From positions 1-54,218 of IMG/VR virus record IMGVR_UViG_3300037478_000320: a DNA stretch of 54,218 nucleotides, one strand, 5' to 3'. Below the pieces are notes generated by a model that was given only the letters and a program-made list of their open reading frames with translations, was not told where the DNA came from and made no database searches. Position numbers and translations under genes: made by a program. The DNA is from a virus. Its lineage: Duplodnaviria; Caudoviricetes. Shown piece by piece: positions 1 through 54,218 of the stretch. Every line of letters begins with the position of its first letter. Within the stretch, counting starts at the first letter, position 1.

Positions 1-79
1 GGAGGGCGAGCGACTTCATCGCCGGGATCGGTCCGACGCGGAGTTTAACCCCGCCGTCTAGCGCCTTCGTCGAGACCAT
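1..79 (-). CDS. 5' end of probable tail assembly chaperone (runs off the window)
   Basis: ATG at 79 directly follows the tail tube stop; reads MVSTKALDGGVKLRVGPIPAMKSLAL; call from synteny only. Confidence 0.5.
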   Translation of the reverse strand, partial: MVSTKALDGGVKLRVGPIPAMKSLAL

Positions 80-514
80 TTAGACCAGCGATCCGCCGAC
101 GTGGACGTTGAGCTGGGCGCAGAGCAGTCCCCACTCACGTCCGCTGGCGGCGTCTCCATAGTCGATGTTCGCGAGGCGAACGAGGCGGGCGACTGGCGAG
201 GCCACCAGCGTAGTGCCGAGGAGATTCTTCATCATCACCGGTCCGAAGCCTGAGCGAAACAGCTTGTCATCCCTCGCCGCAGCGGAGAGCAGATCGTTGG
301 TGTCCGACTCGGCCTTGAGAGTGAAACGGACGGTGCCACTCTCGTCGGGGTTGTAGACGTAAGTAATATCCCCGGCGGCGCCGGCCACCATCGACCAAGC
401 ATCGACACTGCGCTCGACGTTGACGAAGGTGCCAGACATGACTCCGACGATCGGAATCTTACGCCACGTCAGAACAATCGCCGAGGGATCGTAGGTCTTG
501 GGTACTCCGGGCAT
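80..514 (-). CDS. Tail tube protein (DUF3277-like)
   Basis: 144 aa, TYDP start and G.V..TL...S..N..L pattern; follows the sheath gene. Confidence 0.8.
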   Translation of the reverse strand: MPGVPKTYDPSAIVLTWRKIPIVGVMSGTFVNVERSVDAWSMVAGAAGDITYVYNPDESGTVRFTLKAESDTNDLLSAAARDDKLFRSGFGPVMMKNLLGTTLVASPVARLVRLANIDYGDAASGREWGLLCAQLNVHVGGSLV

Positions 515-525
515 TCAGTTTCTCC

Positions 526-1869
526 TTAGACCGAGACCAGTCCGGTGATCTTGCTGACCTTGTGAATGGCGCCGGCTCGAGTCGCCTCCCACGAGATATC
601 AGGGAGCAGTCGAGCCGACTTGTTCGCCGTCGAAACGTCGGCGACTTTGGGGACGGTGATAACGGGCTCGGGGTCTGCGGCGAGAATTCCCTGGGCGATG
701 GCACGGTCGAGCGAGCCGCGCACTTCGTTCTCGATGGTGGCGACGCCGGGATCGGTGTACGGGATCTTTTTGGCGAACAGGATCGCAGCGAAGACCGAAG
801 TGCCCATGTCGTCTTCGATCCAGTCGTCTCCGGTGGTGACGTCGATGTAATCGCCGTCGCCGCGCTTGCCCTCCCAGGTGAACGAGCGGCCAACCTCGCT
901 CTTGAGGTAGTTGGCGTCCCGGTTCTGAATGTTGGTGCGCTGGGTCGTCGAGAGCTTCGGCGCCGCCACCCCAGCGAGCTCCTGGTAAGCCCAGGTGATA
1001 GTGCCGGGCAGGGCGGGTAGGCACTTGCCGAGGACACGAGCGCCGAGCATGTCGGCCGGGCTCGGGTGGTAGTAGCCCGAGCTTCGCTTGTAGCTGTTGG
1101 CCTGAATGTCCTCGAGGGCGTCGGTGGCCGAACCTACGACAACGGTAGCGGCGCTCGAGTCATTGACATCGGGGATGTAAACCTTCGTCTCGGTCTCACA
1201 CCACGCGGCGGCGGCGGCGACGTAAGCGATCGAGTTGTAGAGCGTGTAAAGCCCGTACCAACCGGAGTCAGCTTCGTTGATTGCGGCCAAGTCGGTGGCG
1301 AGGGTGGGGGTCGGCTCGGCGTGGTCCTCGACGATCGAGAGGTCAGCGAGGTTAAGAACCTCGAGAGAGAACCACTCGCCGGCGGCGTCCGCGGTGACGT
1401 CGAACGTTCCGTCAGCGCCGGTATCGTCGACCGTGTAGTTCGCCCCGACGACAGCTTCAAGCGCGGTCTCGAAGGAAGCCGCAATAGTCGCGACCGTGTC
1501 AGCGCCGTCCGCGGTGACTTCAACCAGGGTCGAGGTCACGCCTTCGCCCTCGACCTGGATCTGATAGACGTGATCTTCGGTAGCGTGGAGGACTTCGAGC
1601 GCGAAGTTCTTGGTAGGCTTGCCTCCGGAGCGGCCGATAGCGATCTTCGCGGGGCGCGGAGACTGCGCGAACATGCCCGACGCGGCGAGGTACTCGGGGC
1701 TGGTGGTGACGGAGAAGTCTGACGCGACCTCCGTCAGATTGCTGTAGAACCGGATCCGCTCCGCGAAGCTGGCGTTGCAGCTCAGAATCATCGGAACGTT
1801 CTGAACGGTCTTATCCACGGCGCCGCCCGTGGTGGAGATCTCAATGTCAACATGATCAGTCAGCGCCAT
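526..1869 (-). CDS. Tail sheath protein (DUF3383-like)
   Basis: 447 aa; F.QSPRP..I.IGR, YID...G.DW, KIPYTD.G, AGAIH.V motifs typical of this myophage sheath family. Confidence 0.9.
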   Translation of the reverse strand: MALTDHVDIEISTTGGAVDKTVQNVPMILSCNASFAERIRFYSNLTEVASDFSVTTSPEYLAASGMFAQSPRPAKIAIGRSGGKPTKNFALEVLHATEDHVYQIQVEGEGVTSTLVEVTADGADTVATIAASFETALEAVVGANYTVDDTGADGTFDVTADAAGEWFSLEVLNLADLSIVEDHAEPTPTLATDLAAINEADSGWYGLYTLYNSIAYVAAAAAWCETETKVYIPDVNDSSAATVVVGSATDALEDIQANSYKRSSGYYHPSPADMLGARVLGKCLPALPGTITWAYQELAGVAAPKLSTTQRTNIQNRDANYLKSEVGRSFTWEGKRGDGDYIDVTTGDDWIEDDMGTSVFAAILFAKKIPYTDPGVATIENEVRGSLDRAIAQGILAADPEPVITVPKVADVSTANKSARLLPDISWEATRAGAIHKVSKITGLVSV

Positions 1870-1913
1870 TGGTTACCCTTTCGGTACGATACTTGCATGG
1901 TGGGGTGTCAGAG

Positions 1914-3203
1914 TTAAGCCAGGGGATTGGAGGGCACGTAAATCGACGCCCCGTCATTCTCTATCTCCACGAATTCAATAAGGGAACCCGGCTCTGACAC
2001 GTCAGAGAACATCGATAGCGTCACGTCGACCTGAGCCCGGGGCTCAAAGACGGAGCCCATGACTCCGCCGATATGCTTGACGGAGCCCGACCGGAGATAA
2101 CCGACGCCGGCGGCCTGGAACGCGGCCTGTTGCGTCGGCAGAGCGGCGAGGGCGAGCGTCTTGTCAAGCCTGGCGGCGGAGTTCAGGGCGCCTGTGGCGG
2201 CGCCGTCGAAGCACTGAATCGAGAGCACGATCTCTCGCGGTCCGCGTGAATGGAACGTGACGTCATCGCCGTCTTCGACCGTGTCTGACCAGTCGGGTCC
2301 GTTGCGGTTGACGGCGACGATCTTCAGGGTGGCGTGCGTGCCTTCCGGTCGGGGAGAATTCTGACCGGACCAGATGACCTTGGCTTCGGCGAGTCCCGTG
2401 CCACGAACTACCCAGGCATGAATCGCGTTCTCAATCGTTGTCCAGAAGGGGTGCGACGTCTCGTCATCAAACGATGCATTTAGGATCTCGTCGATCTGGG
2501 CGTCCGTCAGCGCCGGTTTGCCCTGACCCCATGCTGCGAAGTAGCTACACCGATAACCAACAGCTACGCTGGCCGATGTATGAGCGCCGATAGACAGCCC
2601 GCCTCCGGTGACAATCTCCATCGGTGTCCACGGTGCGACCCCGCCCAACACCGGCCCGCCGTCCACTTTGGCGCGGATGGAATAGAGACCAGCGTTGGGG
2701 TCGATCGTGGTAATGACGCTGGCCCACTGCTCCGCGATGGCTGCTATGGCAGGCAAGGTAAACGACTGCACTCCCACCGCGTCTGCGTCGTCAGTGAGGA
2801 TTCCTATTGTGGCCAGGTTGGACAGCTCGCGACACGGTGTGTACCAGCGACCGCCGCCGCTTGCCCTCTTGCCGAAGAACGGGGCGTTATTGGTAAACGC
2901 CGCCGGCATCATGACCCGAGCCCACACCGAGACCGGCCCGGTCACGACATCGCCGAGATCGGTGTCTGGACAGAGCAGGTGCGCGGATCCTCCGGGGAAT
3001 TCGACCGCCTTCCGTCCGCCGTCACCATCGACGCCAAACGTGATTCCTGCCGTTCCCTCAGGGGTAAAGTGCAGTCCTCCGCCCGTCCAGTCCTCCGCCT
3101 CAGAAGAGCCTTCGTCGTCCTGTAGCGCAAGGCCGACGCTCGGAACGTCGGCGCTATAGCTGTCGGCCCAGTCGGTCGCGCTCTCGGGGCAGCGAGTTTT
3201 CAC
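1914..3203 (-). CDS. Tail terminator/neck protein with N-terminal LamG/ConA-like domain
   Basis: C-terminal ~180 aa (VIWSGQNSPRP...FEPRAQVDV) resembles tail-completion proteins found before the sheath; N-terminal ~245 aa has a LamG-like pattern (AVEF.G, SVWARV, LSIGA, ALTDAQI). Confidence 0.65.
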   Translation of the reverse strand: MKTRCPESATDWADSYSADVPSVGLALQDDEGSSEAEDWTGGGLHFTPEGTAGITFGVDGDGGRKAVEFPGGSAHLLCPDTDLGDVVTGPVSVWARVMMPAAFTNNAPFFGKRASGGGRWYTPCRELSNLATIGILTDDADAVGVQSFTLPAIAAIAEQWASVITTIDPNAGLYSIRAKVDGGPVLGGVAPWTPMEIVTGGGLSIGAHTSASVAVGYRCSYFAAWGQGKPALTDAQIDEILNASFDDETSHPFWTTIENAIHAWVVRGTGLAEAKVIWSGQNSPRPEGTHATLKIVAVNRNGPDWSDTVEDGDDVTFHSRGPREIVLSIQCFDGAATGALNSAARLDKTLALAALPTQQAAFQAAGVGYLRSGSVKHIGGVMGSVFEPRAQVDVTLSMFSDVSEPGSLIEFVEIENDGASIYVPSNPLA

Positions 3204-3529
3204 TCGACCACCTTCGCCACGTACGCGCGCCAGTGAGTGTCACCGAAGGCTTCCCACTTCTCGGAGCGGAAGACCTCGAAGGAGTCGTCTCCGATCGCGA
3301 GCTTGTCTTTCAGGAGTAGCTCCGTCACGGTGAAGACCGCTTTGATCTCCTCACCGTGGCGGGACTCGGGGAGCGTCATCAGCTCGTGACCTCGGACGGG
3401 TTGCACGACGGCGTCGATCGAGAACGTCGAATCGGAGCCGGGAACGAAACGCCCCGCGACATGCGAGCCGGCGGCGGTCCGCGTGACCGTGTAAGAACCG
3501 GTCTTCAAGCTGTCGATGACTTCGATCAT
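3200..3529 (-). CDS. Head closure/head-tail joining protein
   Basis: 109 aa, VTR...G...G...VQP...L..LPE pattern; synteny. Confidence 0.7.
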   Translation of the reverse strand: MIEVIDSLKTGSYTVTRTAAGSHVAGRFVPGSDSTFSIDAVVQPVRGHELMTLPESRHGEEIKAVFTVTELLLKDKLAIGDDSFEVFRSEKWEAFGDTHWRAYVAKVVE

Positions 3530-3975
3530 TCGACGTCACTGGTGATAGACGGGACTAGCCGACCGGTGTCGATCAGCGGCTTCGATGACTTCTTTTTCTC
3601 GATCGTCGCTGGGGCGTTCTCGGGGGTGAGACCGGCGGCGATTCTCGCTTTCACTTTCGCTTCGGCCCACACACCGACGCGCTTGAACGCCGTCTTCCAG
3701 TTCGCTCGACCTGCGAGAACAAGCTCTGCCTGCTTGGCGATGAAGTCATTGAACTCGCGCTGAAACTCAGGATCGTTGAACGTGGTGCGAAGCGGGGCGC
3801 GCTCGGGAACACCCGCTCGCTCGGAGCCGTACTCGTTGATCGCCAATAGCTCGGCCATCGACAACCCGTCACCGTGATCGCCAGCGCCTTGGAGAGCCCC
3901 GACCTTCGCCTTAGTCGTCTTGGCGTGCTTCAGGCTCGTGGCGAGCTTGCGCCACTTGGTGTCATCCCAGGTCAA
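3526..3975 (-). CDS. Neck/tail completion protein (HK97 gp10-like)
   Basis: NEYG...VPER..LR and NAPATIEKKKSSKPLIDTG.L motifs. Confidence 0.8.
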   Translation of the reverse strand: MTWDDTKWRKLATSLKHAKTTKAKVGALQGAGDHGDGLSMAELLAINEYGSERAGVPERAPLRTTFNDPEFQREFNDFIAKQAELVLAGRANWKTAFKRVGVWAEAKVKARIAAGLTPENAPATIEKKKSSKPLIDTGRLVPSITSDVE

Positions 3976-4325
3976 ATGACCATCGGCGCCTTGGTCGCCG
4001 GGGGAAGCAGCGACCGGTAAATCTTGCCGTAGGGCGTAGCGTCGAATAGCGGGTGGCTCCCAGTCGGTGAAAACGCCGCAAACTGGCGGGTAATGCCTCC
4101 GGCAGCTTCCATCGTCATGGGTCCGCCAATGCCGACACCCTTACGTCGGACAACCTCCCCGTGGTGAGCGGCGAGGTACGTTCGCGCGAGCTTTAAGCGC
4201 TCGTCGGAAAACAGCGACTCTTTCAGAGCCGTGTTGACGTGATCGAGGATCAGAGTCTGCGCGGCGGTCGCCACCGACGAGAGGTCGGGCGCGACAGCCT
4301 CGACGTCGGCCCAGGTGATCGCCAT
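3972..4325 (-). CDS. Head-tail adaptor (DUF4054-like)
   Basis: YLAAH and T.YG..Y motifs, 117 aa. Confidence 0.75.
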   Translation of the reverse strand: MAITWADVEAVAPDLSSVATAAQTLILDHVNTALKESLFSDERLKLARTYLAAHHGEVVRRKGVGIGGPMTMEAAGGITRQFAAFSPTGSHPLFDATPYGKIYRSLLPPATKAPMVI

Positions 4326-4329
4326 GACG

Positions 4330-4674
4330 CTACCTCTTGAGGGTTAGGTGTGCCGAGAGGGTGCCGCTGCCACTGGCGCCCGCGTACTTGAGCATCAGCC
4401 ACCGGTGCGGGAGACTTTCGATGACGATGGACGAGTTGTCAGCGGAGCCTGCGGGATCGCCAGGGTCCTCGGTCATAGCGTCCCAGTCGTCATCGTCTTC
4501 GACGCTAGGGTTGACGAGTTCGCTCGAGAAAAGCTCGAGGGTCCCGGTCGGAGTCCCGGTCCAGTCGAACCGCAGCGCCGCCTTCGAATACGCGACGACT
4601 CCGATCCGAACGCGCTCGGTGCTGTCGTCGACGTCGAGCTCGTCCCAAGGGACATCGAGACGGTACAGGTCCAC
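4330..4674 (-). CDS. Hypothetical virion protein, beta-rich
   Basis: 114 aa between the capsid and adaptor genes, tightly packed in the operon. Confidence 0.6.
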   Translation of the reverse strand: MDLYRLDVPWDELDVDDSTERVRIGVVAYSKAALRFDWTGTPTGTLELFSSELVNPSVEDDDDWDAMTEDPGDPAGSADNSSIVIESLPHRWLMLKYAGASGSGTLSAHLTLKR

Positions 4675-4686
4675 TCAGACAACTTT

Positions 4687-5622
4687 CTAGAAGTCGTCGG
4701 CGTAGGCCATCGACTTCGGGTAGTAGAGCTCGACGCCGCCGATCCGCGCCTCACAGAAGGTGGTGATCAGGTAGCCTCGCGCCTGCGGAGCGAGCTGAGT
4801 GAACTCCTTCGGGATGATGAGCTGGAGCTTGTCCTCGGAGCGCTTGTAGCAGACCGAGCGAGTGATGCTGCCTCCGGCGCCGGCGGTCTCGAGTTTCTTG
4901 GAGAACTCGATGTTCTTGACGCTGAGCGAGTTCTTGAGGAAGTGCTGGAGAACAGTGGTGCTGTCGCCGTCGCCGATGCGGGTGGTCTTGACCCTCTCCT
5001 GAAGGGAGAGCGGCAGGATCATCGTGTCGGGCTGCTCGACCTCGTCGGTGGTGTCGATGATCTTGCTCTCGAAGGCGAACAGATCGACCAGCATCTCGAT
5101 CGCATTCTTATCGGCGAACTTCTTTGTCCCCAGGGCACCGACCGCCGGCGTATAGGTGACGGTGTTGCTCTGGTTGAGCAGACCCAGGAGCCCAGTCTCG
5201 GCGTGACCGTTGAAAGCGATCTCGTCGAATAGCTGCTCGGTGGCGCGGCGGGCGGCCATCGCCTTACGGGCGTCGAGCGGCAGACCAGCGAGGCGAGCCG
5301 CGCGGATCTCCTGCAGGGTGTAGAAGTACTTGATCGAGCTGCCGAAGACGTCGTGAGTAAACTCACCCGACTTGATGTCGGCCACCGGAGCATCCTCGCC
5401 CTGGTTCTTCGACAGAACGGCCGCGCCGGTCGCCTCGTACTGCGAGTAGCGAACGGTCTCGGCGCCCTCATCGACGCTGCCGTCGACCGGAACCAGACGC
5501 CGCCCCTTCAGTTCAGGGAACTGAATGTCGTAGGATTTCCCGCGCACGTGCTCGAGCTGCCGGGAGAGGAAGGCCGACTCGCTGGCGTCGAGGCGGAGCT
5601 CGGGAAACTGAAATTCGGGCAT
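4687..5622 (-). CDS. Major capsid protein (DUF2184/HK97 fold)
   Basis: Likely start MPEFQF at 5622; Y...EI.AA...G.PLD..KA.AA, AF.G....GL.GLLN and GGV..YYP motifs. Confidence 0.9.
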   Translation of the reverse strand: MPEFQFPELRLDASESAFLSRQLEHVRGKSYDIQFPELKGRRLVPVDGSVDEGAETVRYSQYEATGAAVLSKNQGEDAPVADIKSGEFTHDVFGSSIKYFYTLQEIRAARLAGLPLDARKAMAARRATEQLFDEIAFNGHAETGLLGLLNQSNTVTYTPAVGALGTKKFADKNAIEMLVDLFAFESKIIDTTDEVEQPDTMILPLSLQERVKTTRIGDGDSTTVLQHFLKNSLSVKNIEFSKKLETAGAGGSITRSVCYKRSEDKLQLIIPKEFTQLAPQARGYLITTFCEARIGGVELYYPKSMAYADDF

Positions 5623-5635
5623 TCTGGTTTGTCCT

Positions 5636-6034
5636 TTAGAGATAGCGGCACTCGAGAACGAGTCGGCCGGCCGGCAGGGTTGCGGTCGCGGCCTCTTCGA
5701 GGTTGAGAGAGACTTCGTCATCGGCTGCGAAGACTTGTTTCGCGTCGCCCGAGAGAGTGAGCTCGACCCAGGTAGCCGCGGTCAGGGTTCCCTCTTCACC
5801 AGTCTCCGTTGACCAGCTCGCGGCGACGTCGGTCCCTTCTTTCAAGACCTGAACGTCAAAGAAGTTGGTGGCGTCTTCCGCGAGACCGGTCGGGTTGATG
5901 TACTGAGCACGATCGATGCGCCATGCACGACCGAGCTTCGCGATGGCGATCTCGGTGGTCTCCGTGACCTGACCGTGCTCGAACGGTCCTAGTACGAACC
6001 GCTCCATCGTCTCTTCGTTTGGTCGTCGTGACAT
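5636..6034 (-). CDS. Hypothetical head-associated protein
   Basis: 132 aa acidic, beta-rich ORF between the decoration and capsid genes. Confidence 0.6.
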   Translation of the reverse strand: MSRRPNEETMERFVLGPFEHGQVTETTEIAIAKLGRAWRIDRAQYINPTGLAEDATNFFDVQVLKEGTDVAASWSTETGEEGTLTAATWVELTLSGDAKQVFAADDEVSLNLEEAATATLPAGRLVLECRYL

Positions 6035-6046
6035 TCAGTTCACGCC

Positions 6047-6553
6047 TTACGCCTCGTTGGTGAAGTCGACTTCGATGACGGTCAGGCCGCCGGCGTCCGT
6101 GGTCTCGCGGAAGAGACCCTGACCGGTGGCGTCGATCATGTCGGTGCTGTCGTCGCCGACCTCGAGGGCTCCGAGGACCTCGCCACCGCCGGCGACCGCG
6201 CGAACCCAGAGGCGGCTGACGTGAGCGGTCGTCGCCTCTTCGGCGGTGACGATCATCTTGCCGCGGCGAAGGATCGTGAACATGACGCCGGGCTTGAGAC
6301 CGGTGTCGCCGAGCTGCGAATCCTTCGCGTAGTCGTGAGAGTGAATCACGAGACCCGCGACCACGTCGTTCTCAGTGGCCGGAAGGAGAACCTCTCGATC
6401 GCCGGTGCCCCAGCAAACGGCGAGACCAAAGGAAATCTCCGCACTCGACTCCTCACTGATGACGGTCTCGACGACGTCGCCGGACTGCTCGAGACGCTGG
6501 CCGGGGAAACCGCGGCTGTAGGTCTGCGAATAGGTGGTCTGCTTACTGGCCAT
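6047..6553 (-). CDS. Capsid decoration/cement protein
   Basis: 168 aa; GFPGQ, I.FG.AV and I.R.G...V motifs; position before the capsid gene. Confidence 0.7.
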   Translation of the reverse strand: MASKQTTYSQTYSRGFPGQRLEQSGDVVETVISEESSAEISFGLAVCWGTGDREVLLPATENDVVAGLVIHSHDYAKDSQLGDTGLKPGVMFTILRRGKMIVTAEEATTAHVSRLWVRAVAGGGEVLGALEVGDDSTDMIDATGQGLFRETTDAGGLTVIEVDFTNEA

Positions 6554-7127
6554 CGTTGGTCACCTTCCAGGCGTTGCGGTTGCGCTCGATCATTGCGTCC
6601 CGACGAGCCTTCTCGTCGGTCAGGGCGTCGGCCCGACCGCCACCGCGAGCGGCGGCGATGGCCTTCAGGGACTCTTCGGCGCGCTCGATCGCGGAGTCGT
6701 AGCGAGCGGTCACGTAGTCGTCGGACTTGGTGTCATCGATGACGACGTCCTCACCGTCGACCTTGCGAATGACAGCGACGCGGAGGTCGCGATCACTCAT
6801 GGACTCGATACCGTCCTCGCTGCCGAGAATGTTTTTGGCCTTCGACTCGAGGTCGACCCGGGCGCGGACCGCGGCGGCCACCGTCTGATCGGCAGCGGCG
6901 CGGGCTTTCTTCTCGTTCGACAGCTGGGTGTCCAGTCCGTCGGCGCGGGCAACGGCCTGATCGCGCTCCTTGCGGAGCTTCGCGAGGGCATCGCTCTCGG
7001 AGTCGGCGCGGGCGTTGTCGCGCTCCTTGCGGGCGTCGTCTCGCTCCTTCTCGGCGGCGTCGGCCCGCTCCTTCTCGGCCTTCACGCGCTCGAGCGCGGT
7101 GGCGAGTTCGGCTTTCAGTTTCTCCAT
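6543..7127 (-). CDS. Scaffolding protein (coiled coil)
   Basis: E/K/R/A-rich coiled coil with SDDYV.ARYD and terminal AW motifs like the C-termini of DUF2213 proteins. Confidence 0.7.
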   Translation of the reverse strand: MEKLKAELATALERVKAEKERADAAEKERDDARKERDNARADSESDALAKLRKERDQAVARADGLDTQLSNEKKARAAADQTVAAAVRARVDLESKAKNILGSEDGIESMSDRDLRVAVIRKVDGEDVVIDDTKSDDYVTARYDSAIERAEESLKAIAAARGGGRADALTDEKARRDAMIERNRNAWKVTNDGQ

Positions 7128-7802
7128 TTAAAGACTCCTGAGGGTGTCGAGGTAGCAATCAGCCAGAGGCATGAGAGCGTCAATGCGCGCCTGCCTGGCG
7201 GCGCACTCGGAACAGTCGGGGGGCGTCGGTGCGGGGTCGGACATCACCGCGGTGTCTGCGCCGTCGGCGGCGTCCATGCGAACGCGGGCGGCCTCACCGG
7301 CTCGGGCGATGTCAACGATCGCGACGTGGTTGCCGCGAATGTTGGTTTGCTTGGCGTCGTAGAGCTCGCCGTCGGGCGTAACGCCGGGGGTGTCGTCGAG
7401 GTCGACCGTGTAGCCGCAGGAGAGCTGAACCTTGCCGGCGTTCATCTTGGCGACGGTGCCAGCGTCGTAAACGACTAGCCCCGCGGCGACGAAGTCACCG
7501 TCTTGACGAACGCTCTCCCCGACCGAACCAACGGCGAATTTCCTGGCGTTGTTCGCGTCAACGGAAACGGGCGGGTGATCATCGGTGACCGGGACCATTT
7601 CGAATGACGCCAGAGAATCTTTGTTGAAGACCTCTTCAGCAGGGCGGTATTCACGACGCTCGGTTCCGTCAGAATTCTTGTAACGAAAGACTCCGGTGCG
7701 GGTCAGCAGTCCGTCGACGCGGAGGCGCCCGTCCCCGAGCCGTTTGGCCGGGCGGAGCGATCCAAAGTCAAGACGAAACGCCATCTGCAATGACCGTGCC
7801 AC
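7128..7802 (-). CDS. Prohead protease (DUF2213)
   Basis: RTGVF.Y, R...EVF...SL.SF...PVT.DHP, LSCGY and NHVAIV..ARAG motifs. Confidence 0.9.
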   Translation of the reverse strand: MARSLQMAFRLDFGSLRPAKRLGDGRLRVDGLLTRTGVFRYKNSDGTERREYRPAEEVFNKDSLASFEMVPVTDDHPPVSVDANNARKFAVGSVGESVRQDGDFVAAGLVVYDAGTVAKMNAGKVQLSCGYTVDLDDTPGVTPDGELYDAKQTNIRGNHVAIVDIARAGEAARVRMDAADGADTAVMSDPAPTPPDCSECAARQARIDALMPLADCYLDTLRSL

Positions 7803-7853
7803 GTTTGGCGACTACGGTTAAGCAGAAAGTGTGCCAGCACACAAACTGGCGTG

Positions 7854-8246
7854 TTATTCCCAGGTTAGGCAGCGAAGTCCAGCACTCTCGACGACCTCGT
7901 GCCAGCGTTTCCAGCGCTCCGTGGACGCGAAAACAGCGGCTCCTGGATAGAGCTCACCGGACTCCACGAGCGACCGGAGCAGGGCGCTGGCGAGGGTCGC
8001 ACCGATACCCTGACCGCGGTGACGCTCGTCAGTGAAGGCTCCGATGACGGGGAGCACGTCGATCTCCATCGTCAGAATCGCCCACCCGATCATGGTGTCG
8101 CCGTCGAAACCGAGCGCCGCCCAGGTCGAGCCGTCGCTGAACGTCCACGACCAGGCGCCCCATGAGATTGGGCCCAGCGATAGCTGTCGGATCCTGACCT
8201 TGTGACCAACGGCGACGTCGGACATCTTCGAGATCGAGATGTTCAC
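7854..8246 (-). CDS. GNAT-fold acetyltransferase
   Basis: Acetyl-CoA motif A: FTDERHRGQGIGATL. Confidence 0.7.
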   Translation of the reverse strand: MNISISKMSDVAVGHKVRIRQLSLGPISWGAWSWTFSDGSTWAALGFDGDTMIGWAILTMEIDVLPVIGAFTDERHRGQGIGATLASALLRSLVESGELYPGAAVFASTERWKRWHEVVESAGLRCLTWE

Positions 8247-9052
8247 GACAGCACGTCAGTCGCGGTGTCGAAGACGGGCTCCGCCCAGCACCTACAAAGT
8301 ACGGGCTCGCCGGGGAGCTCGCCGTGCGGCGGGTTATCGTAAGAGAAGCGCTTGCCCTCTAGGTGGTAGTGGCTCGGGCGCGCGGATGGGAAAGCGCCGC
8401 CGGGCGTACCGCGCACGCGGCGATCTCGCGACGTGCGCCAGATGAACTCTTTGACGCCGAGATCCTTCTGTCGGGTGGCGTTGGTTTGCCCGTAGAACTT
8501 GCCGACCTGGTCGCGGGCGATCAGCTTCGCGCGCTTGCGTCCGAAGCCGTACTCCGCCGAGACGTCTTTCGCGATGTCGCGGTGGAGCTTTCCTGACGTG
8601 ACTCCGCGAGTGACGACCCCTCCAACCTTCGCCGCGACGTCGAGCGGGATGCGTCGGATTAGCTGCGTGTTCTCCGCAACGAAGCCCTCCATCGTCGAGG
8701 CGAGCCGGCGGTCATTGATGAAGACGTCAACTCCGAACGCGGCGCGGATCTGCCGGGCGAGCTGACTTTTCTGGTGGATCTGCACGGCGTTCGCGAACCG
8801 AAGCGCCAGGTTCTCGATCTCCTCGTTGCTGAGTGAGCGCCGGAGCACGCTCTCGGCGAGGGCGATTAGCTCTTGGATTCGGGTGGCCTCGCCGGCGTCG
8901 GCGCGCTCGGCTCTGTTGTCCTCGAGGAGTCTAGGGAGCTCTACGAATAGCGGCTCGAAGACGATCTCGACCCGACGCACGTATCCTGCGAGCGCTCGCG
9001 CGTAGTCCTGCGCGATGCGCGCGGGTAGCTGCTGACGTGGTAGACGCTTCAC
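8243..9052 (-). CDS. Head morphogenesis protein (Mu gpF/SPP1 gp7 family)
   Basis: RAKLIARDQ, W.TS.D.RVR...H and PG....CRC motifs. Confidence 0.9.
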   Translation of the reverse strand: MKRLPRQQLPARIAQDYARALAGYVRRVEIVFEPLFVELPRLLEDNRAERADAGEATRIQELIALAESVLRRSLSNEEIENLALRFANAVQIHQKSQLARQIRAAFGVDVFINDRRLASTMEGFVAENTQLIRRIPLDVAAKVGGVVTRGVTSGKLHRDIAKDVSAEYGFGRKRAKLIARDQVGKFYGQTNATRQKDLGVKEFIWRTSRDRRVRGTPGGAFPSARPSHYHLEGKRFSYDNPPHGELPGEPVLCRCWAEPVFDTATDVLS

Positions 9053-10578
9053 TCTTCACCGGCAGGCTCTTTGTCCGGGGGACCGTCGCCGCCGGCGCCC
9101 TTGGCGGCCTTCGCCGACTCGATCGACTGGCGGAGGGCGAGCTCCTCAGCTTCCTTCGCCTCCTGCTCGAGTCGCTCGCGCTCGGCAAAGTCGACCGAGG
9201 TCTCGAAGGAATAGTGATCGGTGCCGAAGCGGCTCCGGGCGCAGTCCTCGGGGGAGTAGACCATTTGACCGATGTAGATTTCATCGGTCTTCGCCTGGTT
9301 CAGGCGAGCGACGCTCTTGTCGAGATTGCTTTCCTGCCACAGCGGGCGGTGCTCGATCGTCCACTTCTCCGGCGTGAGCTTCAGAGCATGCAGTGCGATC
9401 TCGACCAGCCGCTTGACCGCCGGGGTCAGCTTCTTTTTCTGCATCGCCCCGACGCGGTCATAGAAGAATCGGATGTCGCTCTCGCCGGTGGCGTTCATTC
9501 CGCTCGGGGGCTGACCCATGAGAAGGGTTAGCGGCATGTCCGCTGCGGCGGCGAGCATTGCGGAGAACCGGTCGAGCATCTCTGGCATCCCGGTGATTGG
9601 GGTCTGCTGTCGTCCGAACTCGTCTTCGGCGTCGATGATGACGGCGCGGGCGAAGCTGCGCGATAGTTCGACGGCCTTCGTACGAACCTTGATCTCGTCG
9701 TCGCGGTCCTCCGCCATCGCTGCGCCGAGTCCACTGATCTTGTAGACTGCTTGCGCGAAGTCGTTCAGGAGGACGGCGGCGGCGTCGAAGCCCATGCCGT
9801 GGTCGACGAGAATCCTGTAGACGCGGGACAGGACCGATCCGCCCCAACCGTTCTCTCCCTGCGCGTGGTCGTGTCTCGAGACCCTGATGCCGTTGAACGC
9901 GATCAGACGGGACTCGTGGACGTAGAGCAGCTCGGGGGCGCTGTCGCCGCTCGAGCTCGGCCCCTTGGCGCTGGTGTTGATCTGGTAGATTTCAGGCTTG
10001 CCAAACTTCGGGGCGCGCGGATCGTTGTACCAGTATTGAGGATAGATTTCGTGGGGCTCGAACGTGGTGAGCCAGTCGAGTGATCGGACACGCTCGGGGA
10101 TAAGCGGCACCGACAGATCACGGTGGTCGGTGACTCCAATAAGGATCGCGCCCCCACCGTACGCGCGCTCGTAACTCAGACCCTCATGTAGCGCTTCGCA
10201 GGCTCCGATCTCATCGAGCAAGGTCTCGACCTGCTCCTGTTGCTCTTTGACGTCCTCGGCATCGCCCGCGAAGACGACGTCGAAGCCCTCGCGGAGCATC
10301 TCGTTTGGCCACGTCTCGACGATGCGGGCGGCGAGCGGGTTACCGAGCCAGAGATCCTGGGCCTCCTGTCGGTCGACGGCGCAGTGCCGGAAGTCGGAGG
10401 CGGTCCTCTTGTCGTAGCCGATGGTCCCGACCCCGGTCAGGGCGTTGACCCATCCGTCTCGGCGATCGCTGTCGGTTCTCTTATTAGAGGTGGATTTCCG
10501 CGGTCGACCGGGCCCGCCGGGGTTGCCCTTGGCGAAGCGTCCGTTTTTCTGACGGTCCTCCGCCGTTTTTCGAGCCAT
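9049..10578 (-). CDS. Portal protein (DUF1073 family)
   Basis: 509 aa; R.YGG..I, P.FG.P..Y, HESR, P.T.L.GQ.P.G.NATGESD...YD motifs. Confidence 0.9.
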   Translation of the reverse strand: MARKTAEDRQKNGRFAKGNPGGPGRPRKSTSNKRTDSDRRDGWVNALTGVGTIGYDKRTASDFRHCAVDRQEAQDLWLGNPLAARIVETWPNEMLREGFDVVFAGDAEDVKEQQEQVETLLDEIGACEALHEGLSYERAYGGGAILIGVTDHRDLSVPLIPERVRSLDWLTTFEPHEIYPQYWYNDPRAPKFGKPEIYQINTSAKGPSSSGDSAPELLYVHESRLIAFNGIRVSRHDHAQGENGWGGSVLSRVYRILVDHGMGFDAAAVLLNDFAQAVYKISGLGAAMAEDRDDEIKVRTKAVELSRSFARAVIIDAEDEFGRQQTPITGMPEMLDRFSAMLAAAADMPLTLLMGQPPSGMNATGESDIRFFYDRVGAMQKKKLTPAVKRLVEIALHALKLTPEKWTIEHRPLWQESNLDKSVARLNQAKTDEIYIGQMVYSPEDCARSRFGTDHYSFETSVDFAERERLEQEAKEAEELALRQSIESAKAAKGAGGDGPPDKEPAGEE

Positions 10579-10637
10579 GCAAGATCAGTACCAGAGATCG
10601 GGGGAATAGTTCAGGGCGCCTCTGCGTCATACAGAGC

Positions 10638-10835
10638 ATGAGTAAAGGTGGCGCAAGGTTGGGAGCCGGCCGGAAGCGGAAGGCTGACGCCCGTACAATG
10701 GTCCTGCAGGTCCGGCTATCCCGTGCGGAGCTCGAATCCGTCAGAGAAACGGCCAAAGCCCACGGGATGACCCCTTCTGACCTTGTTCGTACGGCTTTGG
10801 GGCTTCGGACGTCGTTCGCTCCGGTCGATTTCTGA
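10638..10835 (+). CDS. Small ribbon-helix-helix-type DNA-binding protein
   Basis: GGAR.GAGRK leader followed by VRLS..E......A...G.T.SD.VR. Confidence 0.65.
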   Translation: MSKGGARLGAGRKRKADARTMVLQVRLSRAELESVRETAKAHGMTPSDLVRTALGLRTSFAPVDF

Positions 10836-10879
10836 CGTTTTCGCTTGCGGTCCCGGATTGCGTGGGTATACTGAGAAAT
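10829..10879 (+). promoter_or_regulatory. Repeated sigma70-like leaderless promoter cassette, copy 1
   Basis: TTCTGACG, then TTGCGG (10845-50), N16, TATACT (10867-72), 7 nt, ATG; five similar copies in the window. Confidence 0.75.
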
Positions 10880-11080
10880 ATGGACAGCGCAGCAACCGCC
10901 CACGACTTTGAGACCTGGCAGACGAAAGCCTACAAGATGACGATCGATCAGCTTGGTTACGCGATTCACGACTGCTACAGCGCCGCCCGCGCGATGCGCG
11001 ATCACAACCCAGTCCGCGAGGGTCGTTACATGGATGAGGCCGCCACCTATCGCACCGAGATGAACCGGAGGACCCGCTAA
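10880..11080 (+). CDS. Small hypothetical protein (66 aa)
   Basis: ATG 7 nt after the -10 box; stop overlaps the next start. Confidence 0.65.
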   Translation: MDSAATAHDFETWQTKAYKMTIDQLGYAIHDCYSAARAMRDHNPVREGRYMDEAATYRTEMNRRTR

Positions 11081-12141
11081 TGCTCGACAAGGTCATCGAC
11101 GCCGCTCGCGCAGCTGGCGCAGCCGGCGAGACGTGGTACCAGTTCCAGGTTGATGATGCGTTGCAGCGGTGGATCGACGAAGTCGGCCGCGATGGTTACG
11201 ACTCGGGGATCAGACATATCGAGGCAGCCTTCGAGGCGGGCGCGGCGGAACAGCGTAAGTTAAATGGTTGGGTCGAGCGTTTCACGACCGCGCCCGCGGA
11301 CTACGACACGTTCGGAACACTCCATCTCCGCGACGCCGGTGACTGGAACGGGAAGGCTCTCCGAGTCGTGATCATCGATCCTGTACACCTGAACTTTCAA
11401 GAGATGCGTTATGGGTCGGGTCTACACGGGTCGTGGGTTGAAGACCCTCGAGAAGTGGAGCGCGCCAGAAAAGAGGCGTTCACCCGTCGAATCGCCGAGC
11501 AGAAAGCTGACGAAGAACGCCGATCCTCTGGTCTGAAGTGGCTCCGAACCGCCACCGAAGACGAGATCCGAGACGCCCACACCGTTGACGAGCTTAACCC
11601 TCGAGGGCTTCAATGGAGCGACGCAAAAGCCGAACTCGAGCGACGGAAGCAAGAGATCGAGGACCTCGATCGGGAGCGCCGGCTAGCGCGTTGTCGGGAG
11701 ATCGTCAAAGACGGGATGAACATCGTCGAGCCTAGACGCGAGCCCCAAAGGGTCGACGACATCCTAGGAGGCTACGTGACGAAACGCCGCGAGTCCCGAG
11801 TCTACTACTCGATCCGAATCGGCTACGGGAACGACCCAGAGGAGATTCAGGTTAGTGCCGATGGCGGTGAAGGTCCAGGCACTCTTGCAGATGTAGCGAG
11901 AGCTATCGACAGCGGTGAATACCAGATCGGGGGAGATGACTTGCCGCCGCGCCCGGTACTCGATCGCATCGGTCATAGCCGCTTGCGTGACGTCACGAGC
12001 CACTGCATCGCAGATCAGACGGTGTGGGTAGGCGCCGCCATCTTCGCTTCCCCTATGGTCCTCAACGAGAAGGGTCACAAGGTACGAAAGAAATCGGTCG
12101 TGGACGGGGCTCTGTCGGCTCACTGGAAGGTGTCTTCATGA
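11080..12141 (+). CDS. Hypothetical protein (353 aa)
   Basis: Long ORF, translationally coupled (TAATG); no motif recognised. Confidence 0.7.
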   Translation: MLDKVIDAARAAGAAGETWYQFQVDDALQRWIDEVGRDGYDSGIRHIEAAFEAGAAEQRKLNGWVERFTTAPADYDTFGTLHLRDAGDWNGKALRVVIIDPVHLNFQEMRYGSGLHGSWVEDPREVERARKEAFTRRIAEQKADEERRSSGLKWLRTATEDEIRDAHTVDELNPRGLQWSDAKAELERRKQEIEDLDRERRLARCREIVKDGMNIVEPRREPQRVDDILGGYVTKRRESRVYYSIRIGYGNDPEEIQVSADGGEGPGTLADVARAIDSGEYQIGGDDLPPRPVLDRIGHSRLRDVTSHCIADQTVWVGAAIFASPMVLNEKGHKVRKKSVVDGALSAHWKVSS

Positions 12142-12265
12142 TCATCCCGATCGAAGGCTTCCTCTTCGACCTCGAGGACCCCGACGAGCTTGAGCTGGTC
12201 TGGGAGCTCGCGGAGGGCGGGAGAGTCGACCTCGACGGTGAACCCCGGTATACTGAGAACGTCGC

Positions 12266-12640
12266 ATGAACAAACGACAAAAGTCGGAGATCTTCAAGTT
12301 TCTGGGCTGGGGGCCTCAATCAGCATTCGCGGTAGCGTGCTGGCTCAATGGATCCGACACCGCCTTCAGGGACGAGTCCCACCTAGAGACCCTCGCGTAC
12401 CTCACATCACTAGAGGCGGTCGGAGAGCTCGAGAGGGACGCTCAGGGGCGCTGGTGTCTCCCGCGCGAGCCCGGGAGCCCCGGGCGCCCCCGCGGGCGCG
12501 GTGCCGGCGTGCGCGACCATACGATCCCCGTCAAGGTCACCGCCGCGGAGATCAAGCGATGGAAGGCGGCGGCGAAGACCTCGGGCGAGAGCCTATCGGC
12601 GTGGCTGCGGTCGGCGCTCGATGATGCGGCGCAGTCATGA
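12266..12640 (+). CDS. DNA-binding protein with C-terminal RHH-like domain
   Basis: GRPRG followed by IPVKVTAAEIKRWKAAA...G.SLSAWLRSALD; partial promoter copy GGTATACTGAGAA at 12247-12259. Confidence 0.6.
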   Translation: MNKRQKSEIFKFLGWGPQSAFAVACWLNGSDTAFRDESHLETLAYLTSLEAVGELERDAQGRWCLPREPGSPGRPRGRGAGVRDHTIPVKVTAAEIKRWKAAAKTSGESLSAWLRSALDDAAQS

Positions 12641-12825
12641 TGGTGTGTCGCTGTGGTGAAAAGATGAGCCTGCTGTTCGCCTGGGATGATGCTCAGGAGA
12701 CAGACCACGCATTCAACGTCTACGGCTGCGACAGCTGCGGTCGGGTCTGTAAGCACGACGTTTGGAACGACGCCGGGGAGATTTGGCTGTGTTTGGAAGG
12801 TGTGGAGGTACTAAGATCCGCCTAA
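12637..12825 (+). CDS. Small zinc-ribbon protein
   Basis: CRCG...CDSCG; ATGA overlap with the previous gene. Confidence 0.55.
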   Translation: MMVCRCGEKMSLLFAWDDAQETDHAFNVYGCDSCGRVCKHDVWNDAGEIWLCLEGVEVLRSA

Positions 12826-12845
12826 GACCTGCAGTGGGTTAAGCA

Positions 12846-12898
12846 TTTTTCTGACGTTTTCGCTTGCGCGCACGGATTTAGTGGGTATACTGAGAATT
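12846..12898 (+). promoter_or_regulatory. Repeated promoter cassette, copy 2
   Basis: TTTTCTGACGTTTTCGC-TTGCGC-N16-TATACT-GAGAATT-ATG. Confidence 0.75.
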
Positions 12899-13093
12899 AT
12901 GAACAACACGAACAACGCCGCCACCCCCAACAAATGCGACATCTGCCCCCGCCCGTCGCACTGCACCGATCACTCCTCAGACGGTGAAGCGTTCCACGCC
13001 TGTATGGATCACGTCCAACACCTCGAGGTGTGGATCCTCGATTACGAGTGCGAGGGTCGATCCCTCGACGGCGACCTTTCGCGGCTCGACTAG
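12899..13093 (+). CDS. Small Cys/His protein, paralog of 16469-16666
   Basis: Shared pattern CD.CPR..H......DGE.FHACMDH......WI.DY. Confidence 0.7.
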   Translation: MNNTNNAATPNKCDICPRPSHCTDHSSDGEAFHACMDHVQHLEVWILDYECEGRSLDGDLSRLD

Positions 13094-13136
13094 GAGCCGC
13101 CGCTGGCTGCGGTCGGCGCATCATCGATGCGTCGAC

Positions 13137-15134
13137 CTAAAGCTTAGTCCGCTGCAGGGCGCGCTCACCGCGCAAGTAAGACAGCCCCATCGAAAGGCTG
13201 TCGACCTGGTCATCGTGCGAGCCATTGGGGAAGATCGCGGTCTCGTGGATGAAGTCATCGAGCCAGGGCGCGGCCATCGGCAACAAAACGTTCCCGCCCT
13301 CGACGATACCCACCACGGAGAACGCGCGGGACTCCTTCGAGACCCCCTTCGGATCCCAGTCAATAATCCCCGACAGGTCGACCCGGAGCTCCACGATCAC
13401 GTCGGAGCCGGCTGCCTTGTCCTCGATGACTAGAGTCGACTTCGGATACTTCTCGCGAAGCTTCCGAATCGTTTTCTTCATGTCGAGGATGTCCATCGGC
13501 TTCGTGATGTTGTCGAGGATGTAGCGGTTCGGCCCGCACTCCCCAATGACAAGCATTGAAGTCCTCGATCCTGTGACTGTCTTTTTTGCGGAGCAGTCGA
13601 CGGGGATTATGATCCGGCGGAACGTTGGTAGCGGCTTTCCGGGGTCGTAGTAACGCCACCAAGATTTCTTGAACATCCCACCTTCCGCCGGCGCGGGTCG
13701 CTGCTGATGCTGACCTGCGAAGTAGTAGGATCCTTTCGCCTTCTCCTCGGTGAGCGTCTTGCCTCCCAAGCGGGCAGGGTGAAGGAGCTCCCCGGGCTCG
13801 CGGTGATCGTACTTGCCGAGGATGCTCGACTCGTTCCGGCAGTCCTCGCACTTACAAGCCAGCTTGTTCGAGGGCTGACCGAGCGACGGCTCGAACTCCG
13901 TCGGCAGACGAACGTGTCTCCACGTGCTCTGCGCCAGGACGTGACCGGCCCAGTCCTCTTCGTGGAGTCGCTGCATGATTCCGATGCGGAGACAGCGCTT
14001 CCTCGAGTTCACGCGGTTCTCGATCGCGGTGTCCCACTTATCGTTGACACCGGTTCGGATCAGCTCGCTATTGGCTTCCTTGGCGTCGAGGGGGTCGTCG
14101 ATGATGATGATGTCCGAGCCCTCGCCGGTGATCTTCTCGTTCGTGGTGGCGCTGTGGCGCTCGCCTCCGACTGAGTTCTGATAGAGCTCGATGGCGTCGA
14201 TGTCCGGGCGGATCTTCCACGCCGGATCGAAAGCTTGCTGGTACCACTCCGAAGAGATCAGGTCGCGACTCGCGCGGGCGGCCTTAGTTCTGACCTTGCC
14301 GTTACCTGAGAGGTATCGGATTTTGATGCTCGGATCGTGGAGCCAGAGCCACGCCGGGAAGAAAACGCCGCAAATCTCGGTTTTCAGGGACCGCGGAGGG
14401 ACGTTGATCAGAAGATTCTTGTCTTCGAGCTCGTATGTCTCTTCGTTCTCAGGATCCCGGAGCGCTTTGTCTCTGACGTCGAGAAGTTTGAACGCGAGGA
14501 ACTGGAGATGGTCGCAGATCGTTTTTAGATGCCAGTTCCAAGACAGCGGCTCACCGGGGTGGATTGTCTCCCATGCCTGGCGCACGAACTCGTGGAGATT
14601 CTTCTTGGCCTCCGGTCCGCGTCGCTGTGCCTTGGCAAACTTGATTCTCTTGAGCCGGTCGGCGAGTTTCCTGCGCTTCGCCGCTTGGATTCTCTCGAGT
14701 CGGGCCTCGAGGTCTTCGGGGCGTTTGGTCAGAACTCTTGCCGCGGTCCGGTCTCGCTCTGACGACTCCTCGTTCTCGGGCTTGGTGTCGCGGTCGACGA
14801 CGGCTTTGATTTTGCCGTGACACTCGGTCCCGTAGCGCTGGATCCGTGAATCTGACGGCTCGACGTAGCAAGCCGAGCAGTGGGGATCGTCGCGAAACCT
14901 AGATCCACACTTCGGACACTGCTCTGACGGCTCGTGTATGACGCTTTTCTCTGGTTCTGGATCTGATCTAACTTGTGACACGGATTTCATAGACGGATCA
15001 AATCGATCGTCGGCGATGACCGCGCGCCTGGGGGCGCCACCCCCCACCCCCGGGTCCGCCGCCGCGATCGGGGGGGAGGGGCAGATCGGGCACGAGCCGA
15101 CCTTTCTCACTAGCAGCGCGTGTGTGCAGCCCAC
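13137..15134 (-). CDS. terL: Terminase large subunit
   Basis: Walker A variant LLINVPPRSLKT, Walker B IIIIDDP, IMQRLHE.D, QQ.P, and nuclease motifs IEDKA.G and HDDQVD; true start may be downstream of 15134. Confidence 0.92.
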   Translation of the reverse strand: MGCTHALLVRKVGSCPICPSPPIAAADPGVGGGAPRRAVIADDRFDPSMKSVSQVRSDPEPEKSVIHEPSEQCPKCGSRFRDDPHCSACYVEPSDSRIQRYGTECHGKIKAVVDRDTKPENEESSERDRTAARVLTKRPEDLEARLERIQAAKRRKLADRLKRIKFAKAQRRGPEAKKNLHEFVRQAWETIHPGEPLSWNWHLKTICDHLQFLAFKLLDVRDKALRDPENEETYELEDKNLLINVPPRSLKTEICGVFFPAWLWLHDPSIKIRYLSGNGKVRTKAARASRDLISSEWYQQAFDPAWKIRPDIDAIELYQNSVGGERHSATTNEKITGEGSDIIIIDDPLDAKEANSELIRTGVNDKWDTAIENRVNSRKRCLRIGIMQRLHEEDWAGHVLAQSTWRHVRLPTEFEPSLGQPSNKLACKCEDCRNESSILGKYDHREPGELLHPARLGGKTLTEEKAKGSYYFAGQHQQRPAPAEGGMFKKSWWRYYDPGKPLPTFRRIIIPVDCSAKKTVTGSRTSMLVIGECGPNRYILDNITKPMDILDMKKTIRKLREKYPKSTLVIEDKAAGSDVIVELRVDLSGIIDWDPKGVSKESRAFSVVGIVEGGNVLLPMAAPWLDDFIHETAIFPNGSHDDQVDSLSMGLSYLRGERALQRTKL

Positions 15135-15790
15135 TATGGCCTTGCTTCCTTCGCTCGTCGCCTCGCCATGGACACTGTGCAGCCAAGCTCGTCGGCGATG
15201 GTCTTCCAGCTACATCCCTGCTGACGCATGTCGCGCACGTCATCGGCGCTTGGCCCCTTGCCCTTAGGCCTCCCTAGCGTCTTTCCTTTGGCCCTTGCGC
15301 GCTCGAGGCCCAACATGGTGCGCTCCCTGATCAGATCGCGCTCAAACTCCGCCACAGCCGCTAGCACGCCCAGGAGAAGCCTCGACATGGCATCGCCACC
15401 GGGCTTGACGTCGAGCCCTTGAGTGACAGCGACGAAGCGAACGCCGGCGCTGGCGAGAGACTCGATGTTCGCCAGGACGTCGAGCGAGCTCCGGCCGAAG
15501 CGATCGAGCTTCCATACCGCCACAGCGTCGATTTCACCCTTCCTGGCGGCCTCGAGGACGCGCTGTAGCCCCGGCCGTCCGTTCCAGGCGCCACTAGCGG
15601 TCTCAGTCACGTCGAGCGCTACGGAGCCGCCCTGTCGCTCTGCCCATCCCTCGAGCTCATTTCGTGCGAGCTCAGGATCCTGGTCGAGGGTCGACACGCG
15701 GTGGTAAATCCCGACGCGAAGCCCTGTCGAAATCGGGGCGTCAGAGACGCTAAAGCTAAGCGTGCGAGAGGTGGGGATTGAATTGCGCAT
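15134..15790 (-). CDS. Serine recombinase (resolvase/invertase) with C-terminal HTH
   Basis: Y.RVST..Q, SG....RPGL, KLDRFGRS, AEFER.LIRERT..GL..AR..G..LGRP. Confidence 0.93.
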   Translation of the reverse strand: MRNSIPTSRTLSFSVSDAPISTGLRVGIYHRVSTLDQDPELARNELEGWAERQGGSVALDVTETASGAWNGRPGLQRVLEAARKGEIDAVAVWKLDRFGRSSLDVLANIESLASAGVRFVAVTQGLDVKPGGDAMSRLLLGVLAAVAEFERDLIRERTMLGLERARAKGKTLGRPKGKGPSADDVRDMRQQGCSWKTIADELGCTVSMARRRAKEARP

Positions 15791-15829
15791 GGATCGAGTA
15801 TGCTGGAACCAACCGTTATCGACAACCCC

Positions 15830-16336
15830 TCAAGGCTTCCGCTTCGCCTTCTTTTTGGCGAAGGCGATGTCTCGGTTGCGCTGCTTCTCGGCGGCCTCGA
15901 GGTCGGCGAGCGTGAGGGTTCGTGGCGCCGGCGCGGGCAGCGCCTTTGGCTCTTCGATCACCTCGACGTCGATGATCTCCCCGGAGAGCTCGGCGCGGGT
16001 GCGAGCCTCTTCGGCTTCGAGCTCCTCGAGGGACAGTCCGTCGAACTCGGCGTCGACCTGGGCGACTTCGATGACCTGTGCTGGCTTCTTGAAGCCGCGC
16101 TCGGCGAGCCACGTGGCGGCGGCAACTCTGATCTGCTCGGAGTGGCTCTCGAACACGAGCCGGTTCATCTCCATCACGAGTGCGTGCTGATCCGTGTATT
16201 TACGAATCGTCTCGGCCAGCGAGGTCGTGGAGCGAGGGCGTCCGCGGGGGTTTCCCGACTGCCCTTTGCCGAACTGTCCCGCGTGACGCTTGCGCCCTAG
16301 GCTATCCAGGTGCGCGTTTTCACTCTCATTTTTCAC
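15830..16336 (-). CDS. terS: Terminase small subunit (DUF5681-like N-terminus)
   Basis: F.KGQSGNP.GRP motif; helical body; upstream of terL. Confidence 0.7.
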   Translation of the reverse strand: MKNESENAHLDSLGRKRHAGQFGKGQSGNPRGRPRSTTSLAETIRKYTDQHALVMEMNRLVFESHSEQIRVAAATWLAERGFKKPAQVIEVAQVDAEFDGLSLEELEAEEARTRAELSGEIIDVEVIEEPKALPAPAPRTLTLADLEAAEKQRNRDIAFAKKKAKRKP

Positions 16337-16468
16337 TATTAGACAGAGTCTAACACCGAACGATCATTCAGTAAATCGCCGCATTCTCGAATGATCGTTC
16401 GTAATACGTCTGGACGGTGTTTAAAACGATCGCCCGATCCCTGTTCAAGGGACCGGGCGGCGGTGGTG

Positions 16469-16666
16469 CTACTCGTAGTTCAGGGCCGCTCGGGTGTCCG
16501 CCAGGGACTCTCCGAGGTAGTCGGCGATCCAGATGGCGATCTTATCGATGTGGTCCATGCAGGCGTGGAAGTCTTCGCCGTCGTCGGTGTACTCGACCGT
16601 GTGGGCGATGCGGGGGCAGACGTCGCAGAGGGTTCGGTTCGTTTTGCTGTTCGGCGTGTTCATCAT
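16469..16666 (-). CDS. Small Cys/His protein, paralog of 12899-13093
   Basis: CDVCPR...DGEDFHACMDH...WIADY. Confidence 0.7.
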   Translation of the reverse strand: MMNTPNSKTNRTLCDVCPRIAHTVEYTDDGEDFHACMDHIDKIAIWIADYLGESLADTRAALNYE

Positions 16667-16718
16667 GTTTCTCAGTATACCCGCTAATTCACGGGGCGCA
16701 AGGGAAATCGTCAGAAAA
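16667..16718 (-). promoter_or_regulatory. Repeated promoter cassette, copy 3
   Basis: Reverse strand reads TTTTCTGACG...CTTGCGC...GGGTATACTGAGAAAC-ATG. Confidence 0.75.
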
Positions 16719-16749
16719 GATCGGGTGGCATCTCCGAGGCCGCGTCATT

Positions 16750-17160
16750 TACTAAATGACTGTTGCCCGAACCGGACAACGGGCGTACGACAGACAACGT
16801 CTAAACGTATTACTCGAAGGAGGTTTCTGACGACGAACCGAAAAAATCAACCGAAGTGTGATCGAAGTCACGATTAGTCTTAAGAGTCTTAATAATCGTC
16901 CAACCATTGGAAACTATAGGAAAGGCGTGTTTTTCCTGCAAAAAAAGCAGACATCTAAGCACCGAGAATCATTCACTTGTCTTAAGACTGACCTATAATT
17001 GAAAACACTCGTCAAATACCCCGTCATACGTGCCTCTTCATACTGGGACAGATTATAAGGATTCGCCTTAGATTACGCTTATTTAACTGTCTTCGTTCTC
17101 TTAAGACTCTTAGGACCCAGAACGAAGGTCTGTCTTCATACTCTCACCCCCACCCCTATA
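16750..17160. other. AT-rich non-coding region with TCTTAAGA palindromes; candidate replication origin or packaging site
   Basis: Clearly the most AT-rich long non-coding stretch; TCTTAAGA near 16878, 16980 and 17098, with adjacent half sites. Confidence 0.5.
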
Positions 17161-17285
17161 GGGTGGGTGGTATGGAGACGGTCGAAGACGATCGAGACCA
17201 CGATCGGGTGAGTTTTTACCACAGGTTAATTTTCATGCGACCGGTCCCTCCGGAATTTTCTCTGACCTCAGTCCGTTTGAAGATC

Positions 17286-17570
17286 ATGCTCTCCGACATC
17301 GACATGGCGATCCTTGAGACCCTCGACGATACTCGCCGGCTACAACCAGATGACAAGCGACATATGACGCAGGCCGCCATTAGGACCAAGGTCAAAGGAA
17401 AGCAGGTGACGTTGGATGCTGCCTTGCACGACCTCTCCCGGCGCGGGCTGATCGCCCGGAAGATGAGGGGCGTCAAACCCGTCGGTTGGTTGATCACGGG
17501 GGCTGGACTCAGGTCGCTCGCCTATGCGCATTTTAGATTCTGGAATGTAGAACGCCGCCCGGCGCCCTGA
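17286..17570 (+). CDS. Stand-alone winged-helix protein, paralog of the primase-helicase C-terminus
   Basis: KRHMTQAAIRTKVKG...DL.RRGL.A....G.KPVGW.IT.AG shared with the end of ORF 42954-45080; start uncertain (17234 or 17286). Confidence 0.75.
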   Translation: MLSDIDMAILETLDDTRRLQPDDKRHMTQAAIRTKVKGKQVTLDAALHDLSRRGLIARKMRGVKPVGWLITGAGLRSLAYAHFRFWNVERRPAP

Positions 17571-17652
17571 GCGGCTCCCTAACGCAAGCGCGCCCGACCC
17601 CTTCCGAGGACCGGGCGCGAGTGCCGCACGCGCTTAGGAGCGAAGCCTGGGG

Positions 17653-18168
17653 CTAGAGGTCGTCGTCCTGGGCCTCGCTCAGCGGCGTGCCCTCGACTCG
17701 AGATAGCGTCTCAAGCAAGCACTGTCGCCTCGCGGTTAGTGCGTGTGATTGACTCCAGTGAGGATCGCTCTCGATTTTGATCAGCTCTCGTTTGACCCAA
17801 GGTCCAACCGGGCGAGGGCGCCCCCGACCTCCGCGGTGGTCGGAGGATTCTCCGCCGCTCCAGTTGGTGACGGCGCGCGCCCCCGGTTCGACGAACCCTG
17901 ATAGCTCGCGCGAGACGGCCCACGAGTCGCCCTTCGGGAGTTCTCCACGGACACACAAGGCGATGGCCCTCGCGACCTCGACAGGGTTTATATCTACGTC
18001 GGACAGGAGCTCACGACGGCTCTCGACGCGGTCCTCACGGAACACACGCACAGCCTGCTTGTCGAGGTCATAAGCCAGGATTTTACGACGGTCGCGACGC
18101 TTCCACTCAACCACCACGAGAATCCGACGGGGGGCGCCCTTGTAAGTAATCTCGGTTATCTTGTTCAT
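17653..18168 (-). CDS. Protein with N-terminal WYL-like domain
   Basis: I.Y....R.......LAYDLDKQAVRVFR.DR resembles the WYL C-terminal motif. Confidence 0.55.
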   Translation of the reverse strand: MNKITEITYKGAPRRILVVVEWKRRDRRKILAYDLDKQAVRVFREDRVESRRELLSDVDINPVEVARAIALCVRGELPKGDSWAVSRELSGFVEPGARAVTNWSGGESSDHRGGRGRPRPVGPWVKRELIKIESDPHWSQSHALTARRQCLLETLSRVEGTPLSEAQDDDL

Positions 18169-18275
18169 TTCTTCCTCCTCAGGTTACGGGTCTTGTCGTC
18201 GGACGTCCCAGGGCTCCACTCTAGGATAGCAGCGGCCCAGAAGTCATCGTCGGTCTCGTCTTGGCGTTTCATGAT

Positions 18276-18419
18276 TTAGCTCCGCCGAGCGGCGGCGAGT
18301 ATCAGGTCCGCACGATCCTTGTACGCCTGGGCGGTGTCGAGCATTCCGGCGGCGCGGGCGGCTCGCTCGGAGCGGCGGAGGGTGAGGTAGCGGGCTTCGG
18401 TGTTCGTCTTGCTGTCCAT
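18276..18419 (-). CDS. Small hypothetical protein (47 aa)
   Basis: Leaderless start directly behind promoter copy 4. Confidence 0.55.
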   Translation of the reverse strand: MDSKTNTEARYLTLRRSERAARAAGMLDTAQAYKDRADLILAAARRS

Positions 18420-18471
18420 AATTCTCAGTATACCCATCTTTTTAGGGAGCGCAAGGGGAAACGTCAGAAAA
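18420..18471 (-). promoter_or_regulatory. Repeated promoter cassette, copy 4
   Basis: Reverse strand reads TTTTCTGACGTTTCCCC-TTGCGC-N16-TATACT-GAGAATT-ATG. Confidence 0.75.
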
Positions 18472-18474
18472 ATC

Positions 18475-18660
18475 TCAGCCCTTGATGATGGAGCTCCCAA
18501 GGTCGGTGGGCTCGAGGGTTCGAGCTCCCCAGCGAACCAGTCCAGCCTTGATCATCGCCGGAATGAGGGTGTCATCGGAGACGCGGGGCTCGAGATTGGC
18601 GTGGAGGGCACGAAGAACCTGGCGGGCGGCGGCGGCTCGGTTGGTGTTCTTGATTTCCAT
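18475..18660 (-). CDS. Small hypothetical protein (61 aa, wHTH-like end)
   Basis: Leaderless start behind promoter copy 5; L...GLV......PTDLG pattern. Confidence 0.55.
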   Translation of the reverse strand: MEIKNTNRAAAARQVLRALHANLEPRVSDDTLIPAMIKAGLVRWGARTLEPTDLGSSIIKG

Positions 18661-18713
18661 GTTTCTCAGTATACCCACCAATTCAGGGAGCGCAAGTGGA
18701 ATCCGTCAGAAAA
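18661..18713 (-). promoter_or_regulatory. Repeated promoter cassette, copy 5
   Basis: Reverse strand reads TTTTCTGACGG...CTTGCGC...GGGTATACTGAGAAAC-ATG. Confidence 0.75.
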
Positions 18714-18844
18714 CGACCCCGGGACCGATTTTCTTCCGAATCGGATAAAACCGTCAGAAAACCCTTGCAATCGGCGTTAGGGGTGTCGTACGTTGCTTGA
18801 AACACCGCGTACCAAGTTCACCTGACACCGGAGAAGTTTCTGAC

Positions 18845-19471
18845 ATGTTCGTCACCACCCGAGAGATCCTGTATTCGGCCTTGAGAGCCGTTCAACCCTT
18901 CATGTCCAAGGATGAGACCCGAGAGCACATGAACGGCGTTCGCATCGAGTTCGCCGACGGCGAGTGCCACCTGATCGCCACGGACGGAGTCGCCCTGGCG
19001 CATGTCAAGCTCGTGCGACCTGTTGGTGAGCGCGCCCCTAGCAATCTAGGGTTCTTCCTGACATCCGACCGGGTCAAAGAGGCGATCGCTCATGTCCGAC
19101 CGAAGGCGAAGGAGAGAGATCAACGCGTCGAGGTTCGAATCGCCGAGGGTATGGCGGCCGTTTTCCAACTCAGGGACGCCAACGGCAGTACCGACGGTCT
19201 GACATTCCGTCTCACGAAGACATCCGAGTTCCCTCCCTGGCGCCAGGTCACACCGCCCCGTGAGCACGTCAAGAAACCTACGGCCTTCGTCGGTATCGGG
19301 GGCTGGCAGCTAGAGCGCGCGGGGAAAGCGTGCAAGGCGTTCATGCCCACCGGCGTCGATCGGGGCTTCGTCGTTCGCACGCCAGAGTCGGAGCTCCACC
19401 CCGTGCGCCTCGACACCGACCACCCCGACCGCGGTTCCCTAACCGTCGTCATCATGCCGATGAGGGTCTGA
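18845..19471 (+). CDS. Beta sliding clamp-like protein (shortened DnaN fold)
   Basis: S.DETR...NGV, ATDG..LA, FP.W..V and terminal IMPMR motifs. Confidence 0.8.
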   Translation: MFVTTREILYSALRAVQPFMSKDETREHMNGVRIEFADGECHLIATDGVALAHVKLVRPVGERAPSNLGFFLTSDRVKEAIAHVRPKAKERDQRVEVRIAEGMAAVFQLRDANGSTDGLTFRLTKTSEFPPWRQVTPPREHVKKPTAFVGIGGWQLERAGKACKAFMPTGVDRGFVVRTPESELHPVRLDTDHPDRGSLTVVIMPMRV

Positions 19472-20064
19472 TGCGTCACCAGCACGACACCATCCCCGGC
19501 GACGTCTCCCTGTGCCGGTGCGGGCAGGGTAGGGCACACCTTGCGTGTGACTGCTTCGGTGTGGCCCTCGAGCACAGGCAGGAGCTCTACGCCCGAGCCC
19601 TGCAGCTCACCCGCAACCGCGCCGTCGCGGAGGACGTGCTACAGGAAACCCTCACCCGGGCGTTCGGCGCCTGGGAGCGCTTCGACGGGCGCAACGTCAG
19701 GGCATGGCTTCACCGGATTCTGACGAACTCCTTTATCACGCACTGGCGGTCGGAGTCCCGAGGGCGGATCGCGCGGGATCGTCTCCGGCGTGAGCTCGAT
19801 GAGGCGGTCGGGCCGGATGTCCCCGAGGGACTGTCAGACGAAGTTCAGTCCGCGCTCTTGTCGCTGCCGATGTGCTACTGGTCGGTGATCGTCCTGGCCG
19901 ACATGAAGGGCGAGAGCTACCGGCGTATTGCTGAGATGATCGGCGCCCCGATCGGGACCGTGATGTCTCGCTTGTTCCGCGGACGGCGGCTACTGCGCTC
20001 GGCTTTGAGCGAGTACGCGAGGGCTGAGTACGGAATTTCTGACGATGAGCGGAATAGTCTCTGA
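19471..20064 (+). CDS. ECF sigma-70 factor (SigR/SigH-like)
   Basis: Region 2 AEDVLQET..RA...RAWL.RILTN; region 4 SY..IAE..G.PIGTVMSRL.RGRR.L; ATG overlaps the clamp stop. Confidence 0.9.
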   Translation: MRHQHDTIPGDVSLCRCGQGRAHLACDCFGVALEHRQELYARALQLTRNRAVAEDVLQETLTRAFGAWERFDGRNVRAWLHRILTNSFITHWRSESRGRIARDRLRRELDEAVGPDVPEGLSDEVQSALLSLPMCYWSVIVLADMKGESYRRIAEMIGAPIGTVMSRLFRGRRLLRSALSEYARAEYGISDDERNSL

Positions 20065-20078
20065 CGCACGAAGCGTTG
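20051..20078 (+). promoter_or_regulatory. Candidate ECF (SigR/SigH-type) promoter
   Basis: GGAAT-N18-CGTTG, followed by SD-like AAGGAA and ATG at 20113. Confidence 0.4.
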
Positions 20079-20112
20079 TAGTACATAGAAACCTCTAACA
20101 AGGAAATCAGAT

Positions 20113-20766
20113 ATGGATACTGTCAGGTACAAGTACACACTCGAAGGCACTTCTCCTCTCCTCATGCACGCGAACAACGTCGATGCCCGAGACGCTCTCG
20201 AAAAGGAGCGAGCGACGGCGACCAAAGGCGGCAAGCGTGGCGACGACCGGAGCCCCGCCCACACGTGGAAAAGCTACCTCTACCACGACGGCGAAAGCCT
20301 GATCGTCCCTCTCGAGAACATGTTGGCGATGCTCATCGCCGCCGGCAAGAAGGTCAAGGTGCAGGGCAAAGAGACCCTGAAGACCTACACCACCCTGATC
20401 GACTTCGAGCAACAGGACGTGGCGTTGATGGTCGATGGAAAGCCGGTCAAGATGAGCGCCATCGCAGCCATCAAGGGCGACTTCGACGCCCAGCGCGCCG
20501 CCGCCGCCAAGCTCGGGTTCCGCCTCGACGTCAGACCGGTCCGCGTCGGTCAGAGTTCCCACATCCGCGTCCGACCGACGTTCGACCGGTGGTCTCTCGA
20601 GGGAACCTTCGCCATCGACAGCACCGACATCGACGTGCTGACCCGCGACCGCCTCGAGCTGCTCTTCGCCATCGCCGGTAAGCGGTGCGGCCTTCTCGAC
20701 TGGCGACCGAACGCACCGACCCCGGGCCGCTTCGGTCGGTTCGCTCCCACCATCGAGGCGATCTGA
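20113..20766 (+). CDS. Stand-alone RAMP/Cas7-like RNA-binding protein (Vipr-like effector)
   Basis: RAMP hallmarks: first strand LEGTSPLLMH, IVP...L...L helix start, thumb-like hairpin VRPVRVGQSSHIRVRP, C-terminal Gly-rich loop GLLDWRP....GRFGRF; adjacent repeat array; no other cas genes in the locus. Confidence 0.75.
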   Translation: MDTVRYKYTLEGTSPLLMHANNVDARDALEKERATATKGGKRGDDRSPAHTWKSYLYHDGESLIVPLENMLAMLIAAGKKVKVQGKETLKTYTTLIDFEQQDVALMVDGKPVKMSAIAAIKGDFDAQRAAAAKLGFRLDVRPVRVGQSSHIRVRPTFDRWSLEGTFAIDSTDIDVLTRDRLELLFAIAGKRCGLLDWRPNAPTPGRFGRFAPTIEAI

Positions 20767-21260
20767 TGGACGCGAAAGACATTCGCTACCAGCGCGACGC
20801 CGCCTTCATTGGCCTACGCCCGCTCCTCGAGAGCAAGAAGCGCGGCGACAGGATCACCGCCGCCGAGATCCGAGACGCGACCGGCTTCGACGACTGGAAA
20901 GGGCTGCGCTCGAGGATCCGGCAGTACTTCGAGGCGAAGGGACTTTTCCTTCGCGCCGTCCCGAACGACGGCTACCGGATCATCGCCGGCAACGAACACG
21001 CCGACGAGTCGGCCCGACACCAGCGCACGGCTCTGAAGCGAGAGATCAAGTCCCTGAACGTCATCTCATCGGCTCCGGTCGAGGAGTTGTCGGATGATGA
21101 GGTCCGCCGTGTGCGTTTTCAGCGCGATCGGTCGGTCCGTCGCGTGGAGCTCGCCGCGAGCCACGACCAGGACAACTATCACAAGCTCGGGATCAAGCCC
21201 CTTCGGCAGAGGATCCCGGCGCTTCGCCTCAAGAGCGGAGACGAGCAAGAGCAGAGTTAG
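20766..21260 (+). CDS. Winged-helix-like accessory protein of the RAMP locus (164 aa)
   Basis: TGATG coupling to the RAMP gene; GD.IT..EI...R....L.AVPNDGYRI wHTH-like pattern plus basic helical C-terminus. Confidence 0.65.
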   Translation: MDAKDIRYQRDAAFIGLRPLLESKKRGDRITAAEIRDATGFDDWKGLRSRIRQYFEAKGLFLRAVPNDGYRIIAGNEHADESARHQRTALKREIKSLNVISSAPVEELSDDEVRRVRFQRDRSVRRVELAASHDQDNYHKLGIKPLRQRIPALRLKSGDEQEQS

Positions 21261-21270
21261 ATTTCCGTCC

Positions 21271-21948
21271 GGCATGGCATGGTTCGGTGCGCTTGGGTTA
21301 GGCTCGGCAGGGCGCGGCTTGGTACGGACGGGCACGGTAAGGCACGGCTTGGCGAGCAGCCCTCGGGGAGATCACGTTCAAACCGAGGGCACTAAGTATG
21401 GCTGGTCTAGGTCTGTTGTGGCATGGCGAGGCGCGGATCGGTCGGGCTTGTTCTGGCGGGTTGTGACAGGGTAAGCAGCCCTCGGGGAGATCATGCTCAA
21501 ACCGAGGGCACCAATTCAAGGTCAGTTCAGGCTAGGTCCGGCATGGCCGGGTCCGGCACGGTGTTGCGGGGCGGGGTTTGGCTAGGCTAGTTCTGGAAGG
21601 CGAGCAGCCCTCGGGGAGATCACGTTCAAACCGAGGGCACCAAGTGTGGTCCGGTTGGTTAGGTCGGGTTTGGTAGGACGTGGTATTGCTGGCTATGGTG
21701 TGGCAAGGTATGGTGAGCAGCCCTCGGGGAGATCACGTTCAATCCGAGGGCACCAAACAGGGTGTGGTGTTGTCTGACGGGGTTGGGCTAGGCGAGGCTC
21801 GGTGAGTTTGGGCCAGGCGCGGCAAGCTGCGGTTTGGCGAGCAGTCCTCGGGGAGATCACGTTCAAACCGAGGGCACCAACATGGCAGGTTGTGGCGCGG
21901 CGGGGTCGGCTCGGGTGTGGTTAGGTTCGGTCAGACAGGGGACGGCTC
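21271..21948 (+). ncRNA. Array of six candidate guide RNAs made of GGY-NN pentamer tracts
   Basis: Tracts at 21271-21355, 21400-21474, 21520-21603, 21648-21716, 21761-21840 and 21884-21948; 13-17 pentamers each; positions 1-3 mostly GGC/GGT, positions 4-5 variable. Confidence 0.8.
21356..21877 (+). repeat. Five 37-nt hairpin direct repeats GCAGCCCTCGGGGAGATCACGTTCAAACCGAGGGCAC
   Basis: Copies at 21356, 21475, 21604, 21717 and 21841 (periods 119, 129, 113, 124); 8-bp stem GCCCTCGG/CCGAGGGC. Confidence 0.95.
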
Positions 21949-22131
21949 GCCGTCGGATTGCAAACGCTTTCCGATCGCGGGCCGTTTTCTGTCTGACGGC
22001 TGAGGGGCGTTTGGGGACTCCCGACCGCCCCCGTTCGCCCCAGTGTCTCAAAAGTGGGCACCCTTGAATTTCACTTACCGTTGAAATTGCTGATATGGGA
22101 TCCGGACCGGGTTTTGCTTTATTCCCGCCTC

Positions 22132-22887
22132 ATGGGATACAAGCCTAAAACTCCGACCAATGCCGATCTGAGCAACCTGATCCACCGACAGGCTGCCGAC
22201 CAGTCAGAAGTCAACGAGAGCGTCGCAAACAAACTCCTGGCCATCGACGCCGCCGTCGGGGAGATCGCCAAGCTCGTCAGAGGCGTGGTCGCCGACGTGG
22301 ACCGGAACACCGAGGGCCTCGCTCGAGTCGAGGAAGCCATCAGCGTAAGAGCGAACGGACACGACCCGCGGCCCGTCATGGTCAAAACGGCCCCTGACAT
22401 CGAGAAGCTACTAGCCCCAGGGTCCATGTATTTGGCTGACATCGTCAGCGAGGCCGATGAACCGGCCGAGGTGGTTCAGAGAAAGCTGGACGAGCTGATC
22501 GCGGCCGACAAGGTTTGGAAGACGGATGACGTCTACCCTACTTACTCCCTGAGGAACGAGAACTATGTCGGAGACGACACGGCTGTTCCTGTCTTGATGG
22601 ACGCGATCCGCCGTCTGATCTCTGTCGAGCCAACCAACCAAGGCGAGCTCGAGGAAGCTACCGGGGCCAGGACACAACGCATTAGCGACTGCCTGACTCG
22701 GATGCAAAAGACCGGGGAGATCCTGAAACTAGAGAATCGGAATGGATCTCCCTATTTCCGACCAGAGGATCAGAGCCCGAAGGCCAGAAAAGCCAGGAAA
22801 GCAGCGTACCACCGAAGGGTAGCTAAGAAGAAACGAGATAAGGAAAAGCGAGATAAGGAGAAGTCGGGGTTCAGGACGCCTTCGTGA
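22132..22887 (+). CDS. Putative DNA-binding protein: coiled coil, two wHTH-like domains, basic tail
   Basis: LADIV.......VQRKLDELI...KV and NQGELEEATG.....ISDCLTRM...GEI patterns. Confidence 0.6.
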   Translation: MGYKPKTPTNADLSNLIHRQAADQSEVNESVANKLLAIDAAVGEIAKLVRGVVADVDRNTEGLARVEEAISVRANGHDPRPVMVKTAPDIEKLLAPGSMYLADIVSEADEPAEVVQRKLDELIAADKVWKTDDVYPTYSLRNENYVGDDTAVPVLMDAIRRLISVEPTNQGELEEATGARTQRISDCLTRMQKTGEILKLENRNGSPYFRPEDQSPKARKARKAAYHRRVAKKKRDKEKRDKEKSGFRTPS

Positions 22888-23224
22888 GAGTCTCTGAGAG
22901 AGTCTCCTCGGCTTCAATGTCGTAGCACCACTTCGCGACGTCCCTCAGAACTCCAAAGGATCCCATTACCACCATCTCGACGCAGGACGGAGACCCTGGG
23001 GTCGGTGTCTTCCTGATGTAGTCGGCGACTTCAGATCCGACCATCCGAGCCAGTTCCCACTTAAGGGGCTCTGACAAGTCCGTGGACGCTGTTCGGTTGA
23101 TGATGTCTTTGGCTACTTGGAAGCCCTTTGTCTGGGCCCTGTTGACCTCGCGCTCTCTGTAGGCGTCGGAGATCTTGGCCGTGAGTTGGAACGTCAGGAG
23201 CTTCTGCTCATTGGAGATTTTCAT
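22871..23224 (-). CDS. Hypothetical protein
   Basis: 117 aa, SD GAGG upstream. Confidence 0.6.
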   Translation of the reverse strand: MKISNEQKLLTFQLTAKISDAYREREVNRAQTKGFQVAKDIINRTASTDLSEPLKWELARMVGSEVADYIRKTPTPGSPSCVEMVVMGSFGVLRDVAKWCYDIEAEETLSETLTKAS

Positions 23225-23405
23225 TTTATTTCCTCAGTTTGTTTGTGTGACCCACAGTACCGGTAAAAACGTTGTATACCATCGGGCGAAAACCCTAAAA
23301 GCGCTGATATATCAGCTATATGCCTGGCTCAGCGGATTAATCCGCCGCTCCTGGATCCTGGGGACAAATCCCCCACACCTGCGCCGAACTGCCAGACATA
23401 GTGGA

Positions 23406-23924
23406 TTAATCCGCCGCTCCTGCAAAAACCCTGATCGGCTTAAGGCGACCCAGGCGGAACAACCCAATCCCAATGGCGTCGATGCAGTCGTGATCGTTTT
23501 CCTTGAGCAGAGCCCAGAGCTCGAGCTCCCCGCCCTCGAGGCGAGAGCGTATCCGCCGGCTCCTGGGGCTCTCCCTGCAGTCCCCCTCAGTCGCCTTGGG
23601 AATCCCGTCCGACCACGTCCTGGGCAAGTAGGAAGTGATTGTGGCGCCAATGAGAGCCCCTACGGCGACTCCCACGCCTGCCATTGGAGGCAGGCTCTTC
23701 GCGGGGACCTTCGAGCGGTCGCCGCGGTAGATCTGGGGCCACTCGGTCACGAGCTCGGCGACGCCGGCCGGAAGGGAGTCGGCGACCCGCATTGCCATCT
23801 GCCGGCAGCGCTCGGCGACGTCCCCGGTGGACCGGAGAGTAACGCGCTCCACGTGGACAAGTCTCTGACTGACGAATGTCGCCACCCCACAGGACCGGAC
23901 CGACGGATCGAGGGCTACTATCAC
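23406..23924 (-). CDS. RuvC-like Holliday junction resolvase
   Basis: VALDPS, E.PQ.Y and HD..DAIGIG acidic catalytic pattern. Confidence 0.75.
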   Translation of the reverse strand: MIVALDPSVRSCGVATFVSQRLVHVERVTLRSTGDVAERCRQMAMRVADSLPAGVAELVTEWPQIYRGDRSKVPAKSLPPMAGVGVAVGALIGATITSYLPRTWSDGIPKATEGDCRESPRSRRIRSRLEGGELELWALLKENDHDCIDAIGIGLFRLGRLKPIRVFAGAAD

Positions 23925-24148
23925 CGGCGTCTCTCCAGGCGCTCCAACGTCTTCTTACGCTCGCGGTCGAACATGGAGGCGACGAAGTGTTGGTGAACTC
24001 CGAACGCCACCAAGACCCGATCCAGAGCCCAGACGGAGACGTGAGCGGCTAGCCCTAGGAAGACGGCGAGTCCGCACAGCCCGACGGCGGCGAGGGCGAC
24101 CCGCTGGGCGATCTCAAGCATCGTCCACCGCGTCCGTCCCGCCTTCAC
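23921..24148 (-). CDS. Small membrane protein
   Basis: Hydrophobic stretch; overlaps both neighbours. Confidence 0.45.
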   Translation of the reverse strand: MKAGRTRWTMLEIAQRVALAAVGLCGLAVFLGLAAHVSVWALDRVLVAFGVHQHFVASMFDRERKKTLERLERRR

Positions 24149-24353
24149 AGCGCTCGGTGAACAGCTGGTAGAGATCGTCAGTCAGATCGCTGATCTCGTC
24201 GGCCGTCATCGAACCGGGACCAAACCGAACGATCGCGCTGTTGAGAATGTCTTTCAGCTCCGAGTCAGGTGCCCAGGGCTTACGTTTTGTAGCCACGGTC
24301 TCAAATGAGAAACCTACGGTGTCAAAGACGTTGAAGGGATCGACGGGGTTCAT
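24114..24353 (-). CDS. Hypothetical protein
   Basis: ATGA coupling to the methyltransferase stop. Confidence 0.55.
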   Translation of the reverse strand: MNPVDPFNVFDTVGFSFETVATKRKPWAPDSELKDILNSAIVRFGPGSMTADEISDLTDDLYQLFTERCEGGTDAVDDA

Positions 24354-25657
24354 GACGCTTTCTCCTGTTGAAAAGATTCTGACTCGCTGAGCACGTGCTC
24401 AATCCGCGCCTTGGCGATCTCGCAATACTCCGCGCTTTGCTCGCAGCCGATGAAACTCATGCCTTCCTCGAGGGCGGCGACGCCGGTCGAGCCCGAGCCA
24501 GTGAACGGATCTAAAACCACGCCACCCGGAGGCGTGATGAGCCGAATCAGCCAGCGCATGAGATCGAGCGATTTGACTGTCGGATGAAAGTTCTTAGCCC
24601 CGCCGTTGCGCCCGGCGCCGGCGCGGGGATTCTTCGTCCCCTTGCTGCCGTCTTTTCGTCCGGTGGCCTCGCCGCCGCTCTTCGTCTCGAGATCCTCGCA
24701 GCCCCGGTCGCGCTCCTTACGGTGCGGCTTGGCGACGTAGAAGAATCGAGAGGCACCGCCGCCGTCGCCGCGATCGTTAGGGCTCGTAGGAGTTGCGCCG
24801 GATTTGAAGTCAACCACACCCCTATTGCCGGAAGGTCTGGGCTTGCTTGATCGAACCTTTCCCGGCTTTGCGATACCGCTCTGACTGTCCAGCTCTGCGA
24901 CCGGGCAGCCCGGCGCGCACTGGGCGACCTCGCAGTCTGGGGAATGGGAGAGCGTAAGGTGCGCGGGGAATCGCCCGCTATCATCGCCGATCCGGCAGCC
25001 GTCGATGTTCAGCGCCCCGGTCCCGTGAGTCAGAAGATTCTTCGAGATCGTCCCCTTGAAGGGCTTGCGTGCGAGCCACCAATCCTCACAAGCGGGTTTG
25101 AGCGCCGTTCCCCAGCCTTCCCACTCGCGGGCTTCGGGGGATCCGGCGGTGGTCGGCGTGGCGTGGTAGGTGAGGCCGGATAGAGAACGCTCGTCTCCGT
25201 GACCCTCACAGGGCTTTCCGGCCTTCAGAAACACGCATGTTTGATTCCCGAGGTCACCGCCCGGGACGCGCACCGCTCCCATGAGGTTGTCGATATCTAG
25301 AGCGACGTTCCTTGACTTCGGAAAACCCGTTCCGAAGAAGTGAGACACTCGATCTCGGATCTCGAACCCTGCGAGCTCTAGCGCCGTCGCCGTCCAGTGC
25401 GACGTCCTAGGGATCGCCCAGACCAGAGCGTGACCGCCGGGCTTCAGGGCGCGTAACGACGGAGCGAGGGTCTCCGCGAGCCACGCGACCCATTGATCGC
25501 GACCGCCCTTGTCGCCGTCCCAGCCCTTGCCCATAAATGAAATCCCGGCCGGTGGATCCGTAACGATGGCGTCGACGGTGTTTTCTCCGAGGAGCCCCAA
25601 GTCAGAAGAGTCGCCGTTCAGGAGCACGACCCGCTCGCTGTGAATGATCGGCTTCAT
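24350..25657 (-). CDS. DNA amino-methyltransferase (N6A/N4C, beta class)
   Basis: Motif IV VTDPPA, HPTVK, motif I VLDPFTGSGSTG. Confidence 0.9.
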   Translation of the reverse strand: MKPIIHSERVVLLNGDSSDLGLLGENTVDAIVTDPPAGISFMGKGWDGDKGGRDQWVAWLAETLAPSLRALKPGGHALVWAIPRTSHWTATALELAGFEIRDRVSHFFGTGFPKSRNVALDIDNLMGAVRVPGGDLGNQTCVFLKAGKPCEGHGDERSLSGLTYHATPTTAGSPEAREWEGWGTALKPACEDWWLARKPFKGTISKNLLTHGTGALNIDGCRIGDDSGRFPAHLTLSHSPDCEVAQCAPGCPVAELDSQSGIAKPGKVRSSKPRPSGNRGVVDFKSGATPTSPNDRGDGGGASRFFYVAKPHRKERDRGCEDLETKSGGEATGRKDGSKGTKNPRAGAGRNGGAKNFHPTVKSLDLMRWLIRLITPPGGVVLDPFTGSGSTGVAALEEGMSFIGCEQSAEYCEIAKARIEHVLSESESFQQEKAS

Positions 25658-26367
25658 GCGGGAGACCAGTCGTCGTCGTGCACCCTGGAAAGGATTCCAA
25701 TTCGAATAGGCTTCTTAAGACGAACCGGAGGATTCCAGTCTGCAACAGACAGCGTGATCCGCTCGTCGCAGGCAGCGCAACGGGTGACACCTTTGATCGA
25801 GTACCTCGCTGGGTGCTTGCACTTATCTGGATCGCTCGATGCCTGGTAGCTTGGATCGCCGGGGCAGGGGACGCCCGCCTTAGCGTTCATCTCACTGACA
25901 CGACAAACTTTGCAGTAGAGGAACATCCCCCCTAGCGACCAGTCGTGCTTCCGCGCGACCGGCTCGGTCTTCTCGTGGTTGACGGCCTGAGGCACCGCCC
26001 CGTCGCAGCCCGATAGACAACGAACGTAGGAGCCGATCACGACCTCTCCCGGGTGACCGCAGGGCGCCGGTTTACACGCGCCGTTCATAGGAGCCACGAC
26101 ACGATCAAGGTGGCGACGGCGACCAGTCCGACAAACACCGTGGGGCTCTCGAGGACGCGGACCGCCGGGGACCGGAAGGTCACGCGCTCGAGCTCCTTGC
26201 ACTCGGGGGACTCGACTTCTCTTCGGAGCTTCATCGTTTTCGAGCTTTCTTCGCCGCCTTCTCGCGGCGTTTGATCCACTTCCCGAGCGCCGTGTCAACC
26301 TGCCCGCCAATGGCGGTACCAATCGACCAGCCGCAGGATTTGGCGGCTTCCGTCAGAAACTCTCTGA

Positions 26368-27420
26368 TCAGTTTGGAACCCACGGGATCAACCTTCCTTC
26401 TGAGCTGTAGACCGGTGCGGCGTCTTTCTCCCACCTGGTCATGAGAACCGGGCCGGCCTTGACCGCCGGCGCCAAGTCGGGGCACCACTCCTGTAGCGTC
26501 GTCACCATGATCTCTGACACCCTGTGAGCGGCTTCTGACGAGCGGTCTGACGGCGCTTCTCCGATAGATTCGTCATGTTGCGAGAGGATCGGACGGCAGC
26601 CCCAGAGCGGTGATTTCCGGTCAGTGAACGCTTCCTTGCCGATCCGACAGGTCGCATCCTTGAAAGCGTCGGCAGCTAGCCCCTGGAAATAACCGTTCGC
26701 GGCCTGGCAGTATTCCACCCCGCCGCGAATTCGGTCAGAGACATGTTGGACGATCTCGCCGTTCAGACCGGAGATGTAGTCCAGATAAGGATCGTTCTCT
26801 GGCCACTCGGCTTTCCACTCTCCTCGGAGCTTCTCGGCGACGATGATGCAACGGCGACAGGTCGGAGGGATTTCTCGAGCCCTGTAACCCCACTCCGTGA
26901 CCATCTCTTCGCCGCAGCGCTCGGCGCCGTCGACCAACACGCAGAACCGAATCCCCTTGTAGCCGCGCGTGCCCTTGTCGTCGATCTCGATGGGACCGTT
27001 AGGGCACCGCGTCGAGCCCGAGCCATCGGAGCGGTAGGTGAGAACCAGGGTGACCGCCCCGCCGCCGCCGGGAAACATGAAGTTTGGAGGCTTCGCGGCT
27101 TGACGGCAGTCGTCGAGGAAACTGCCCTTCTCGCGGGCGAGCATCTCGTCATAACCAACGCCGGCGATCCGCGCCCCGAGTGAGTCGTGGACCTTGATTC
27201 CGGCGTTCATGGCGTCGGCCATCTTGGACCACCCGACGATCCAGATGCAGTTCTGTGAGTGCGTAATAAGCTCCACGCCGTCCCAGTCAACGCTCCAGTA
27301 GTCGTAACCGGGTCGAGCCTTGAAGCAGCGCCGGACACCGCCCTTACGTGGCAGGGTGCCGACGGTGCCAGACGACGATCTACCCGTCGCCAGGAGCGGG
27401 TTAGGGTTTAGCGTTAGCAC
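26368..27420 (-). CDS. DNA polymerase family A, C-terminal catalytic half
   Basis: TGRSSS, motif A DWDGVEL, motif B RQAAKPPNF, N..FQG.AAD..K, motif C HDE. Confidence 0.88.
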   Translation of the reverse strand: MLTLNPNPLLATGRSSSGTVGTLPRKGGVRRCFKARPGYDYWSVDWDGVELITHSQNCIWIVGWSKMADAMNAGIKVHDSLGARIAGVGYDEMLAREKGSFLDDCRQAAKPPNFMFPGGGGAVTLVLTYRSDGSGSTRCPNGPIEIDDKGTRGYKGIRFCVLVDGAERCGEEMVTEWGYRAREIPPTCRRCIIVAEKLRGEWKAEWPENDPYLDYISGLNGEIVQHVSDRIRGGVEYCQAANGYFQGLAADAFKDATCRIGKEAFTDRKSPLWGCRPILSQHDESIGEAPSDRSSEAAHRVSEIMVTTLQEWCPDLAPAVKAGPVLMTRWEKDAAPVYSSEGRLIPWVPN

Positions 27421-27705
27421 TTACATCCTCCCGTTGGAACCGCGGTGATCGTCGGCACCTCGACGGTAAGTCGATTGCCCTGAGATCCTCGATCCCTCCT
27501 GAATGAAGTCATCGAACGTGAGCCCTCGGTTCAGGAACTCACGCTTTAGCTTCGGCAGCGCAGCAATAAGGATCTGTTTGATCCTCTGCTTCGTCACCCC
27601 AAAGTGAGCGCCGATCTGCCAGAGCTGCATCGGACCGTTGACCTCGATCACCACGTGGAGACACTCACCGGAGGGCAGGGAACATGACTCGTCGCACTCA
27701 TGCAT
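27421..27705 (-). CDS. Sigma70 region-4-like HTH protein inserted between the polA halves
   Basis: L.QIG.HFGVTKQRIKQI...AL.KLK. Confidence 0.75.
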   Translation of the reverse strand: MHECDESCSLPSGECLHVVIEVNGPMQLWQIGAHFGVTKQRIKQILIAALPKLKREFLNRGLTFDDFIQEGSRISGQSTYRRGADDHRGSNGRM

Positions 27706-28960
27706 CGAGCCCCGATTTCAGAAATGGGATGTAAGTGGTCCTCAATTTGTCTTTCTCGGAGAAGTCAGCGAACGCCATCAGCATCTCGTTGCCGGACTCG
27801 GATAGTGGGTCTCGCCCCGCGGCGACGTCGCCGGTAGGCGTCCGGGGAACGGAAGCGGAGTCCAGATCGATCCCCGTACCGCCGCAACCCGGGCAGTGCT
27901 TCTTGTTCTTCGGGTGGTCGACCTTGCCGACCCCGTGGCAGGGCTTGCACCAATCAGAGACATTTATGAGCCCCGTGCCCGTCCATCGACCAGAACCGTC
28001 ACACTCTTTACACTTCGTCTGCCCGGGAACCTGACCGGAGCCGGAGCACGTTGAGCACTCACCAGAGCAGCCGTAGGCGCGAGCCAGCATCGACTTAATC
28101 AGGACGGTGTTTTTCTTCTCCGCGCCGGTCTTCGCCGAGACTTCTGGACGACCGTCTTTCCCGAGCTTGAAGAAGCCGGCAGAGATGAACATCTCCAGAT
28201 TCTTCGCGCGCTCTTCGGTGACCTCGCGCTCGAGCTCGTCGACCGCCTCGCCATCGATGGCGAAGCCCCAGGCAGCGCCCAGCGTCATGCAGAACGCCGC
28301 GTAAACCTGCCGGCTCTGGTCGTGGAGATTGCGGCTCTCCCACTTGCTGCCGTCGCCGCGGGGCCACAGACCGTGCTGAGCGAGAGCGACCTCGAGGGTG
28401 TTGACCGCGTCGTCGATCGGGTAGATCCGGGCGTCGGTCGGCCACTCCTCGATAGGGATGTTCTCGAGCAGCGCGTAAGACTTCCGCCAGCGGTCGTTCG
28501 CCTTGGCGTTGGTGCGCCCCAGCACGAGCTCCACGCACGTGGCGAGGCTGTAGCGCGTCGTTTGCTTGCCGGTGTCGGGGTTGATCAGCGGTCCGCCGTC
28601 GGGGCTCCGACCGAGATGTCCCTCAGCAATGGCGTGCAGCGCCTCGCCTAGCTGAATGTCCCAGACCTCGCCGCGGTCGAGCTTGGCGAAGATCGCTGGC
28701 ATGGCGTCGATCCCTCGCCTGGATAGCTCGTTCGCGCAGACCAGAAGATCATAGGAAATGTTTGCGCCAGTCAGAATCGCGTCTGACTCGATGAGTCCCT
28801 GGAACATCGATAGTGTCCGCTCCTTGTCGAGACACTCGCCGTTAATTTTCCCGTCAGAGAAGGCAGCGACCGAACCGCACACCAGCGGCGGCGCGGCGAG
28901 ACCGGGCTGGATTAGGTGTGTCTCCGTGTCGAAGGCGACGAAGCGGGAGGGGTCAGTCAA
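27698..28960 (-). CDS. DNA polymerase family A, N-terminal half (3'-5' exonuclease and thumb) with DnaJ-type zinc finger
   Basis: ExoI FDTET, ExoII N..YD, ExoIII Y..DDA; four CxxCxGxG repeats; ends KLRTTY. Confidence 0.85.
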   Translation of the reverse strand: MTDPSRFVAFDTETHLIQPGLAAPPLVCGSVAAFSDGKINGECLDKERTLSMFQGLIESDAILTGANISYDLLVCANELSRRGIDAMPAIFAKLDRGEVWDIQLGEALHAIAEGHLGRSPDGGPLINPDTGKQTTRYSLATCVELVLGRTNAKANDRWRKSYALLENIPIEEWPTDARIYPIDDAVNTLEVALAQHGLWPRGDGSKWESRNLHDQSRQVYAAFCMTLGAAWGFAIDGEAVDELEREVTEERAKNLEMFISAGFFKLGKDGRPEVSAKTGAEKKNTVLIKSMLARAYGCSGECSTCSGSGQVPGQTKCKECDGSGRWTGTGLINVSDWCKPCHGVGKVDHPKNKKHCPGCGGTGIDLDSASVPRTPTGDVAAGRDPLSESGNEMLMAFADFSEKDKLRTTYIPFLKSGLDA

Positions 28961-29188
28961 ACCGCCCCCTGTCGTAAGGGTCTTTGGCGTGGCATATCCT
29001 GCACATGGCGCCTTTCATCATCTTTTGGCGCCCATAACCGTTGTCCCACATCCACGAGTAAGGCCCTCTCGCTTCCTCGGGGTGCTTGCAGGACTCCACC
29101 AGACGGAGGCGTTGAGCTTCGGCCTCTTTCCACAGCTCGTCCCGCTGCTTCAGGAGGTCGAAATAGCGTCGCTGTGCTTTCGTCAGAC

Positions 29189-29488
29189 TCATTCGACGGG
29201 ACTCCCTCGTCGACCGATCGACTGACCGAGCAGACCTGACGGCCACTCGCGGAACAGCCGAATCAACATGGCGACCACGTCGACCAACTCATCGTGCATG
29301 GCCTCGGAGCGAGGGCGTTTCTCCGAGCCGCTTGTGGCTGCCTTGATCAGCTCGCCGGCCTCCTCCGCCAAACGGCAGCAAGTGAACTCGCAGGATGAGT
29401 GCAAACCCCACCGCTGCACCGCAAGGTCAGCCCGAGCAAACGCCTCAGACAGCACTAGGTCGAAGTAGACTTCTTCGGTGTCGATCAC
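29189..29488 (-). CDS. MazG-like NTP pyrophosphohydrolase
   Basis: LAEEAGEL..A...DELVDV motifs; start approximate. Confidence 0.65.
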   Translation of the reverse strand: MIDTEEVYFDLVLSEAFARADLAVQRWGLHSSCEFTCCRLAEEAGELIKAATSGSEKRPRSEAMHDELVDVVAMLIRLFREWPSGLLGQSIGRRGSPVE

Positions 29489-30093
29489 AGTGAAAGCTCG
29501 TGGTAGCGGAGAAGAAATGCGACCTCGGCGCGCTCCGGGGAGTAACCGGCGATCTCGGCCCCGAGCGGCTCGGAAGTAACACCCTTCGACCGGAGATAAG
29601 CTGCGCCGTTCGTCAGGAGCGCGAGGCACTCGTCGATGACAACCCCGACATCGGCGGCGTGGACCGCGGCGGCGGATTCCGGCGTGGACTTGACGCCAAA
29701 GCGCTCATAGATCGTACGGGAAACGGTTTTCTCCAGCGTGCGAAAACCGAGCATGACACTCAGTGACTTGAGCTGTTTAATCATGTCCCCCACGACTGCC
29801 TCGCTGGCGTCGTGCATGAGACCTTCGAGGGCGTATTCCTCGGGCACTAGTCGACTGACAAGCACTGAGTGCTCCGCGACCGTGTACGTCACCCGGGTAG
29901 CGCCGCCGTATCGCCCGCAGCCGAAGGCCAGGTGGTGCGCGATGTCTTCGATCTCGAAGTCCTCGGGTCGGAGATCGAGTGGGTACCAGAGCTGGCCGGT
30001 GAAGGTCGGCATCGACGGACCGAAGCGGGAACGCGACGGCCCGGAGAACTCCTCGAAAGACATAGTCCCCTTGGGCCATTGACCACAGGTCAT
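29485..30093 (-). CDS. HD-domain (YfbR-like) nucleotide phosphohydrolase
   Basis: IEDIAH.L, R..G, Y.VAEHS, LMHDASEA..GD. Confidence 0.85.
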   Translation of the reverse strand: MTCGQWPKGTMSFEEFSGPSRSRFGPSMPTFTGQLWYPLDLRPEDFEIEDIAHHLAFGCGRYGGATRVTYTVAEHSVLVSRLVPEEYALEGLMHDASEAVVGDMIKQLKSLSVMLGFRTLEKTVSRTIYERFGVKSTPESAAAVHAADVGVVIDECLALLTNGAAYLRSKGVTSEPLGAEIAGYSPERAEVAFLLRYHELSL

Positions 30094-30347
30094 AGCGCGT
30101 AACTCCCGAGCGACCGCGTCAGGCCGATCTGCTTCGTCTCTCCCGTGACCTCGCTCTGCCATTCGTAGACGTAGGCGCCGAAGATATGGACGCGACCGTC
30201 GACGACTTCCTCGAGGCGCTCGAACTCGACAAGCTCCCAGCCCCTGACCCCGTTGCGGGGGAAGGGGAGAAGCGCAGGAGGCAGACCTCCGAGGATGAAG
30301 CCGTTGCTGACTGCTGGGTACATCAGACGCGCTCCGGCCACGACCAC
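30090..30347 (-). CDS. Hypothetical protein
   Basis: ATGA coupling in the operon; start uncertain. Confidence 0.4.
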   Translation of the reverse strand: MVVAGARLMYPAVSNGFILGGLPPALLPFPRNGVRGWELVEFERLEEVVDGRVHIFGAYVYEWQSEVTGETKQIGLTRSLGSYAL

Positions 30348-30538
30348 TCGCCCGCGCCGGTGCCCTCAACGACGAACAGCCGAGGGTACATATGGTTGTA
30401 ATTGAACACCTGCAGGTGAACACTATCGCCCTCGTCATTCACCTTCGTGATGATCGCAGCCCTGGGCTCGATAGCGCCCTCGGAGTGGATCAAGTAGTGA
30501 ACGATCCGACCAACACTCGGCTTCGGTTTCATAATCAT
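30323..30538 (-). CDS. Small conserved phage protein (P.VGRIVHY family)
   Basis: KPSVGRIVHY...AAIIT.V...W.WP.RV pattern. Confidence 0.7.
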   Translation of the reverse strand: MIMKPKPSVGRIVHYLIHSEGAIEPRAAIITKVNDEGDSVHLQVFNYNHMYPRLFVVEGTGAGEWSWPERV

Positions 30539-30662
30539 TTGAACGTCAGGGCGTCAGAGATAATTCCAACCGGGCTAAGTTGTGGAAATCACACTCTGAG
30601 TGTACCACGTCAGGAGCCCGTGTTACCGTCAGCCAAACTTCTGACGCCGGGGAGATCGCCCT

Positions 30663-31046
30663 ATGAGCTTTTCTGACTACCTCGAAGACGCGGTTCTCGA
30701 CCACGTGTTTCGCAACACCGCTCTGACGTCGCCGACGACCGTCTATGCCGCCCTCTTCACCGCCGCGCCCAACGACGCCGGCGGCGGAACCGAGGTCTCA
30801 GGCAACGCTTACGCCCGAGTCGCTGCGACGTTCGGCGCATCCTCCGGCGGTGAGATCGCGAATAGCTCCGCGGTCACCTTCGACACCGCGACCGGCAGCT
30901 GGGGCACCGTTTCTCACTTCGCCATCTTCGACGCCGCGACCGATGGCAACATGCTGGCACACGCCGCGCTGGGGGCGAGCAAGGCTATCGCCGCCGATGA
31001 CACCGCTGAATTCGCCGTTGGCGACCTTACCGTCTCCCTTGACTAG
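30663..31046 (+). CDS. Tail-fibre-associated structural protein
   Basis: SDYLE...L, Y.ALFTA.P..AG...EV....YAR, WGT..HF...DA.T.GN.L motifs. Confidence 0.75.
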   Translation: MSFSDYLEDAVLDHVFRNTALTSPTTVYAALFTAAPNDAGGGTEVSGNAYARVAATFGASSGGEIANSSAVTFDTATGSWGTVSHFAIFDAATDGNMLAHAALGASKAIAADDTAEFAVGDLTVSLD

Positions 31047-31049
31047 CCT

Positions 31050-32444
31050 ATGGCTGCTGAGCGTCAGGCTCCTGACGCAATCCTGGCGTCGTCGCAGCTG
31101 TCCGGTGCGGTCGGCGACATCGACGACGATCCCGACTCCCCCGACGGCTCCTGGCTAACGCAGTCAGGCAATAACACCGATACCGAAGTCCGCGTCTCGT
31201 TCGCGACTCCGACCGGAGCGCCGGCGTCGTCCCAGGAATTCCGCGCGCTCGTGCGCAAGACCTCGGGGCAGAGCGGCACTCCAACCGCCCGTCTCGAGCT
31301 ATGGGAGGGCGGGTTGCTAGTCGCCGCAAGCAGCGACGTCAACGTTACATCCGAATCAGGCCAGGTGATCTCCCTTCCCTGGGACGCATCTCAGATCTCG
31401 GGCTCTGACGGCAGCTCCGTCGAGTGTCTGGTGCATGGGACCAAGTCAGGAGGCAGCCCTACGGCGAGGGCTACCGTTGACGTCGGCGCCGTCGAATGGA
31501 ATGTCGAATACTCGACCGGTAGCGCCGTCTCGCTCGCCGGCGCCGCCGCCGCGTCTTCGTCCACCGCCGGCTCCCTGTCCACCTCTCGAGGCCTGCTCGG
31601 TCTCGCCGCCGTCGCCGCAATCGCCGCGGGAGCGCTCCTGGCGACTCGAGGGCTCGACGCGTCGGCGACCGCGACCGCAAGCGCCTCGGGTGATCTGTCG
31701 ATCGCGTCGGCAGCCGTCGCCCTCGACGGAGCCGCAAGTGCCGGATCGTCGGCGGCCGGTTCGCTGTCCCCCGTCCGGGGACTACCCGGCTCCTCGGTGG
31801 CTTCCGCTTCGAGTTCCGGCTCCGTCGCGGCGACCCGGGGTCTGAGCGGCTCCCTGTCCGCGGCTAGCGACGCCGGGGGCGAGCTGTCTGTCTCCGGCTC
31901 GGCGGGTCTCACGGGTGCCGTGGCGAGCTCCTCGGCAGCGTCCGGTGCCATCGCCGTCATCCGGGGTCTGTCCGGGTTGGCGAGCGTCTCAGGCGCGGCC
32001 AGCGGGGATCTCAGCGTTGGGGGTCTCCAGTCTCTCGCCGGCGACTCCCAGGCGTCGAGCGCCACGTCAGGCATCGTTAGGGTCGCCCGCGGCTTGAGCG
32101 GCACCGTGGCGGCGTCATCGGCGTCCTCAGGCTCGCTGGAGACCACGTCCAGCGTGAGGCTGTCCGGCACGAGCTCAAGCTCCGCCAGCGTCTCTGGGGC
32201 TGTCGTGGTCGTCCGAGGGCTCCTGGGATCGGCGGCGACTAACTCGACGGCGTCGGGGTTGCTGTCGGCTCACCGGACGCTGACCGCGGAGGCGGCAGTC
32301 ATCGGATCGGCGAGCGGCTCCCTGACCGTGGGATCACCTTCGGCTCGACCAGAGGATCTCAGGCAAGTGGCGTTCCTTAGGAAGGTCCGGCGAACCCTAA
32401 ACAAACAACGATCGCGGCACTCGCGAGTGAGGCTCAGAGAATGA
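31050..32444 (+). CDS. Ala/Ser/Gly-rich repetitive fibre-like protein
   Basis: N-terminal globular domain followed by ~15 repeats of ~19-20 aa (L.G......S...G.L...R). Confidence 0.7.
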   Translation: MAAERQAPDAILASSQLSGAVGDIDDDPDSPDGSWLTQSGNNTDTEVRVSFATPTGAPASSQEFRALVRKTSGQSGTPTARLELWEGGLLVAASSDVNVTSESGQVISLPWDASQISGSDGSSVECLVHGTKSGGSPTARATVDVGAVEWNVEYSTGSAVSLAGAAAASSSTAGSLSTSRGLLGLAAVAAIAAGALLATRGLDASATATASASGDLSIASAAVALDGAASAGSSAAGSLSPVRGLPGSSVASASSSGSVAATRGLSGSLSAASDAGGELSVSGSAGLTGAVASSSAASGAIAVIRGLSGLASVSGAASGDLSVGGLQSLAGDSQASSATSGIVRVARGLSGTVAASSASSGSLETTSSVRLSGTSSSSASVSGAVVVVRGLLGSAATNSTASGLLSAHRTLTAEAAVIGSASGSLTVGSPSARPEDLRQVAFLRKVRRTLNKQRSRHSRVRLRE

Positions 32445-32743
32445 AAGTCGGCGACACCACACCGCCCATCGCTGTCGAGGTGACCAGCGACGGATCCCCG
32501 GTCGATCTCACCAATGCGACGGTGACTTTCCGTGTGCGCAAACCGTCCGGCACCGTGGTGAATTGGGACGGGGAAGTCACCGATGGACCGGCCGGTGAGG
32601 TCGAGTACGACCCCGAGACGGGGGACATTGACGAAGCGGGGATCTGGTACTTCGAGCTCGAGCTCGATTGGGGCGGCGGCAGCATCGAGACATCGCCGGC
32701 CGACGGCGTCTCCACGTTCGTGGTTCATGACGCGATCGACTAG
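32441..32743 (+). CDS. BppU N-terminal-like adaptor protein
   Basis: GDT, P.DLT.A.V.F, G.V.Y....GD....G...E...P motifs. Confidence 0.7.
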   Translation: MKVGDTTPPIAVEVTSDGSPVDLTNATVTFRVRKPSGTVVNWDGEVTDGPAGEVEYDPETGDIDEAGIWYFELELDWGGGSIETSPADGVSTFVVHDAID

Positions 32744-32835
32744 CGTTTCCCATATTCTCGGAACGATCCCTTGCACTTCGCCACGGTGGGAAATATTCTC
32801 CCGTGCAGGTGCTTGGTATCATTGATAATGCCCTT

Positions 32836-32880
32836 ACTGGGGGTCAAGGAGTCGCTGGTTCAAATCCAGTCGCCCCGACA
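32836..32880 (+). mobile_element. attP: attP core: 3' half of tRNA-Pro(GGG)
   Basis: CTGGGGG loop, TCAAG, variable region, T-arm GCTGG-TTCAAAT-CCAGT and acceptor strand CGCCCCG-A; no 5' half; 12-bp tandem repeats GGGKTGGGTAAA at 32921-32944 resemble arm sites; integrase nearby. Confidence 0.85.
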
Positions 32881-32960
32881 ATATCATTAGGGTTTTTGGG
32901 ATTGGTCGAGCGTTTAAAGAGGGTTGGGTAAAGGGGTGGGTAAACGCTCGACCCCCTAAG

Positions 32961-33347
32961 TTAGCCTTCGCCGCAACCCGGACAACCGTTGTAGGTCTGG
33001 GCGCACTCTGAGCATAGTCGCTCGCCACAGGGACACTCTAAAACGTCATCCTCGGTCTCGCAGACGAAGCATCGCTGTTCGTCCCAGACCCAGCCGTCGA
33101 CGGTCTCGTATAGTGATCCGTCTTCGAGTCGCCGATCGATCTCCCCGTTCAGCCACGCATGAACAACGCACCCTATCTCCTGGTCGGCTTTGTGTTTAGA
33201 GAACTCGATCTTCATTCGCCGAAGCAGGTCCTCTCGGAAATCCGCAGGTGTAGCCTCTGTGAATGTCACGGTCATCTCTCGACCGCTCAATGAGACGCTT
33301 GAGCACCCAGGCCAAGCGAGCATCGTTACTTTGACTGTTAATTTCAT
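32961..33347 (-). CDS. Hypothetical protein with C-terminal Cys-rich zinc finger
   Basis: CFVC...CPCG..LC..C.....CPGC; ATGA coupling to the integrase. Confidence 0.6.
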   Translation of the reverse strand: MKLTVKVTMLAWPGCSSVSLSGREMTVTFTEATPADFREDLLRRMKIEFSKHKADQEIGCVVHAWLNGEIDRRLEDGSLYETVDGWVWDEQRCFVCETEDDVLECPCGERLCSECAQTYNGCPGCGEG

Positions 33348-34423
33348 CCCGTCTTTCCTCCCTGTAGCAGTTTCAGACCCTCGACGACTTCGCCAGCTTC
33401 CTCCGCGCCGGGCTCGGCGTAGTGTCGACGCATGACCTCGGGGTCATTACCGAGCTGGTCGGCGATCAGCTGAGCCGCGATCCCTCGCTTCGACAGCAAG
33501 GTCGCGATCAGACCACGCATGGAGTGAGCCGTGGCGTTCGGGATCTCTGCTTTCTTGCAGACCCGATGCACTTGGTCGCGGACCCATTGCCGGGTGTGGG
33601 GGCGATCCTTCCGACCACGGAAAATCGGATCCCCGGGCTCGCGACCGTCGACCAGCTTCAAGAGCATGTCCGACAGGAGCTCGGGGACCTCTAGGGTCAA
33701 ATCCTTCTCGTTCTTTCGATCCTCGACGTGGATGACGTCGCCGGGTCGCTCGTCTTCGTCGAGGTTCCCGCAGACCAGACCGACGATCTCGGACGCTCGG
33801 AGTCCCAGGAGCACGGCGACGATCCCGGCGACGGCGCCGTAGTCATTGGATTCGGACATCTCGAGCGCGGCGCCGTACCACTTCCGGGCATCCTTGATCC
33901 GCATCTTGTACCCCGACTTGCCCAGGCTCTTGCCCCGGGGGCGGAGCTTGCCGACCCCCTTAACCTTCGTCGCCGGGTGCTCCTTGAGGTGACCGCCGTC
34001 GACGCACCATTGGAGAAACGTCTTCGTCTCCTTGAGCGCGGCGCGGTGGCTGTCGGGGGCCAGGGGCTCGCCGGTCGTCTTGCTCGGCCGCGTCCTCAGG
34101 TCGTCATAGAGCGCCTGACAGCGCGCCGGTGACAGGGCGGCCAGTGGTAGGGGCTTGGGAAAGAATCTCGCCAGGGCCCACTCCGTGCGCTCGATGGAAC
34201 GCTCTTTGAGCCCACGTTCCCGGAGCTCGCGGATGTAGCGCTTGGTGAGGGAGTCGGTGGTGCGATCGAGCTGCGCGATCCCGGCTCGGAGGATCTCTAC
34301 GTAGCGCTCGGCTTCCGCTTCGCTGCGAAACGCTCGAGAGACTTTCGAGCCATCTCCTGTAATTTCGATGACTCGGTATCGGTCTCGTCCGGCTTCAAAG
34401 TATGGTCCGAGGACTCGTTCCAT
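33344..34423 (-). CDS. int: Tyrosine integrase
   Basis: GLRASE (R), K, HSMR (HxxR), LGN, HY catalytic set. Confidence 0.9.
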   Translation of the reverse strand: MERVLGPYFEAGRDRYRVIEITGDGSKVSRAFRSEAEAERYVEILRAGIAQLDRTTDSLTKRYIRELRERGLKERSIERTEWALARFFPKPLPLAALSPARCQALYDDLRTRPSKTTGEPLAPDSHRAALKETKTFLQWCVDGGHLKEHPATKVKGVGKLRPRGKSLGKSGYKMRIKDARKWYGAALEMSESNDYGAVAGIVAVLLGLRASEIVGLVCGNLDEDERPGDVIHVEDRKNEKDLTLEVPELLSDMLLKLVDGREPGDPIFRGRKDRPHTRQWVRDQVHRVCKKAEIPNATAHSMRGLIATLLSKRGIAAQLIADQLGNDPEVMRRHYAEPGAEEAGEVVEGLKLLQGGKTG

Positions 34424-34504
34424 GGTGGTTCACGGTCGCTGATAACGCGATTCAGTCTACTGACTGCTTCTGTCAGGCCCTGGATCGCGGCGAGGAGCTC
34501 GGGG

Positions 34505-34888
34505 TCAGCCATCGTCTTCGTCGCCCTTGAGGCGCTCGAGATCAGCGTTGACTCTCGCCGAACGACGCCAGGCGGGGCGGTCTTTCGTCTTCTCTTCGAC
34601 GTCCTCGGACACACGATCGAACCACCCAGGCTGGGGACCGTCATCGCTCTTGCCGGCCAGAGTTCTCTTGATCATCACGAGAGCTTCAGCGGCCTTCCTG
34701 CCATCAGGGCCGTCGGCGGACAGCTCGATGTCGAGAAGAGCGGCGACCGCGACTTGGATCGCGTCACCCCGGAGGCGGTCGCGCTCCGCAGCCTTCACGT
34801 AGCTCAGGCACTTGGCGCACTGGTTATCAGGCGGTCGACCACAGCCGCCACACGCCGGGGAGATGAAGCCGATGACAGGGCCGCTCAT
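34505..34888 (-). CDS. Hypothetical protein with CxxC pairs
   Basis: ATGA coupling; CGGC...CAKC. Confidence 0.5.
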   Translation of the reverse strand: MSGPVIGFISPACGGCGRPPDNQCAKCLSYVKAAERDRLRGDAIQVAVAALLDIELSADGPDGRKAAEALVMIKRTLAGKSDDGPQPGWFDRVSEDVEEKTKDRPAWRRSARVNADLERLKGDEDDG

Positions 34889-35154
34889 GACTCTAGATCT
34901 CCAGCGAGATCGTCGAGGTGCTTCCCGTAGCAGGGCGGGCACCATCGAGCGTCGAAGTTGATCTCCACCTTGCAGGTCTCGCAGCGCTTCACGGTGGCGG
35001 CCTCGAGTTCGGCGACTCGGGCCGCGAGCCGGTCTCGCTCTCCAAGGGCGTCGGCCGCGAGCTGTCTCCAGTTGCAGCGCTGATCCTCGGTCGGAGCCCC
35101 ATCGAGATAGGACGCCCGAGTCAGGTTCGCCAGGGCTTTCAAGATCTTGCTCAT
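34885..35154 (-). CDS. Hypothetical protein (coiled coil plus zinc ribbon)
   Basis: CETC...CPPC. Confidence 0.55.
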   Translation of the reverse strand: MSKILKALANLTRASYLDGAPTEDQRCNWRQLAADALGERDRLAARVAELEAATVKRCETCKVEINFDARWCPPCYGKHLDDLAGDLES

Positions 35155-35433
35155 TCAGATATCTCCGTTGCTAGGGTCGACGTCCCAGACGCGGCGATCG
35201 AGACAGTCGCCATCGTCGGCCGCGTCATCATCGAGTAGATCAACGACCCCATAATCCAGGTCGACGACAATGGCGACGGAGCACACCGGGCACGACCGCG
35301 GAGCGTCCTCGAGGCATCGCCAGCAGACATCGCAGCCGCAGGGCATCTCCGCCAGGTCGCAGAGCCCGCACTGCGAGCAAGCACCTTCCTCGAAGGCGTG
35401 CGGGAAAGCGATCCGTTTCTCGGCGTCGTTCAC
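35155..35433 (-). CDS. Small Cys-rich (RING-like) protein
   Basis: CSQC...PCGC.VC..C......CPVC; SD GGAG upstream. Confidence 0.55.
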   Translation of the reverse strand: MNDAEKRIAFPHAFEEGACSQCGLCDLAEMPCGCDVCWRCLEDAPRSCPVCSVAIVVDLDYGVVDLLDDDAADDGDCLDRRVWDVDPSNGDI

Positions 35434-35444
35434 TGTGTCTCCGT

Positions 35445-35646
35445 TTGAAAAGGTCCGGCGTCCTGCCGTTAGACGACCGACGATCTCGCCCTTAGGTCCG
35501 CGAGACTCTCCCTTAGGTCCGAGAGCTTGTCGTCGACTCGGATTCGAACCGAGATTTCCGGGGTGCGCGGCGGCCGAGTCGAACGGCCGATCTCCGAGAT
35601 ACTCATCGGAGCGTGTCTCCTGCCCGCGCGGTCGGCGTTAGCCGAC
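35445..35646 (-). ncRNA. Cluster of tRNA-like structures: a D-armless tRNA-like element and a permuted tRNA-like element
   Basis: Two canonical T-arms (GGCCG-TTCGACT-CGGCC; CTCGG-TTCGAAT-CCGAG), complementary acceptor strands, a D-arm, and twin hairpins with GGACCTAAGG loops. Confidence 0.6.
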
Positions 35647-35648
35647 GT

Positions 35649-36245
35649 TTACTTACTGATGCCGAAGCGACTGAGGATGCTGTTGGTCGACGCCGGGCCC
35701 GGCGCTGGGGTCGGAGAGACGGCAGGTGCCTGGGCAGGGGCGGGCGTCTCGGCGGCGACCGCCGGAGCGTGACCGTCGAGCCACTCGCGGGCATTGGTGA
35801 CGGCGTCGGTCGACATTGGGTACGCCGAGTAGACGTTGTTCACGACGGTCTTTTTCGCCTTGGTAAGCTTCTCTCGGCTCTCGACACGAGCCAGGAGCCC
35901 TCGTGCCGCATCGGTCGCCAGGGCGGTGCGAACGGCGTCGAGTTCGGCCCCGAGACCTTCGGCGAAGGCAGCGGCGAAGCTGTTGAAGCGTTTCTGGGCG
36001 TACTGTCCCTCGAGGCCCTGCTTGTCGATGAACCAGACGTCGCCTCGACGCTCGGTCTCGCTCAGAGTGGTGGACTCGAGGATCGAGAACTCGGCTTCGA
36101 TCTTTCGACCGAACTCCCGAGTCTCGGCCACGCGAACCGGTCCGCGGAGGGCGATCACGTGCGTACCAGCGGCGAGCGCTGGAGCGAACTCCGACATGGT
36201 GCCGGCGTCGGCGATCTTGTTCATGATGTCTGCGATAGATGACAT
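35649..36245 (-). CDS. Probable ssDNA-binding/recombination accessory protein
   Basis: 198 aa with a beta-rich core and Pro/Ala tail; lies after the helicase and exonuclease; function from synteny. Confidence 0.5.
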   Translation of the reverse strand: MSSIADIMNKIADAGTMSEFAPALAAGTHVIALRGPVRVAETREFGRKIEAEFSILESTTLSETERRGDVWFIDKQGLEGQYAQKRFNSFAAAFAEGLGAELDAVRTALATDAARGLLARVESREKLTKAKKTVVNNVYSAYPMSTDAVTNAREWLDGHAPAVAAETPAPAQAPAVSPTPAPGPASTNSILSRFGISK

Positions 36246-36358
36246 TTCTACGTTGCTCTTTCCTTCTGTCGTGGGTTGAAGTACCGAGGGGCCCGCAGGA
36301 TCGTGCCTGCGCAGGTCGGGGGTTGACCAAGTCCCCGGACCCCTCGGTCGGTCAGAAA

Positions 36359-38206
36359 TTAGAACGCCGGAGAAAACTCCAATATTCCTGCAATCAATTT
36401 CTGTTCGGCTCCGATCGTCGCCTGGACGTAGGAAGCCCGTAACAGCGCTTTATCTATCTGCTTTGCCAGCTCCGGGGTGTGGGCATAGTACCACGTCAGA
36501 ACACCCCTTTTCTGACCGGGCCTATGGAGCCTTCCGCCTAGCTGCTCCCACGCGGTGGCAGTGCCAGGAGGGTGCCCGACTAGCTGGCGGTGGAACTTGT
36601 ACTGGAGGCCGTTCCTCCCGCGACCGTGGGAATTGATGCTGGCGACAATCGATCGGTCGCCGATCTCGCGGTCGATGATCTTCCCGGCGTCCTTTCCGCC
36701 GGTGTGAAGCGGGAAACCGCCGATCTCGGCGACCCAGAACCCGAAGGCCCTTTCCTGGTACCAGACGATCCCAATGTTGTCAGACGCCCATTTCGCCGCG
36801 TCCTCTGCAATGAACGGGTGCAGTCGAACTTCCTCGGTATCGGGGTTCCGTCCCTTGTTTACGAGAGGCTTGGCCTTGATCCAGCGTTCGTAGTGTTGCG
36901 ATCGCCAGTGAGGGAGAGACTCGTCAGATCCGTCCGTCTTTGCGTGCCAGAAATCTTTCTTTCCGCCGTTAGGGTTAGCGTGAGCTCGAGCGGCGGCTTT
37001 TGCGACCAGGTGTGGTGAGTCAAAGTGAGGTCGGGGGCGGTGGAGCATATCCCGGATTTCCCGCCGCCATGCCTTCCGAGCCGCCAGCCACTCTTCGATC
37101 TGTGGCACCGTCTCACCGTTACGGAAAATCCAGCGGTAGTAGAAGCCACAGGCAATCTGTGACGCGCACTCGAAGTATCTTAGCGAGTCAAGCAACTCCT
37201 CCCCATCGGGGCGGATGTTCTCGTCTCGGAGTTGCTTGAGCGCTTCGGAGACCACGGCGGGGATCGCCGGCGCAGGGCGCTCCTCGATGACGTGGGAGAC
37301 CGTGACTTCCTCCTTTGTCGAGGTGATGACTCCCGGGGTCTCCACAAGTCGCCGATGGAAGGCGCGGTGAATCGTCTCCCCAGGCTCCATCAGGGCTTTG
37401 AGAGCTCCAGGAGGCGCCAGGAATTCGGCCGGGTCGATAGCCTTCGCCCAGTCCTCGACGACCTCGGGATCAAGAGGGAGTGGGGACCCGAGCTTCAGAG
37501 CCATCGCCGCAAGGTGATAATAGTCCCGGATCGAGCTATCGGTCACCGAACCGGACCACCCACAGAAGCGGGTCTCAGGTCGGTCAGCGAAGTATCGAGT
37601 GACCCGCCGGGTGCGAACGGCAGTAGCGTTGCGAATGGAGTCGCACTCGTCGGCGATCAGCGTGTCCGGCCCCAATCGATCCATGAATGTCGTGGCGGCT
37701 GCCATCGACAGCGACTCGTAACTCATGACGTGGAGCACGGGGACGTCAGGAATTCGCGCCACCCAATCGATCCCGTGGACAACTAGGGCGGGGACCCGGA
37801 AGTGTTCGCGGATCAGCAGATACTCACTTACGAGCTGGTCCCGAAGCTTCGCGGGAACGAGAAGCAGAGCCGTCTTGCAGTCCCGCATAGCCAAAGGCGA
37901 CAGGACCCCGAGCAGAGTCTTACCATCGCCGACGTTTACGAATCCGAGAAGTCCCTGACGTAGCCCTATCTCATAGAGCGCCCATGCCTGGGTAAGTCGT
38001 AGGCGTTCGATACACGGCCGTCCGGGGCTGATCTCGGCGCACTGGCACGACGGGTTGTCGATGGCGTAGCGCTCGGTGATCAATTCGATGAGAGCCTCGC
38101 CGGTGAGATTGTCAGGCTTCGGCCGGCGCGGGAGTGCCAGGATCCGCTTTAGGTCTTTGCTGGGGAGAACTGGCGGCTTGCACCATTGATCGCGAGCGTT
38201 GTACAA
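36359..38206 (-). CDS. Superfamily 2 (SNF2-like) helicase
   Basis: G.GKT, DECD, SGS, G.GRNGLQ and EQ..GR.HR.GQ motifs. Confidence 0.88.
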   Translation of the reverse strand: MYNARDQWCKPPVLPSKDLKRILALPRRPKPDNLTGEALIELITERYAIDNPSCQCAEISPGRPCIERLRLTQAWALYEIGLRQGLLGFVNVGDGKTLLGVLSPLAMRDCKTALLLVPAKLRDQLVSEYLLIREHFRVPALVVHGIDWVARIPDVPVLHVMSYESLSMAAATTFMDRLGPDTLIADECDSIRNATAVRTRRVTRYFADRPETRFCGWSGSVTDSSIRDYYHLAAMALKLGSPLPLDPEVVEDWAKAIDPAEFLAPPGALKALMEPGETIHRAFHRRLVETPGVITSTKEEVTVSHVIEERPAPAIPAVVSEALKQLRDENIRPDGEELLDSLRYFECASQIACGFYYRWIFRNGETVPQIEEWLAARKAWRREIRDMLHRPRPHFDSPHLVAKAAARAHANPNGGKKDFWHAKTDGSDESLPHWRSQHYERWIKAKPLVNKGRNPDTEEVRLHPFIAEDAAKWASDNIGIVWYQERAFGFWVAEIGGFPLHTGGKDAGKIIDREIGDRSIVASINSHGRGRNGLQYKFHRQLVGHPPGTATAWEQLGGRLHRPGQKRGVLTWYYAHTPELAKQIDKALLRASYVQATIGAEQKLIAGILEFSPAF

Positions 38207-38211
38207 GACCG

Positions 38212-38535
38212 TTAGCCACGACGATCCAGCGATGTCTGGACGGGATCGAGTTCCTGAACGCTCTCGAGGATCTCCATCCGATATTTGGAGCCACTTTGAG
38301 TGCGAAATAGGATCTCGTCGGAGTGTTCACCGATCGCGACGACTCGAGACGTGCTGAGAGCTACCCCTGGGGCGGCGAAACTCCCTGCTTCTCCTTCGTA
38401 GACGTGGAAGCCCTTGCCGACCTTCGGGAGGTATGCGTAACCGGTGAACCCGTCGCCGTCGATGCCGGTCGATGACGGCGGCCTGCCTCGGTGCCCCTTA
38501 CCACGAGAGATCCTCTTGAGTCTGACTTTGACCAT
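38212..38535 (-). CDS. Hypothetical protein
   Basis: STS.V......F.T.SGS.Y pattern; start approximate. Confidence 0.5.
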   Translation of the reverse strand: MVKVRLKRISRGKGHRGRPPSSTGIDGDGFTGYAYLPKVGKGFHVYEGEAGSFAAPGVALSTSRVVAIGEHSDEILFRTQSGSKYRMEILESVQELDPVQTSLDRRG

Positions 38536-38828
38536 CACAGCGGCCTCGCTCCGGGCTGAGCGGTCGGCTCGTCGCCCCAGATCTCCTGTCGGGTCTTCCT
38601 GATCTTGGCTAGCCACTCGTCGTCTGACAGATGCCTTGATCCGGTGCTGGTCGGCTCTGGTCGCTCGTAAGCTCGAGCGTCGACCGCTTCCAGGATCCCG
38701 AGCGCCAGAGTCAGCGCCTTTGATGCGATCTGCGCGTCAGTTGGCCTCTCGGACATCATGCGGTTTCTCGCGTAGCCACTCGACACGAGTTCTGTCGTCA
38801 TGGCGGCGATTAGTTCTCGGTCGGTCAT
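38535..38828 (-). CDS. Hypothetical protein
   Basis: ATGA coupling to the exonuclease stop. Confidence 0.55.
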   Translation of the reverse strand: MTDRELIAAMTTELVSSGYARNRMMSERPTDAQIASKALTLALGILEAVDARAYERPEPTSTGSRHLSDDEWLAKIRKTRQEIWGDEPTAQPGARPL

Positions 38829-40684
38829 CGCATCCCTCTAACGTACCCGCCGGGGGCGCAGCGCGGGCGGATCGCTTCGGCGACCACGGCGGCGAACTCC
38901 GTGCGCGAGTCGATGACGTAAACGCCGGGCTCGAGCTCGGACTCACGGACCAGGGCGGCGAGGGCGCCTTTCCACTTGCCAAACGCGAGCGGGGATTTCT
39001 CCGGCGCGCAGCGGATATCCGCCGCGCCGCAGTTCTCGGCGAGCTTGGCGGCGAGATCGTCGGCCCAGCGATCGAGGGACTTCGCCGGGACCTCCGGGTA
39101 GCAGTCCACGTAGACGCGGATTCGCTGATCTTCCTCGTAGGCGGTTGTGATCTCTTCCAGGGCTTTCCGGCGACCGGCGGCGTAGGCGTCGTCGACGGCC
39201 TTTTTCACTTCGCTCTTAGGGATTCCCCCGACCGGGGCGCCGGCGCCTTCGTTCGTGGATAGAGCGACGATCGCTTCCTCGAGGACTTCGGCGGCGTTCT
39301 GTCGCTCCTTCTTGCCGCACTTGCTCCCCTTGAGCAGATCCAGGGCGGCGGCGACGGGGCTCTCGACGGCGGCGCACGCTTCCGCCACGGCTTCCGGCGT
39401 CGAGTGACCCTCGACCGGGTCAGTCCTGGGATAGGCTTCAACTTCCTCGGAGGTCGGCGTCGGGATGAAAGACTTGGTCGCCGGAATCGGAGGCTCATAG
39501 ATCAGGACGTCCACCGGAGCGGGCGAAAACCCCTCGACGGGCTCGGCGGCGAGCTCCGGTTTCGACTTCGGGGCGTCCGGGGGCAGAATGGCAGGGACGT
39601 CGTTCTCCACCGGGTCGGGAACGTTGAGCTCCTGGGCGAGCTGCACGATCTCGACGGCCTTCGACAGCGTCGCCTGAGCCAGGGTCCCCGACGGAGGGGG
39701 AGCGTCACGCCAGCGAGCGGCGGCCTCACCGGTGAGATTAGGGATGCCGTGCCCGGAGCGCACGATCTTGTCCACGGCGATGATGATCTCGCCGACGGTC
39801 GGCCCGTCAGGGATGTTGGCGGCGGCGGCCTCCGCGGCCTTCAGCTGGTCTTTGATGGCGGCGAGGCCGGGAATCTGTAGCAAGCTCATGGGTTTCTCTC
39901 CTGTTAGGTGTGCTGCGCCGGCGGCGCCGAAAATGTCGACCAGGGTCTGGTCTCGGGATGTCGGGCAATACGTGGCGTGAGGACAGCCGCCGTATGCCTT
40001 GCAGGATTTCGTGTTCGCCGGGACCTGAGAACATTCTGACTCGCGGGCCCAGTCAATCATGGAACGCGCTACGCCCTCGGCTCTATTCCAGCGCCGAGAA
40101 ATATCTGACCTGGTGACGGCGATCGATTTCTTTTCTGACTTGCGAACCTTCGTCGAGAAATAGACGTGCGTCAGGCGGATCTCGAGGACTTCGTAGCGCC
40201 GGGCGGCCCATTCCCCATAGGCGACCATTGGGATCATGTCTGGGAGCTTGTTCGACGGCGTGGCGTAATCAAGGTTGCCGGTGAACTTCCAGTCGCGGAT
40301 CTCGACGGACTTGGGCAGCCTCGGGATCACCAAGTCGATAAATCCGACCACCGGAATCCCCGCGGCGGTCAGGATCCCGTCGTCTATGGAGTGCTCGATT
40401 AGCAGGCTCGAGTCAGGGTCGGGGATGTAGTGCTTGCCGGCTAGGATCGTCCGGTCTAGCGCCTTCTGTCCCGTGCGCAGGTAGTTCTCGATCTGCTCGT
40501 GGAGCTCGGTGCCCCGCGCCTGCGCCTTGGAGGTTGGCTCCTTCTTTCCGGCAACCTTATTGAACCACCAGCGACGCGGACAGCCCCCGTAGGACTCGGC
40601 GTCGGCGCTGGCGATCTGGCTGGGGCTTAGGTACTGAATGACGCCGTCGACGACGGCTTTGCCGCGGGTCCAGACTCTAGGCAC
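38825..40684 (-). CDS. Cas4/RecB-like PD-(D/E)xK exonuclease with long C-terminal extension
   Basis: LSPS, CPR.W, GT..H, G.IDL, DWK, and Fe-S-type C....GC.....C; Pro/Glu-rich linker and extra C-terminal domain. Confidence 0.85.
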   Translation of the reverse strand: MPRVWTRGKAVVDGVIQYLSPSQIASADAESYGGCPRRWWFNKVAGKKEPTSKAQARGTELHEQIENYLRTGQKALDRTILAGKHYIPDPDSSLLIEHSIDDGILTAAGIPVVGFIDLVIPRLPKSVEIRDWKFTGNLDYATPSNKLPDMIPMVAYGEWAARRYEVLEIRLTHVYFSTKVRKSEKKSIAVTRSDISRRWNRAEGVARSMIDWARESECSQVPANTKSCKAYGGCPHATYCPTSRDQTLVDIFGAAGAAHLTGEKPMSLLQIPGLAAIKDQLKAAEAAAANIPDGPTVGEIIIAVDKIVRSGHGIPNLTGEAAARWRDAPPPSGTLAQATLSKAVEIVQLAQELNVPDPVENDVPAILPPDAPKSKPELAAEPVEGFSPAPVDVLIYEPPIPATKSFIPTPTSEEVEAYPRTDPVEGHSTPEAVAEACAAVESPVAAALDLLKGSKCGKKERQNAAEVLEEAIVALSTNEGAGAPVGGIPKSEVKKAVDDAYAAGRRKALEEITTAYEEDQRIRVYVDCYPEVPAKSLDRWADDLAAKLAENCGAADIRCAPEKSPLAFGKWKGALAALVRESELEPGVYVIDSRTEFAAVVAEAIRPRCAPGGYVRGMR

Positions 40685-41009
40685 CTAGGCTCCCCGGGTC
40701 GGAGTCGGCTTGTACGCGGGGTGCGCCCTCGCGACAGTCTCGTTATGAATCTCCGCGGCTAGATCTTCGATCTCGTTCTCGATGCCACAGAACTCGCAGT
40801 TGTCATCGGCGCCGCAGTTAATGCAGAGTTCAGAGTGACCGCGACACTTGCCGTAGCGAACGATCAGAGCGGTCGCCTTCTCCCCTCTGTCAGCCAGCTC
40901 GAGCAGACCACGGAGAAACTTGTAGCTGGTCTGCCACGCCTGCGCGTCGGGGCAGTCGTCCATTAGCTCGGAGAGTTCCTGACGATCCTCGGGACTGGGG
41001 ATTTTCATC
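40685..41009 (-). CDS. Hypothetical protein with Cys cluster
   Basis: C..H...C..C....C..C; start approximate. Confidence 0.5.
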
Positions 41010-41994
41010 AGGATCCCTCCTTGTGCTGCCCGGTGCCGTCGCTGTTCAGAACCCACTCACGCGAGCGGTTGATCGCCATCTTGCGATCGACGGCTTCGTG
41101 AAGATCGAGGCCGAAACACGAAGCCATGCGGTATAGAGTGATGACCACGTCGGCGGACTCCTCGACGGCTTTGCTGGACATGTTCTCCGTCATCAGGTCT
41201 TCCAGCTCGCGCCACTCCTTGCGTGCGCGGCAGAAAGCCTTGAGAGGTGTTACCGAGCCGAATGTCTCCCGCGCCCAGTCGTTGATCGTCTCCTGGTTCT
41301 CGTGAGTGCGACCGAATCGTTGGAACAGTTCCGACACGGTCAGTCGCTCACGCGAGAGGCTGTTGTGGAGTTTTGTGTTTACTTGACGGTATTCGGAGAT
41401 CTCCTTCTCCGCCTGGCGCGCTTTCTCTGCATGCGCATTTCTCTCCGTGGTGAGGTTGCGTAGCGCTACACGAGCGTCCTCGAGGTCCTGTCGGGCTTCG
41501 TCGCGCTCGGCGGAGAGTTCGTCGCACTCCTGTGTGTTAAGCGCTTCAAAATAAGGGACACCCACGTCAGGGTTCAGGAACCACCCAGACGATTTCCGAC
41601 CTGCTTCGAGAAGCCAGGAGATTCGCTCGTGAAGTTTGCCGATCTCCGCTCGGGATTCGGCTAGCGCTTTCTCCGCCTTGTCTCGGCACCGCTCGGCGAG
41701 GATCTTGGAGTCTTTCGCCCGACGGCCGAGTTCTTCGGCGTCGTGTAGCTTCCAGAGAAGCTCGTTAACGTGCTCGAGTGAGTCGCTGTGGAGCGCGATC
41801 TCTGCTTCGCTGGCTCTGAGGGCTTCGTCTCGCTCCTTCTCCTCCTGTACTCGTCGATTGATCTGCTCTTCGAGTTCCTCGAACCGGCGTTCGCTCTCGG
41901 CTCTGGCTGTGTCTCGCTCGGTCTCGGCGTGTTGAAGCTTTAACTGCAGGATCTCGATAACCTCCTCCGGCGTGCCGAATACGATGTAACTCAT
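41008..41994 (-). CDS. Coiled-coil protein with C-terminal MazG-like (dATP/dGTP pyrophosphohydrolase-like) domain
   Basis: W...TFG, E..EL, EE.ADV, KM.IN..R.W motifs after ~230 aa of coiled coil. Confidence 0.75.
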   Translation of the reverse strand: MSYIVFGTPEEVIEILQLKLQHAETERDTARAESERRFEELEEQINRRVQEEKERDEALRASEAEIALHSDSLEHVNELLWKLHDAEELGRRAKDSKILAERCRDKAEKALAESRAEIGKLHERISWLLEAGRKSSGWFLNPDVGVPYFEALNTQECDELSAERDEARQDLEDARVALRNLTTERNAHAEKARQAEKEISEYRQVNTKLHNSLSRERLTVSELFQRFGRTHENQETINDWARETFGSVTPLKAFCRARKEWRELEDLMTENMSSKAVEESADVVITLYRMASCFGLDLHEAVDRKMAINRSREWVLNSDGTGQHKEGS

Positions 41995-42112
41995 TTGCTT
42001 CCCTTCTGGAGATACTTCTCGATCTCTTCGTGAGCATCTTGACCGCGCTTCTGGTTCTCGGTCAGAGCGTTCTCCCTGCCGTACTTGAACCACCAACGGC
42101 TAAGGCAGTCGT

Positions 42113-42715
42113 TCACAACAGCCCCCTGAAGCTCGTAGCCGCGCCACCGCAGAGCTGCCCATTAGAGCAGCTCCGGTAATGCGTCACGATGCCGACGAGA
42201 AACCCCCTCGAGTCGTAGATCGCGCCGCCGGAATTCCCGGGCTCCGTGATCGCCGAGTGCTTCATGTCGCCTGGCTTTGGTCCCCAGGATTCAACCCAGC
42301 CGCAGCGACGGACGCGGTACGGCGACGCACCGACAAGGCAGACCCGCTCGTCGATCCTAGGTTTCGGTCCATACTGCACCACCGAACCCTTAAGCTCGGG
42401 AACGTAGAGCTTCGCGACGTCTTCGTCTTCGTCGCCGACCAGGAGCTCCGCCTTGTACGCGTTGCCCCGCCAGTCATCGATCGCGATCCCGAGCTTGCCG
42501 GGACACTCTACGACGTGGTTCGCGGTGATCACCGAGAAGTCCTCGACGATGACACCGCTCCCCCCTGCCATGAACATTTGATCGCCCACGGCGCAGACTA
42601 CCGTGACCTTGACGGCGGAAGCGACTTGCTCCGCGGGCGTACGGCCGGGCCGGGATTCCCCTGCGCGTGGGTAGGCGCAGGAAACGATAAACAGAGCGGC
42701 AGTCAGAAACTTCAC
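42113..42715 (-). CDS. Trypsin-like serine protease, probable lipoprotein
   Basis: TANHV, DVA.L and GNSGG triad motifs; signal-like KFLTAALFIVS-C. Confidence 0.85.
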   Translation of the reverse strand: MKFLTAALFIVSCAYPRAGESRPGRTPAEQVASAVKVTVVCAVGDQMFMAGGSGVIVEDFSVITANHVVECPGKLGIAIDDWRGNAYKAELLVGDEDEDVAKLYVPELKGSVVQYGPKPRIDERVCLVGASPYRVRRCGWVESWGPKPGDMKHSAITEPGNSGGAIYDSRGFLVGIVTHYRSCSNGQLCGGAATSFRGLL

Positions 42716-42909
42716 TGAGAGATCCTTTCTCGAATAAGGAGCGCCATGACCCGATACGCCTTGGCTGCCTCCACTGCGCCATCCATATGGGAGATTGCTT
42801 CCCAATCACCTGCGAGGTCGTCGGCTTCGTCGGCCAACTCCTCCAGAACGGCTTGCCAGCGGGCAGCCACCCCGAGCGGTCCCGGGTCCAGCAGAACGTG
42901 ATTACTCAT
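42712..42909 (-). CDS. Small hypothetical protein
   Basis: GTGA coupling to the protease start. Confidence 0.5.
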   Translation of the reverse strand: MSNHVLLDPGPLGVAARWQAVLEELADEADDLAGDWEAISHMDGAVEAAKAYRVMALLIRERISQ

Positions 42910-42953
42910 AGTCAGAGAACGTCGGAGGCGTCAGAGAAAATTCCGACGCCCCG

Positions 42954-45080
42954 TTATTTACCCGTCGCCAGCGGCCCGAGCTCACGGCGTCCGGCTTCGG
43001 TGATCACCCAACCCACGGGCTTCTTTCCGAGTAGGTGCTGAGCGACAAGTCCACGGCGGAACAGGTCGGCGAGGATGATATTCACTCGCGCCTGTTGTCC
43101 CTTGACCTTGGTTCTGACGGCGGCCTGCGTCATATGCCGCTTGCCGCCGGGCATGAGGGAGTAAGCGTCTCCCAGGGCCTCGAGGATCGCCCCTTCGTCC
43201 TCCGCGGAGCCCTGCTTGCCCTGCGCGGTGTCCCACGTCGCTTTGACGGCTTCCCCTGCGAGGTCGTCTTCGAGGGTGAGCGTCACGGAGAACCGGCCGG
43301 CACCGCGGGCGGACTTGATCTCGCTGGTGACGTCGGTCTCGAAGCGACAGCGACCGTCCCCCGCCGGTGCTCCGAGGTAGATACCGGAATCGACGGAGCC
43401 GTGGATCGCACCGGAGCCTCGCATTTTCTGACCGGCGCGGCGCTTCGAAGTGTCCCCGGTCGACTTCGCCGAGTGGTGGCAGCCGAGGACCGTACAGCCC
43501 GCGACGGTCTCGATCGCACGCAAGCGGCGCATGACTTCGGACATGTCGTCGCTCTTGTCCTCCTGCCCCGAGTGCAGATCGCGAAGGGGCTCGAGGATCA
43601 GGAGCTCGACCTTGCCGGAGTCCCGCTCGATTCTCCGAAGCGACGCGATCACCAGCGCCAGGTCTTCGTCGCGGAGCAAGTCCAGGAACCGCCCACGGGG
43701 CTGGACGTGGAGCATCGCCGTACCCTCTTCGATGGAGAGATCGCGGCCGGCGATAATGGCGCGGGAACGGTTGCGGACCGACCGATCGAAGTCCTCGGCA
43801 AAGAAGTAGGCCACGCGCCGGGGCTTGCCGGTCGGAAACTTCCCGCAGACGGGGGTTCCGGTGGCGACTCCGAGCGCGATCTCGCAAGCGATCCACGTCT
43901 TGATCGACTTGGGTTCGCCCGCGATCAGCCCCGTACCCCCTTCGGTCAGGAGTCCCTCGACGAGCCAGAGCGTCGGCGGATACGTCTTCGTGTGAAGGTT
44001 GATCGCCGGCTCGAACAGGAGCTTGACCTCTCCTGCTTTACTCTCGTTTCGCAGGGCAGCGCGAACGTCGACGAGTGCCTGGGCGAATAGCTCGCCGTCG
44101 GAGCCGAGCTCGGGGGCAGGCAGGGAGATATCGACCGGGTCGGGAATCCAGTCGATCCCGAGCCACTTGCAGGCTTCGCCGACGGCGCCAGCGGGGATTC
44201 GCTTCGCCAGGGTGGGCCAGCCGCTAACGTCCTCACCGGCGGCGACCTTGGCGATCGAGCTAGATACCTGCGCAGAGCGCTTGTCGGGCTCCCCAGAGTC
44301 GCCGTTGACCGTGGCGGCGATGGCGGTGATGAAGTCTTCGGCGCGCTCCTGGGGCCAGCCAGCGTGTGCTAGGGCGCCGGCGAGGGCAAGGCTCGCGTAG
44401 TGCCGCCCGCGCTCCGGCCAGTGCCGGGCTAGCAGGGTAGCGGCGGCGTTGTCGGCGGTGCTGGAAAGACCTGTGACCTCGATACCTTGCCTTGGTTCGT
44501 ATCGGGATCCCGGTAGGGTTATCGATTTCTCGATACGCGCAGGCAAATTTCCCACGGCGAACGTCTTGCCTTGGTTCCGCTCCGCAACGAACGCAGTGCC
44601 CTTAGGGCGGCTCGGCAGAAAGAAGATCCTGCTTGCGTCGGACGTGGCTTCGTCGGCAGGTATTCCTAACGAGGCCATCGCCTGTGGCCAGAATACTTGC
44701 CATTGGTCCCCGGGCACGGGGCGGTCGAGAGGGATGACGACGCGGAGACAGCGATCGCCGGGCCGGTCAGAGTGGCTGGCGTGGGCGATGTACTCGTACT
44801 TCTCGATCTTCTCGGCGGAGGCGAGCAGCTCAGACTCTGTCATATGATCGAGATCGACGACCAGGGCGTTGACCTGCTTGACGTTCTTTTTAGCCCGGGG
44901 TCCGTCGAAGACCGCCGGCGACCACGCCGGACCGAGCTTGTGGGGGCAGCTAGATCCCTCGCAGTGTACGCAGTCGGTCTCCCTGACGTGCGCCAGTAGA
45001 GTAGACAATTCGTCCCAGGTCAGATCGACCTTTTTCGGAGCGTTGTCCGTCTCCGACGCGAAGTAGCTGAGCTCCATCAA
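42954..45080 (-). CDS. Primase-helicase (AEP-like primase, AAA_25/RecA-like helicase, C-terminal wHTH)
   Basis: V.D.D, H.S.S and R.V.PL primase motifs; GEPKSIKT, F.ED, HH..K and RGSGA helicase motifs. Confidence 0.88.
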   Translation of the reverse strand: MMELSYFASETDNAPKKVDLTWDELSTLLAHVRETDCVHCEGSSCPHKLGPAWSPAVFDGPRAKKNVKQVNALVVDLDHMTESELLASAEKIEKYEYIAHASHSDRPGDRCLRVVIPLDRPVPGDQWQVFWPQAMASLGIPADEATSDASRIFFLPSRPKGTAFVAERNQGKTFAVGNLPARIEKSITLPGSRYEPRQGIEVTGLSSTADNAAATLLARHWPERGRHYASLALAGALAHAGWPQERAEDFITAIAATVNGDSGEPDKRSAQVSSSIAKVAAGEDVSGWPTLAKRIPAGAVGEACKWLGIDWIPDPVDISLPAPELGSDGELFAQALVDVRAALRNESKAGEVKLLFEPAINLHTKTYPPTLWLVEGLLTEGGTGLIAGEPKSIKTWIACEIALGVATGTPVCGKFPTGKPRRVAYFFAEDFDRSVRNRSRAIIAGRDLSIEEGTAMLHVQPRGRFLDLLRDEDLALVIASLRRIERDSGKVELLILEPLRDLHSGQEDKSDDMSEVMRRLRAIETVAGCTVLGCHHSAKSTGDTSKRRAGQKMRGSGAIHGSVDSGIYLGAPAGDGRCRFETDVTSEIKSARGAGRFSVTLTLEDDLAGEAVKATWDTAQGKQGSAEDEGAILEALGDAYSLMPGGKRHMTQAAVRTKVKGQQARVNIILADLFRRGLVAQHLLGKKPVGWVITEAGRRELGPLATGK

Positions 45081-45274
45081 TTTCCGACGATTTGCCAGCC
45101 GCCATCGAACGTTGCGCGTTGTGCTTTGACCAGTCGCCGCAGGGAGCCAGCGACGTTCAGTTGTCTGCCAAGTAGCTTGCAGACGGTGTAACTGACGTCG
45201 ATGGTCTTGATCCCCGGGTGCTCGAGGAGTACCGAACGAACCACGGCGTCGAGGGCGTCGTCAGTGATTTCCAT
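45077..45274 (-). CDS. Small wHTH-like protein
   Basis: PGI.T..V......V..SL.RL pattern; coupled to the primase start. Confidence 0.5.
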   Translation of the reverse strand: MEITDDALDAVVRSVLLEHPGIKTIDVSYTVCKLLGRQLNVAGSLRRLVKAQRATFDGGWQIVGN

Positions 45275-45436
45275 TCCGACTCCAGTCCTCGTAATGGATC
45301 ACGGGTCGGGAATTGACGGCGTCGATCAGAAACCCCTCGAGGTCGTTCAGGAGCTTCTCGTTGCAACGACGAACGGTGAAGACGGTATAGACGCAAATCG
45401 CGGCGGTGATCGAGGTAAGCAGTAGGTGCGCCCAGA

Positions 45437-45760
45437 TCATTCGCTATCCTCCAAGGGGTCGTCTCCAGGAAACCAGATCCCTTCTGCACCCTGCTCCACT
45501 GCCTCACACATCGCGGCGTCTAACATCTCGTGTACACGGGTGGTGCCGTCCTCCGCCTCGGCATCGAGTCCGTATCGGAGTACGTCAGCGGCGAAGAGAT
45601 TGGGGTCCTCGACCCTTATGCCGATAAATTCACCCTCAAGCTCGTTGTAGTCCTCGAGGGCGGGTCCATTTTCGGCGGCGAAAGCGAGAGTCTCGACGCC
45701 GATGCTAACGATCAGCCGTCCATCGACGATCTCGACCTGAAGTGGTTGTTGGCGACTCAC
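45437..45760 (-). CDS. Hypothetical acidic protein
   Basis: 107 aa, GTGA coupling to the endolysin stop. Confidence 0.6.
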   Translation of the reverse strand: MSRQQPLQVEIVDGRLIVSIGVETLAFAAENGPALEDYNELEGEFIGIRVEDPNLFAADVLRYGLDAEAEDGTTRVHEMLDAAMCEAVEQGAEGIWFPGDDPLEDSE

Positions 45761-46527
45761 TCCGCACCCCCGTACGCGAATTCAATGACTCTGGGGAGGT
45801 GGTCTAACATCCACTCATCACCTGGGTCATTCTTGGTCGCGTGAATGTCACGGTGTCCAACGCTGGCGAGGTGCTTTGGCATCGGGTATGCGTTGACGAT
45901 TGCGCGGGCGACTCGAGCTGCGGCCTCAACCTGCGCCGGGGTGTAGTCCTCGCCGTTGAGCGACACAAGTTCGATCCCGACGGCGAAGTGGTTGGCCGCT
46001 CCAACCCCCAGGATCGGTATCGAGAGCTTGCCGCCGGCGTGCCACCCACCCGCGGTGAGCGGAAGCATCTGCCAGATGCGCCCGTCTTCATCGATGGTGA
46101 TATGCCACGACGACTCAGGATCGTCTTTGGCTCTGGCGGTGGCGCGGCGCTCGGCCATGTTCTCCGCGGTGTCCGGTCCCGTCGCCGTGTAGTGCCAGAC
46201 GATCGCCTTGGGCGTCGGGCTCGTCAGGTGCGCGTAGTACCAGGACGGGTGAGACGGGCGTAGGTGAACGCCACGGCCGACGAGCCAGTCAGCCGACGAG
46301 ACGTAAAGCGACTCTAGGTCGCCGAAGCCTGATCGCGGAGTGTATGCCGCCCGTTGCTCGGCGATCGCCTTCCGCGTCTTCGGGCCGAGCATCCCGTCAA
46401 CGGTGAGTCCATGAGCCTGTTGGAACGCGAGCGTTAGCTCCGTGATCTCGAAGGCGATCAATTCGCCGAAGAAATCGGCGTCATCAAAATGGGTCTCGTT
46501 GTAGCGATCCGCTTTGCGATAGTTCAT
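45757..46527 (-). CDS. Endolysin: peptidoglycan-binding domain plus Amidase_2
   Basis: FQ..HGL.VDG..GP.T; IVWHYTA, S.H, WHAG, GIE, GH.D...K.DPG. Confidence 0.9.
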   Translation of the reverse strand: MNYRKADRYNETHFDDADFFGELIAFEITELTLAFQQAHGLTVDGMLGPKTRKAIAEQRAAYTPRSGFGDLESLYVSSADWLVGRGVHLRPSHPSWYYAHLTSPTPKAIVWHYTATGPDTAENMAERRATARAKDDPESSWHITIDEDGRIWQMLPLTAGGWHAGGKLSIPILGVGAANHFAVGIELVSLNGEDYTPAQVEAAARVARAIVNAYPMPKHLASVGHRDIHATKNDPGDEWMLDHLPRVIEFAYGGAE

Positions 46528-46772
46528 CCCAGGATCTCTTCCATCTTCTCGGCGAACTCGATGACGAGTCGCTCCACCTTCGCGGCGTTGCCTTCGTCGA
46601 GTTGGAGCTTCCATGACCACGGGATATGAACAAAGAAGCTGTCGTTGCCATCGACTAGATCGCTCATGTCCCCGACATCGAGCCACCCGTTCAGACGTTC
46701 CTCGAGGGTCTGGGCCAGCCTATTGATGCGCTCGTACCAATCCTTTTCCATCAACCACTCCTTTTCCGTCAC
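46524..46772 (-). CDS. Hypothetical protein
   Basis: Overlapping start/stop on both sides. Confidence 0.55.
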   Translation of the reverse strand: MTEKEWLMEKDWYERINRLAQTLEERLNGWLDVGDMSDLVDGNDSFFVHIPWSWKLQLDEGNAAKVERLVIEFAEKMEEILG

Positions 46773-47350
46773 TTTGAATCCTTCCAGGGCTGTCCAGGAT
46801 CTTTGGGCAACATGTTGAACTGGACAGCCTGTTCAATCGCCATGTTCAGGCTCGCGGCTGCGTGAGAGACGTGGGGTAGTCCCGACTCGTCATCGGCGGC
46901 GTAGGCGGCGGCCTTCATGCCCTCGACGTCCTCGAGGTTGGGATCGCTTGCCTGGTGAAGTTCCATGCTGTCGAGGGCGTCGCCGATATGATCCTGAGCG
47001 GCGCGCAGGTATGCGCGGAGCCGCTCAAAGTCCTTGGCGACACTTCCGGTGGGTCGGAGGTAGTTCGCGCGCTCGTACTTGTCGTTTCCGTATTCGCAGG
47101 CACGGGCGCAGTAAACCCGGAGAGATTTCCGTACGTGCGTCGTGTCAGGCTTAATTCCGGAGTTCAGCGCCGCTTTCATGTCTCGGGGCGCGTCGGAAGC
47201 GCCGCCGGTGAGACACTCTCCTTGACAGGAGATCGGACACGCAACCGGTTCAGCGTTGTTAAGGCAACTAGAATCGCAGCACCAAATACAGGGGTGCTGG
47301 CAATCGAGATCGTCACAGGAGTCCCCCCAGACGCAAACTTCGATGTCCAT
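46769..47350 (-). CDS. DUF5664-like dATP/dGTP diphosphohydrolase
   Basis: YG..KY...N and D.ESGLPH..HAA motifs. Confidence 0.7.
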   Translation of the reverse strand: MDIEVCVWGDSCDDLDCQHPCIWCCDSSCLNNAEPVACPISCQGECLTGGASDAPRDMKAALNSGIKPDTTHVRKSLRVYCARACEYGNDKYERANYLRPTGSVAKDFERLRAYLRAAQDHIGDALDSMELHQASDPNLEDVEGMKAAAYAADDESGLPHVSHAAASLNMAIEQAVQFNMLPKDPGQPWKDSK

Positions 47351-48507
47351 TACGCTGCCCCCATCTCCGCAATGATCTGCCCGACGCCGCGGGTGGCTTC
47401 ATTGATGCGCCCCCAGCGACGGTGATAGGTATCAATCCGCATCGACCGGACCGATCGATAACCGCCCTCGCGGTGATATCCATCTGAGCCGGCGAGGGTG
47501 TTCAGGGTCTCGATCTTCACCTTGTGGATCTCTTTCCTCGTTTCGTGGTGAACGTGTCCGGTGTAGAAGTAGCGGTTAGGGCACGCGCTCCAGTCGTCGG
47601 CGCAGTCCGCGGCCATCGTCAGCGCGAGCTCCGTTGGCTTGACGCGGTGGCCGTGATTGAATCCGATCAGATTCTCGCCGAAGCGGTGCCACTGAAACGC
47701 CGTCGGAGCGGGGTCGATGACAACCCTGGGCTCGTTTTCATAAACCATCATCAACGCCATTCGTAAAGCGGCGGTGCTCGCCGGGTCGTGGTTCCCTGGT
47801 ACGATCTTGACGTGGCAGACCCGGAACTTTTTGATGATGAGATCGATAGAGCGGCGGAAGATTCTCCCGCCGAGTCTCAGGATCTCTTCGTAGCGCCCGG
47901 CGGCGTCGAGCGCGTTCCCGCCCTTCGGCGTCTGGTTGCTGAAATTGTCGACGTGGTAGGTGTCGCCGACCGTCGCTAACAATGCTTCGTCTGCGTTGTC
48001 GGCCGACTTGACGGCCTGCGCGATCGACTCGATCATGAGTCGCTCGACGATCTCTAGGTCGAAGCGGTTGCCGGTCTCTTGCTCCCAGGCATAGAGTCCG
48101 ATATGAGGATCACCCCACGCGAGGAGTTGCATCAGCTCTTCGGTGGTGTGCTTCGGAGTCTTGACTCGGGTCGCGGGGGAGTGTCCCTCGAACAGACCCT
48201 TGATGTACTCCTCGAGTGCTCGCTGTCTCTCTTCGTCCTCGCGGGTAGAGATGAGCCAGCCGCCGGTCTCTTGCAGTGACCCATCTTCGTGGCGCTTGTA
48301 CTGAATCGATCGCCGCTTGACCGCGAGCCCTTCGCCGACGAACTCGGAGTAATCACCGTTCGGCATGATGCCATCTCGGGGACCGCCCTTTTTTCGACAG
48401 CCCTTACACTGTCCGCGGTGTCCGTCGATCGAGTCATTGCGCTTGGAGAACTCCCCTAGCGGCTTCTCGACGTGGCAGAGCGAGCAGCGCTTTTGGTGAT
48501 CAGGCAT
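47350..48507 (-). CDS. Calcineurin-like metallophosphoesterase with N-terminal zinc finger
   Basis: D.H.G, GD..H, GNHD, HGH, GH.H; N-terminal K.C..C...K....F...CK.C. Confidence 0.85.
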   Translation of the reverse strand: MPDHQKRCSLCHVEKPLGEFSKRNDSIDGHRGQCKGCRKKGGPRDGIMPNGDYSEFVGEGLAVKRRSIQYKRHEDGSLQETGGWLISTREDEERQRALEEYIKGLFEGHSPATRVKTPKHTTEELMQLLAWGDPHIGLYAWEQETGNRFDLEIVERLMIESIAQAVKSADNADEALLATVGDTYHVDNFSNQTPKGGNALDAAGRYEEILRLGGRIFRRSIDLIIKKFRVCHVKIVPGNHDPASTAALRMALMMVYENEPRVVIDPAPTAFQWHRFGENLIGFNHGHRVKPTELALTMAADCADDWSACPNRYFYTGHVHHETRKEIHKVKIETLNTLAGSDGYHREGGYRSVRSMRIDTYHRRWGRINEATRGVGQIIAEMGAA

Positions 48508-48677
48508 TCAACCCTCTAACGTCAGAGAAGTCTCTGACTATTCCGGGGCGGGCTCGATTACTGCATTAGCCAGGCGATCGAGCGTCCGTGTTATCTTGTC
48601 CTGGCACGTTCGGCAAATGACCAACGACGGCGGATCCGGCGGGGATTCGCACCCGTTCGCGCATTTCTCGAGGGGCT

Positions 48678-49031
48678 TCATCTCTGGTACAGAATCCCGG
48701 CCACAATGCCTGCGGCGAATGCGGTCCCGACGGCTCCCGACAGCAGGATATGGCGCTTGTTCGCCATGCCCCGATAGGAGTCTCGCTCTGCCTGCAAACG
48801 AGTCTCGGCGTCCTGTAGGCGGCGGATCTCCTTGTCTAGCGTGAGCCAGTCGGGCTCGGTGACGAACGTTCCCGGGGGGAAGTCGAGCTTTTCGCCACCG
48901 TCGGTGAGACAGTGTGACGGCGTCAGAATCCGAGTAGGTTCTGACGCGGCGGTGCTCGAGAGTAGTAGGACCACGATCCCGACCAGGAGCGCGATCACCC
49001 GCTTGGCGGCGAGGGGGTTACTGGACGTCAT
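48678..49031 (-). CDS. Membrane-anchored coiled-coil protein (spanin-like candidate)
   Basis: N-terminal signal/TM segment, coiled coil, C-terminal TM segment. Confidence 0.5.
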   Translation of the reverse strand: MTSSNPLAAKRVIALLVGIVVLLLSSTAASEPTRILTPSHCLTDGGEKLDFPPGTFVTEPDWLTLDKEIRRLQDAETRLQAERDSYRGMANKRHILLSGAVGTAFAAGIVAGILYQR

Positions 49032-49321
49032 GTCAGGTCCTCCCACTCGTCCCCGCTGCCGTGTGCACCAACGTAGTGCGGCCCTTCATGTCCCGGCCTG
49101 CGCTGGCATTGATACGTCGGATATATGGGGTAACGGGACTGACACCCTGTCCACTCAGGGACGGGCTCCGTCTCCTCGATGGCGTCGTCTAGGGCGTCAC
49201 GGAGTGCGATAGCGCTATCACGATTGACTGTCACGAGAGCGCGCGCCAAGCTGTTGTGCGTCATCGACATCTCGCGTACCTCTGCTCGGGGGTGATTCGC
49301 CACATGCGCTCGATCCGACAC
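49028..49321 (-). CDS. Hypothetical protein with C..C...H..H finger
   Basis: C.R..GH.GPH motif; start uncertain. Confidence 0.45.
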   Translation of the reverse strand: MSDRAHVANHPRAEVREMSMTHNSLARALVTVNRDSAIALRDALDDAIEETEPVPEWTGCQSRYPIYPTYQCQRRPGHEGPHYVGAHGSGDEWEDLT

Positions 49322-49393
49322 CGATACGCCCGACGCAACTCCTGACCCTCTCGGGCGAGCGCAGCCGCAATCTCCGGGGAGATGACAGGCGGG

Positions 49394-49972
49394 TTAGCGG
49401 ACGTCACGGGGGGCTCCGACGATGCCGGCGGCGCCGGTGCTCGGGTTCTCGGCGACGGCTTTGTCACCGGCGGCGGTGGCGACGGTGTCAGGATCGGGGC
49501 GCGAGAACACCCAGAGAAGTAGATCGATCACTGGGTGGGCGACGGCGGGAAGCTTGTTACGGAGCCAGCCAAGGACGGGCACACCGAGTTTCTTGATCAG
49601 CGAGAACCCGCCAGCGGCGGCGACAGAGACTCCGAGAGCGGGCAGGAGGGCGGCGGTCACGGTGACCCCGGCGGCGAGAGCGGCGGCGACAGCGGCACCG
49701 AAGGATCCAAGCAGGACCAGGACGGCGGCGCCAGCACCGGTGCGCAGGAAGGAGAGCGGCCCAGTCTTCGGGGCGTACTCGCGGGCGAGGCGCACGGCGA
49801 GAACCAGGGCGACGGCGGCGGCGAGCCAGTATTGACCACCGGTGACAGCCGTCAGGATCATTTCTGCCAGGTCGCCGGAGGGCTGGTCGACGAGCCCCGC
49901 GGCGGCGGCGCTCGCGGTGAAAGCGAGAAGGCCGACAGCGAAGGCGCTGGCGACGGTGATTAGGAGTTTCAT
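49394..49972 (-). CDS. Multi-TM membrane protein (holin candidate)
   Basis: About four hydrophobic helices; SD GGAAAGG; follows the tail genes. Confidence 0.6.
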   Translation of the reverse strand: MKLLITVASAFAVGLLAFTASAAAAGLVDQPSGDLAEMILTAVTGGQYWLAAAVALVLAVRLAREYAPKTGPLSFLRTGAGAAVLVLLGSFGAAVAAALAAGVTVTAALLPALGVSVAAAGGFSLIKKLGVPVLGWLRNKLPAVAHPVIDLLLWVFSRPDPDTVATAAGDKAVAENPSTGAAGIVGAPRDVR

Positions 49973-50159
49973 GGGTTTACCTTTCCTGAGTCGGTCTTAG
50001 AACGCTCCACAGGCGGAGACGGCGATCTGACAGATCGTCGAGTATTCTGACGCTAGAAGCTTGCAGATTATTCCGCCGGCGACCCCCACGATCGCCGCGT
50101 AGCGCCGCCACTTCCGCGCACGCTTGCGCTCGTCGGGGATTTCCTGTAGGGTATCAGTC

Positions 50160-50570
50160 ATGCGTCTAGCGTTGATCTTGGTGGCGGCGGGGTGTTGCCC
50201 GGTGGCGATGGTCGGCGATGAGGTAGAGCCGCCGGCTGGGGCTGAGGAAGCGATCGAGCTTATTCACCAGGAGTACACGGCGGCGTTCGACTCGCCCCGG
50301 CGTGAGGTCTCGGTGACGTGGGTGGAGTCTCTTGATTTTGATGGGCCTAGGCTCGGATGGTCTACTTCTTGCGCCGACATCTGGATCAAGTCCGTCAAAA
50401 AAGTCTCTGATTCCGCACTTGCTCACGAAATGGCACACTGCTACTCAGGAGACATGCCTGAAGGCGGATGCGTTGGCAGCTACGACAATTCCCATTCGGT
50501 GGAGTGGGTTTGGTCCTTTGGAGGGTTGGTGGTAGTCACGAAAGAGGAACTCCGAGCAGCTGGGCTATAG
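50160..50570 (+). CDS. Lipoprotein with HExxH motif (moron-like, opposite strand)
   Basis: MRLALILVAAG-C lipobox-like start; LAHEMAH. Confidence 0.65.
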   Translation: MRLALILVAAGCCPVAMVGDEVEPPAGAEEAIELIHQEYTAAFDSPRREVSVTWVESLDFDGPRLGWSTSCADIWIKSVKKVSDSALAHEMAHCYSGDMPEGGCVGSYDNSHSVEWVWSFGGLVVVTKEELRAAGL

Positions 50571-51155
50571 CGACTGAGTCATTGCGTACCACCGTGAATC
50601 AACACCGTCGTAACGTAGCGTCACGGCCCCTCCTGCAGGGATGGTTATGTTGCCCGCTCCTGGCAGTGTGAATCTGTTGGCGGCGACAGAGCTGCCGCTC
50701 TCGTGAACCAAAACCAAATTAAAGGTTGAGTTTGCGGTGCTAGTTACCACCAGAACACGACCATCAAACCCACCCGAGATGCCTGTAATAGCTGTCTGTG
50801 TGCTGGTTACCTCCTGGCGTAGGATGGCTGCATCGTCAATCCCAGAGGGACCATAGTTGTCTTGATCAGAGCTAATCGCTGCAGGGGTGATCGAACCAGT
50901 CATGGCGAAAGTCTCCGCCACGTCGAGGCCGCCTGTGACCGAGACATCCCTGCTGACGGTCAGAGTCGTGTCGTCGTCGGCGAAGACGTCATCGAGCCAC
51001 GCCGTCCAATCGTAGTTAGTCCTGTGGAGCCAGTTGAAGTAACCAGCCGGTGGGATCTGGTCGTCGGCCCAGCCACTATCCTTCTGACCGGAGCTCGGCT
51101 CGGTCTCGTTAGTTTGATCAGTGCCGAAGCGCGGAAACTCTGTAGGTTTAGCCAT
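50565..51155 (-). CDS. Short tail fibre protein
   Basis: N-terminal P......GW.....P.A..FNW fibre-anchor motif; C-terminal L.YD....RW. Confidence 0.75.
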   Translation of the reverse strand: MAKPTEFPRFGTDQTNETEPSSGQKDSGWADDQIPPAGYFNWLHRTNYDWTAWLDDVFADDDTTLTVSRDVSVTGGLDVAETFAMTGSITPAAISSDQDNYGPSGIDDAAILRQEVTSTQTAITGISGGFDGRVLVVTSTANSTFNLVLVHESGSSVAANRFTLPGAGNITIPAGGAVTLRYDGVDSRWYAMTQSL

Positions 51156-51717
51156 TGGAGACTCCTGCTAGGTGGCTCTGATTGAACCCTGGGCCCAAGT
51201 TGAAAGTGAACATATCGACCGGCTCGCTCTCGCCCCACTCCAAGATCGCACGCACGCCGCCGCGCCTTCCCTGGTTCAGAAACTTGATCGTGACTTCAGC
51301 CGCGTCCGACGTGATCGCCGCGTCGCGGATGCGGAGAACCATCGTCCGGTTGTGTTGGTGGACAAACTCGATGCGGGGATCGAAGTCCGCTAGCGCCAGC
51401 TTGGCGATCCGGATCAGCTCCTCGGGGGTGCCAGAGGATCGGTTGATCGCGATGCGCACGTACAGGAACCGGCGGTAAGTGTCATCGTCGTTTCCGAGCC
51501 GGGGCTGATTGACGATGACGCCGATCTGATCGAGCTGGTCCCCCACCGCGGTGTCGATGTCTCGCTCCGTCAGGAGCTGCCACAGCGCGTCCTCGAGCGG
51601 CTGCGCCGGGGTCATCAGTACCGTCAGGAACGCTTTCAGCTTCGGCTGATCCCTGAACTGACTGGGGAGACGCGCGAGTCCGCGCTCGACGTGGTCTTCG
51701 ATCTTGGAGATGCTCAC
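51148..51717 (-). CDS. Baseplate wedge protein (DUF2612-like)
   Basis: DTA.G.QLD.IG.IV...R...DD..YR motif. Confidence 0.85.
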   Translation of the reverse strand: MSISKIEDHVERGLARLPSQFRDQPKLKAFLTVLMTPAQPLEDALWQLLTERDIDTAVGDQLDQIGVIVNQPRLGNDDDTYRRFLYVRIAINRSSGTPEELIRIAKLALADFDPRIEFVHQHNRTMVLRIRDAAITSDAAEVTIKFLNQGRRGGVRAILEWGESEPVDMFTFNLGPGFNQSHLAGVSNG

Positions 51718-53063
51718 GGCGTACCGTCCGAGCTAGTGACGTCGACGCGGCTCGAGTCATAGTCGGCGATCTGCCGCGTACTGATCGGCACGGTCGTCGA
51801 CGTAGAAGGGGAAGCTTCGTCGTCGAGCAAAACCTCGGTTACATCGATAACTCCGGCGACGGTGAAGCAGGCGGCGCTGATCCTCGAGGCGACGGCGTCG
51901 ACCCCGGTCACACCACCGAGTGCAGCAACCGCCGCCTTCACCTGAGTGTCGCCATCGCTTGGGTACGTGGTCACGTCTTTCGTCAGAGTAACTTCGACGT
52001 GGATCTCGACCTCGGTAGGGCGGGAGAACTTGACCGTCTGCTCGGTGCCCTCGGAGTCGTCAACGGTTCCAACCTCGGTTCCGTGGGTGTCACCTCCGCG
52101 GAAGTCCCACAACGTCTGCCAGATGTCCTGATCTTCGCCCCCCTGAACCAGCGCTTCGATATGTCCGGGTGGGACTCCGTCGCCGTCGGTCTCGTTGGTA
52201 ATATTTTCGAAGACGGTAGCGGCGGTGACGTCAGGGGTGATGTCCGGGTCGATCAGACCGGCGCGGATAGCGTCGACCGTAGACTTACCCTGACCGGTCA
52301 GCTCATCGACGCGCCGGAGCCGGAGTTCTTCGTCGGTCTCGACGTTCCGCCCTAGCGTAGCGTCGAGCAGGTTGATAACCATGTCCCAGCCGGTGACCGG
52401 GGTCTCGATCTCGGTCAGGTCCCCGGACAGCGCGACCAGCGGACCGGTCTCCACCGACGTGGCTTCGACATCGACGGCGGCGAGACCGTCCCCCAGGTAG
52501 ATCCAGGTGACCGTGTTGTCGGCGAGGGTGTCGCCCTGGTCGAGCCCGTCGGGGTCGGGTCCGTCCGGGGTGTCGCTCGTTCCGGCAACGGAGCACTGCC
52601 AAGCGGCGTCGGTGCTCGAGACCCTGTCGCCGACGGAGTACGCGGTCGACGCTACCCAGGCGGTCAGGGCGACTAGCTCGGCGTCGGCGGCGGTCTCGAA
52701 CAGCTCCCCGGTGCTCACCGTGCTCACGCGGGAGCCCTCCCCGACCTCTGTAGTGTCGTCTCCGGTGAGCGTGAGCGTCGCCGTCGACGATGACGCCGGC
52801 AGCCTGAGCGTTCCTGTTAGGGCAGCGAGAGACGCTAGGCGGTCGTCTTCGGCCGCGTCGGGGTCGGTGGCGTGGTAGACTGCTTCGCTCAGCTCCCAGA
52901 CGGCGGCGATTCTCTCGGCGACGATGCCGATGATCTTCCCGTCGACGGAGCCGTCAGAAAGATCTACGGAGTTTCCGAACTCCTCGCGGAAGTCGTCGTT
53001 CATGCCCTCCCGGACCTCGGGCAGGGTCAGCGAGACGAAGCCGGTTTCAGTTAGACCCGCCAA
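51714..53063 (-). CDS. Baseplate J-like protein with inserted carbohydrate-binding-like module
   Basis: G...ETD.ELR.R, V.EN.T...D..G.P.., FSRP motifs; insert WVASTAYSVGDRV...W.C..AGTS...VTW. Confidence 0.88.
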   Translation of the reverse strand: MAGLTETGFVSLTLPEVREGMNDDFREEFGNSVDLSDGSVDGKIIGIVAERIAAVWELSEAVYHATDPDAAEDDRLASLAALTGTLRLPASSSTATLTLTGDDTTEVGEGSRVSTVSTGELFETAADAELVALTAWVASTAYSVGDRVSSTDAAWQCSVAGTSDTPDGPDPDGLDQGDTLADNTVTWIYLGDGLAAVDVEATSVETGPLVALSGDLTEIETPVTGWDMVINLLDATLGRNVETDEELRLRRVDELTGQGKSTVDAIRAGLIDPDITPDVTAATVFENITNETDGDGVPPGHIEALVQGGEDQDIWQTLWDFRGGDTHGTEVGTVDDSEGTEQTVKFSRPTEVEIHVEVTLTKDVTTYPSDGDTQVKAAVAALGGVTGVDAVASRISAACFTVAGVIDVTEVLLDDEASPSTSTTVPISTRQIADYDSSRVDVTSSDGTP

Positions 53064-53067
53064 GGTA

Positions 53068-53436
53068 TCAGAATCCTACCGCAGTTTGACCCGAGGTGTC
53101 GCCGAATTCGGTACGTACGGCCCAATCCACGGACAATGCGCGGGTTTGTCCGTCGAAATCGGCCGTCAGAGAAGTGATCTCCACGACCCCGGGGGACTTC
53201 AGGAGCTCTGCGCGGATGATCTCCCGGGCGCGGGCGCGGTCAAACTTCCGCCCGAGCAGATCCTCGAAGTAGGGCACGCCTTCGTCGAGGTTGAGAAACC
53301 ACTCGCCGCGGAACAGCTTCAGACGCACTCGGATCCCCTGCGCCACGGCTTCGAGTCCGCTGACGAATTGGATCGGCACGACTAGATCGCCGTCGGCGTC
53401 GAGCTTGAAATCGATAGGTTCGTTAGCTAGTGGCAT
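53068..53436 (-). CDS. Baseplate protein (gp25/DUF2634-like)
   Basis: VAQ.I..RL..F.GEWFL....G.PY motif. Confidence 0.85.
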   Translation of the reverse strand: MPLANEPIDFKLDADGDLVVPIQFVSGLEAVAQGIRVRLKLFRGEWFLNLDEGVPYFEDLLGRKFDRARAREIIRAELLKSPGVVEITSLTADFDGQTRALSVDWAVRTEFGDTSGQTAVGF

Positions 53437-53957
53437 TAGTGAACAAGCTCCACGGTGACGACCGGTTGATAGACCGTGTCTGGTCCGACGCCTGGGGAGA
53501 ACGGAGATGCGATGACAGACAAGCGATCTCCAGCTGACACCGCTACAACGCCTGTCTCGGTGGCATCGCTCACCGAACCGGTCGCGAGATCCACCCAGAG
53601 ACCTGCGTTGACATCATCTAAGCGGATCCGGTAGCGGACGTCTTCGGCAGAACTTCCGGCGCGGTTATGGCGAGCGCTGATCGATCGAATCTCACAAGCG
53701 AACGGGACGATTAATGACATCTCAGAAGAACTAGCGGGACTATTAGCGCTAATCGGCGCCGGGTAGAGATACCTGATCGACGTAGCGTCAATATCACGAG
53801 CACCAAACACCAAGAGTGTTGACTTCTCGGTGGCAGTTAGAAGCTCGTGAGCGAACGCTTCCCACACCGCTAGCTGGGAGTCGTCAAACGACAGTCCGGT
53901 AACATCGGTCTCGATCGCGGCCTTGAGTGCAGCGCCTAACGTGTCGGCGTGGCTCAT
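53436..53957 (-). CDS. Hypothetical virion protein, beta-sandwich C-terminus
   Basis: Coupled on both sides within the baseplate operon; lower GC. Confidence 0.6.
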   Translation of the reverse strand: MSHADTLGAALKAAIETDVTGLSFDDSQLAVWEAFAHELLTATEKSTLLVFGARDIDATSIRYLYPAPISANSPASSSEMSLIVPFACEIRSISARHNRAGSSAEDVRYRIRLDDVNAGLWVDLATGSVSDATETGVVAVSAGDRLSVIASPFSPGVGPDTVYQPVVTVELVH

Positions 53958-54218
53958 GAGATCTGAGTCTCCGTCTTAGCCAGGGCGTCGATCTGGGTCT
54001 GGAACGTCGTGAAGGCTGTGTTGATCGCCGACGTCACTCCGCCACCGACTCCAGCCGCGGCAGTCGCCACAGCGGAGATAAACGTAGCCATCGCGGTCAT
54101 GAACTGAATCGCTTTGAACGTCGGCTCCACCAGTCCCTTGGTGCCCCACGGGATCGCGATGGCGTCGGACAGGGAGTGACGGCGGAGGTCGCCGGGGTCT
54201 TTCACCGCGCCCCCGGTC
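53954..54218 (-). CDS. 3' part of baseplate spike protein (Gp138-like), truncated by the window edge
   Basis: P.D.RRH.LSDA.AIP motif; frame open to the window end. Confidence 0.7.
   Translation of the reverse strand, partial: TGGAVKDPGDLRRHSLSDAIAIPWGTKGLVEPTFKAIQFMTAMATFISAVATAAAGVGGGVTSAINTAFTTFQTQIDALAKTETQIS

Follow-up and report, generated by a model that had tools for sequence, protein, structure and literature searches.

A very probable complete VIPR system with six guides in a head-to-tail array in an uncultured sediment phage

In an uncultured sediment phage, the locus at positions 20113–21960 very probably represents a complete system of the VIPR kind (Viral Interference Programmable Repeat). 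Two coupled genes, for proteins of 217 and 164 aa, are accompanied by six tracts of GGY-NN pentamers and five hairpin units, and the locus lies in the window, i.e. the whole stretch of 54,218 nucleotides that was analysed. According to the available text of three bioRxiv preprints (10.64898/2026.04.26.720920, 10.64898/2026.04.26.720927 and 10.64898/2026.10.15.759431), VIPR, a class of RNA-guided DNA recognition that was first reported recently, is proposed to be ancestral to CRISPR. Since the VIPR kind, its mechanism and array architectures of a similar type were published in 2026, the locus is a further example and not a new discovery. The initial annotation had named VIPR and had allowed that the class may be known; the three preprints and the homology of the protein to the solved SUSP1 Vipr bear this out.

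Both genes are located on the plus strand, with vipr, which encodes the 217-aa Cas7-like RAMP protein, at 20113–20766 and the vap1-like accessory gene (164 aa) at 20766–21260. The ATG of the second gene overlaps the TGA of the first (ATGA), and the first GGY unit begins at 21271, 10 nt past the stop codon of the second gene, so the layout is as it had been annotated. The phage genome has a GC content of 62%, contains no tRNA genes and, in a PHROGs scan, encodes sheath, portal, TerL, capsid and integrase proteins; the phage looks temperate and contractile-tailed. The single nuclease of cas-like flavour in the genome is a PD-(D/E)XK protein that is located 17 kb from the locus. In TerL, the best-matching cultured phages (Myxococcus phage Mx4 and Roseobacter phages) reach only ∼33% identity, and the capsid protein had no match in 401 sampled genomes from the phylum of a Planctomycetaceae MAG or in five genomes that carry Vipr relatives. 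Pieces of the locus were found to be identical across contigs of four DNA runs from four studies, one of which is possibly the source, and the contigs in these runs break within the array. The locus was found in DNA runs only and in no RNA run.

The AF2 model of Vipr (pLDDT 94.2) predicts a minimal RAMP fold, composed of an RRM core, a β-hairpin thumb (residues ∼137–157) and a glycine-rich loop (residues ∼189–210) with D196-W197-R198. The Foldseek matches listed for this model and the top 16 VIA-align matches were all Cas7-type RAMPs, in agreement with the RAMP/Cas7-like character first proposed for this ORF. When PDB sequences were searched with a profile of the Vipr family (hmmsearch), one match was obtained, 36pp_D, ‘SUSP1 Vipr protein’ (E 5.4e-23, 85 bits), and the alignment was full length (profile positions 1–214 with chain residues 1–189). 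BLASTP gave 27% identity (E 2e-13) to the protein of phage ECP2307, which is near-identical to SUSP1 Vipr, and homology to Vipr was detected by tblastn in 121 phage records, mostly Felixounavirus-like coliphages. Pfam contained no family for Vipr or for the protein encoded by the second ORF. As reported from cryo-EM in the available text (bioRxiv 10.64898/2026.04.26.720920; 10.64898/2026.04.26.720927), the GGY contacts of SUSP1 Vipr are formed by H17, R138, R179, D177 and W178. In the alignment, SUSP1 residues H17, R138, D177, W178, R179 and C173 correspond to H19, R154, D196, W197, R198 and C192, so by sequence comparison the putative contact residues for G1 (H19 and D196), G2 (R154 and W197) and Y3 (R198 and C192) are all retained. 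Among 73 Vipr homologs, H19, R154 and R198 are invariant, and D196 and W197 are conserved in at least 90%. SUSP1 K33, which contacts the phosphate of the skipped base, aligns to A34, but the alignment is poor in this segment, where the pLDDT of the model is also at its lowest, and the pair was therefore left out of the contact-residue count.

The protein encoded by the second ORF is predicted to contain an N-terminal winged helix (residues ∼3–73) that is followed by two long helices (residues 75–101 and 110–141). On the basis of this model, it is a vap1-like helper with a winged-helix fold, as the wHTH label that it first received implied. Homologs of vap adjoin vipr in 71 of the 80 related viral loci and are also present in the SUSP1-clade phage. 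The available text of the 2026 VIPR preprints describes the vap accessory gene as DNA-binding in VIPR types II, VI and VII, and the legend of figure S21 gives the type II vap as a winged helix.

In the same preprints, as far as their available text goes, vrRNA genes are defined as runs of at least four tandem GGY-NN (YNNGG) pentamers that have the same orientation as vipr and in which NN is hypervariable. Six such tracts follow the vap1-like gene, all on the plus strand. vrRNA1 (21271–21395) contains 17 GGY-NN units (21271–21355) and tail 1 (21355–21395), vrRNA2 (21400–21514) contains 15 units, four of them GTY variants, and tail 2 (21474–21514), and vrRNA3 (21520–21643) contains 17 units with one 4-nt slip and tail 3 (21603–21643). 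They are followed by vrRNA4 (21648–21756; 14 units with one 4-nt slip, tail 4 at 21716–21756), vrRNA5 (21761–21880; 16 units, tail 5 at 21840–21880) and vrRNA6 (21884–21958), in which ∼10 good units are followed by decay and no tail copy is present. The guides thus span 10–17 units, and the linkers between a tail and the next tract are 3–5 nt long. For G, the six tracts have a period-5 power of 2.4–6.3 (shuffle mean ∼0.25), with 0 of 2000 shuffles as high for any tract, and the 39 top-scoring 80-nt windows for 5-nt periodicity in the 54-kb sequence all start within 21241–21901. In a parse of 93 units, G occupies position 1 in 88 and position 2 in 76, and C or T occupies position 3 in 89, figures that are somewhat flattered because the parse was optimised for GGY. 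Positions 4–5 are near-uniform, with all 16 dinucleotides occurring 4–10 times each. A fixed-register GG[CT]NN caller found 15/17, 7/10, 12/14, 9/12, 12/16 and 8/10 conforming units in vrRNA1–vrRNA6, respectively, and no tract elsewhere in the 54-kb genome on either strand. The initial reading of strong 5-nt periodicity, of constrained positions 1–3 with free positions 4–5 and of 15 GGY units among the 17 of tract 1 is thus upheld.

Related loci were compared in 80 viral sequences (L002–L081) and 23 genome sequences (L114–L136) from IMG/VR and MAGs. Pentamer tracts next to vipr and on its strand were present in 98/103 loci (79 of the 80 viral and 19 of the 23 genome loci), compared with 4/103 on the other strand, and such tracts are what the initial annotation had proposed to look for in the neighbourhoods of homologs; by a Fourier measure, they were detected in 76 of the 80 viral loci. 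This distribution argues against the tracts acting as DNA (a G-quadruplex or origin repeats) or as a Gly/Trp-rich ORF and not as guide RNA. A GG every 5 nt could form a two-tetrad G4, and mechanical ORFs do overlap the array (e.g. 21094–21474 and 21834–22067). However, these ORFs are short and lie in differing frames, and the tracts preserve no reading frame, since their 5-nt period is not divisible by three. In addition, the counterpart tract of SUSP1 is reported in the available text to be a sequenced RNA that co-purifies with Vipr (10.64898/2026.04.26.720920; 10.64898/2026.04.26.720927). We therefore regard a role as DNA or as an ORF as highly improbable.

The five conserved hairpin units that alternate with the tracts start at 21355, 21474, 21603, 21716 and 21840. 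The invariant block (AGCAG...CACYAA) is 41 nt long, or 45 nt with the semi-conserved last GGYRA unit, so of the five 37-nt repeats first annotated the number stands and the length does not. Each copy folds into a hairpin (−16 to −21 kcal/mol, z −2.0 to −3.9) with 8 bp in the stem and 16 nt in the loop, and the loop contains an invariant palindromic GAUC. A covariance-model search of the 80 related loci gave nothing convincing for the tail (best 19 bits, E 0.05), and an exact gapped pattern had 0 matches in IMG/VR and 0 in JGI metagenomes. As these searches, from which near-identical records may be missing, detected no relative of the tail, the support for its fold comes from the five near-identical copies and from no covariation. 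Of the six guides, five are capped by such a tail, and vrRNA6 runs instead into another, long hairpin, the 5′ arm of which is formed by its 3′ part. Inverted-repeat and folding analysis placed two strong closing hairpins at 21930–22047 on the plus strand, the first with 28-nt arms (21930–21957 and 21970–21997) and the second at 21998–22047; they have a folding energy of −78 kcal/mol (z −7.8), and 0 of 200 shuffles were equally stable. They likely serve as a terminator and/or as a substitute 3′ cap for vrRNA6.

The alternation of hairpin repeats and tracts beside a Cas7-like protein resembles a CRISPR array with its cas genes elsewhere, in which the 41-nt hairpins would be the repeats and the 72–94-nt tracts acquired spacers. 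However, the fixed GGY-NN grammar inside the tracts indicates that they are not captured foreign DNA, as initially argued, and the relatives have the same tracts with very different or very short tails. No Cas1, Cas2, Cas3 or Cas6 family was found among 84 ORFs of the whole 54-kb genome (36 ORFs scanned against PHROGs and 48 against Pfam), in keeping with the first reading of the sequence. We give an unusual CRISPR array next to no chance. Identity of Vipr to the class 1 Cas7 backbone subunits (Csm3, Cmr4, type VII Cas7, Csf2 and the Cas7-11 domains) is 7–16%. Compared with these effectors, the VIPR locus lacks a CRISPR array, other cas genes and a second RRM, and the step of VIPR is 5 nt with three buried bases, whereas that of the Cas7 effectors is 6 nt with one flipped base. 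The guide grammar is encoded and not acquired, unlike that of class 1 CRISPR.

The SUSP1 type II VIPR (Vipr, Vap1 and four vrRNAs; PDB 36pp) shares several features with this locus. The Vipr proteins are homologous with common GGY-contact residues, a homologous vap1-like gene lies directly downstream of vipr, same-strand GGY-NN tracts are followed by a conserved structured 3′ tail, and both systems are phage-borne without cas genes. They differ in that Vipr identity is 27% and the present genome is that of an uncultured sediment phage with 62% GC. All six guides are arranged here in one head-to-tail array after vap with 3–5-nt linkers, whereas in the SUSP1-clade phage ECP2307 guides lie on both sides of the genes, each behind tens of nucleotides of AT-rich DNA. 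The SUSP1-clade tail, for which a pseudoknot is reported in the available text, is unrelated in sequence to the 41-nt tail, and tracts reach 17 units here compared with 9–16 in the published text available. A type II VIPR described there, that of a Pseudomonas fulva prophage, likewise resides in a temperate element and pairs several vrRNAs with an operon of two genes, vipr and vap1. Among the related uncultured loci, Vipr identity is 33–44%, most have vap-like genes, either before or after vipr, and 1–14 GGY-NN tracts (median 3) occur at variable positions. Some contain tight multi-guide arrays with small hairpin tails (e.g. L021, with nine units spaced 103–145 nt), but most of the tails in these loci consist of ‘GGG + short hairpin’ or are shorter, and none resembles the 41-nt tail. 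The long hairpin tail, the 3–5-nt linkers and the sixth guide without a tail are peculiar to this copy. Homologs of the genes that flank the locus (a sigma-factor gene, an upstream 224-aa gene and a downstream 277-aa gene) were absent from L001 and from all 80 related viral loci; as the flanks are not common to the relatives, the portable cassette consists of vipr, vap and the vrRNAs. We infer that the vap1-like gene and the arrays of GGY-NN tracts with tails tentatively favour VIPR type II over types I and III–VII.

Targets of the six guides were sought in seven seeded scans, which in IMG/VR required eight perfect units under the NNx (1-nt-skip) rule; seeds of 8–9 perfect units are stricter than the published nhmmer search (at least 80% of NN) as given in the available text. 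The IMG/VR scans yielded five loci for vrRNA1 (best 23/34), three for vrRNA2 (best 21/30), three for vrRNA3 (best 25/34), five for vrRNA4 (best 20/24), 14 for vrRNA5 (best 23/32) and two for vrRNA6 (best 17/26), and a scan of JGI metagenomes with vrRNA1 (9-unit seed) yielded 12 loci (best 26/34). Outside the seed, 1–9 of 8–18 positions matched, which is approximately chance, and these scans gave no natural target for any of the six guides. Four of the five vrRNA1 loci in IMG/VR belong to one conserved gene family. Two vrRNA4 matches are nominally 83%, but 16 of their 24 positions are fixed by the seed, agreement at 4 of the other 8 has a chance probability of about 1 in 9, and the sites are unrelated and AT-rich; they were rejected. 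Related VIPR loci were likewise discarded as targets, because across 80 of them (464 kb) even the best guide matches did not exceed those of shuffled-order controls. The same was true of the phage's own genome with a 1-nt skip (best 17–20 of 26–34), and with a 0-nt skip no match above controls was found in the window. According to the available text, the published VIPR systems do not self-target either.

The lack of targets for all six guides, the frequent non-GGY units in vrRNA2, vrRNA4 and vrRNA6 and the missing tail of vrRNA6 could point to a decaying or inactive VIPR remnant, with some or all guides being degenerate passengers. Guides 2, 4 and 6 could indeed be partly decayed. However, both ORFs are intact with every tested GGY-contact residue retained, the GC3 of vipr (0.84) is typical of the phage's coding genes, and mean column identity among the five tails is 93%. 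Failure of the target search is to be expected for an uncultured phage. A remnant is thus improbable, and the locus is better read as a complete system.

By analogy with the published SUSP1 work, one Vipr protomer would bind each pentamer to form a helical filament, in which GGY would be buried and the NN pairs displayed. The NN pairs would read double-stranded DNA with one base skipped per unit (NNxNNx...), the resulting R-loop or triplex would block transcription, and the winged-helix Vap1-like protein would assist, probably on DNA. The initial annotation had envisaged a RAMP polymer in which each GGY is gripped and the NN bases are exposed as a non-contiguous guide, probably against rival phages or mobile elements, which is how VIPR is described to work in the available text of the preprints. 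In the Pseudomonas fulva system, the targets are regulators of resident prophages, according to the same partial sources (10.64898/2026.04.26.720920; 10.64898/2026.04.26.720927), and by analogy the guides of this phage would most plausibly be aimed at such regulators as well. The probable role of the system is to silence rival phages, prophages or satellites within the host; as no natural target was found, this role is assigned by analogy only.

A sigma-70 scan of 19200–22400 detected no promoter-like site, although this consensus may not suit the host of the phage, and an Rfam search across 20000–22300 (ribozymes and known RNA families) gave nothing better than E 1.4. Given the 3–5-nt linkers and no promoter-like site between the guides, the anatomy makes it most likely that all six are produced as a single precursor, co-transcribed with vipr-vap, which would be cut at or near the tail. 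More tentatively, maturation may be CRISPR-like, although we consider this rather doubtful as a whole. A host RNase, or else Vipr/Vap, would cut the pre-vrRNA at the 41-nt hairpin ‘repeat’, with no ribozymes or per-guide promoters, the GAUC in the tail loop could pair two filaments tail to tail, and the last guide would take the terminator hairpin as its cap. If true, such cutting would be a route not described in the available text of the VIPR preprints and a closer formal analogue of pre-crRNA maturation.

The known VIPR mechanism is unchanged by this locus, which is a further well-preserved example, of high GC content, in a sediment phage that is uncultured. At a protein identity of 27% it retains the GGY-contact residues; it also has six head-to-tail guides, and its tail hairpin is unseen in ∼100 relatives. 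The locus may thus be of comparative use for defining what is essential in the tail, how arrays are processed and where the limit of guide length lies.

The locus outlined in the initial annotation, two genes followed by periodic tracts and hairpin repeats, was recovered on the plus strand and its elements could be located. ORF1 (vipr, 20113–20766, 217 aa) is joined by an ATGA overlap to ORF2 (a vap1-like gene, 20766–21260, 164 aa), and the guide array begins 10 nt past the ORF2 stop codon and extends to about 21960. Six tracts with strong 5-nt periodicity lie between copies of a conserved unit. The period-5 power of G in the tracts is 2.4–6.3 (shuffle mean ∼0.25), a value attained by 0 of 2000 shuffles for each tract, and by this measure the genome's 39 top-scoring 80-nt windows all start within 21241–21901. 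A dynamic-programming parse yielded 17, 15, 17, 14, 16 and ∼13 units per tract, with two 4-nt slips. Of 93 five-nt units, 88 have G at position 1, 76 have G at position 2 and 89 have C or T at position 3 (the parse favors GGY by construction), and positions 4 and 5 are near-uniform with all 16 dinucleotides present, in agreement with the earlier proposal that the first three positions are constrained and the last two vary freely. A fixed-register GG[CT]NN caller recovered the same six tracts, with 15/17, 7/10, 12/14, 9/12, 12/16 and 8/10 conforming units, and reproduced the 15 of 17 GGY units reported for tract 1. It made no call outside the array on either strand of the whole phage genome.

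This class is already published as VIPR in three bioRxiv preprints from one laboratory (10.64898/2026.04.26.720920, 10.64898/2026.04.26.720927 and 10.64898/2026.10.15.759431). In the available text of these preprints, a VIPR system is built around Vipr, a small RAMP protein, accompanied by vrRNAs and in most cases by a single accessory gene (vap). Each vrRNA carries 9–16 YNNGG repeats and ends in a structured tail that does not vary. Every repeat is bound by one Vipr protomer, which buries GGY; double-stranded DNA is read by the NN pairs, one base being skipped for each unit, and transcription is silenced on binding. The natural targets described are satellites and prophages, and seven types are distinguished.

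ORF1 was matched by no Pfam model and falls into phrog_4652 in PHROGs (function unknown, E 4e-19). It has 112 homologs in a large protein collection, and a profile built from 73 of them had a sole match among PDB sequences, over the full length, to 36pp chain D ('SUSP1 Vipr protein', E 5.4e-23), which bears out the resemblance to VIPR systems suggested in the initial annotation. A tblastn search returned 121 phage records, mostly Felixounavirus-like coliphages together with three Gordonia phage records. Almost all positions of the 36pp sequence are shared by Vipr of Enterobacteria phage ECP2307, which is 27% identical to ORF1 (E 2e-13). The SUSP1 residues named from cryo-EM as GGY contacts in the accessible part of 10.64898/2026.04.26.720927 have counterparts here: H17 and D177 (G1) correspond to H19 and D196, R138 and W178 (G2) to R154 and W197, and R179 and C173 (Y3) to R198 and C192. 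In the 73-sequence alignment, H19, R154 and R198 are invariant, and D196 and W197 are at least 90% conserved. When the AF2 model (pLDDT 94.2, pTM 0.88) was compared by Foldseek with known structures, as the initial annotation had proposed, all matches listed came from CRISPR effector complexes (type VII Cas7, Csm3, Cmr4, Csf2 and Cas7-11; best E 2.9e-5). Homology and modeling thus identify ORF1 as a Vipr.

In direct comparison, ORF2 resembles its relatives only weakly. When a profile was iterated on ORFs from the related loci, it converged on a single family, which lies beside vipr at 71 of the 80 viral loci and matches the gene after vipr in ECP2307 (E 5e-25). We infer that the latter is the ortholog of SUSP1 vap1, an assignment drawn from synteny and Vipr near-identity and not from the SUSP1 record itself. 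The AF2 model of ORF2 (pLDDT 90.6) has a helix-strand-helix-helix-strand-strand domain (residues 3–73) followed by two long helices. The domain topology lends modest support to the earlier designation as a wHTH gene, and a winged helix agrees with the legend on type II vap proteins in 10.64898/2026.04.26.720920, as far as its available text goes. ORF2 is accordingly annotated as a vap1-like gene; together with the architecture, this gene suggests a type II VIPR assignment. The locus is a genuine VIPR system, apparently intact, and because full-length Vipr homology is accompanied by conserved contact residues, the published SUSP1 mechanism would, by analogy, apply here.

The conserved unit, or tail, is present in five copies starting at 21355, 21474, 21603, 21716 and 21840, with 40 of 48 alignment columns invariant. 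Five hairpin repeats had been described, and their number and folding stand; the invariant block is longer than the stated 37 nt, at 41 nt, or 45 nt when the semi-conserved final GGYRA unit is counted. Every copy forms an 8-bp stem (CCCUCGGG/CCGAGGG) with a 16-nt loop that carries an invariant palindromic GAUC. In tail 2, a variant copy, three positions are changed in such a way that the 5′ AGCA still makes four base pairs with the loop. This hints at a pseudoknot, but a single variant proves nothing. A covariance model found no convincing tail relatives in the 80 related loci (best 19 bits), and an exact gapped pattern had zero matches in IMG/VR or JGI metagenomes, a search beyond which near-identical records may lie. 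Only 3–5 nt separate each tail from the next tract, whereas in ECP2307 tens of nucleotides of AT-rich DNA precede each guide. Since the linkers are this short and no Rfam ribozyme matched the array, the guides are probably made as one precursor, with cleavage close to the tail. Guide 6 has no tail, and the decaying units at its 3′ end make up the 5′ arm of a long hairpin (21930–21997). A second hairpin follows, and the pair folds at −78 kcal/mol (z −7.8); these closing hairpins are probably a terminator and perhaps a substitute cap for guide 6. The longest tracts (17 units) exceed the 9–16 repeats given in the available preprint text.

Vipr relatives with 35–43% identity were found in 80 IMG/VR loci. 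Period-5 G tracts, sought next to homologs at the suggestion of the initial annotation, adjoin vipr in 76 of these by Fourier analysis and in 79 by the GG[CT]NN caller, as well as in 19 of 23 loci from bacterial and archaeal assemblies of many phyla; opposite-strand calls occurred in 4 of the 103 loci. The number of tracts per locus is 0–14 (median 3, at least six in 13 loci), so six guides is a high yet not unusual count. The tails of relatives are mostly 'GGG + short hairpin' or shorter, unlike the tail described here, and that of the SUSP1 clade (ECP2307) differs from both. One viral relative, L021, has a tight array of nine units with small hairpin tails. In L008, L015, L005, L006 and other IMG/VR loci, very short inter-guide elements, e.g. 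GGAAC(A/G) or GGATCG, replace the hairpin tail and may be the preprint's 'staggered' arrays. No homologs of the flanking genes (sigma factor, 224-aa and 277-aa proteins) were found in the 80 related viral loci or in the locus L001, so the conserved cassette is vipr, vap and vrRNAs. The 224-aa protein has weak clamp-like and RusA-like matches.

The window is the entire virus record (54,218 bp, 62% GC). PHROGs and Pfam scans identified tail sheath, baseplate, portal, large terminase and major head protein genes, family-A DNA polymerase pieces, a primase-helicase, a DNA methyltransferase, an amidase endolysin, a tyrosine integrase and a serine recombinase; the phage is therefore contractile-tailed and probably temperate. 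Two recombinases thus coexist in one phage: the serine resolvase/invertase lies beside the terminase (15134–15790, minus strand; Pfam Resolvase E 5e-37) and the integrase away from it (33344–34423, minus strand; Pfam Phage_integrase E 7e-12). The genome contains no tRNA genes. An ECF-type sigma factor gene (19330, or about 19471, to 20064, plus strand; Sigma70_r2 E 4e-16, Sigma70_r4_2 E 5e-10; phrog_1740) stops 48 nt upstream of vipr, and the two genes may share a transcript. A minus-strand ORF of 193 aa (46769–47350) carries the N-terminal domain of dATP/dGTP diphosphohydrolase (PF18909 E 6e-7), and a further gene (29485–30438) is deoxyribonucleoside-monophosphate phosphatase-like (phrog_318 E 3e-43). 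The pair hints that the phage manipulates the nucleotide pool or modifies DNA bases; among the ORFs scanned, none was adenylosuccinate-synthetase-like. Three copies of a ∼76-nt repeat (16643–16718, 18396–18471 and 18637–18712; 68–74% identity) each read, on the minus strand, as a TTGCGC...TATACT promoter-like pair followed by the ATG of a small ORF, two of which begin MDSKTNTE... and MEIKNTNR.... The arrangement resembles an early promoter with its leader, repeated ahead of paralogous small genes.

Within the phage, no self-target at a skip of 0–2 nt matched above shuffled-order controls, and the 3-nt-skip matches were the array itself; an absence of self-targeting is likewise reported in the available text of 10.64898/2026.04.26.720920. 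External scans with exact seeds (eight-unit for all six guides in IMG/VR, nine-unit for vrRNA1 in JGI metagenomes) gave 44 loci, in which units beyond the seed match at chance level. Two vrRNA4 matches at 20/24 were rejected, 16 of the 24 positions being fixed by the seed, and no guide matched the 80 related VIPR loci. Such scans are less sensitive than the seedless searches described in the preprints' available text, so their failure to find a target does not count against function. Four unrelated-looking IMG/VR viral contigs matching the vrRNA1 seed (L082–L085, positions 201–223) have a common reverse-strand coding stretch, VRVKALEY, differing only at wobble positions. It was discarded as a vrRNA1 target: eight consecutive NN pairs match by chance and nothing beyond. 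The case illustrates that one seed lets a code with a skipped base per unit hit a whole gene family.

Among sequencing runs, parts of the locus occur in four only, all of DNA and from four studies (three of sediment, one of soil); the longer pieces compared had zero differences to it, and the record itself may derive from one of these runs. The locus is a VIPR system whose putative function is assigned by comparison with SUSP1. The points of interest of this copy are modest, namely its own tail, the tight six-guide array and the tail-less last guide, and the locus adds a further member to an already known class.

Follow-up and report, generated by a model that had tools for sequence, protein, structure and literature searches.

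A probable VIPR locus with an array of GGY+NN guide tracts in an uncultured phage of high G+C content

An uncultured phage genome of 54,218 bp, analysed here over the whole length of its virus record (the window), carries at 21271–21948 on the + strand an array of five-base repeats which poses the question of what reads these units, and which of their bases are read. A sequence-only reading of the array had proposed that the first three bases of each unit are not read, while the variable dinucleotide (NN) that follows is read against codon positions 1 and 2 of target genes, the third base of each target codon being skipped. To answer this question, the array, the two genes directly upstream of it and their relatives in other phages were analysed. 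The features of the locus are listed below under the names used for the VIPR family, to which, for the reasons given later, it very probably belongs.

20113..20766, + strand: vipr, 217 aa, predicted stand-alone Cas7-like RAMP protein, directly upstream of vap and the array
20763..21260, + strand: vap, accessory gene, 165 aa, with a predicted winged-helix-like N-terminal part and long C-terminal helices
21271..21392, + strand: vrRNA 1, 16 variable GGYNN units, conserved last unit GGCGA and 37-nt tail; stem 21359–21366 / 21383–21390
21400..21511, + strand: vrRNA 2, 14 variable units (9 start with GG, 5 with GT or GA), last unit GGTAA and tail
21519..21640, + strand: vrRNA 3, 13 clean units from 21530, one 4-base unit, last unit GGCGA and tail
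21646..21753, + strand: vrRNA 4, 11 clean units from 21657, last unit GGTGA and tail with one loop change
21761..21877, + strand: vrRNA 5, 15 variable units, last unit GGCGA and tail with a C-to-T change in the stem, where a G-U pair is retained
21884..21948, + strand: tract 6, 13 units without the shared tail, the last units forming the 5' arm of the closing hairpin
21930..21997, + strand: closing hairpin, a near-perfect inverted repeat with 28-nt arms that starts within the last units of tract 6

Cut into five-base units, the array comprises 82 GGY+NN units in six tracts. Of the 82 units, 79 start with G, 67 have G at the second position and 79 have C or T at the third; GG is absent from 18. 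Positions 4 and 5 are occupied nearly evenly (A/C/G/T counts of 20/14/23/25 and 16/19/21/26, respectively). The variable parts of the tracts, 76–95 nt in length, are periodic in five bases, and the autocorrelation of G along the array has its maxima at lags 5, 10 and 15 (0.29, 0.26 and 0.30). Each of the six tracts contains 11–16 variable units in which GGY is conserved and NN is hypervariable; the NN pairs differ between all tracts, while GGY and the tail are kept, and the unit directly before every tail is GGYRA. The NN strings quoted in the sequence-only reading for tracts 1, 2, 5 and 6 agree with this division, and their translations, with one free base after each NN, are correct. No further GGY+NN tract was found on either strand in the rest of the 54-kb record. 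Rfam gave no match within 20500–22600, nor did a blastn search of the array against phage records.

A conserved 37-nt tail follows five of the six tracts, in near-identical copies at 21356, 21475, 21604, 21717 and 21841, and folds into an 8-bp G+C-rich stem with a 16-nt loop. An invariable structured 3' tail is present in these five tracts; tract 6 runs instead into a different, long hairpin. Among the five near-identical tail copies no compensatory stem change was seen, the single C-to-T change keeping a G-U pair, and the tail motif had no match in viral contigs. The segment 21930–22060 has a folding energy of −81.6 kcal/mol (z = −7.25), and none of 200 shuffled sequences folded equally well. 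The hairpin at 21930–21997, which differs from the shared tail and is not followed by a terminator-type T-run, may serve vrRNA 6 as an alternative cap or mark the end of the transcript. The arrays of relatives carry other hairpin tails. In one clade, several compensatory changes separate the 14-bp hairpin stems in the tails of two related arrays, L175 (9760–9810) and L177 (3731–3790), which is evidence that the structure of the tail and not its sequence is conserved there.

The gene directly upstream of vap and the array identifies the locus. The protein encoded by 20113–20766 belongs to PHROG 4652 (E 4e-19); Pfam assigned it to no family, and its 112 homologues carried neither a domain nor an informative name. 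A profile built from 41 homologues matched one solved structure, PDB 36pp_D, the “SUSP1 Vipr protein”, with an E-value of 3.4e-26, residues 1–216 aligning with residues 1–190. In this alignment H19, R154 and D196-W197-R198 of the window protein correspond to H17, R138 and D177-W178-R179 of SUSP1 Vipr, which according to the published work hold the two guanines of the unit, G1 and G2 (10.64898/2026.04.26.720927). The GG-binding set is invariant or nearly so across the 41 homologues: H19 and R198 do not vary at all, and at least 90% of the homologues retain R154 and D196. The AlphaFold2 model (pLDDT 94.1) has a predicted Cas7-like fold, its best Foldseek matches being Csm3 and type VII Cas7 chains (E 3e-5 and weaker). 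Because of the profile match to SUSP1 Vipr and the conservation of the GG-binding residues, we consider the locus very probably to be a VIPR system, in which vipr and vap are followed by an array of five or six vrRNAs.

Searches of genome and metagenome contigs with the single protein gave no close Vipr relatives. The relatives found in genomes are 33–43% identical and come from Planctomycetaceae, Vicinamibacterales, Burkholderiales and others; at least 285 relatives lie in metagenome contigs, and the nearest relative for which DNA is available is 46% identical. Identity to the studied (Felixounavirus) Vipr proteins is only 27–28%, so the published rule of target reading is carried over a long distance when it is applied to this locus.

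VIPR (Viral Interference Programmable Repeat), a CRISPR-like DNA silencer, was first described in 2026, in three bioRxiv preprints for which peer review is pending (10.64898/2026.04.26.720920, 10.64898/2026.04.26.720927, 10.64898/2026.10.15.759431). As described there, each repeat is bound by one Vipr protomer with GGY hidden, and experiments showed that double-stranded DNA is bound by the NN pairs in such a way that one target base in three goes unread. In most cases this base is at the wobble position of a codon, and synonymous changes therefore allow no escape. The targets are rival phages and satellites and sometimes the vipr genes of rivals, and a vap gene usually lies directly after vipr (10.64898/2026.04.26.720920, 10.64898/2026.04.26.720927, 10.64898/2026.10.15.759431). 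One of the preprints defines the vrRNA as 9–16 YNNGG repeats followed by an invariable 3' tail (10.64898/2026.04.26.720920). Seven types of VIPR have been published, Escherichia phage SUSP1 and a Pseudomonas fulva prophage being exemplars of type II (10.64898/2026.04.26.720920).

The window vap gene occupies the expected position, its ATG overlapping the stop codon of vipr (ATGA). An iterated jackhmmer search over the ORFs of the fetched loci recovered 60 homologous vap ORFs, nearly all of them just downstream of a vipr homologue and on the same strand. One of these is the gene at the equivalent position in the SUSP1-like Escherichia phage CL1, with which a direct BLASTP comparison gave an E-value of 0.01. 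The AlphaFold2 model of the vap product (pLDDT 89.6) gave weak Foldseek matches (E 0.03–0.3), all of them to winged-helix DNA-binding domains.

Six features that define a VIPR system are present at the locus: Vipr, the GG-binding residues, the vrRNA body, the tail, vap and the absence of self-targeting. The best match of the six guides within their own genome and the local set was 62–73%, with none at 80% or above; matches of at least 80% to the own genome are likewise reported as absent from the published systems (10.64898/2026.04.26.720920). The closest known systems are those with vipr-vap1 and a downstream vrRNA array, for which the type II exemplars SUSP1 and the Pseudomonas fulva prophage stand; with these the locus shares a lone Cas7-like Vipr with identical GG-binding residues and an order in which vipr is followed by a small winged-helix-like vap homologue and then by a GGY+NN array with constant 3' tails. 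As in published systems, it is phage-borne and has no guide matching its own genome. The CL1 locus has the same gene order as the window and carries GGT+NN tracts with tails. The window differs from the studied systems in the high G+C content of its DNA, where GGC and GGT are equally common, in having six tracts, none of them upstream of vipr, and in a looser position 2 of the unit (G in 67 of 82); its tail forms a simple hairpin (8-bp stem, 16-nt loop), whereas that of the SUSP1 clade is a pseudoknot.

A wider likeness is to the backbone of Class 1 CRISPR effectors, in which Cas7 or Csm3 lines the crRNA: the RAMP fold, the glycine-rich loop and the thumb are shared, and by analogy Vipr protomers would likewise polymerise on a guide RNA and break the guide–target duplex at a fixed period. 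In CRISPR this period is 6 nt, with five bases paired and one flipped out on both strands, whereas in VIPR three of every five guide bases are buried and one of every three target bases is skipped. No CRISPR repeats were found at the locus, and no Cas family was found by Pfam among the 29 ORFs scanned.

Independent evidence comes from the linkage of tract and gene in other phages. Viral contigs were scanned with the pattern (GGNNN)x10GG alone, which returned at least 134 loci, forming 125 non-overlapping groups. These were mostly degenerate GGC/GGT+NN tracts in intergenic DNA, and several shared a common upstream gene of PHROG 4652, the family of window ORF 20113–20766. Among the loci listed, degenerate GGYNN runs were present in 109 of the 125 groups, and a Vipr homologue was found in the retained flank of 62 of these 109 (42 of 54 where the flank was at least 2.5 kb, 20 of 55 where it was shorter). 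The tract lay on the vipr strand in all 62, and none of the 16 simple-repeat groups among the listed loci had a Vipr homologue. In the converse test, GGYNN runs were present in 36 of the 39 viral loci that had been retrieved through homology to Vipr. What is observed directly is the anatomy of the array, the protein family, its conserved RNA-binding residues and, across many phages, the linkage of gene and tract.

By analogy with the published experiments on SUSP1 and the Pseudomonas fulva prophage, which bear on expression, processing, the one-base skip and silencing, we propose a model for this locus whereby array and operon probably share a transcript from the + strand, which would be cut into RNAs of roughly 110–120 nt, each with 11–16 GGY+NN units and a constant hairpin tail. 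Vipr protomers would polymerise along the RNA, one per unit, burying GGY and presenting NN, and in the pattern NN-x-NN-x the NN pairs would attach to the double-stranded DNA of a rival element. A guide would in this way read 22–32 bases over 33–48 bp, usually at codon positions 1 and 2. Binding is expected to silence transcription, and the winged-helix vap protein may assist.

Natural targets were sought with 0–3 skipped bases after each NN, order-shuffled guides serving as the background. The six window guides showed no excess over shuffled guides in their own genome and the loci (0.39 Mb); 575 guides remained at the shuffle level in 0.96 Mb of related DNA, and so did 737 guides in a seed-and-extend search of 1.55 Mb that included 80 metagenome loci of relatives. 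The exact 12-unit one-skip motif of tract 2 had no match in viral contigs. No skip length, the predicted length of one included, thus rose above the shuffles in up to 1.55 Mb, an amount of DNA that is tiny beside that searched in the preprints. This blank result says little, since the DNA sets are so much smaller and the closest relative with DNA has a Vipr identity of 46%. With no natural target in these sets and no gap length that beats shuffled guides, support for the one-base skip at this locus comes from homology and the literature. On that footing the central proposals of the sequence-only reading are borne out: GGY unread and NN read with one target base skipped is the published rule of the family to which the locus would belong, and a skip that falls on the codon wobble base, leaving synonymous mutation no route of escape, has been established for that family by experiment.

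The composition of the NN pairs is less telling. A uniform model fits better than any codon-phase model, and among the latter, readings as codon positions 1-2 and 2-3 tie, while a skip of position 2 fits clearly worst. The claim that the NN pairs correspond to codon positions 1-2 is accordingly not singled out by composition, which speaks only against a skip at position 2.

The sequence-only reading had also found protein-like text in the decoded tracts, above all a resemblance of tract 2 to the helix-turn-helix of excisionases. Pfam found 20 HTH_17 hits in 15 of 50 related phage records and none in the window, which means that the phage has no HTH_17 excisionase-type gene of its own. A jackhmmer search from a single HTH_17 seed recruited no family; a profile (consensus KELLTIREAAELLGVSPRTV...) was therefore built directly from 19 of the Pfam hits, the weakest, which starts at model position 15, having been dropped. 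Against this profile tract 2, read forward, scored 18.3 bits, with units 6–14 falling on model positions 8–16 (EAAELLGVS); these units of vrRNA 2 spell D/E-A-S-R-F/L-L-G-V-S/R. Order-shuffled versions of the tract had a mean of 9.9 bits (sd 1.9), and 1 of 2000 reached the observed score, which lies 4.4 sd above that mean. The other 11 combinations of tract and orientation scored at the shuffle level. Protein-likeness therefore holds for tract 2 and for none of the other readings, and the passages offered for tracts 5 and 6 found no identifiable match in either the HTH_17 profile or a peptide scan. We tentatively suggest, from the decoded sequence, that guide 2 is directed against the helix-turn-helix start of an HTH_17-type excisionase or regulator gene of a rival prophage or satellite.

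That the locus is a VIPR system whose tract 2 resembles a protein by coincidence, any target being something other than an HTH or excisionase gene, is somewhat unlikely in our judgement. With 12 tract and strand readings, the frequency of 1/2000 becomes about 0.01, and the true significance is weaker still because the HTH_17 family was picked after tract 2 had been seen. The best DNA matches to units 6–14 in 0.96 Mb, 15/18 and 14/18, do fall in frame in two real HTH_17 genes (DAARLIGVS and DAAEFLGVT), but they are neither more numerous nor higher than those of shuffled orders (12 hits against 2–13; maximum 15 against 14–15), and an unbiased comparison of 6914 ORFs with the decoded peptides, scored by BLOSUM, gave nothing above shuffles. 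The excisionase likeness is thus left with modest statistical support from the profile and none from the DNA matches or the peptide scan. Against coincidence stands a score 4.4 sd over the shuffle mean that was obtained on the best-conserved segment of HTH_17 and in the correct order. Lysis-lysogeny regulators and an excision recombinase, moreover, are reported as frequent targets of published guides (10.64898/2026.04.26.720920, 10.64898/2026.10.15.759431), and the HTH reading of tract 2 is plausible as a member of these known target classes.

Two further readings concern the array as a whole. Its vrRNAs might be decaying or decoys, having ceased to guide the phage's own Vipr and, for example, redirecting that of a rival; solo and decoy vrRNAs are described, and satellite-borne solo vrRNAs are reported to redirect a rival's Vipr (10.64898/2026.10.15.759431). 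The loss of GG from 18 of 82 units, with only 9 of 14 units in tract 2 retaining it, the absence of the shared tail from tract 6 and the lack of a target in the 0.39, 0.96 and 1.55 Mb sets or in the exact scan for the tract 2 motif would all fit such a set. The vipr–vap operon immediately upstream on the same strand is nevertheless intact, the five tails are near-identical and internal degeneracy is, according to the methods of one preprint, frequent in working vrRNAs (10.64898/2026.04.26.720920), and we regard this possibility as very unlikely. Barely credible is the reading in which the tracts form a periodic binding platform or sponge RNA, with GGY bound every five bases by a ring or filament protein in the manner of a TRAP site, or a series of two-layer G-quadruplexes, the NN pairs being uninformative. 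The anatomy of the array, taken alone, had at first suggested it in the present analysis. GG every five bases could form G-quadruplexes, and the NN composition is near uniform. TRAP binds spaced RNA triplets around a protein ring, and the window array resembles its sites in the repetition of a short conserved triplet with a 2-nt variable spacer. The window, however, encodes no TRAP-like protein; the partner is a RAMP protein, and the spacers would carry the information. The NN pairs vary in every tract while GGY and the tail are kept, and in studied relatives changes of the NN pairs alone are reported to reprogramme the target (10.64898/2026.04.26.720920). The platform was dropped because the partner protein is a Vipr homologue, related to a solved guide-presenting RAMP whose GG-binding residues it keeps.

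Within the VIPR reading, the high-G+C branch might constitute a distinct variant of the system, marked by a Vipr identity of 27–28%, a plain hairpin tail, tolerance of T, A or C at position 2 of the unit and a long perfect terminal hairpin, and guide 2 might silence the HTH excisionase or regulator of a rival and so lock that rival in the chromosome. This combined proposal is speculative, and as a whole we think it unlikely to be right. If it held, a rival prophage or satellite would be immobilised in the chromosome, comparable to SUSP1, which is described as targeting a satellite recombinase; confirmation of an excisionase-type target for guide 2 would provide a second example of a rival immobilised by VIPR through the silencing of its excision machinery. 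The mechanism itself is already known, and the rule of two bases read and the wobble base skipped, deduced from raw sequence, matches that of the three 2026 preprints. What the locus adds is a complete 54-kb phage genome with six guides from the poorly sampled high-G+C branch of VIPR.

The genome encodes a portal protein, a terminase, a resolvase, a sigma factor, a methylase, a polymerase and an integrase. Its terminase is about 32% identical to those of Roseobacter, Myxococcus, Paracoccus and Rhizobium phages, and the terminase and Vipr relatives together pinpoint no host, the matches being distant and spread over many taxa. A serine resolvase (15134–15790) beside the terminase and a tyrosine integrase (33344–34423) are both present. 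Two ORFs just upstream of vipr, 18797–19471 and 19330–20064, share about 140 nt; RusA-like and sliding-clamp-like PHROG hits were obtained for one, and the other is an ECF-type sigma factor (Sigma70_r2, r4_2). In relatives, RusA or RuvC is found downstream of the array instead. The first gene past the array, 22132–22887 (251 aa), belongs to no family and gives a weak hint of a MarR-like winged helix (E 0.02); it had no homologue beside arrays among the at least 134 loci listed.

L211, which together with L210 stands nearest to the window among the relatives for which DNA is available (46% Vipr identity), has short vrRNAs with small hairpin tails at 1840–2040 and 2525–2680, that is, both between vipr and vap and after vap; L210 has no array within 1.2 kb downstream of vipr. 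The sequencing runs listed for the DNA of the window include no RNA run. In public DNA runs, short-read contigs agree with the window where they cover it and break repeatedly within the array (window 21380–21870), and metagenome arrays of this kind are therefore likely to be under-assembled. Two loci carry far longer uninterrupted GGC+NN tracts with no visible tails, one of 143 units and about 700 nt (L030, 1501–2215) and one of approximately 1.5 kb on the reverse strand (L084, about 1480–3040); these may correspond to the “staggered” arrays of the preprint.
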